Shown here piece after piece: positions 1 to 29,347 of a stretch of DNA of 29,347 nucleotides. The notes under the pieces were generated by a model. It did not search any database. It was not told where the DNA came from and saw only the letters and a program-made list of their open reading frames with translations. Numbering within the stretch: the stretch's first letter is position 1; every line of letters starts with the position of its first letter. The stretch comes from a virus (lineage: Duplodnaviria; Caudoviricetes): positions 1-29,347 of the IMG/VR virus record IMGVR_UViG_3300020045_006425. The stretch is one strand, 5' to 3'. A program made the translations under genes and the position numbers.

Positions 1-121
1 ACGCACCAGCAAGCCATTAGTGACATGCTTGCTCAGCGTGACACACCATTGAATGAAATTAACGCGCTACAAAGTGGCTCACAGGTCAGTAACCCATTTG
101 CCAGTAATCTAGGTTATCAGG
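1..121 (+). repeat. Exact 121-bp copy of 1571-1691, joined to unrelated coding sequence (probable chimeric junction)
   Basis: Bases 1-121 are identical to 1571-1691. The match continues to 129/1699 with one mismatch (GATGGGATG vs GGTGGGATG), then diverges. Confidence 0.95.
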
Positions 122-593
122 ATGGGATGCGGAAGATTTCGCACTGTTCAATGGCGAACTGTATTACACGCAAGGCACTAAAACGATTAAGTGCTGGACT
201 GGCTACGCAGACCAAGGCGCAAACATTAACGCATACGCAAAAACAGCCTTTTCCTATTTTGGCTCAAAAGGCCAGAATAAGGCGTTTAAAATGTTCAGGC
301 CGGTGCTGTCGGTCAATGGCACATTAAACTTTCTGGTTGATATGGATGTTGATTTTGCAGACGCAGAATTATTTGGCTCGGCAACCTATTCAGTCACTCA
401 GTCAGGCTCATGGGATGTCAATTCCTGGGATGCTGCTTATTGGTCAAGCGGTCTACAAATCATAAAAAACTGGTCTAGTCCTTCGGCATGGACGGGATAT
501 TGTGCCGCCGGAAAAATGAAGATAGCGACTAACAGCCTAAACGTGCAATGGGTGAGTGTTGACTATGTTTATGAGGTCGGCAGTGGGCTTTAA
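120..593 (+). CDS. C-terminal fragment of a tail tubular / packaged-DNA-stabilization protein (5' truncated)
   Basis: ORF 291..593 stays open upstream to about 120 (GWDAEDFALFNGELYY...TAFSYFG...KMFRP) and ends in a Trp-rich WDVNSWDAAYW segment. It lies just upstream of the GNAT-like and ejection-protein genes, as in podovirus tail modules. Confidence 0.6.
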   Translation, partial: GWDAEDFALFNGELYYTQGTKTIKCWTGYADQGANINAYAKTAFSYFGSKGQNKAFKMFRPVLSVNGTLNFLVDMDVDFADAELFGSATYSVTQSGSWDVNSWDAAYWSSGLQIIKNWSSPSAWTGYCAAGKMKIATNSLNVQWVSVDYVYEVGSGL

Positions 594-1008
594 CATTATT
601 GATAATGACTGTCCTCGCTGTATAGCATGGATGGCCGCACAGACTGATAAGCCATGTTCTGACATGGTGTCGATGATAGGGCTAGAGCGCAACGGCGAAC
701 TGATCGCTGTCGCTGGTTATAACTGTTTCAACGGTAAATCATGCCAAATGCACATGACCATCAAACGTGGCGCTTATGTAACACGTAATTTTGTATGGTT
801 TGTTTGTTATTACCCATTCGTTCAGATCGGACTTGAACTGATTATCGGTATATTGCCGGAAGATAACGCCGACATTATCAAACTTGCTAAACATGCAGGT
901 TTCGAGGAAAAATATAGGGTAGACGGTGGACACCCTGACGGTGATTTACTGTTATGCACCATGAAAAAACAAGATTGTCGATTTTTAAACATTAAATTTA
1001 AAGGCTAA
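583..1008 (+). CDS. GNAT-fold acetyltransferase-like virion morphogenesis protein
   Basis: C-terminal N..IIKLAKHAGFEE resembles GNAT motif B. Its position between the tail tube and internal virion proteins is typical. GTG at 583 follows GAGG at 573-576 (the ORF track starts at 556). Confidence 0.6.
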   Translation: MGFNIIDNDCPRCIAWMAAQTDKPCSDMVSMIGLERNGELIAVAGYNCFNGKSCQMHMTIKRGAYVTRNFVWFVCYYPFVQIGLELIIGILPEDNADIIKLAKHAGFEEKYRVDGGHPDGDLLLCTMKKQDCRFLNIKFKG

Positions 1009-1012
1009 AACC

Positions 1013-1852
1013 ATGGGAAGTTCAGATCCAGCACCTGCTCCTGATTATGTAGGCGCAGCAAACGCACAGGGCGCGGCCAATATTGACGCGGCAGTAGCTA
1101 CAGGGCACATCAACAACCCGAATGTAACTAACCCTTATGGCTCTCAGACGACGACCTGGAACGGCAACGACCCGACCATAACGCAAACGCTGTCACCCGA
1201 GCAGCAACAGCTTTATGATAAAAGTATCCAGGCTAAAAATACGCTGATTGATACCGGCAATACACTGGCAAGAAATGTTCAAGGAACTTTAGGCAGTCCG
1301 TTAGATTTTAGCGGCTTACCCAAAGCCCCAACCAGCGCAAACAATACACGTGATGACGTGGTTAAGGCGATGATGAACCGTGTCGATTCTGATACCGCCG
1401 GGCAGCGTGACGCGACTAACTCGACATTGATAGCGCAGGGTATTAGACCTGGCACAGCGGCATACGGTACGGCAATGACCCAAATCGACCGACAATATAA
1501 TGACGCTCGAAGCAATGCAATATTAGCCGGTGGAACCGCAGCACAGCAAGACTACAATCAAAATATGGGAACGCACCAGCAAGCCATTAGTGACATGCTT
1601 GCTCAGCGTGACACACCATTGAATGAAATTAACGCGCTACAAAGTGGCTCACAGGTCAGTAACCCATTTGCCAGTAATCTAGGTTATCAGGGTGGGATGA
1701 GTGTAAACGCAGCGCCCATAGCGCAGGCAGTAACCAACCAGGGGCAGGCAGCGCAAAATGTCTATAACCAAGGGCAAGCCACGCAAAACGGCAATATTTC
1801 GGCAGGTGCCGGGATGGTCGGTGCGCTGGGTAGCGCGTACATAGGACGCTGA
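1013..1852 (+). CDS. Putative internal virion / DNA ejection (pilot) protein
   Basis: N-terminal MGSSDPAPAPDY..AA and NPNVTNPYGS, a Gln/Asn/Ala-rich helical body and a Gly/Ala hydrophobic C-terminus; first gene after the GNAT-like gene. Confidence 0.6.
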   Translation: MGSSDPAPAPDYVGAANAQGAANIDAAVATGHINNPNVTNPYGSQTTTWNGNDPTITQTLSPEQQQLYDKSIQAKNTLIDTGNTLARNVQGTLGSPLDFSGLPKAPTSANNTRDDVVKAMMNRVDSDTAGQRDATNSTLIAQGIRPGTAAYGTAMTQIDRQYNDARSNAILAGGTAAQQDYNQNMGTHQQAISDMLAQRDTPLNEINALQSGSQVSNPFASNLGYQGGMSVNAAPIAQAVTNQGQAAQNVYNQGQATQNGNISAGAGMVGALGSAYIGR

Positions 1853-2910
1853 TGGCTGGCGGGGGGATGATTGAGAAAATCAAGGCGCAGAACTTTGGCG
1901 AGAATGACTCGCAGATTATTAGCGCCCTGGCTCATCCAAAAACAGCCGCAACTAAGTTGTCCGAATGGCTAAAGCATCAAGTCAATACGGCAGCAGGTAA
2001 TCCGGTGCAGCCAACAGACGAGGGCGACATATACGCAAGCGCTCCCGATAGGTTTACCAGAGCCATGGCGGCTTTAAACGTGGCCGGATTCGCTGAGGGG
2101 GGTTCGATGCCTTTTGCGCCTAAGTCAGCAGGCGGGACGCTCGGCACATTTACCGGCCCGAAGTCAGCAATCTGGAACCATGACGCAGCAGCCACAGCTA
2201 CCAAATTGCTCGACAATGGCGCAGACCCGGCACAGGTTTGGAAAGATCATTTAATTGGGCGCTTACCTGATAGAAAGTTGTTTAGTGAGATTGATGATAG
2301 TCAGGCTCAATTAAACCCATCGGCACTGCGGGATTATCATAACGAAAGCTCATTAGTTAGGCAGTCAAGAATGATGAGTCACCCCAGCCTTGAATCGTCT
2401 TATCCTGATATGTCATCGATAGCATATCGAAAAGGAAATGATAGCGGGGCTTCGTACGTACCTGGTAGCGAGACAATTTATTTGCAAAAAGACGCTGGAC
2501 ATCCTGATATGTTCCCGCAAATGAGAGAAGACCTGGTTAAGTCTCCGGCGCTCCACGAACTACAGCACGCCATCCAAAACAAAGAAGGCTGGGCGCGTGG
2601 TGGTAGTTCCAAGGAATTTCACGACCTAACGCAAAAATCACCCATGCACCAATCTCTTGAAGATGTGCCGTATGAGCAGTTATCGCTTGATGAAAGAAGG
2701 GCTTTGATTAAGCTGAGAAATGATTTTAATAAACAAGAAAAGTTGTCTCCTTTTGACCAATATGAGCGACTAACCGGCGAAGCACAAGCCAGGGCCACAC
2801 AAGACCGGATGAGTCTTAACATGCAGCAAAGGCGCGACGCGTACCCGCTGGCCGGGGATAAATTAAGCGACATCCCCTTAAGTCGGCTTATATACAGGTA
2901 TCGCCAATGA
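1852..2910 (+). CDS. LPD23-like domain plus zincin-type (HExxH) metallopeptidase-like domain
   Basis: Motifs GRLPDRKLFSEIDDS, LHELQHAIQNKEGWARGGS and YERLTGEAQARATQDR match my recollection of LPD23 proteins with an adjacent HExxH domain. Confidence 0.7.
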   Translation: MAGGGMIEKIKAQNFGENDSQIISALAHPKTAATKLSEWLKHQVNTAAGNPVQPTDEGDIYASAPDRFTRAMAALNVAGFAEGGSMPFAPKSAGGTLGTFTGPKSAIWNHDAAATATKLLDNGADPAQVWKDHLIGRLPDRKLFSEIDDSQAQLNPSALRDYHNESSLVRQSRMMSHPSLESSYPDMSSIAYRKGNDSGASYVPGSETIYLQKDAGHPDMFPQMREDLVKSPALHELQHAIQNKEGWARGGSSKEFHDLTQKSPMHQSLEDVPYEQLSLDERRALIKLRNDFNKQEKLSPFDQYERLTGEAQARATQDRMSLNMQQRRDAYPLAGDKLSDIPLSRLIYRYRQ

Positions 2911-3824
2911 TTAATTACGGAGACTGGCGCGAAACTGAGAAGTTAGCAGGCTCAAACGCTTGGCAAAACCCCCACTCTAATGCGTTTGGGGGAATGTTAC
3001 GCGCACTTGACCCGATGACCTATGTTCCCGGTGTTGGCTCTGTTTCCAATGCCGTACATGATGTGGGTGGTGAAGTCGTCACGGGGCTTAATACAGCGCT
3101 ATCGCCGATAGTAAAAGGCACAAACGACGTATTGAAAACTGTCAGCCCCGGCGTTCAATATCTTGAAGATCACACCATGATGGGCGGCATCAACCGCTTT
3201 GCCGAAAATAAACCGGCTGATGCTTTAGCGCTGGCAGCGGCGACATTTTTCTCGGCAGGCGCGGCAAGTTCGGCAATGGGGGCGGGTGCAACCGCAGCAG
3301 CGCCGGCGGCCAGTGGCGGAGCAGGTGCGGCAGGGGGCATGGCTGGCTATGGGGCGGCAGGTTCGGCAGCACTAACCCCGGCGCTTAGTTCTGGCGCGGT
3401 GACTGGCTCAGGAATGGGGGTAGGCGTAGCAGGCTCGACTACGGGCAGTTTAGTGGGAGCAAGTGCAATTACCCCGGCGTTAAGCTCCGGTGCTTATGGC
3501 GGCATAGCTGGCGCATCAGGCTTAGGAACGCTAGGCACAGCAGGCACAGCGGCAGCTACCAGCGCACTAACCCCAGCGCTTACCTCGCTTGGCACAGGCG
3601 CAAGCTTTATGAGTAAGCTAAAGCCAATGATAGACAAGGCCAAGACCGCAAACAGTTATAAAAATAGCTTTAGCAATCAGGCCATGCCGGACAGAGACAG
3701 GATTAACGCTACTGCTCAGGCCGACAACCTGGCAAGGGCAATTGTCGGCTCAGATAGCGAACCGGCTGGCAACAACAGAATCACCAACCAAATTGTAATG
3801 AACCGTTTTGGGATGCGTAAATAA
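2907..3824 (+). CDS. Gly/Ala-rich putative ejection / membrane-penetrating virion protein
   Basis: Long hydrophobic Gly/Ala/Ser tract with three A(L/I)TPAL(S/T)S repeats; stop/start overlaps with both neighbours. Confidence 0.55.
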   Translation: MINYGDWRETEKLAGSNAWQNPHSNAFGGMLRALDPMTYVPGVGSVSNAVHDVGGEVVTGLNTALSPIVKGTNDVLKTVSPGVQYLEDHTMMGGINRFAENKPADALALAAATFFSAGAASSAMGAGATAAAPAASGGAGAAGGMAGYGAAGSAALTPALSSGAVTGSGMGVGVAGSTTGSLVGASAITPALSSGAYGGIAGASGLGTLGTAGTAAATSALTPALTSLGTGASFMSKLKPMIDKAKTANSYKNSFSNQAMPDRDRINATAQADNLARAIVGSDSEPAGNNRITNQIVMNRFGMRK

Positions 3825-5005
3825 TGGCCACACTAGACGACGAACAAGCGGCAATAAACCGCCGACAAAGAATAGCAGAAATGCTAATGCAGCAAGGACA
3901 ACAGCCACTTGAAACAAATCAGGTGGCCGGTGGTTATGTTGTGCCAGTCTCACCAATGGCCGGGGTTGCTAAAGTAGCGCAACAATTAGCCGGGGCATAC
4001 CTGGGCAAAAAAGCTGATGAGCGTCAAACGGCATTGGCTGATAAAAAGCTGGCTGATGTGGCGAGCATCGATTTAAGCGCCCCCGACCTGTCAAGTCAAC
4101 TTATGAAACGTGGCATGGTGACAGAAGCATTGGCTGCACAAAAAGACGCTGGTAAGGTGCATCGTGAAGGCATACCGGCGGGGTTTAATGCTACAGACGG
4201 CGGCGGAATAGCGCCGATGCCTATGGCGAATGGAAGCGACTATGGACAGTTTTTATTGCAACAAGCAGGCGCAAAAGCACAAATACCGTCCTACGGTGAG
4301 CCTCAAAAGCTGGCTATTGCTCAGGATTCAAACGCTATGGCACATGAAACGCAAGCCAGAGCAGAAAAAGCGCAACAAATGGACATGACCCGCTTGCAAA
4401 TGCAACAGGACGCACAAGCAAGGGCAGAAGCCACAGCGGCAGATAATAAACTGCAAAACATCCCGGCCACGCATAGAATGGCCTACGCAGAAAATGACAA
4501 CGCTCTTAGGAAAATTGATGAGGCTATAGAAAAAATAAAAGCTAATCCTAAGGCGATGGGTTATCAAAACTCGTTTGGCGATAATATTTCTCAGCGACTT
4601 GACCCCAACGGCGTTCCGGTTAGGGCGGCAATAGCAGAAATTGGCGGCGTTAAATTGCATGATTTATCAGGGGCAGCGGTAGCAGCAAGCGAAGCGCCAA
4701 GGCTAATGCCGCTAATCCCTCTAACTACAGACACACCTGATGCGGCTATTGCTAAGTTACAGAGCCTTAAAAATGAATATAGCGGCATAAACACGCAGAT
4801 TGAGGGGATGTATTCTGGTAATGAATATCGCAACCCGATCAAGGTAAAGCAGCACATAAACGTCGATATTAAAGGAAAGTTATCACCAGAAGATCAAAAA
4901 TTATTAGATGCTGATATTGCAAAAGAACAAGCTAAGCAAGCACCAAAAGACATAGGCGCAGATGACCCCGCCTATCAGGAATATTTACGGAGCCATAACA
5001 AATGA
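3824..5005 (+). CDS. Putative DNA transfer / ejection protein
   Basis: 393-aa helical Ala/Gln-rich ORF with N-terminal RRQRIAEML and VAGGYVVPVSP; coupled overlaps within the internal-virion cluster. Confidence 0.55.
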   Translation: MATLDDEQAAINRRQRIAEMLMQQGQQPLETNQVAGGYVVPVSPMAGVAKVAQQLAGAYLGKKADERQTALADKKLADVASIDLSAPDLSSQLMKRGMVTEALAAQKDAGKVHREGIPAGFNATDGGGIAPMPMANGSDYGQFLLQQAGAKAQIPSYGEPQKLAIAQDSNAMAHETQARAEKAQQMDMTRLQMQQDAQARAEATAADNKLQNIPATHRMAYAENDNALRKIDEAIEKIKANPKAMGYQNSFGDNISQRLDPNGVPVRAAIAEIGGVKLHDLSGAAVAASEAPRLMPLIPLTTDTPDAAIAKLQSLKNEYSGINTQIEGMYSGNEYRNPIKVKQHINVDIKGKLSPEDQKLLDADIAKEQAKQAPKDIGADDPAYQEYLRSHNK

Positions 5006-6507
5006 GTGAGCCATTAAGTTATGCTGATTGGAAAGCACAAAAAGAAAAGCCGCTAGCCTATGCCGAATGGAAGGCTACACAAAAAGAATTGCCGCCGGTA
5101 AACCGATTTTTAAATGGTGTGGGTGGCAAAGTCCTAGACGCGGCAAGCGGTGTGGCTGAATTGTTGCCGGGTGTCAGCGATCAAAACCCCATAGCACAGG
5201 CAGCACAAGGCGGATTGAGTAAGTCCAGAGGGATTGCGGGAGAGGCTGGTAAGCTTGTCGGCGGTGCAGTTCCCTATATGGCGCTACCAGAGGGAATAAT
5301 TCCATCAGCGTTGGCGGCGGCTGGAATAGGCGCAGCTACTGGTCATGGAGGCATTGAGTACAGAGCCAGAACGGGCGCAATATCTGGCGGGACTCAGGCA
5401 GTAGCGGGCGCAGCAATACCGGCAATTAGCCAGCTTGGCAGAATGACTGGTCATGTTATTGGTGATCTGGGGACGCACACAGGCGGCGAGACTATAAAGG
5501 ACGCGGCTAGAGCTGGCTATACTGGCGGTGATAAACTAAATACATTGCTTGATAATATGCGCGGCAAAGTATCGCAGACGGCTATTATTGATATGGAGAA
5601 AAAGGCGTTAGGTAATTTGGCGAAAAATGACAGGTCAGCCTATACCAACGCCATTAATGCTGTAAAGCAAGACCAGACAGTTTTGAATTTTTTACCTATT
5701 CAAAAAGCCGTTGATGATTCCATGAATATCAGCCGCTTTAATGGTCACTCTATTAATCCCGATGCAGCCTCGGTACAGTCAAAAGTTGCTAATGCTATTG
5801 ATGAATGGAGCGGCAAAGGAATACCGGGAGCATCTAAGTTCAACATCAATACAAATCAATGGGAAACACCAATTGTTCCCGGTGTTGATGTAAATAAATT
5901 CCATACGATTGAAGGACTTGATGCGTTAAAGAAAAAAATAGGAAATATTCGCGAGGGCACAGAGTTTGGAAGCCCAGACAGAGCCGTTGCAAATCAGGTT
6001 TACACGTCAATTAAAGATGCAATAGTTGCACAGAGTCCAGCTTATGCAAAGGTTATGAAGGACTCAAGCAATGCCATAAAGCTGCGTAAGGAAATAACAA
6101 AAGAGCTTAGTCTAGGCGAGAACGCGCTTGATTCTACGGCGCTTAGAAAATCATTGGCAATACCAAGAAATAACGCAAATACAAATTATGGGCAGCGCGA
6201 AAGCCTAGCCAAGATACTAGAGTCTAATGGTGCTGAAAATTTAATGACCGCTTTAAATGGGCAGGCACTAAATTCTTGGAAACCTCGAGGATTAGGAAGC
6301 CTAGTTGCCAGTGGAATCGGCGGTGCAGGAGTGGCAACAGGAAGCCCCGTAGCAATACCCCTAATGATGACACAATCACCTAGATTAATGGGCGAGGTCG
6401 CTGTGAAAGCAGGGCAAAGCACAAAACTACTTGAAAAATCACTTGCGCTAAAAGGTGTTAAACCGGCGATCATTAGCGCCATACTGCAACAACAGGAGCA
6501 AAAATAA
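5002..6507 (+). CDS. Putative large DNA transfer / ejection protein
   Basis: 501 aa with Gly/Ala hydrophobic segments near both ends and a C-terminal SPRLMGE; last gene before the tail fibre. Confidence 0.55.
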   Translation: MSEPLSYADWKAQKEKPLAYAEWKATQKELPPVNRFLNGVGGKVLDAASGVAELLPGVSDQNPIAQAAQGGLSKSRGIAGEAGKLVGGAVPYMALPEGIIPSALAAAGIGAATGHGGIEYRARTGAISGGTQAVAGAAIPAISQLGRMTGHVIGDLGTHTGGETIKDAARAGYTGGDKLNTLLDNMRGKVSQTAIIDMEKKALGNLAKNDRSAYTNAINAVKQDQTVLNFLPIQKAVDDSMNISRFNGHSINPDAASVQSKVANAIDEWSGKGIPGASKFNINTNQWETPIVPGVDVNKFHTIEGLDALKKKIGNIREGTEFGSPDRAVANQVYTSIKDAIVAQSPAYAKVMKDSSNAIKLRKEITKELSLGENALDSTALRKSLAIPRNNANTNYGQRESLAKILESNGAENLMTALNGQALNSWKPRGLGSLVASGIGGAGVATGSPVAIPLMMTQSPRLMGEVAVKAGQSTKLLEKSLALKGVKPAIISAILQQQEQK

Positions 6508-7508
6508 TGAGAAACGGCAGCGGCGTACAATCTTCACCAGGGTCGTCATTTCCAGCGGTAGCCAATACGCTGATTGAATCGACCAAATTTAACAATGTCA
6601 TAACCGATATTAATAACGCACTAACACAGTCTGTCTCGAACGATGGGCAAACTCCGATATTGGCTAATTTGCCCATGGGTGGATTTAAGCATACCGGGGC
6701 GGCAGCAGCAAGTGCAAACGGTGAGTATTTAGAGTATTCACAAAGAAATACCATTCCGGGTAAAAACTTGCTCATTAATACTAATTTTTCCGTTAATCAA
6801 AAGGAGGTTTCCGGGGCCGTTGTTCTTGCCGCTGGCGAGTATGGGCACGACGGGTTTGCAGGTGGTGCCGGTGGATGCACGTATACTTTTGCTACCGCTT
6901 TAAATGTAACCACGCTCACAATAACCGCTGGAACTCTTTATCAGCTTGCTGACGGGCAAAACTTGCAATCAGGAACGCACACGCTGTCATGGACGGGAAC
7001 GGCGCTAGCACGTATTGGCGCGGGCGCTTATAGTGCCTCTGGTGTTACCGGAACAGCCGTAGGCGGCACGAATCAGAGTTGTGAGTGGGGAACTGGAACG
7101 CTAAGTAAAGTTAAATATGAGGCTGGCGCTATTGCAACACTATTCGTTCCGCTGAAATACGATGAATACTTGTCTGAATGCCAATATTATTTGCCTGCAA
7201 TTATTAATCAGGCTGGGTATGTTTTTGCAGGGCAATGCGTCAATCCAACCACAGCGATTTTTACCATTCCGTTTCCGGTAAAATGCCGGGTGCCTCCAAC
7301 ATCAATGTCAATTAGCTCACAGGTGCTATCTGCGATATGGGACGCTAATTCAGGCGGGGTGGCATCGACATCTATAGGTCTAAACGCCGCGACTAATATA
7401 GCGGCGGCTATAGCCATAACGATCGGGTCTAATAGCCTGGTGGCGGGCAATGCATCTATATTAAATTTAGGTGCAACATCGATATTGTTTCTCGGCGCAC
7501 AGCTATGA
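6507..7508 (+). CDS. Tail fibre / receptor-binding protein
   Basis: N-terminal MRNGSG...DINNALTQS...DGQTP..ANLPMGGFK anchor-like region, then KNLLINTNFSVNQ and ECQYY motifs seen in phage fibres; Gly/Thr/Ala-rich. Confidence 0.75.
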   Translation: MRNGSGVQSSPGSSFPAVANTLIESTKFNNVITDINNALTQSVSNDGQTPILANLPMGGFKHTGAAAASANGEYLEYSQRNTIPGKNLLINTNFSVNQKEVSGAVVLAAGEYGHDGFAGGAGGCTYTFATALNVTTLTITAGTLYQLADGQNLQSGTHTLSWTGTALARIGAGAYSASGVTGTAVGGTNQSCEWGTGTLSKVKYEAGAIATLFVPLKYDEYLSECQYYLPAIINQAGYVFAGQCVNPTTAIFTIPFPVKCRVPPTSMSISSQVLSAIWDANSGGVASTSIGLNAATNIAAAIAITIGSNSLVAGNASILNLGATSILFLGAQL

Positions 7509-7789
7509 ACCCTCAACAACTTGCAGAACTAAAACAGAAGCTTATCAGTCAAATAGTCGCTAAAAAGTGGCAAAATCTAAACGATTTAGATTTAGATTTA
7601 GGGTATAATTTGCTATCAGTTGAGCAAAAAAACACCATTGCAAAATCATTAACCAGTGGCGACCATTCAGCATTAGAGCTTATCCGTAGTTTTTTGATTG
7701 AAAAAATTACTGAGAAAGCCACACTTGCGGCAGATGAGTTTATAGTTAATAACCCCAGTGCGGCTGTATTTGTCGCTAACATACTTTAG
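7505..7789 (+). CDS. Hypothetical protein (possible fibre-associated protein)
   Basis: 94-aa ORF with a 4-nt overlap on the fibre stop codon. Confidence 0.6.
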   Translation: MNPQQLAELKQKLISQIVAKKWQNLNDLDLDLGYNLLSVEQKNTIAKSLTSGDHSALELIRSFLIEKITEKATLAADEFIVNNPSAAVFVANIL

Positions 7790-7797
7790 GAGTAGGC

Positions 7798-9117
7798 ATG
7801 GCCGAATATAGCGACATCGTTAAACCCGCATCGAAATCAAAATCGACTGACGTTACGAATTTAGACACCCTAGCCGACATTCAAGCAGGCGCAACGGGGG
7901 TGTTTCAGGTAGGCAATCAGCTTTATTTTGGGGATGGGGTTGATTTGTATAGTAACGACGGGATGCCAGTGATTCGCAACATTGCCAACCGTTGTGCTTT
8001 CAATTTCTCTGGTCAAAGTACTGGTGTTGCTTACATAAATAGCCGGTCTGGGCATAGAAATTTCTCGGATATAACGCAAACTGCATTAAAAGTTACAGTT
8101 CAAAATTATATTAGCAACGAAGTAACAACAACGTCAGCAATGAGCGTAAAAGCGGCTATTGAATACCCAGCCGGAACCTATACGAGATTACAGTTTAGCG
8201 GAGCTGATACTGGCTCTGCATCTGCGGGCACTATTCTGACGTCTGATTTTGCAACATTGGCGAGGCCAATCCCTCCAGGTGCTTTATTTTGGGTGCGAAT
8301 TTTTGCTACTAATCTGTCTGGGGTTCCATATTCAAGCGGGCAAAATATATCTTCCGTTGATTCGATGTATTATTCTGGCGCTGGCAGTCCTATCATCGAT
8401 GCAACGATGGGCGCAGTTAGCGCGGGCGGTGGTAGCCCTAATCCTAGTTGCATTAGGCCGCTTGAAGTTATTGGGTACTCAAACAATCCCGCTATCGTGA
8501 CAATTGGCGATAGTCGCTGCGCAGGGTTAGGCGATAGCTCGTCAGATAATAAAGGCAACAATGGGTATTTAGAGAGAGCATATAACCCATATTTTGCACA
8601 TACAAATCTAGCGGTGTCTGGCGACAGTTTAAACAATTTCATGATTGGCTCACAACATATTCAGCGTGGACTTATCATTAATAGAGCCACACATATTATC
8701 TGTGAGTACGGTATTAACGACATTACCGCGTTAGCGCTACCGTTAGCGACGGTACAATCAAACATATCAGATCTAAGTGATTTATATCCAACAAAGAAGA
8801 TTTATTTAACAACCCTAGACCCCTACACGACAGGAGCATGGACAGCGACAAATGGGCTGGATCAAATAGTACATTTAAAAGAATCGGTAAGAGTTGCATA
8901 TAACACATGGGTTAGAGGTGGTGCAGCATACCCAGCAACTGCCAATATTTGCGGCTATTTTGATGTTGCGTCAATTCTTGAGTCGTCCGCAAACCCAGGT
9001 AAATGGGTATCGAACGGTGTCCCAGGCTATACCACGACTGACGGTGTTCACGCTAGTACAACAGGTAATGTTTTAGCTGGCATAGATTCAATTTTTAAAC
9101 CTTGGTTGCTTAAATAA
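7798..9117 (+). CDS. SGNH/GDSL hydrolase-domain tail protein (putative polysaccharide deacetylase)
   Basis: All four SGNH blocks are visible: TIGDSR, NLAVSG, EYGINDI and DGVH. RBS AGGAG lies upstream. Confidence 0.85.
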   Translation: MAEYSDIVKPASKSKSTDVTNLDTLADIQAGATGVFQVGNQLYFGDGVDLYSNDGMPVIRNIANRCAFNFSGQSTGVAYINSRSGHRNFSDITQTALKVTVQNYISNEVTTTSAMSVKAAIEYPAGTYTRLQFSGADTGSASAGTILTSDFATLARPIPPGALFWVRIFATNLSGVPYSSGQNISSVDSMYYSGAGSPIIDATMGAVSAGGGSPNPSCIRPLEVIGYSNNPAIVTIGDSRCAGLGDSSSDNKGNNGYLERAYNPYFAHTNLAVSGDSLNNFMIGSQHIQRGLIINRATHIICEYGINDITALALPLATVQSNISDLSDLYPTKKIYLTTLDPYTTGAWTATNGLDQIVHLKESVRVAYNTWVRGGAAYPATANICGYFDVASILESSANPGKWVSNGVPGYTTTDGVHASTTGNVLAGIDSIFKPWLLK

Positions 9118-9156
9118 TGCAAACCCTAGCAATCTACGCACTCCATGGAGCAACCA

Positions 9157-9429
9157 ATGATTGATTTATACCTACTCGCGACAATATCGGCGCTCATCCT
9201 CGGTCTGTTTGCCTGGGGCAAGATTAATGCAAGCATTGCCAAAGCTGAGCGCGTTAAAGCAGCAGCCGCTACAGCGTCGGCAGTATCAGCCAAGGCCGCA
9301 ATCGATCAGCTATCGAGAACCGCTGAGGACCGCGAATCGGCACGTCAACGCGCTTATGTGCAGCAACGCACCGAGCAGGCCGATATCGACGTTGGAACGC
9401 GCAACCAATTCGACACGGATGGATTTTGA
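9157..9429 (+). CDS. Putative inner-membrane spanin (Rz-like)
   Basis: N-terminal TM helix (LYLLATISALILGLFAW) followed by an Ala-rich coiled coil. GGAG at 9147-9150 favours ATG 9157. Directly upstream of a lipoprotein gene. Confidence 0.65.
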   Translation: MIDLYLLATISALILGLFAWGKINASIAKAERVKAAAATASAVSAKAAIDQLSRTAEDRESARQRAYVQQRTEQADIDVGTRNQFDTDGF

Positions 9430-9430
9430 C

Positions 9431-9673
9431 ATGAGAATATTTTTACTCTGCTTAATGCTGGTGGCATGTACGCCGGCTATCCAAACCGAATACATCACCA
9501 CTCCACTCAGTCACGATCCTAGGCCGCTATTGCCTAAAATAACGTCTCAGGAACTGGCGTGTCTGGATAAAGTAACTTATCAAAAACTATTCGACCGGCA
9601 GCGGCTTATCATCAACTATGTTATCGATATTGAGGCGGTAGTAGATAGCACAAAACCAGCGGTGAAAAAATGA
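9431..9673 (+). CDS. Putative outer-membrane spanin lipoprotein (Rz1-like)
   Basis: MRIFLLCLMLVAC signal with lipobox LVAC, then a Pro-containing segment; starts just after the i-spanin stop. Confidence 0.7.
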   Translation: MRIFLLCLMLVACTPAIQTEYITTPLSHDPRPLLPKITSQELACLDKVTYQKLFDRQRLIINYVIDIEAVVDSTKPAVKK

Positions 9674-9837
9674 AATTTGGAATAGATTTAACGCAACCCT
9701 CAACCTTGCGTGGTTTAGTTTGGGCGATAACTGGCTTTATTGGCGTGGTTATGGTCGCATTTGGTAAAGACCCGAGCCAGTTAGTAGTGCTTGCAATGGG
9801 CGTAGCGGGCGGTTTGGGCGTGGCGGTCAAAGACTAA
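9670..9837 (+). CDS. Putative two-TM holin, 55 aa (below the ORF-track cutoff)
   Basis: MKFGIDLTQPSTLRGLVWAITGFIGVVMVAFGKDPSQLVVLAMGVAGGLGVAVKD: PSTxRG motif and two hydrophobic helices, with ATGA and TAATG overlaps. Confidence 0.7.
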   Translation: MKFGIDLTQPSTLRGLVWAITGFIGVVMVAFGKDPSQLVVLAMGVAGGLGVAVKD

Positions 9838-10070
9838 TGACCGCACTAAATAGAGCAGAGCTGAAAGAAGTTCTAACCGAGATATTCGAGGAACGGGCGC
9901 GAGTAGACAACGAAGACCATGCCGAACACCACCAATGGATACAAGAGCGAATTAAGGCGGAGCAGGACAGGCGCGAGATGTACCGGGAAGTCACCAAAGT
10001 TGTCATTCAATATTCAATCCCGGTCATGCTGGCTGGGGCTTATTACTGGTTTCAAGGGCATTGGAAATGA
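9837..10070 (+). CDS. Small membrane protein in lysis cassette
   Basis: Charged helical N-terminus and a C-terminal hydrophobic helix (VVIQYSIPVMLAGAYYWF). Confidence 0.6.
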   Translation: MTALNRAELKEVLTEIFEERARVDNEDHAEHHQWIQERIKAEQDRREMYREVTKVVIQYSIPVMLAGAYYWFQGHWK

Positions 10071-10363
10071 CTACAGCCCACTTTCAACCTTTAACATGGC
10101 TTTGCTGGTGGCGCTTAACCGGTTGGATGGTGGGGATTCTGCGAGTCTATGCACCAGGCGACAGTTACGCAGCATCATCAAAATATAAATTCATCACCGT
10201 CGGCGTTATCCGGCATCACGTCGTGACCATTCACGGCATGAGGTCAAGTGGCATCCGCTGGCGTGACGTTAAAGCTCTGGACAAGGTTTTGTTCAGACTA
10301 GGCATAAAACAGGCCGTGTGGACACATGACGGCGTGACACAAAACTATACTTTGAGAGGTTGA
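10067..10363 (+). CDS. Hypothetical protein
   Basis: ATG at 10067 overlaps the previous stop (ATGA); 98 aa with no motif I recognise. Confidence 0.5.
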   Translation: MTTAHFQPLTWLCWWRLTGWMVGILRVYAPGDSYAASSKYKFITVGVIRHHVVTIHGMRSSGIRWRDVKALDKVLFRLGIKQAVWTHDGVTQNYTLRG

Positions 10364-10364
10364 T

Positions 10365-10541
10365 ATGCAATTCGACAGCAATACGTTTGAGCATGATTAC
10401 ATAATCCAGATATTAACGCAGTTTATCGATGAGGCGCACACCAAAGAACAGCAGGCGGCTGTTATCGATAAATATGCTGGTCAGCTTACCGCATTTATGA
10501 ATGGGAAAATTATGCAGGCTATGGAAAGCGACTGTGATTAA
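10365..10541 (+). CDS. Hypothetical protein, 58 aa (not in ORF track)
   Basis: MQFDSNTFEHDYIIQILTQF...ESDCD; GAGG RBS upstream; fills the gap in the operon. Confidence 0.55.
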   Translation: MQFDSNTFEHDYIIQILTQFIDEAHTKEQQAAVIDKYAGQLTAFMNGKIMQAMESDCD

Positions 10542-10635
10542 AAAATGGCTTGCTAATATCATTCTATGGGCAATTTACACGCCATTTATCCTACTGTTTT
10601 ACGTAAAAATACCTCAACTATTTGGTAAAAAATAA
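10534..10635 (+). CDS. 33-aa single-TM peptide upstream of endolysin
   Basis: (V/M)IKKWLANIILWAIYTPFILLFYVKIPQLFGKK; its stop overlaps the lysozyme ATG (TAATG). Confidence 0.45.
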   Translation: MIKKWLANIILWAIYTPFILLFYVKIPQLFGKK

Positions 10636-11078
10636 TGAGCACACTGGAAAAACTGGTTGAGCTGCTAATCAAATTCGAGGGGATGCGGCTTACTGCGTAC
10701 CAATGCCCGGCGGGAATCTGGACTATTGGCGCAGGCATTACGGGAAGTGACGTGGTTCGAGGCTTGGTATGGACGCGAGACTATGCGTTAGAGCGACTCA
10801 AAAAACGCGCTCAACAGTCTATCGATGAATTGCTGATTATGTCGCCGTCACTTATAAACGAGTCGGTCAATCGTCAGGCGGCACTGGCTTCGTTTTGTTT
10901 TAACCTTGGCCGGGGCAGTTACCAGGCATCAACACTGAAAAAGTCGGTCGACGCTGGCAACTGGAAAGAGGCTAAAAAGCAGATTTTGCGCTGGGACAAG
11001 TGCAGGGTTGACGGTGAGTTGGTGGAGTTGGCTGGGCTGACCAAACGGCGATCAATCGAGTCTAAAATGTTGGTATAA
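10635..11078 (+). CDS. Endolysin, GH24 phage lysozyme
   Basis: Catalytic E-x8-C-x5-T pattern (FEGMRLTAYQCPAGIWTIG), plus ALASFCFNLG and GLTKRR..E. Confidence 0.92.
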   Translation: MSTLEKLVELLIKFEGMRLTAYQCPAGIWTIGAGITGSDVVRGLVWTRDYALERLKKRAQQSIDELLIMSPSLINESVNRQAALASFCFNLGRGSYQASTLKKSVDAGNWKEAKKQILRWDKCRVDGELVELAGLTKRRSIESKMLV

Positions 11079-11236
11079 AAACAGACATTCATGTGGTGAT
11101 ATGTCGAATTATACGCAACTTAATGTATTTTATTTCTTGAATCCTGTAGACTGCGTGGCCTTGCCGGGGGCATAATGCCCCCTTTAAGTAGTTGTTTTAT
11201 AATTACGTTTTTTAAATACTGGATTAAAAGCTGGCA
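11079..11236. other. Probable attP region between convergent lysis and integrase operons
   Basis: AT-rich non-coding gap downstream of the int operon with no host genes; contains the inverted repeat GGGGGCA-TAA-TGCCCCC (11166-11182). Confidence 0.5.
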
Positions 11237-11461
11237 TTAAGTTACTTTTTTCCACTCCCTCATGGATAAGGTTGTACTTCCTGATTCTTTATCATAGGTT
11301 CCTTTGCTGCCATAGTCCCACTTGCATAAGAATTTTTCATCTCCTATTGCTGTTATTAAAATCCTGCTCGGCCCATAGCCTTCATCACCTTCAAGAATGT
11401 CGCCAATCCCCCACCCGTTTAATTCGAGCGTTTCTTTTTCTGTTTTGCCTCTTATCATCAC
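11237..11461 (-). CDS. Hypothetical protein coupled to integrase
   Basis: 74-aa ORF whose start overlaps the int stop codon. Confidence 0.6.
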   Translation of the reverse strand: MMIRGKTEKETLELNGWGIGDILEGDEGYGPSRILITAIGDEKFLCKWDYGSKGTYDKESGSTTLSMREWKKVT

Positions 11462-12597
11462 TTAACTCCACTAAATAAATCTACAGCCTTGTTGCCAGCA
11501 TCGGGCTGACTGTCTGTTAAAAAACGCGCGTAGTGCTTTGCTGTCACTATCGCGCTACTATGCCCCATTTGTGTTGCTATCCAACTTAAATTTTCTCCGC
11601 TGGTAACAAGCCATGAAGCGTAAGAATGTCGCGTTTGGTATGGGTTTCGATACCTGATACCCGCTTTCAACAGCGACCTACGCCAAGCCCTCCATAATTG
11701 TTGATCCCCTGTAAAGGGCTTCCCGGTCATTTCATTAATAAAAATATGCTTACCGGATAAAAATGTATGCACCTTTTGACCTCCTAACGCTGATAATGCC
11801 GGAGCCAATAATTTAACCTCCCTTGTTCCGGCGTTTGTTTTGGTCGTTTCAACCTCCCTAGAGTCCTGAGTTTTGGCAAGATGCACCCACACCACGCCGC
11901 GTATAAAATCAATATCACCCCACTGTAACGCTATTAACTCGCTCGGCCTTAACCCTGTCCATAGTGCAAACTGCACTTGGTTTTTATATTGACCGGTCAG
12001 GGACAATAAAAGTTTTTCGGCTTCTTCACGGCTTAGCGGATCCACATGGTCATCTTTCGGCGGCTCGATGCGTTTATATCTAAAGTCCTTTATCGGATTA
12101 ATATCGATAAGCTCATCATCGACAGCGCCTTGCATGGCATCTTTGAGCGGCTGCACTAAGTTTCTGATCCGTTTATTGCCACAGGTCAGCTTGTCGCACC
12201 ACTCACGCAAGTCTCGCTTTTTAATATCGGATGCAGCCATTTCCCCAAAAGCCACCTTTAAAACTCCAATGGCCTTACGATAGCCGTTGTAAGTGCTGGC
12301 TTTGATATGCCGCTCCTTGCTGTCAAGCCATTTGTCCAGCAAGGCGCCAATCGATAGCACCTCGTTTTCAACTCGTAATTTAGCCGCACGCTTGCTTTTG
12401 GGAAACGTGACGGAGTAATCAAACGTCCCATTTTCGATTGCATAAATAATATCTGCCCTATGTTTCTCTACAATGCGACGGTTAGTGGCGCAGGGCTTGA
12501 GCTTAACCCTCTCACGACACCTTTCGCCGTGGAACGTGAACTCGATTTCGTAGGTTGTCGCCGTCGCCTCACGGACTCCGCTGCCGTCTCTAGCCAT
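11458..12597 (-). CDS. int: Tyrosine integrase with N-terminal arm-binding (DUF3596-like) domain
   Basis: Catalytic motifs WTGLRPSEL, TKT, YQTRHSYAS and QMGH...HY; N-terminal EIEFTFHGERCRE. Confidence 0.95.
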   Translation of the reverse strand: MARDGSGVREATATTYEIEFTFHGERCRERVKLKPCATNRRIVEKHRADIIYAIENGTFDYSVTFPKSKRAAKLRVENEVLSIGALLDKWLDSKERHIKASTYNGYRKAIGVLKVAFGEMAASDIKKRDLREWCDKLTCGNKRIRNLVQPLKDAMQGAVDDELIDINPIKDFRYKRIEPPKDDHVDPLSREEAEKLLLSLTGQYKNQVQFALWTGLRPSELIALQWGDIDFIRGVVWVHLAKTQDSREVETTKTNAGTREVKLLAPALSALGGQKVHTFLSGKHIFINEMTGKPFTGDQQLWRAWRRSLLKAGIRYRNPYQTRHSYASWLVTSGENLSWIATQMGHSSAIVTAKHYARFLTDSQPDAGNKAVDLFSGVK

Positions 12598-12761
12598 TTG
12601 TTGTACCCGGATTTACTGATTAGGATTGAGTGATTATCTAGTTTAAGCCAAACATCCCCTTCCGGCCAGTCCCCGCCAATCCCAACATGCCCGGCTACAA
12701 CGGCTTTACTCATCCCAGATTCGATGGAAAATTGATTTATGGGAACCCAGTCAACTGACAT
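12468..12761 (-). CDS. Excisionase-like protein overlapping the integrase 5' end
   Basis: Small ORF immediately upstream of int with WPEGDVWLK...ILISKSGYNKW; overlaps int by 130 nt. Confidence 0.6.
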   Translation of the reverse strand: MSVDWVPINQFSIESGMSKAVVAGHVGIGGDWPEGDVWLKLDNHSILISKSGYNKWLETAAESVRRRRQPTKSSSRSTAKGVVRGLSSSPAPLTVAL

Positions 12762-13116
12762 TTTTCACCACCTCCGCTGTAATTTCTCCGGTTAATCCTG
12801 ATTTTGTGAATCTTACCTCAACCCTTTGATTTAGCTTCTGAAGGTGTATAACAATATTGTCCATTTCATCATCCTCAACAATTTTGTAATCGTAATTATA
12901 TGACCATGCCGGTTCTACTTCGCAAATAACCCAAAGCTGGCATGACATGTACTTATGCTTACGTGCTATCCGCTTTCCAGTAGCGTGAGCCGCTTTGAGT
13001 TCGTCGTATTCATCCGGCTTTTCAAGCTCCGCTATTTCGCTTTTAACCTGCTCTAACAGCTTTCGCAGGTAAATTGCTTGTGTATGCAGATGTGTTAATT
13101 CTTCTTCTTTGTTCAT
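12751..13116 (-). CDS. Hypothetical protein
   Basis: 121-aa ORF in a tightly packed leftward operon. Confidence 0.6.
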   Translation of the reverse strand: MNKEEELTHLHTQAIYLRKLLEQVKSEIAELEKPDEYDELKAAHATGKRIARKHKYMSCQLWVICEVEPAWSYNYDYKIVEDDEMDNIVIHLQKLNQRVEVRFTKSGLTGEITAEVVKNVS

Positions 13117-13123
13117 GTCATGC

Positions 13124-13468
13124 TCATTTAGGTAGTCGTTGTTTTGAGCGTCTAAACGCTTCGGGGTTGGCCTTTTGCCATTTTATGCAGCGGGCAACGT
13201 GTTTTGCAGGATTAGCAGCGTAGGCCAGCCGGTCACGCAGCCTTTTACACTCCTTACACTCTGAGCTAACGCCTCGATTGCGATCATTTGCCTTGTGAAA
13301 CATATCCAGAGATTTAACTTCAAGGCATCTATAGCAGCGTTGCAGCTTCTCATCTTCTTCGTCTGCGTCAGGCTCCAGGCGTATTGCCACTGTTACTGAT
13401 GCACCTGATTTAACAAACCTTGGCGCTTTCCTGGCATTGGTTAAAAACGACAGCTCATCTGGGCGCAT
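13124..13468 (-). CDS. Zinc-finger protein (CxxC...CxxC)
   Basis: CYRC..K....F...CKEC resembles the N-terminal zinc module of phage HNH/EndoVII proteins; no catalytic domain follows. Confidence 0.6.
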   Translation of the reverse strand: MRPDELSFLTNARKAPRFVKSGASVTVAIRLEPDADEEDEKLQRCYRCLEVKSLDMFHKANDRNRGVSSECKECKRLRDRLAYAANPAKHVARCIKWQKANPEAFRRSKQRLPK

Positions 13469-13940
13469 AATCCCCCCTATTAAATTGCAACATCAAGTTT
13501 GTTGATGGGTTAAAAACAAACGGCTTGGTATCAACGTCACGGTCAGCGGTTTGGCGGGTGCGTTGCCTTCCATTCACGATCGAGTTAATATCAATTTTCC
13601 TGATTAAATCAGCGTCCCATAATTCAATATGGTTTCCGTCGGTCATAGGCATAAAAACCCGATGCGGTTTCGGAAACGAATCAAGCAAAGTTATTTTGTT
13701 GAGCCTAAACCGGCTTATGCCTAAGTGACGGCAAATGTCGCGCCGGCTCCATTCATTCGCCTTGGCCGGGGTCATCTTAATAAGCAGCTTAGCCGCTAAT
13801 ACGTCGAGTTCGGCGCGGGAATAAAGAGCAGGCAGGTTGCCGCGACGGGTCGATTTAACTTCGGCTTTTTTCAGCATCTTTCGTGCAAATTCGACTTTGA
13901 ACCCGGTTAGCTGCATAAAATAATCAATGGTTCTCATCAT
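13455..13940 (-). CDS. AlpA-like HTH DNA-binding protein
   Basis: WSRRDICRHLGISRFRL...FPKP...W pattern. Confidence 0.55.
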   Translation of the reverse strand: MMRTIDYFMQLTGFKVEFARKMLKKAEVKSTRRGNLPALYSRAELDVLAAKLLIKMTPAKANEWSRRDICRHLGISRFRLNKITLLDSFPKPHRVFMPMTDGNHIELWDADLIRKIDINSIVNGRQRTRQTADRDVDTKPFVFNPSTNLMLQFNRGDYAPR

Positions 13941-14100
13941 TTTTACTGCCCTTCATTAAGTTTTTGGTTGAGTCCAGTACAGCTATAAGAGCCTGGGCAT
14001 AGCCTTCTTTTATGCCGTCCTGATAAACCGCTCTAACCACATTATTGCCTGACAAATTCAGGTTTCGGTATGCCTCGCATTGTTCGTCGGTTAGTTTCAT
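13924..14100 (-). CDS. Hypothetical protein, 58 aa (not in ORF track)
   Basis: MKLTDEQCEAYRNLNLSGNNVVRAVYQDG...; GAGGT RBS upstream; fills the gap. Confidence 0.55.
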   Translation of the reverse strand: MKLTDEQCEAYRNLNLSGNNVVRAVYQDGIKEGYAQALIAVLDSTKNLMKGSKNDENH

Positions 14101-14111
14101 TTTATGACCTC

Positions 14112-15698
14112 TTAAAATGGGCAGTCTTTTAGTAAAAAATCTGCTTCTGCCAGGCTATAACCAGGCCAAGCATCAACGCCATGCGACTCAAGATATTCCA
14201 GCCAATCAACGCGTTTTTTCATTTCCTCAAATTCAGCCTTGGGGATAGTGACCATTTCAATTTTTGGTGCGCATGGCGTTTGTGCTCGTTCCGATTTAGA
14301 CGCATAATCACCGGCGTTATAAGGTTTTACGGTAACTTCGGCGTGTTTTACTTCGGCTTGCTCGGCTTCTGCCTTGCGCTTGGCTTCTGCTTCAATTTGC
14401 AGGCGCTGGGCATCCACCTTTTCTGACTCAGCTTTAATATGCGCGTCTATCCTGCTTGATACGAGATTGCTTAAGTCGTCATAATCCTTGTAAATAATCT
14501 GATTTAGGTCGCTGAATAAAAACCGATATGGCGCGTTTCCGGCCATTAAGCTCAGGTTTGATCTTATTGACCTCGCCACCGAATCAGCCTCGATTTTAAC
14601 CCTGGCGAGTTCGGCATCAACACCATCCTGAATAGCCGATAGAAGGCGCTTATTCTTCATGGCTTCCGGGAAGTTTGGCAACAAGGTAATTAACCGAATC
14701 GGACGGATTTCTGTTTCAAGTTGACTACAATGCTCAGCAAAAGCAATCTTTGCAGCGCCCATAATCGCCATCTTTCGCGCTTCTTTTTGCGTTTTAACGG
14801 CTTTTTCCTGGCTTAGTGCCAAGGCATTAAACTTGGCGGCGTATTGCTCAAGTTCTCGCGTCACTTCGCTAATTGTCGCAGTTTGGTCAATCACTCCTTT
14901 AGCCGTTGCAATGCAGCGTTTTGCCGCATCACGGCCTATTTTGCTTTCAGCCTCGGCCTGGGCGAAATCATTATCAGTAACCAAATTAACTGTCGCTTCC
15001 GCTAAAAACTTGTCGAATACGGGCCGCATATCGGCAATGTTGCACAGCGTTAATTCGCTTTTTACCTGCACTATGACGGTGGGTAAATCAATAATGGCCT
15101 CGGCTTTTTGCGCCTCTACGATTACAGCCGGAACATAATTAATCAAATCGGCTTGGAATTGCACCCATCCAGAAACTAACTCATCAAATGCGAGTTTGTC
15201 GGGGAAAACGGTCATGCTCACGGTTTTTTCAGTTGTGCCGTCTGAGCAAGTAAAAATAAGCTTTTCAGCACCGGTAACATATAAAACTTGCTGACATTGC
15301 GGCCAATGATGCTCCGGCAGTTCGTTGTTTTGCACTGATTCGAACAGCTTAGCGTTATATTGTTTACACTCCCATGCAATTGACTCATCCATTGTTAGGC
15401 CGTCGCATGATGCCGACAGGTAGCCGCGCGATACTGTTACCGGGTAGAGTTCATCGTCAATAATTGATTCTACAATTGGACGCGCCAGCGCTTCAACAGC
15501 GTGGCCTTTATCAAAAATGCGCTGGGTAAAATCATCAACCTCTTTTGCTATGCCGGTTGATTTCAGTCGCAACAATTCCGATCTTGTTGTATACGGCGAC
15601 AAGTTCAGCATTGCTGATGCTTCGCTTGCTCCGCCGTGTTCAGCTCTGAATGAGTGCCAATCGCTTGAGCCTTGCGTCAATTCGTGATGTTTTCTCAT
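14112..15698 (-). CDS. YqaJ / lambda-exonuclease-family nuclease with long coiled-coil C-terminus
   Basis: QGSSDW..FR, ASEAS, GHAVE, SASCDG, WECK and QCQQVL motifs; directly downstream of bet. Confidence 0.9.
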   Translation of the reverse strand: MRKHHELTQGSSDWHSFRAEHGGASEASAMLNLSPYTTRSELLRLKSTGIAKEVDDFTQRIFDKGHAVEALARPIVESIIDDELYPVTVSRGYLSASCDGLTMDESIAWECKQYNAKLFESVQNNELPEHHWPQCQQVLYVTGAEKLIFTCSDGTTEKTVSMTVFPDKLAFDELVSGWVQFQADLINYVPAVIVEAQKAEAIIDLPTVIVQVKSELTLCNIADMRPVFDKFLAEATVNLVTDNDFAQAEAESKIGRDAAKRCIATAKGVIDQTATISEVTRELEQYAAKFNALALSQEKAVKTQKEARKMAIMGAAKIAFAEHCSQLETEIRPIRLITLLPNFPEAMKNKRLLSAIQDGVDAELARVKIEADSVARSIRSNLSLMAGNAPYRFLFSDLNQIIYKDYDDLSNLVSSRIDAHIKAESEKVDAQRLQIEAEAKRKAEAEQAEVKHAEVTVKPYNAGDYASKSERAQTPCAPKIEMVTIPKAEFEEMKKRVDWLEYLESHGVDAWPGYSLAEADFLLKDCPF

Positions 15699-16531
15699 GC
15701 TACATTCTCCAATAATTCGCCTTCAATAACCTGCTTCCAGCTTAAAATTTCAGTCTTTTGGGCTTCTGTGAACAGATATTTTGTTTGAACCATTTTGATT
15801 ATCTCATCGCCTGTTTTCTTTCCGGATTCGATTAATTTCAACCACGAAACCGATTTTTCTTCAAAGTTTTCATCACTGCAAAAATCTAGCTGCTTTGGTT
15901 CTGTTTTTGTGGGTGTTGGGTTAATTTCACGCTCGCCTTCTTCGTATTTACCCTCCATTTCATCGGCGGTAGGCTGCGATCCAATTTCCGGAAAAGCCTT
16001 TCTTAATGCTTGTGCCTCCGCGCATTTTGCAATCTGCCCATAAGGACGTTTCAGCCACATAGCATTCGGCGCTATGCTTTTTTCCTGTCCGCCCTTAACC
16101 GCGTAGTTTTCTTTCCAGTATTCCGTTGCCGAATACTCGGCTATTTGGCCGTTAATCATCAGCCTTTTCACCGTTACTTTGCACCATTTTGGATAACTGA
16201 ACTGACACCCGCTTAAGGTTTCAACAACATCATCACCAAATTCAGGCTCACCAACTCCCGCATATTGCCCTGACCTTGACGCCTGGATTCGATACAGACC
16301 GATTCCCGGCATAATAACGTCGCGCATAGCTTTAGCTTTGCTGTCCCAAATTGGCACGATATGACAAGGTTTCTGCATCGGATCAAGGCCGGAAGCCTTG
16401 CAGTATCCCAAAGCCATCTTAATAGACTCGTCCTGTGCGCCGGGATAAAGCGAGTTTTTCAAACCCTGCATTAATTCAGGTTCAGTTATCGATAATCCAG
16501 ATTCTTTTTTTACTGATAATTCAGCGCTCAT
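15695..16531 (-). CDS. bet: Phage single-strand annealing protein Bet (RecT/Redbeta family)
   Basis: YCKASGLDPMQKP, GIGLYRIQA.RSG.YAG and W.KRP..QIAKCAEAQALRKAFP motifs. Confidence 0.92.
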   Translation of the reverse strand: MSAELSVKKESGLSITEPELMQGLKNSLYPGAQDESIKMALGYCKASGLDPMQKPCHIVPIWDSKAKAMRDVIMPGIGLYRIQASRSGQYAGVGEPEFGDDVVETLSGCQFSYPKWCKVTVKRLMINGQIAEYSATEYWKENYAVKGGQEKSIAPNAMWLKRPYGQIAKCAEAQALRKAFPEIGSQPTADEMEGKYEEGEREINPTPTKTEPKQLDFCSDENFEEKSVSWLKLIESGKKTGDEIIKMVQTKYLFTEAQKTEILSWKQVIEGELLENVA

Positions 16532-16665
16532 TTTCTAACTCCTATCTGTTGTGACCGTCCATCTTTCCTGTAAATGGCAAATTTTGCTTGTGGTAGATAC
16601 GTGTCCACTGTCCAGCCGTCCAGCTCAAGCCGGTGACATTCTTCGGTAAATTGTTTTATGCTCAT
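16528..16665 (-). CDS. Hypothetical protein, 45 aa (not in ORF track)
   Basis: MSIKQFTEECHRLELDGWTV...; AAGGGGG RBS; its stop overlaps the bet ATG. Confidence 0.55.
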   Translation of the reverse strand: MSIKQFTEECHRLELDGWTVDTYLPQAKFAIYRKDGRSQQIGVRK

Positions 16666-16922
16666 AAATCCCCCTTAAAATTAGTGAATCTACGAATCTC
16701 ACGTAGGGCAGTTTGAATCGCAAGAGAGGTGCGATTAACTGCTAATTTTGCTCGGTATTTGTTGCCAGTTCCGTTCCTGGCCTGAAATATGCCCTCTAAG
16801 GCTATAATCAGCGTGGAATAATCGTTAGATAGGATTACGAGAGAACTCTAACATTAAACATCTGGCGTTTTTCCGAATCACCAGTAACCGCTCCATATAT
16901 CCCCTGGAATGGGTTAGAAATG

Positions 16923-17159
16923 TTATTTATTCAATGCCTTAATAAGCGCGTCAGCCTGTTTTGTTGCTTCGTCGGCAACATTTTCAAATGTGAGTGAATT
17001 TCTACCGACATTAACAAGCAATCCCTGCATAGCCACCGCCGAAAACAACTCGCGCTTGGTTAATCCGCCGCCAGCATAGCCAAACTGATTATTTGATGCA
17101 AAGCCGTCAACGGTGCATGGTTGCGGAAAGGCCGCGTCATTTTTATCGACTACCATCAC
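16923..17159 (-). CDS. Conserved-looking phage hypothetical protein
   Basis: AFP...GLTKRELFSAVAMQGLL...A...ADALIKAL is a pattern common in phage early regions. Confidence 0.75.
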   Translation of the reverse strand: MMVVDKNDAAFPQPCTVDGFASNNQFGYAGGGLTKRELFSAVAMQGLLVNVGRNSLTFENVADEATKQADALIKALNK

Positions 17160-17422
17160 TCGACCTCCATATCGTCAAAAATCAGTCCAGAGCCTTGCTT
17201 GTGCATGTAATCCGCAGCATCCGGCGAGATAGCCAAATTTTGCACCAGCTCAAGGCGCAGCGTGTTGACTTCATCAGTGCTGGCAGATGCTATTTTTATC
17301 GTAGCAATTATGAAAAATATCGTGATAGCGGTTAGTGTTGCTATGAGCAGTTTTATTGCCAGTGCATCGGCTTTAACTCCTGCATCAACTTCTCGCATGT
17401 GTGGTGCGTAGTCTTTAATCAT
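17156..17422 (-). CDS. Single-TM membrane protein
   Basis: Hydrophobic LLIATLTAITIFFIIATI; GGAG RBS. Confidence 0.65.
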   Translation of the reverse strand: MIKDYAPHMREVDAGVKADALAIKLLIATLTAITIFFIIATIKIASASTDEVNTLRLELVQNLAISPDAADYMHKQGSGLIFDDMEVE

Positions 17423-17435
17423 TGTTATCTCCGGG

Positions 17436-17660
17436 TTATTTGCGCTTAGCTACATTGCGAGCCGTGCGTGATGCCCTTACATTAGCCATGTGAGCAGGCG
17501 TTTTATTTCTCGCAGTCTTGCCAGACTTGCCGCGTGACCTGTAAACCCCAATCCCTGCTAAATTATTTTGAGTTTCGACTACATTAAACGCTGTTGCTCT
17601 AGCGTTTATTGCCATTATTGCGGACATTATTGCTAATGATCTGCTAAAAGCTTTTGCCAT
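17436..17660 (-). CDS. Small basic protein
   Basis: Arg/Lys-rich C-terminus (YRSRGKSGK...RNVAKRK); GGAG RBS. Confidence 0.65.
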   Translation of the reverse strand: MAKAFSRSLAIMSAIMAINARATAFNVVETQNNLAGIGVYRSRGKSGKTARNKTPAHMANVRASRTARNVAKRK

Positions 17661-17713
17661 TTTTTTATTCTCCAGTGGTTATTTTGTGCAAAACCATCGA
17701 TTAATGATCTTCC

Positions 17714-17738
17714 AAAAAACCCGCTCATCACAAGCGGT
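17714..17738 (-). terminator. Intrinsic terminator after the first PL gene (tL1-like)
   Basis: Minus strand reads CCGCTT-GTGAT-GAGCGG-G-TTTTTT. Confidence 0.6.
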
Positions 17739-17798
17739 AGAGGATTTACAAAGTAGCGCATCTTCTTTGTACAAATCCCTCGTCCATGAGGGATATAG

Positions 17799-18140
17799 CT
17801 ATACTTCTATCGAAATATTTAGTTTTGCAGCTATTGAGATAAATAATTCTCTATTTAGTACATCTTGCAGGGCATCGCCGTCATTGGTCACAGCGGCCAG
17901 TACCACATCAGCCGTTTGATCTTTGACGTATTGCAGGGCATAGCCGTCATTGGTCACAGCGGCCAGTACCACATCAGCCGTTTGATCTTTGACGTATTGC
18001 AGGGCATAGCCGTTACGGGTCACAGCGGCCAGTACCACATCAGCCGTTTGATCTTTGACGTATTGCAGGGCATTGCCGTCATTGGCCACAGCGGCCATGG
18101 CTGCATCTAAAGTCAAAATTGCTCGGTATTTAATTTTCAT
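17799..18140 (-). CDS. DUF4116-like repeat protein
   Basis: 22-aa repeats (G-x-ALQYVKDQTADVVLAAVTxx); AGGA RBS. Confidence 0.8.
   Translation of the reverse strand: MKIKYRAILTLDAAMAAVANDGNALQYVKDQTADVVLAAVTRNGYALQYVKDQTADVVLAAVTNDGYALQYVKDQTADVVLAAVTNDGDALQDVLNRELFISIAAKLNISIEV
17865..18096. repeat. About 3.5 tandem 66-bp coding repeats
   Basis: TTGCAGGGCA recurs at 17865, 17931, 17997 and 18063. Confidence 0.95.
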
Positions 18141-18335
18141 CTTTATTTCCTGGTTAAATTAATATTCTTCAAAACACTCTAAGAATGCGTTGAACAATAT
18201 CCGCTGTTGCTACCAGCGGGTTGTTCTTGCTGCATGGTCTACCGTTATCAGACGGCCAGCCAATCTTCAACGGGATTGATACCGTGCCACTGACTGAGTG
18301 GGCTTGGCGAGACGTTTTCTGTTTCGTTGCTGGCT

Positions 18336-18363
18336 ATTATCCACTAATAGCGGATGCTGTCAA
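18336..18363 (-). promoter_or_regulatory. PL promoter with embedded operator
   Basis: Minus strand TTGACA-16 nt-GATAAT. The near-perfect dyad ATCCACT-AAT-AGCGGAT (18339-18355) covers the spacer and part of the -10 box. Confidence 0.8.
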
Positions 18364-18543
18364 TCAAATAAATTTGGCTAAAGCGGATTATTTTAATAAT
18401 GTGTTTTGTAATATCCCTGTAATACACTTAACTATCTGATATTAACTGATATTATGATATGTAAGTTTTTTCCTACGCGTAAATACTGGAAAAAATCGAT
18501 GTATTTATGAGGATTTGATTAAAATTTGATGAATTTTAGGCGC

Positions 18544-18565
18544 AAAAAATCCGCAGTTAAGCGGA
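18544..18565 (-). terminator. Intrinsic terminator downstream of repressor
   Basis: Minus strand TCCGC-TTAACT-GCGGA-TTTTTT, about 10 nt after the cI stop. Confidence 0.7.
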
Positions 18566-18574
18566 GTATGTTTT

Positions 18575-19009
18575 TTAGTGGCCTTTGTCCTGGAAGATTC
18601 GCGTTGAATGGAGCTTCCTTTTCCATGATTCGCCGGGTTGCGATGGTTGCGATGGTTGCGATGGTTGCGATGGTTGCGATGGTTGCGATGGTTGCGAGTT
18701 AATAAAGTCAATGAAATTATTTATTAGCACCCGCTGCTCATTGCTATATATAGAAAGATCAATAATATCTGAGCTGTTGGCCTGCTTGGTGTGACGATCG
18801 CCCTTGCCGAGCATTAACCAGTCTGTTGTGCAATCAAACAGTAGGCATAGCTTAAGCGCCGAATCGTGGGAGGGTATTTTTTCTGATCTCAACCATTCTG
18901 AAACAACAGACTCAGATTTTCCCACAAATTTAGCCAATTGCTTTTGTGTTTTAAGTCCTTTTTCTTTTTGTAGTCCTTTTAGTCGGTCTGAAAACCCTGA
19001 ATATTCCAT
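18575..19009 (-). CDS. cI: CI-like XRE-family HTH repressor lacking an S24 peptidase domain
   Basis: FSDRLK...TQKQLAKFVGKSESVVSEW...P...L...CTTDWLMLG. ATG at 19009 gives 144 aa; divergent from cro. Confidence 0.85.
   Translation of the reverse strand: MEYSGFSDRLKGLQKEKGLKTQKQLAKFVGKSESVVSEWLRSEKIPSHDSALKLCLLFDCTTDWLMLGKGDRHTKQANSSDIIDLSIYSNEQRVLINNFIDFINSQPSQPSQPSQPSQPSQPSQPGESWKRKLHSTRIFQDKGH
18636..18697. repeat. 9-bp tandem repeat GGTTGCGAT, about 7 copies, encoding (SQP)n in CI
   Basis: Six perfect units plus 8 of 9 bases of a seventh. Confidence 0.97.
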
Positions 19010-19076
19010 AAGCGGATGATACGTTAAAACGAATCCGCTATTAACGCTTGCATTTAATCCGCTATTGACTAATAAT
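19001..19076 (+). promoter_or_regulatory. OR-like operator array and PR promoter
   Basis: AATCCGCTATT at 19032-19042 and 19056-19066, AGCGGAT at 19011-19017, and TTGCAT-17-AATAAT (19048-19076) upstream of cro. Confidence 0.7.
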
Positions 19077-19082
19077 GGAGCC

Positions 19083-19262
19083 ATGAACATATTCCAGAAG
19101 TTAGCAAAAGAATACGGCACCCAGAAAAAAGCCTCAGAAGCTTTGGGTGTTCCATGCCAAACATATTCCGACTGGGCTACTGAGAAAAAAACCCCGTCTG
19201 TAAAGTGGGCCAAAAAGATTAAAGAACAGCTAGGTGTCAGCCTAGATGACATTTACGGATAA
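19083..19262 (+). CDS. cro: Cro-like HTH protein
   Basis: 59 aa: GTQKKASEALGVPCQTYSDW...TPS...KI...LGVSLDDIY; divergent from cI. Confidence 0.8.
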   Translation: MNIFQKLAKEYGTQKKASEALGVPCQTYSDWATEKKTPSVKWAKKIKEQLGVSLDDIYG

Positions 19263-19267
19263 CCTCA

Positions 19268-19459
19268 ATGGCCCAAGACTTCGACATCAAAACCTCAGTT
19301 GATGAGGAAACCCACGATGACCTCCTTTTGACGGCGCGCCAGTACGGTTTTAAAACCCGTGCGGAGTTCGTCCGGTGGCTGATAAAAAGAGAATTGGCGT
19401 GGGCTAAACCTCAATTGCAGGTTACGCGCATGCCTGGCGTACTGAAAGGGAACGATTAA
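19268..19459 (+). CDS. Small ribbon-helix-helix-like regulator in the cII position
   Basis: IKTSVDEETHDDL...A...G..TRAEFVRWLIKREL fits an RHH pattern. Confidence 0.6.
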   Translation: MAQDFDIKTSVDEETHDDLLLTARQYGFKTRAEFVRWLIKRELAWAKPQLQVTRMPGVLKGND

Positions 19460-19890
19460 GGGGGATTAGTCTCCTAAGTAGAGTTACATAGTCGCTCCAA
19501 CTCAGACTTGGACGATTAGATTTAAAGCACCAACGACTTCAGGTTGAATACGGGTTCGGGTTGGTGAGAAGTGGGGGAAGAATGAGCAAGCCCTCGTCGG
19601 TGGGAATCACCAGAAGCGAATTGATACTCGTATCGAAGAATTGAACCTCGACCTAATAGTTAAGGGTTATCAAGTCTAGATAATCAATGAGCAGATAGGC
19701 GACCAGAGCCGAGCTAGGCATCTACTATGGGTGTTAATTCTGGTCAGTGTTAGCAGAACATATTTAGTGACTAACACCCTGGAAGCATTGCTTTCTTGAC
19801 GATTCAGCTTACCCGAAAGGGTAGGGGAATCTTTACCCTGAACACTGACACTGATGCTATTCGAGAATTGGAAAAGCCCCTATCCAGGGA
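19460..19890 (+). ncRNA. Candidate large structured non-coding RNA or structured ssDNA origin element
   Basis: No ORF of 60 aa or more lies within it, and at least 9 stems are visible by eye. Several stems need G-U pairs on the + strand; there is a GAAA tetraloop and long-range 7-9-nt complementarities. Family not recognised; boundaries approximate. Confidence 0.55.
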
Positions 19891-19931
19891 TTAAATATTA
19901 CAGGTTACTTACATTTATCAGAGATATAGAA

Positions 19932-20069
19932 ATGAAGAAAGAGAAAAAAGATTCGAGATTAACAAAGAAAGAAATAGCGGAGTTAATTGAGTCGCGGAAA
20001 GGTAAGGATAACGCACTCATGGATGCTGAATACAAGTTCGGTTCTAAGAAAGGCATAAAACGAACTTAA
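19932..20069 (+). CDS. Small Lys-rich protein, 45 aa
   Basis: MKKEKKDSRLTKKEIAELIESRKGK...; ATG 19932 after AGAGA is preferred to the ORF-track start at 19854. Confidence 0.55.
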   Translation: MKKEKKDSRLTKKEIAELIESRKGKDNALMDAEYKFGSKKGIKRT

Positions 20070-20106
20070 TCACTCATGGAAAGGGTGGTTTGAAACTAAC
20101 GGACAT

Positions 20107-20141
20107 AAAAAACCCGCTTAACCGTGAAAGTGAAAGCGGGT
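20107..20141 (-). terminator. Terminator-like hairpin oriented against the replication operon
   Basis: ACCCGCTT (20112-20119) pairs with AAGCGGGT (20134-20141); the A-run on the 5' side gives a U-tail on the minus strand. Confidence 0.5.
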
Positions 20142-20176
20142 AGTCGAAACTTAATCTCAAAGAAGGAAATTATACA

Positions 20177-20959
20177 GTGAAAGAAATCTCGATACAAAAT
20201 AAAAAACTGGTTATTGATATTAAAAAAACGTGGGAATCAGCACTGCTTGATTCAAAAAGCGCAATGAAAAAGGCGATTCTGACTGGCGAATTGCTCACAA
20301 AATTGAAAGAAAATACTCCACATGGAGAGTGGGAAAGCACCTTGAATGTGTCATTTGATGCCACATTTGGACGGTTTCACGCGGCAAAATTGATGCGAAT
20401 TTCGTCTAATAAGTTGCTTATCTCCGTCGCCAGTAATGGAGAAGAATTAACCATTAATGAGATGGCGAAATTGGTTTCTTCTGCAACACCAGAGCAGCTT
20501 GAAATAGTAAAACAACTCCAGGAAGTTGAAGAACTTAGAAAGATTAACGCAGAAGCCGCAAAAATAGCCAAGGCCGCGCTAAAAAATGCGCCTGAAATTA
20601 TCGAAGGCGAATTTGTCGAAGTAAAAACACCGGAACCCGCCGCAGAAAAACCAGAAAAAATCAACATTGAGCCTAAGCACATTGAAGACGACCCCAAAGA
20701 GTTGCTAATGGAAATTATTGAGCAACAAGAAATTTTGGTTAAAGAACTACAATCAGAAAATCTAAGTCTGGTAAAAATCCATGAATCAAATGAACCACTG
20801 CAACAAGCGCTTGAGGAGTTAAAGCGAGCAAAGGCCATAGGTAAAGGTTACGAGGACAGAATGTTGAGCTTGCAGAATGAGCGAAAACATTTAATGCAGG
20901 CCGCGCAACATTGGCAACGTAAATATGAAAAGCTGGTGAAATCCAATGCTACAGCTTAG
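20177..20959 (+). CDS. DUF3102-like protein with coiled-coil C-terminus
   Basis: AILTGELLTKLKE..PHGEW...A.KLMRI pattern; AAGGA RBS; overlaps the helicase start. Confidence 0.65.
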   Translation: MKEISIQNKKLVIDIKKTWESALLDSKSAMKKAILTGELLTKLKENTPHGEWESTLNVSFDATFGRFHAAKLMRISSNKLLISVASNGEELTINEMAKLVSSATPEQLEIVKQLQEVEELRKINAEAAKIAKAALKNAPEIIEGEFVEVKTPEPAAEKPEKINIEPKHIEDDPKELLMEIIEQQEILVKELQSENLSLVKIHESNEPLQQALEELKRAKAIGKGYEDRMLSLQNERKHLMQAAQHWQRKYEKLVKSNATA

Positions 20960-22433
20960 GAATTATCAGGAAAACAGCCTTGATGGCCTACGCGCTGGGT
21001 TTTCAGCGGGTCATCGTGTGCAAATGTTGTACTTACCAACAGGCGGCGGCAAAACTGAAATAGCCATATCAATGCTGGACAAGTCAGCAAATAATGGGCA
21101 TCGATGCGCGATGGTGATGGATAGGCGAGTATTGTGCGACCAGACCAGCGCAAGGCTTGATAAATACAACATTGACCACGGCGTATTAATGGCTAAACAC
21201 CCAAGGTTTTTAACGTACAAAACAATACAGATTTGTAGCGCTCAAACCCTTGAGAAGCGTCAATCATTTCCAAACCTGAAGCTATTGATTATTGATGAAG
21301 CCCACACCACGCGCAAATCGGTAGCAGAGTTTATCAAAAACAACGCACAGGTTAAGGTTGTCGGGCTTTCAGCGTCCCCATTTACTAAAGGGTTAAGGTC
21401 GATTTATACAAACGTGGTAAGCCGGTCAACCACTAAAGATTTAGTCGATTCGGGAATGCTGTCACCGTTGCGCGTTTTTATCGCTAAAGAAATTGACATG
21501 ACCGGCGCAAAGAAAACAGCCGGCGAATGGTCAACGTCCGAAGTAACCGAGCGCGGCGTGAAAATTACCGGCGACATCGTAGGGGAATGGAAGAAGAAAA
21601 CTTTTGAGATATTTGGAGAGCCTAAAAAGACAATCGTATTTTGTGCAGGGATTGCACATGGACAGGATTTAGTTGAGAAGTTTAAGGAAGCTGGATTTAA
21701 TTTCGTCTCGATCAGTTACAAAGACGACGACGAATTTAAGGCCGATACGATACGGGATTTTTCAAGGGACGACAGCAATATTCATGGCCTGATTGCCACC
21801 GATATTTTAACCAAGGGTTTCGATCAGGCCGACGTAATGATTGGCATTTCAGCGCGGCCATTCACTAAGTCATTTTCTAGTCACGTCCAGCAATTAGGGC
21901 GTGTCATGAGGCCGCACCCTGATAAATCTGATGCTATTTGGCTAGATCATTCAGGCAATTATTTGCGCTTTCAGGAGCAATGGAATGAGCTTTATTCTGA
22001 TGGCGTTAGTCAGCTTGATGACGCAGGAGAGAAAGCAAAAAAAGAACCCACAGACAAAGAGAAAGAGTCGGCAAAGTGCCCTAAATGCGGCGGACTGTGG
22101 CAGACAAACGGAGACGTTTGTACGCATTGCGGCTATACCAGAGTACGTATAAATCAGGTTATCGATGTCCCAGGAGAGCTTGAAGAAATCAAGGTTGGAA
22201 AGTCAAAAATAGCCGACAACGCAGAGCAGTTTTATCAAATGTGCTGCAAGTACGCACGAGAGCATAGCGCCCCTGATAAACAATATGGCAGAGCCTATCA
22301 CCTGTATTTAAACATCATAGGCAGCAAGCCTAAATGGGATTTTGACCGGACACCAAGCCACGATGTTTCGAGGGCTTTCATGGGTAAAATTCAGCAACAA
22401 AACATTGCTTTTGCAAAAGCGAATAAGCGATGA
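20946..22433 (+). CDS. Superfamily 2 DEAH-box helicase with C-terminal zinc ribbon
   Basis: LRNYQ, PTGGGKT, IIDEAH, LSASP, LTKGFD, QQLGRVMR and CPKC...CTHC motifs. Confidence 0.95.
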   Translation: MLQLRNYQENSLDGLRAGFSAGHRVQMLYLPTGGGKTEIAISMLDKSANNGHRCAMVMDRRVLCDQTSARLDKYNIDHGVLMAKHPRFLTYKTIQICSAQTLEKRQSFPNLKLLIIDEAHTTRKSVAEFIKNNAQVKVVGLSASPFTKGLRSIYTNVVSRSTTKDLVDSGMLSPLRVFIAKEIDMTGAKKTAGEWSTSEVTERGVKITGDIVGEWKKKTFEIFGEPKKTIVFCAGIAHGQDLVEKFKEAGFNFVSISYKDDDEFKADTIRDFSRDDSNIHGLIATDILTKGFDQADVMIGISARPFTKSFSSHVQQLGRVMRPHPDKSDAIWLDHSGNYLRFQEQWNELYSDGVSQLDDAGEKAKKEPTDKEKESAKCPKCGGLWQTNGDVCTHCGYTRVRINQVIDVPGELEEIKVGKSKIADNAEQFYQMCCKYAREHSAPDKQYGRAYHLYLNIIGSKPKWDFDRTPSHDVSRAFMGKIQQQNIAFAKANKR

Positions 22434-23380
22434 GGACAGACATAAAAACAGAACTTAAAGGCCGCTGGTCATCCGTCCTGCAATCAATCGGTTTTCCGGT
22501 CGAATCGTTAAATGGCAAGCATCAAGCCTGCGTATTTTGCGGTGGGAAAGACCGCAGCCGGTATGACAAAGCCAAAGAGGTTTTATTTTGTAATGGCTGT
22601 GGTCATCGTTACGGTGTCGAAATAGCTATGGAATACCTAAATCTATCCTACGGCGAAACCGCCCAACATTTACGACCTAATTTAAGGAATTACAAAATGG
22701 AAACAGTAAAAGCGCCCGACATTGAAAAGAACAAAGCTAAGCTACAAGCGATTTTAAAAGGGTGCGTTCGCATATCGCCGGATAACCTGGCCGGTAAATA
22801 TTTTGCAAAACGCGGAATCACAGCCACACCAACACACGATTGTTTTTTTAATCCGGTCGTTGATTATTGGCAGGATGGAGTAATGACAGCCTTACCCGCT
22901 ATCGTGTCGCGTGTTCGGGATCCAAGCGGTGAAATATCAACATTCCATATTACTTATTTGGGTCCCGACGGTAAAAAAGCCAACGTCGAATCACCCCGTA
23001 AAATACTGCCCATCATAGCGCCTATGCAGAGTGGAGCGGTACGGTTATTTGAGGCTACCAACACCGTAATTATTGCGGAGGGCATCGAATCGGCGCTATC
23101 TGCTCACATGGATTGTGGGTTGCCAGCCTGGGCAGCGATAAACGCCGGAAACATGGCCGCGCTGGTGATACCTGAGTCAATCAAACACGTTTATATTTTT
23201 GCCGATAGTGATGAGTCAATGACCGGGCAATCTGCCGCATACACACTGGCTAGGCGCTTGAAAGTGGCGGGTGGGCGCGAGACGGTAAAGGTTATTTTGC
23301 TAATCGACCAGCAGCAGGTTATCGATAGCGGACAGAAATATGACATAAACGACTACATCATCATGCAGGCGGCGGTATGA
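22430..23380 (+). CDS. Primase: P4 alpha-type Zn ribbon plus Toprim domain, no helicase domain
   Basis: HQACVFCGGKDR...FCNGC, IAEGIESALS and FADSD motifs. Confidence 0.88.
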   Translation: MRTDIKTELKGRWSSVLQSIGFPVESLNGKHQACVFCGGKDRSRYDKAKEVLFCNGCGHRYGVEIAMEYLNLSYGETAQHLRPNLRNYKMETVKAPDIEKNKAKLQAILKGCVRISPDNLAGKYFAKRGITATPTHDCFFNPVVDYWQDGVMTALPAIVSRVRDPSGEISTFHITYLGPDGKKANVESPRKILPIIAPMQSGAVRLFEATNTVIIAEGIESALSAHMDCGLPAWAAINAGNMAALVIPESIKHVYIFADSDESMTGQSAAYTLARRLKVAGGRETVKVILLIDQQQVIDSGQKYDINDYIIMQAAV

Positions 23381-23530
23381 CCGACAAGACAAGGGCAGTG
23401 GGAACGAACGCAACGAGTCGCTCTGGACTGTGCGGAGTTTATCAAAATGATTGCTGATAATTTTGGCAAACCGAACGCGGTAACAGTCACACTCAATAAT
23501 GGCAATGTAATTTTAGGAGCAATGCACTGA
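23377..23530 (+). pseudogene. Probable frameshifted small gene
   Basis: The protein-like frame (TRQGQWERTQ...FIKMIADNFGKPNAV) runs 23381-23530 with no upstream in-frame start; the coupled ATG at 23377 is out of frame. Confidence 0.35.
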
Positions 23531-23685
23531 TGAAACTAGGCGCAAACAAAAACGTCGCGCCGGAATCGTGGGTTGATTACATAGCTATCGGAATTGGGCT
23601 GCTCGGCGTGCTGGCAATGGGTGGATGGTGGTTGATTAGCTACGGATGGGCCTGTGTGTGCGGAAATAGTGGGGCTTGGCGATGA
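23530..23685 (+). CDS. 51-aa single-TM protein (not in ORF track)
   Basis: MKLGANK...YIAIGIGLLGVLAMGGWWLISY; AGGAG RBS; its stop overlaps the next ATG. Confidence 0.55.
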   Translation: MKLGANKNVAPESWVDYIAIGIGLLGVLAMGGWWLISYGWACVCGNSGAWR

Positions 23686-24452
23686 GTATAAAAATAGTCG
23701 TTCCAATATCAGGCGGAAAGGATAGCCAGGCATGTTTAAAGCTTGCGCTTGAGTCCTACGATAAATCGGAGGTTATGGGTTTATTTTGTGACACGCAATT
23801 TGAGCATACGCTGACATATCAACACATTGAAAATATGCGGGGAATGTATGGTGTGCATATTGAGAGAATATGCGCTGGAAGTGTTCCAGAAAAAATATTA
23901 GGACTAACTACACCACGATTCCCAAGCGGTACAGCGCGGTTTTGTACGGACATGCTAAAGATTATCCCCAGCAAAGTTTTTTATAAAGGATTGGCAGAAA
24001 AACAAGGAGCATTTGAGGTCTGGTATGGGATGCGAGGCGAAGAATCGCACGAAAGAGCGGCGCGGTATGCCGATAAAATCAATACTGAAATTTACGCCCC
24101 CCACGAGGTCATGAAAAATTATCCGAAATACCTGCATAAACTAGGCGTTAGTTTCAGATTGCCAGTTCTAGACATGTCCACGCAGGATATTTTTGATATT
24201 TTGTGTGGAGAAGAAAATCCGCTTTATAGTCAAGGGTTTGATCGTGTGGGGTGCTTCCCATGCCTAGCGTCTGGCGATTACTGGAAGCAAAAGGCATTTA
24301 TACATGATGATTTTGGTAGGCAGCAACGCAATATTGTTAAAGACATAGAGATAAAAATAAACAAATCGTGCTTTGTCGGTAAGAAAGCGGCTAGACGCGA
24401 AAATCCAAACAACACTGATATTTTTCAAGGTTGTGCAATATGCGCAATATAA
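23682..24452 (+). CDS. PAPS reductase family (PP-loop) protein
   Basis: ISGGKDSQA PP-loop, CDTQFEH, RFCT..LK..P, GMRGEES..RA, NPLY.QGFDRVGCFPC and a terminal CAIC. Confidence 0.9.
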   Translation: MSIKIVVPISGGKDSQACLKLALESYDKSEVMGLFCDTQFEHTLTYQHIENMRGMYGVHIERICAGSVPEKILGLTTPRFPSGTARFCTDMLKIIPSKVFYKGLAEKQGAFEVWYGMRGEESHERAARYADKINTEIYAPHEVMKNYPKYLHKLGVSFRLPVLDMSTQDIFDILCGEENPLYSQGFDRVGCFPCLASGDYWKQKAFIHDDFGRQQRNIVKDIEIKINKSCFVGKKAARRENPNNTDIFQGCAICAI

Positions 24453-24688
24453 GCATCTGGCCGTCATTTACCTTTCCTCCTGTGAATTTATGGGCATTGC
24501 CCAAGCAAAATAGAGACTTTATGCGAAATATAGCCGCAGACAACCGAGCCAAATCACTACAGCTCAACCCAAGACCACGCCAAACAAGTAGCTTTAGGCA
24601 TTTTCAGTTCGAACCTGCCAAAACCGAGGTACAGCGTTACATCGATGACCGCATGTATCAGTGTGCAAAATTTGGGGGTGGCCGGTGA
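24440..24688 (+). CDS. Hypothetical protein
   Basis: ORF bridging the PAPS-reductase-like gene and ninB, overlapping both. Confidence 0.5.
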   Translation: MRNISIWPSFTFPPVNLWALPKQNRDFMRNIAADNRAKSLQLNPRPRQTSSFRHFQFEPAKTEVQRYIDDRMYQCAKFGGGR

Positions 24689-25107
24689 AACGCATCTTTA
24701 AACACGACGACGAACGGTCGAAGTTTAACGCGGTCAGGGCGGTGCAAGATTTGCCGCTGGATGTGCCGATGATGATAACGATTGAGCCAGAGACTAGAAC
24801 ACTGGCCAACAATCGCGCACAGTGGCCGATATTGAACGCATTTGCAGATCAGTTGCTGTGGCCGGTCAATGGGGCGATGACAAAATTAAGCGGTGAGGAG
24901 TGGAAACACATTTTAACCGCAGCTTATCGACAAGAAACTGCGCGGGTGGCAATGGGGCTTGATGGTGGAATGGTATTGCTTGGGCATAGGACAAGGGAGT
25001 TTAAGCGCGGAGAATGGAGTGACTGGATGGAATTTTTAAACAGCGTAGCGGCTGACCGTGATGTAAAAATACCAATGAATAAAGGCGAGGCGGCGCGGTA
25101 TGAGTAA
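24685..25107 (+). CDS. ninB: NinB/Orf-family recombination protein
   Basis: RTLANN...W, E.WK..LTA, GLDGG.V.LG.RT and E.SD.MEF motifs; the GTG start overlaps the previous stop. Confidence 0.85.
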   Translation: MKRIFKHDDERSKFNAVRAVQDLPLDVPMMITIEPETRTLANNRAQWPILNAFADQLLWPVNGAMTKLSGEEWKHILTAAYRQETARVAMGLDGGMVLLGHRTREFKRGEWSDWMEFLNSVAADRDVKIPMNKGEAARYE

Positions 25108-25375
25108 AAACGCCACAGCAGCACAGCGCAGGAGAATGGGCAGAATAGCGGAGCTGGGCTGCATCATCCGAACCTGCCAAATGCCTGCAATAGTGCATCA
25201 TTGTTTCACGGGCGCTGGTGGCCACAGAGATCATAATTTGATTATCCCATTATGCCCAAAGCATCATGCCGGACACGGCGCCGGGGTATCGCTTCATGAC
25301 GGCAGGAAGGCATTTTATGAGGAATATGGCAGCGAAAGAGAGCTGCTTGATATGGTTAATTTAATGGTGGATTAA
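25100..25375 (+). CDS. Ref-like / DUF968-type HNH zinc nuclease
   Basis: LGCI...C..PA.VHH...IPLCPKHH...H...FYEEYGSERELL pattern. Confidence 0.75.
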   Translation: MSKNATAAQRRRMGRIAELGCIIRTCQMPAIVHHCFTGAGGHRDHNLIIPLCPKHHAGHGAGVSLHDGRKAFYEEYGSERELLDMVNLMVD

Positions 25376-25444
25376 TCTATATAAACTAATGATTAATAAA
25401 GAATATTGCGGTATAATTGCACATCAAATTTATAGGGGGAAAGT

Positions 25445-25882
25445 ATGATTTTAAGCGGTGTTGGTAGGCTCGGTCGGGATGTTGAATGTAGATTTTTGCA
25501 GGACGGAACAGCGGTGGCAAATTTGGCGCTGGCTTTTAATTATGGCCGCAAAGATCAAAGTGGGAGAACACCTAGTCAGTGGATTGATGTAGCGCTGTTT
25601 GGCAAGCAGGCTGAGGCCATGTCTCCGTACTTAAAAAAAGGCGGGCAAGTTGATGTAGTTGTCAGCGGCATTCATATCGAGAATTACACAAAAAACGACG
25701 GCACACAACAAAGTAAATTGGTCGGTCGCATTATCAATATTGATTTTGTTGGCGGCAATAACGCGCAAGCTACGCAGCAACGCACCGAGCAACCAACGCC
25801 GCAACAACAACCAACGCAGCCGTCGCAGAGCAAGCCAAAAGATAATTTTGACGCTGATTATGACGATGACATTCCGTTCTAG
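25445..25882 (+). CDS. ssb: Single-stranded DNA-binding protein
   Basis: GRLGRD OB-fold start, FGKQAE, Gln-rich linker and DDDIPF tail; TATAAT at 25411-25416 upstream. Confidence 0.95.
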   Translation: MILSGVGRLGRDVECRFLQDGTAVANLALAFNYGRKDQSGRTPSQWIDVALFGKQAEAMSPYLKKGGQVDVVVSGIHIENYTKNDGTQQSKLVGRIINIDFVGGNNAQATQQRTEQPTPQQQPTQPSQSKPKDNFDADYDDDIPF

Positions 25883-25886
25883 GAGT

Positions 25887-26081
25887 ATGAGTAAATCAGA
25901 CGATTTAGGAATCGACCTTGAGCAAGGCTTGCTAGATATGCGGATAAAGGCCGCAGCGAGTAAGCCGCTTGATATTAGCAATCCGAGCGGGTTGTGCTGG
26001 TATTGCGACGACGATACAGGGTCTTATGTGCGCTGGTGTGATGCGGATTGTCGAGATGATTGGAGCATGGAAAATGAGTAA
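25887..26081 (+). CDS. Small zinc-finger protein
   Basis: GLCWYC...RWCDADCRDDW; AGGAG just upstream. Confidence 0.7.
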   Translation: MSKSDDLGIDLEQGLLDMRIKAAASKPLDISNPSGLCWYCDDDTGSYVRWCDADCRDDWSMENE

Positions 26082-26490
26082 GGTTTTGGGTATCGATCCA
26101 GGTAAAAATACCGGATTAGCAATTTTTCTAAATGGAAAACTAACAGACCTTTGCACATCAGATTTTTGGGGCGCAATCGAGCATATTAACGTCCACCATG
26201 ATGCTGTTGTGGTGGTCGAATTGCCCAGCACCAAACATGTATGGCATGGCGGCGCGACAGCTAAGGGCGCGATCCAGCGAACCGGCGTAAATGTTGGGTC
26301 ATGCCTACGCGAGGCCGAATTGATTATTGCATACCTGGGGCGCATGAAGCGACAGGTAATCATAGAGAAGCCAGCAGGTAAAGTAGATAAAGATCGGTTT
26401 CAGGCTGCTACAGGCTGGACAGGGCAAACAAACGCACATACCAGGGACGCGGGGATGCTCGCGCACAGATACCGGAATATAAAATTATGA
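26074..26490 (+). CDS. RuvC-like Holliday junction resolvase
   Basis: VLGIDPGKNTG, VVVE and NAHTRDA acidic motifs of an RNase H fold. Confidence 0.75.
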   Translation: MSKVLGIDPGKNTGLAIFLNGKLTDLCTSDFWGAIEHINVHHDAVVVVELPSTKHVWHGGATAKGAIQRTGVNVGSCLREAELIIAYLGRMKRQVIIEKPAGKVDKDRFQAATGWTGQTNAHTRDAGMLAHRYRNIKL

Positions 26491-26957
26491 CCGACAAACA
26501 CGCAGCAAATAAAGCGCTTTATGCGATTGACGCTGAAAATAATCTAAGACCGTTTTTACTATGGAAAGTTAAAAAACTAGATGGTGAGTGGGAGCGCTGC
26601 ACTGTTGCACCGGCGTGGTCTAATTTGAGCGAGTATGAGCGAATAGATGGATCAAATGATTTCATTGATGATGATATTGAAGCGCTTAACGCAGACCAAG
26701 ACCGGCGGTATGCAGGGATATTAGAGCGATCAGCATCTACAGAGCAAGCCGACCCAGGCCAGCATTATCGATACATGTACAATGGCATAAATATTGACCC
26801 CGCATTTATTGAGAGAGTATGCGGCCCAATGACGGGGATGCAATTCACTATTCTAAAAAAGGTCATCCGTATGGGGTCAGCACATAAAGACAAGCGACGG
26901 GATTTGCTGGATATTATCGGAGCGGCTCAGAGAGAATTGGAGTTAATGGATGATTGA
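26487..26957 (+). CDS. Hypothetical protein (C-terminal half loosely DUF3310-like)
   Basis: HY...IDP...LKK..R.G..HKD...DL.DI pattern; coupled overlaps. Confidence 0.55.
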   Translation: MTDKHAANKALYAIDAENNLRPFLLWKVKKLDGEWERCTVAPAWSNLSEYERIDGSNDFIDDDIEALNADQDRRYAGILERSASTEQADPGQHYRYMYNGINIDPAFIERVCGPMTGMQFTILKKVIRMGSAHKDKRRDLLDIIGAAQRELELMDD

Positions 26958-27138
26958 GTCACTAATACTAGGCGCAACAATACGCATGCTGGTTGAGATA
27001 TACCAGAGGTTTTTTATCGTTAGGCCATGTGGGCATAAATACCGGCTGACTATGCACAGCACCAATCAGCAGTTTTGTTATTCTTGCCGGAGAGAATTGA
27101 AGCTGGATGACAGTTTTTATCCGAGACATACGCGATAA
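26950..27138 (+). CDS. Small Cys/His-containing hypothetical protein
   Basis: CGH...CYSC; last gene before the hairpin. Confidence 0.5.
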   Translation: MIESLILGATIRMLVEIYQRFFIVRPCGHKYRLTMHSTNQQFCYSCRRELKLDDSFYPRHTR

Positions 27139-27139
27139 A

Positions 27140-27166
27140 AAGCCCTAGATTAGCGGGGCTTGGTTT
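27140..27166. terminator. Terminator-like hairpin ending the early-right operon
   Basis: AAGCCCT...GGGGCTT, with an upstream A-run and a weak downstream T-run. Confidence 0.5.
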
Positions 27167-27260
27167 CAGAGGTTATCCAATGCAGCCATAATAGCCGCCT
27201 CAATAATGAACGCTGTCAATACTTATTTCAAGATATTTAATATTACAGTGTTTAATTAAA

Positions 27261-27269
27261 TGCTATAAT
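27261..27269 (+). promoter_or_regulatory. Candidate late promoter (extended -10)
   Basis: TGcTATAAT 40 nt upstream of terS in an AT-rich gap. Confidence 0.55.
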
Positions 27270-27309
27270 GTGTATATGGATAAACGAATGTCATTAATCA
27301 CGGTGTTAG

Positions 27310-27561
27310 ATGGATAGCAAGCCTAAGATAGGATTAGATAGGAATAAAACAGGTCGTGGCAAGGGTACGGTAAACAAGGTCACAAAGGAGCTTAAAGAGA
27401 TGATTTTGGGCGCTCTCGATGATGCCGGTGGGCAGACGTACTTAGCTCAACAAGCAATCGAAAATCCCGGTGCTTTTATGAGCCTGGTGGGTAAGGTTTT
27501 GCCAAAAGACTTGAATGTAACAGCAGACGCGACTATAAATGTAATCTTAAATAAACCATAA
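27310..27561 (+). CDS. terS: Terminase small subunit
   Basis: GRGKGTVNKVT..LKEMI..AL...GG..YL...A.ENP.AFM.L.GKVLP; upstream of terL. Confidence 0.75.
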   Translation: MDSKPKIGLDRNKTGRGKGTVNKVTKELKEMILGALDDAGGQTYLAQQAIENPGAFMSLVGKVLPKDLNVTADATINVILNKP

Positions 27562-27572
27562 TTGGAATTAAG

Positions 27573-27746
27573 ATGAAAACATTAGTCATAGTAACGACGT
27601 TGATAATGATGGGCTGTGCAGCACCAACGCAATACGCAGCCGCGCCCAAGCTAGAGCGAGAGTTTGGCGGCATAGAGATCGGTAAAGACTTTACGCCTCT
27701 TTCAGCAGATGTAGATAAGGCGATTAAAGTTAATTTTGGACATTAG
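27573..27746 (+). CDS. 57-aa predicted lipoprotein between terS and terL (not in ORF track)
   Basis: MKTLVIVTTLIMMGC signal with lipobox-like MMGC; overlaps the terL TTG start. Confidence 0.6.
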   Translation: MKTLVIVTTLIMMGCAAPTQYAAAPKLEREFGGIEIGKDFTPLSADVDKAIKVNFGH

Positions 27747-29169
27747 TTTACCGAATAACTGGACACCCAGGCCGTATCAGCTCCCGGTTTGGAAATACCT
27801 ACATGATGGCGGTAAACGCGCTGTTACTCGCTGGCATAGGCGCGCCGGGAAAGATGACGTTTTTTTAAACTGGTCAGCGATGGCCGCAGTTGAGAGGGTT
27901 GGCAACTATTGGTACATGTTGCCGGAGTACGCACAGGCCAGGAAATCAATGTGGGATGCGGTTACAGAGCGCAAGATAGACGGCAAATCAGCAGCTAAAA
28001 CCCGTATGGATTGGGCTATACCGGCTGAGCTAAGAAAGGGCGTTAATCAGCAAGAAATGAAGATAACACTAATTAACGGATCTACTGTGCAGCTCGTCGG
28101 GTCAGACAACTTTAACAGCCTGGTGGGGTCACCCCCTGTCGGACTGGTGTTTTCAGAGTACGCAATCAGCAACCCGTCGGCGTGGGCATACCTAATGCCG
28201 ATTCTGGAAGAAAACGGCGGCTGGGCGTGCTTTAACTCCACACCACGCGGGAAAAACCACTTCCAAAAGATTTGCATGATGGCCGAGGATAGGGCCGAAT
28301 GGTTTTACGATACACGCACGGTTGACCATACCGCCATATTTACTCCGACGCAAATGGAAAACATACGCCAAGAGCTGTATGCCCAATACGGCCAAGAGTT
28401 CGGCGAGGCCATGTTCCAGCAGGAATACTACGTATCATTCGAAGCCGCCGTGATTGGTGCGATATGGGCTGATTGCATTGAAAAACTTAGGTTTAATGGT
28501 AGAATATGCAGTGTTCTCCATGATCCCAAAAACCCCGTTCATACGGCATGGGACATTGGCAAAAAGGACAGCACCGCAATATGGTTTTTTCAGGTTATCG
28601 GGCAAGATATTCACGTTATAAATTTCCATCAGTCTAACCACAAAGAGATCGATTTTTATTGCGACGAGGTGTTACGTTATAACATAACATCGCTAGGTTA
28701 TCGGTATGGATCTCACTGGCTCCCTCACGATGCTACACAAGATCGGCTCGGGCAAGGCGGCAAGACTATATTGCAGCAGTTTATCGACCACGGCAAGCGC
28801 GGCGATTTGGGAAAGTTTAAACGCACTCCGAGCGTTAGCGTGGAATCAGGCATACAAGCAGCGCGGGCAACATTTCCGCGCTGTAAGTTTGATGAGGCGC
28901 TGTGTGATGATGGCCTGGAAGCGCTTAAGTTTTATCACCATGCCTATGATGACGAAAAAAAGATATTTAGCGACCAGCCAGTCCATGATTGGGCTTCAGA
29001 CTCGGCCGATGCTTTTAGGTATCTGTCGCTAGTTTGGAAAGAGGCGCGAAACGAACCTGACGCTGGGCCAATAGATCAACAATTAATCAATAAATCCGTC
29101 CAGTCTATCAGTATGGGCAGTCTAACAAAACAGCATTTAAACCGCATGAAAGCAGCGAGACAGAATTGA
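27736..29169 (+). CDS. terL: Terminase large subunit
   Basis: PRPYQ, HRRAGKD (Walker A), LVFSE (Walker B-like), STPRG, AWDIG..DST and HDWASDSADAFRY motifs. Confidence 0.95.
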   Translation: MDISLPNNWTPRPYQLPVWKYLHDGGKRAVTRWHRRAGKDDVFLNWSAMAAVERVGNYWYMLPEYAQARKSMWDAVTERKIDGKSAAKTRMDWAIPAELRKGVNQQEMKITLINGSTVQLVGSDNFNSLVGSPPVGLVFSEYAISNPSAWAYLMPILEENGGWACFNSTPRGKNHFQKICMMAEDRAEWFYDTRTVDHTAIFTPTQMENIRQELYAQYGQEFGEAMFQQEYYVSFEAAVIGAIWADCIEKLRFNGRICSVLHDPKNPVHTAWDIGKKDSTAIWFFQVIGQDIHVINFHQSNHKEIDFYCDEVLRYNITSLGYRYGSHWLPHDATQDRLGQGGKTILQQFIDHGKRGDLGKFKRTPSVSVESGIQAARATFPRCKFDEALCDDGLEALKFYHHAYDDEKKIFSDQPVHDWASDSADAFRYLSLVWKEARNEPDAGPIDQQLINKSVQSISMGSLTKQHLNRMKAARQN

Positions 29170-29347
29170 TGAGCGACGAACAAGAATCAAGCAGTGATGT
29201 GGGCGAGGGCAGCGTTAAATACTGGTTTAACGAACTGGAAGAAGCCAAGAAGCGCGACAAAGACTATCACAAAGAAGGCAATCGCATACTCAAAATATAT
29301 GAGTGCGAAGATGCCAACAAAGTTCCGTTTAACATTCTTTACTCAAA
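29169..29347 (+). CDS. Portal protein N-terminus (truncated by window end)
   Basis: The ATG overlaps the terL stop; W..EL..A......FNILYS pattern; follows terL. Confidence 0.7.
   Translation, partial: MSDEQESSSDVGEGSVKYWFNELEEAKKRDKDYHKEGNRILKIYECEDANKVPFNILYS

Follow-up and report, generated by a model that had tools for sequence, protein, structure and literature searches.

The initiator slot of the window

In lambdoid phages, the initiator gene O and the origin occupy the slot that follows cro-cII. The locus described here raises the question of what stands in that slot when no such gene is found. In the window, by which we mean the whole 29,347-nt stretch of phage DNA that was analysed, cI, cro and an ORF in the cII slot are followed by a gap (19460-19931) and then by a small ORF, a DUF3102-family gene, an SF2 helicase and a Toprim_3/DUF7146 primase. 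The flanking features are as follows.

18575..19021, minus strand: CI-type repressor (HTH) with a short QPS repeat tail (PHROG 8, E 7.6e-14; Pfam HTH_3, Phage_CI_repr)
19011..19082, no strand assigned: cI/cro control region with a 14-nt direct repeat at 19032-45 and 19056-69 (repeat scan)
19083..19262, plus strand: Cro-like HTH protein (Pfam HTH_3, E 4.1e-07)
19268..19459, plus strand: small protein in the cII slot, 'cII-like' by position alone (no family match; in L161 and L175, homologues with 67% identity precede the element)
19932..20069, plus strand: small basic ORF, 45 aa from its ATG, not conserved among element members
20177..20959, plus strand: DUF3102-family protein (relatives carry PF11300)
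20946..22433, plus strand: SF2 helicase (ResIII/DEAD/Helicase_C), Eru1A-like (PHROG 16, E 2.6e-70; 30% identity with the Ss-VASD helicase)
22430..23380, plus strand: Toprim primase (DUF7146 and Toprim_3), Eru1B-like (PHROG 510, E 1e-49; Pfam)

These family searches bear out the context proposed in a first-pass annotation, namely a cro-cII slot ahead of a DUF3102-like gene, an SF2 helicase and a Toprim primase. The protein module is of the Eru1 type, in which the repressor is followed by an SF2 helicase with a Toprim protein and O/P are lacking; in most helicase relatives a ParB-like gene occupies the DUF3102 slot. The same annotation had seen neither an O-like gene nor iterons. Among 16 proteins scanned there was no match to an O-like family, and an iteron array is absent from the 20 largest repeat families shown by a repeat scan of the window. 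A lambda-type iteron origin was rejected on both counts. GC skew was also discarded as an origin marker, its turn near 17-18 kb being uninformative since it coincides with a change of gene direction.

From the lambdoid gene order we infer that 19011..19082 contains OR operators and the PR promoter, which would drive transcription through the gap. Promoter-like matches in a simple consensus scan were no commoner than in shuffles. An inverted copy of the operator-like repeat is found inside the small ORF (19973-19987, 87% over 15 nt relative to 19052-66) and a similar operator half-site at about 18346-56; both may be due to chance. Elsewhere in the window, the QPS run at the CI C-terminus is encoded by a 9-nt tandem repeat (18635-18697), and a RecE/YqaJ-type exonuclease (14112-15698, minus strand) has a C-terminal T7 gp5.9-like RecBCD-inhibitor domain (Pfam PF25708, E 3.6e-12).

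The first-pass annotation had found no credible ORF in the gap, and this was confirmed. The longest stop-free frames are 50 aa on the plus strand and 67 aa on the minus strand, and none of nine frames inside the gap gave a Pfam match at E<=0.1. Moreover, each of the five element members described below contains 3-12 stops per frame in all six frames. A search for the remains of a decayed protein, which had been proposed as a check, found no trace of one, either by Pfam on the gap frames or in the stops of every member.

Homologues and the conserved core

Relatives of the gap were sought through the neighbouring DUF3102 gene, which as a single query gave none. An alignment of 61 DUF3102 relatives led to seven viral loci and at least one metagenome locus. 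Seven of eight loci derived in this way were examined (L089 is the same contig as L001), and upstream DNA was sufficient in five; the metagenome matches listed include at least one DUF3102 locus, with too little upstream DNA. The element was found in one of these five (L088, 70% identity over 365 nt, E 4e-46). An initial motif scan gave a single match that was judged to be chance. Further scans added L112 (members in 2/21 loci, one a repeat of L088), L116 (3/9 loci, two of them repeats) and L161, L167 and L175 (4/16 loci, one a repeat), giving homologues on six other phage contigs. Because L161, L167 and L175 are nearly identical, L161 alone was aligned. Together with that of the window there are five distinct sequences, sharing 62-88% pairwise identity (mean 73%), and their alignment fixes a conserved core, so that the borders first proposed (19460-19931) are too wide.

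19489..19849, plus strand: conserved structured element (core) of about 360 nt, likely RNA (five-sequence alignment, covariation, helix map)

No homologue was found in the 80 closest helicase loci, in 50,697 phages searched with the gap by blastn, or in a 15-genome order, and the L116 copy had no full-length match in 72,556 plasmids (one 49-nt hit, E 0.03, was disregarded). The order of a pMMO/AMO-bearing gammaproteobacterial genome, inferred to be Methylococcales, contained the element in 0/401 genomes by BLAST and 0/150 by model. DUF3102-like matches, mostly partial, occur in 48 of these 401 genomes, and none of 30 loci fetched from among them contained the element.

All four member records counted, two of them complete, contain a single copy. 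The slot between cro/cII and the helicase holds the element in 5/6 homologous contigs, with the primase confirmed downstream in L088, L116, L161 and L175. The remaining copy is in L112, a 9.6-kb fragment that contains no primase; it directly follows the terminase genes (terL) and is succeeded by a DUF5710 ORF. Between the terminase gene and this copy, a long inverted repeat with a T run was read by eye (L123:930-1000, minus strand), although it was not flagged by a separate scan; it suggests a transcript boundary just upstream of the L112 copy. Among members, the next start codon lies some 30 to 190 nt beyond the element. With relatedness of the enzymes given as pairwise identities, members share 49-51% with the window in their primases and 26-37% in their helicases; the element is about 70% identical between phages whose neighbouring helicases are only 26-37% identical.

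Consensus fold and covariation

A folding excess over shuffled controls had been expected at first pass. For the single sequence it is lacking, as the gap folded alone gave z -0.95 on the plus strand, with 17/100 shuffles equally good, and z -0.02 on the minus strand. Values were z -1.94 for the core region (19485-19860), -1.4 to -3.3 for element members folded singly and -4.45 for the best of 22 windows of 120 nt (19740-19859, plus strand). Single-sequence folding, being close to shuffles, was therefore rejected as proof of structure. At the family level the excess is present, both in consensus energy and in covariation. The plus strand consensus fold of the five sequences has an energy of -89.8 and 100 pairs, 34 of them with compensatory change, and a structure conservation index (SCI) of 0.79. 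In 60 column shuffles the energy was -38.9+-4.2, compensatory pairs numbered 10.6+-3.1 (maximum 17) and the SCI was 0.39. Counted pair by pair, 94.3% of 495 cells are paired, a value reached by 0/500 partner shuffles, and slid partners gave 30-43%. As partner shuffles can be beaten by relatedness alone, a coding control was added, in which three primase-gene slices from five related phages gave SCI values of 0.20-0.30 and 12-18 compensatory pairs. Covariation among homologues, which the annotation had named as a check, is therefore strong, on a structure drawn from only five distinct sequences, three of them close.

These data also bear on whether the region is a degenerate protein gene, or a spacer in which stems arose by chance. 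The near-shuffle folding of the single sequence is what such a region would give, but the covariation lies far above both the shuffled and the coding controls, stops fall in all frames of all members, and the element is retained at about 70% identity beside much more divergent helicases. We consider this explanation scarcely credible. The element is real: it is non-coding, conserved, covarying, single-copy and situated in the initiator slot.

The plus strand RNA that had been suggested from G-U pairs is also favoured. Among 500 cells, 64 are G-U as against 4 A-C, and the minus strand consensus is weaker (energy -69.8, 26 compensatory pairs). Moreover, with RNA energies the consensus fold attains 85-94% of the optimum in 4/5 members, compared with 48-71% when DNA energies are used, a comparison biased by the derivation of the fold with RNA energies. 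From the better plus strand fold, the G-U excess and the better fit of RNA energies, 19489-19849 is likely to be a plus strand RNA. Four RNA runs, compared at 80%, yielded no read on the element, a result that counts neither for nor against its transcription. The alternative is that the structure acts as single-stranded DNA on the plus strand, where it might serve in primase assembly or as an ssi-type site. RNA and ssDNA cannot be distinguished reliably from sequence or covariation (PMC5737381), the element is near the primase gene, and an R-loop would expose the same strand. However, 14% of paired cells would be G-T, three invariant ones falling in one 8-bp hairpin, DNA energies fit less well with the bias just given, and the element is not matched to its primase (see below). 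A single-stranded DNA site is decidedly improbable on this evidence.

Helix map

The consensus fold comprises about ten helices, which are listed below.

19491-500/19508-16, plus strand: P1, hairpin with a conserved 7-nt loop (97.8% of cells paired, 5/9 pairs compensatory)
19527-34/19560-67, plus strand: P2, stem around a conserved loop (82.5% paired, 2/8 compensatory)
19554-59 with 19838-43, plus strand: candidate pseudoknot (86.7% paired, no compensatory change)
19573..19595, plus strand: P3, hairpin with a 13-nt purine-rich loop (100% paired, 3/5 compensatory)
19598..19611, plus strand: invariant segment with the first GGGAATC copy, pairing with 19801-05 and 19843-47 (fold A) or locally (fold B)
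19614-24/19684-93, 19631-44/19670-82 and 19646-52/19659-65, plus strand: P5, long arm of three stacked helices (3/11, 6/10 and 2/6 compensatory, respectively)
19701-07/19739-45, with a G-U-rich tip at 19717-24/19728-35, plus strand: P6/P7 arm (both helices 100% paired; three invariant G-U pairs in the tip)
19747-53/19771-77, plus strand: P8, hairpin with an A-rich loop and GA before the 3' strand (100% paired, 5/7 compensatory)
19781..19796, plus strand: P9, short variable hairpin (92% paired, 3/5 compensatory)
19801..19847, plus strand: 3' domain with GATTC, a hairpin at 19811-22, the second GGGAATC copy and the 3' end (two competing pairings predicted to differ little in energy)

When the stems drawn at first pass were compared with the four homologues, four were kept, one was kept in a shifted register, three were lost and one proved to lie outside the core. 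The stem proposed at 19489-500/19508-18 survives as P1, the CACCAAC/GTTGGTG stem as P2, and the short stem at 19599-602/19608-11 is formed in full (4/4 pairs) in all five sequences. GATTC/GAATC and the hairpin 19811-22 are likewise retained, although the GAAA (GNRA) loop that caps this hairpin is found in the window's sequence and not in the homologues. The hairpin at 19781-95 is kept with its register shifted by one. By contrast, the stems 19621-26/19631-36 and 19665-71/19679-85 are not conserved, and the GGGTGTTA/TAACACCC stem, with only 5-7 of 8 pairs and no compensatory change, is outcompeted by two helices that are 100% paired. The stem at 19461-74 is the one outside the core.

GGGAATC is present in two invariant copies, either of which can pair with GATTC. 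The resulting folds A and B differ by 0.1-2.6 kcal/mol in four members; L112 fits fold B only. As the bases of GGGAATC and GATTC are invariant, covariation cannot choose between the two folds.

Comparison with catalogued RNAs

A search of Rfam 15, also suggested at first pass, returned no match: there were 0 hits in the window and four hits far below threshold (E 0.69-9.8), and none on the element in L088, L116, L123 and L126. Likeness to group I/II introns or ribozymes, judged by eye, was rejected in the absence of any Rfam hit. A c4 / P4 CI antisense RNA was rejected as well, there being no conserved targets complementary to the loops and no Rfam c4 hit, and ARAGORN excluded a tRNA or tmRNA (0 genes in five loci). 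Simple consensus scans found no promoter-like site within or just after the element, nor on the minus strand over it, and no intrinsic terminator was found in the element. No description was found in the literature searched, although a prior listing in the supplements of PMC5737381 or PMC10690425 is possible; five motifs were absent from 6 of the 9 supplementary files of the latter. Judged from its sequence and fold, the element is likely to represent a new folded RNA family absent from Rfam 15.

A probable remote member in phage PS-1

In two Pseudomonas phages the same slot is an unannotated gap, 613 nt long in PS-1 and 471 nt in YA3. A model of the 3' half built without PS-1 was searched against 42 sources (347 kb), and the PS-1 gap was the top non-member match, covering all 144 model positions on the right strand (18.7 bits, E 0.021). 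With filters off, 5/5 PS-1-type loci scored at E 0.004-0.016 and 0/6 other slots scored; these five loci are closely related and four were found with a pattern drawn partly from PS-1. In the PS-1-type loci, helices P6-P9 and the 3' hairpin are rebuilt from different letters. A whole-genome model search did not reach PS-1 at E<=0.001. The PS-1 gap is a probable remote member of the family with a weak score, and such a member in a cultured phage makes testing practical.

An exchangeable slot

The enzymes beside the slot can be closely related when its occupants are not. L087 contains an unalignable element, whilst its primase is 96% identical to that of L116 and its helicase 85% identical to that of L088. 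Similarly, the enzymes of L092 and L093 are 96% and 99% identical and their slot occupants differ. As unalignable elements adjoin 96%-identical primases, the element is not matched to its own enzymes. On these sequence comparisons the slot is filled by exchangeable modules, with no co-evolution of the element with helicase or primase, and a reading of the element as a site matched to its own primase or helicase is weakened. Non-coding, unalignable occupants of the slot are found at L087:1025-1330, L093:1330-1700, L091:1114-1400, L092:110-560 and L157:1760-2230. Those of L087 and L093 have motifs in common, and L092 carries an int-alpA RNA (561-626) besides its slot occupant. The Y family, represented by two sequences, showed no sign of folding beyond chance (z -0.3).

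Two further structured families adjoin helicase-primase modules. Betaproteobacteria-1 (RF02932) is found right after the primase stop in 8/80 helicase loci and in L083, and upstream of the helicase in 6/80 (L014:4760-4990, L033:6340-6570, L043:6313-6545, L067:985-1225, L069:2606-2890 and others). Its conservation extends about 110 nt beyond the 120-nt Rfam model, so that an orphan Rfam motif is tied to helicase-primase modules and reaches well past its present model. Family X, which is Rfam-negative, covarying and about 250-300 nt long, lies upstream of ParB-like/helicase/primase genes in 10/80 loci (L040:2429-2698, L050:2818-3052, L062:2825-3056, L072:2298-2598 and L025:23-317). Sequences resembling its 5' part are seen after the primase in L023, L024, L085, L086 and L179. 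Relative to shuffled alignments on the plus strand, Betaproteobacteria-1 has z -5.3 and family X z -5.9, with X stronger on the minus strand (z -10.0). Both belong to another deep primase clade than that of the window, they were not seen together at any locus, and profiles of the three families gave no cross-matches. At E<=0.01, 56/80 helicase loci had neither Betaproteobacteria-1 nor family X, many of these loci being incomplete.

In three integrative elements, whose helicases are 63-68% identical to that of the window, the stretch from the AlpA-like gene to the end of the primase lacks any gap of >=300 nt, and the element gave no match there; these count against an obligatory role. L176, L177 and L178 (G576, G495, G511) are integrase-AlpA-like elements with DUF3102, helicase and primase, labelled from ORF starts only. 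In enterobacterial Eru1-type phages, an unannotated ORF of ~90-97 codons lies between cro and helicase (L125:2604-2895, L159:1784-2062), followed by 160-210 nt of G-rich non-coding DNA.

A candidate transcript-dependent origin and its alternatives

By analogy with the origins of Ceduovirus or ColE1, the element may be the transcript-dependent origin RNA of an initiator-less helicase-primase phage, a tentative reading to which we give slightly less than an even chance. RNA polymerase from PR would read through the element, making the plus strand RNA part of the rightward early transcript. In the nascent RNA, the 5' GGGAATC would first pair with GATTC and refold once the second GGGAATC emerges. 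The refolded RNA might then stay hybridised to the template, or otherwise keep the DNA open. Onto this opened DNA the phage's own SF2 helicase and Toprim primase would be loaded, largely irrespective of its sequence. Such loading would explain how unrelated elements can be swapped into the slot.

The origin reading is favoured by the position in the initiator slot, the single copy and the exchangeability, by the covarying plus strand structure, by the PS-1 match and the two conserved families that flank the same module in the other primase clade, and by a similar pattern in Ceduovirus and the precedent of ColE1 and MRB plasmids. Against it stand the three integrative elements without a gap, the 56/80 loci without the other elements, the lack of co-evolution with the enzymes, the L112 copy after terminase without a primase, and a G-richness that is only mild (skew 0.11-0.16, relative to 0.08 in downstream genes; longest G run 4-5). 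Refolding between A and B is further opposed by invariant bases that show no covariation and by the fit of L112 to fold B only.

Position and exchangeability could also reflect a transcription-elongation RNA acting in cis, of the kind represented by put, EAR or conAn2, which would modify RNA polymerase early in the rightward operon and let it read through to the late genes. conAn2 is the RNA part of conAn, and in HK022 each early promoter is followed by a related copy, putL or putR. Conjugative elements carry conAn as a bipartite antitermination system (PMC8191782). The element of the window is near the start of a long operon, after cro/cII, is exchangeable regardless of the enzymes, and the 16 proteins scanned, a subset of the ORFs, included none identified as an N-like antiterminator. 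However, it is single-copy with none at the leftward operon (an HK022 put antiterminator was rejected for this reason), downstream terminator-like sites are at chance level (9 vs 10.9+-3.0), and in the other clade related elements are found equally often behind the primase and ahead of the helicase. Antitermination is accordingly plausible in outline and unlikely in sum.

The fold itself, a self-contained and closed multi-arm structure with conserved unpaired loops, would suit an RNA or RNP that is processed out of the early transcript and acts in trans, in immunity, in anti-defence or as a decoy for a host factor, with the slot as an expression site only. The changed context in L112 and the variable distance to the next start codon agree with this. 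But no conserved antisense target was found within 700 nt on each side for 14 loops in five members, one 1-nt loop aside (best matches 4-9 nt, at unrelated positions), the element is no tRNA or tmRNA by ARAGORN, and the recurrent link to helicase-primase modules is left unexplained. We regard a trans-acting product as improbable.

The transcript-dependent origin, our preferred reading, can be extended beyond this family. Interchangeable multi-domain RNAs would then replace the initiator protein in temperate phages with an SF2 helicase and Toprim primase, and the family of the window, the PS-1 elements, family X and Betaproteobacteria-1 would each supply one such origin RNA, refolding as it is transcribed and loading helicase and primase. 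This generalisation we offer as doubtful. Should the element prove not to be an origin, it would still represent a large family of structured RNA outside Rfam 15.

Comparison with known systems

RNA II of ColE1 adopts alternative pairings during its synthesis. ColE1 and MRB plasmids replicate via RNA without Rep (PMC3035462), and the window similarly has a replicon without a Rep protein, in which the role of RNA is a candidate. Unlike these plasmids, the phage has its own helicase and primase and no full-length match among the plasmids searched, and the simple consensus scan gave no promoter for a counter-transcript.

Ceduovirus origins are non-coding early transcripts of three types that cannot be aligned and yet are functionally equivalent, each supporting plasmid replication (PMC7150918). 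As in c2, bIL67 and 923, with their PE1-T transcript, the slot of the window is an ORF-free stretch filled by several unalignable types. However, the Ceduovirus origins lie between two promoters, PE1 and PE2, and need no phage proteins in Lactococcus, whereas the present element belongs to a temperate phage and lies within its cro-cII operon, ahead of the helicase and primase genes.

Of the structured motifs already named, Betaproteobacteria-1 similarly adjoins SF2 helicase-primase modules, and a short CCAG/CTGG helix context looks alike by eye; the element differs in having no RF02932 score, no profile cross-hit and a different deep primase clade. ARRPOF, GEBRO and PAGEV are replication-linked motifs of 223-349 nt on average for which RNA or ssDNA is undecided (PMC5737381). 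They are plasmid-borne, and no Rfam family matches the window or its homologues.

Lastly, the Eru1 unit of Stx phages consists of an SF2 DEAH helicase and a Toprim protein without O/P, and the accessible part of its description reports no origin for the module (PMC8044961). The window has the same protein module in the same position after the repressor, with 30% (helicase) and 29% (primase) identity. The slot of Ss-VASD differs, consisting of an unannotated ORF and ~200 nt of G-rich non-coding DNA that does not match the family of the window. Taken together, a widespread initiator-less module of SF2 helicase and Toprim primase, found also in Eru1 Stx phages, gains a concrete and cloneable origin candidate.
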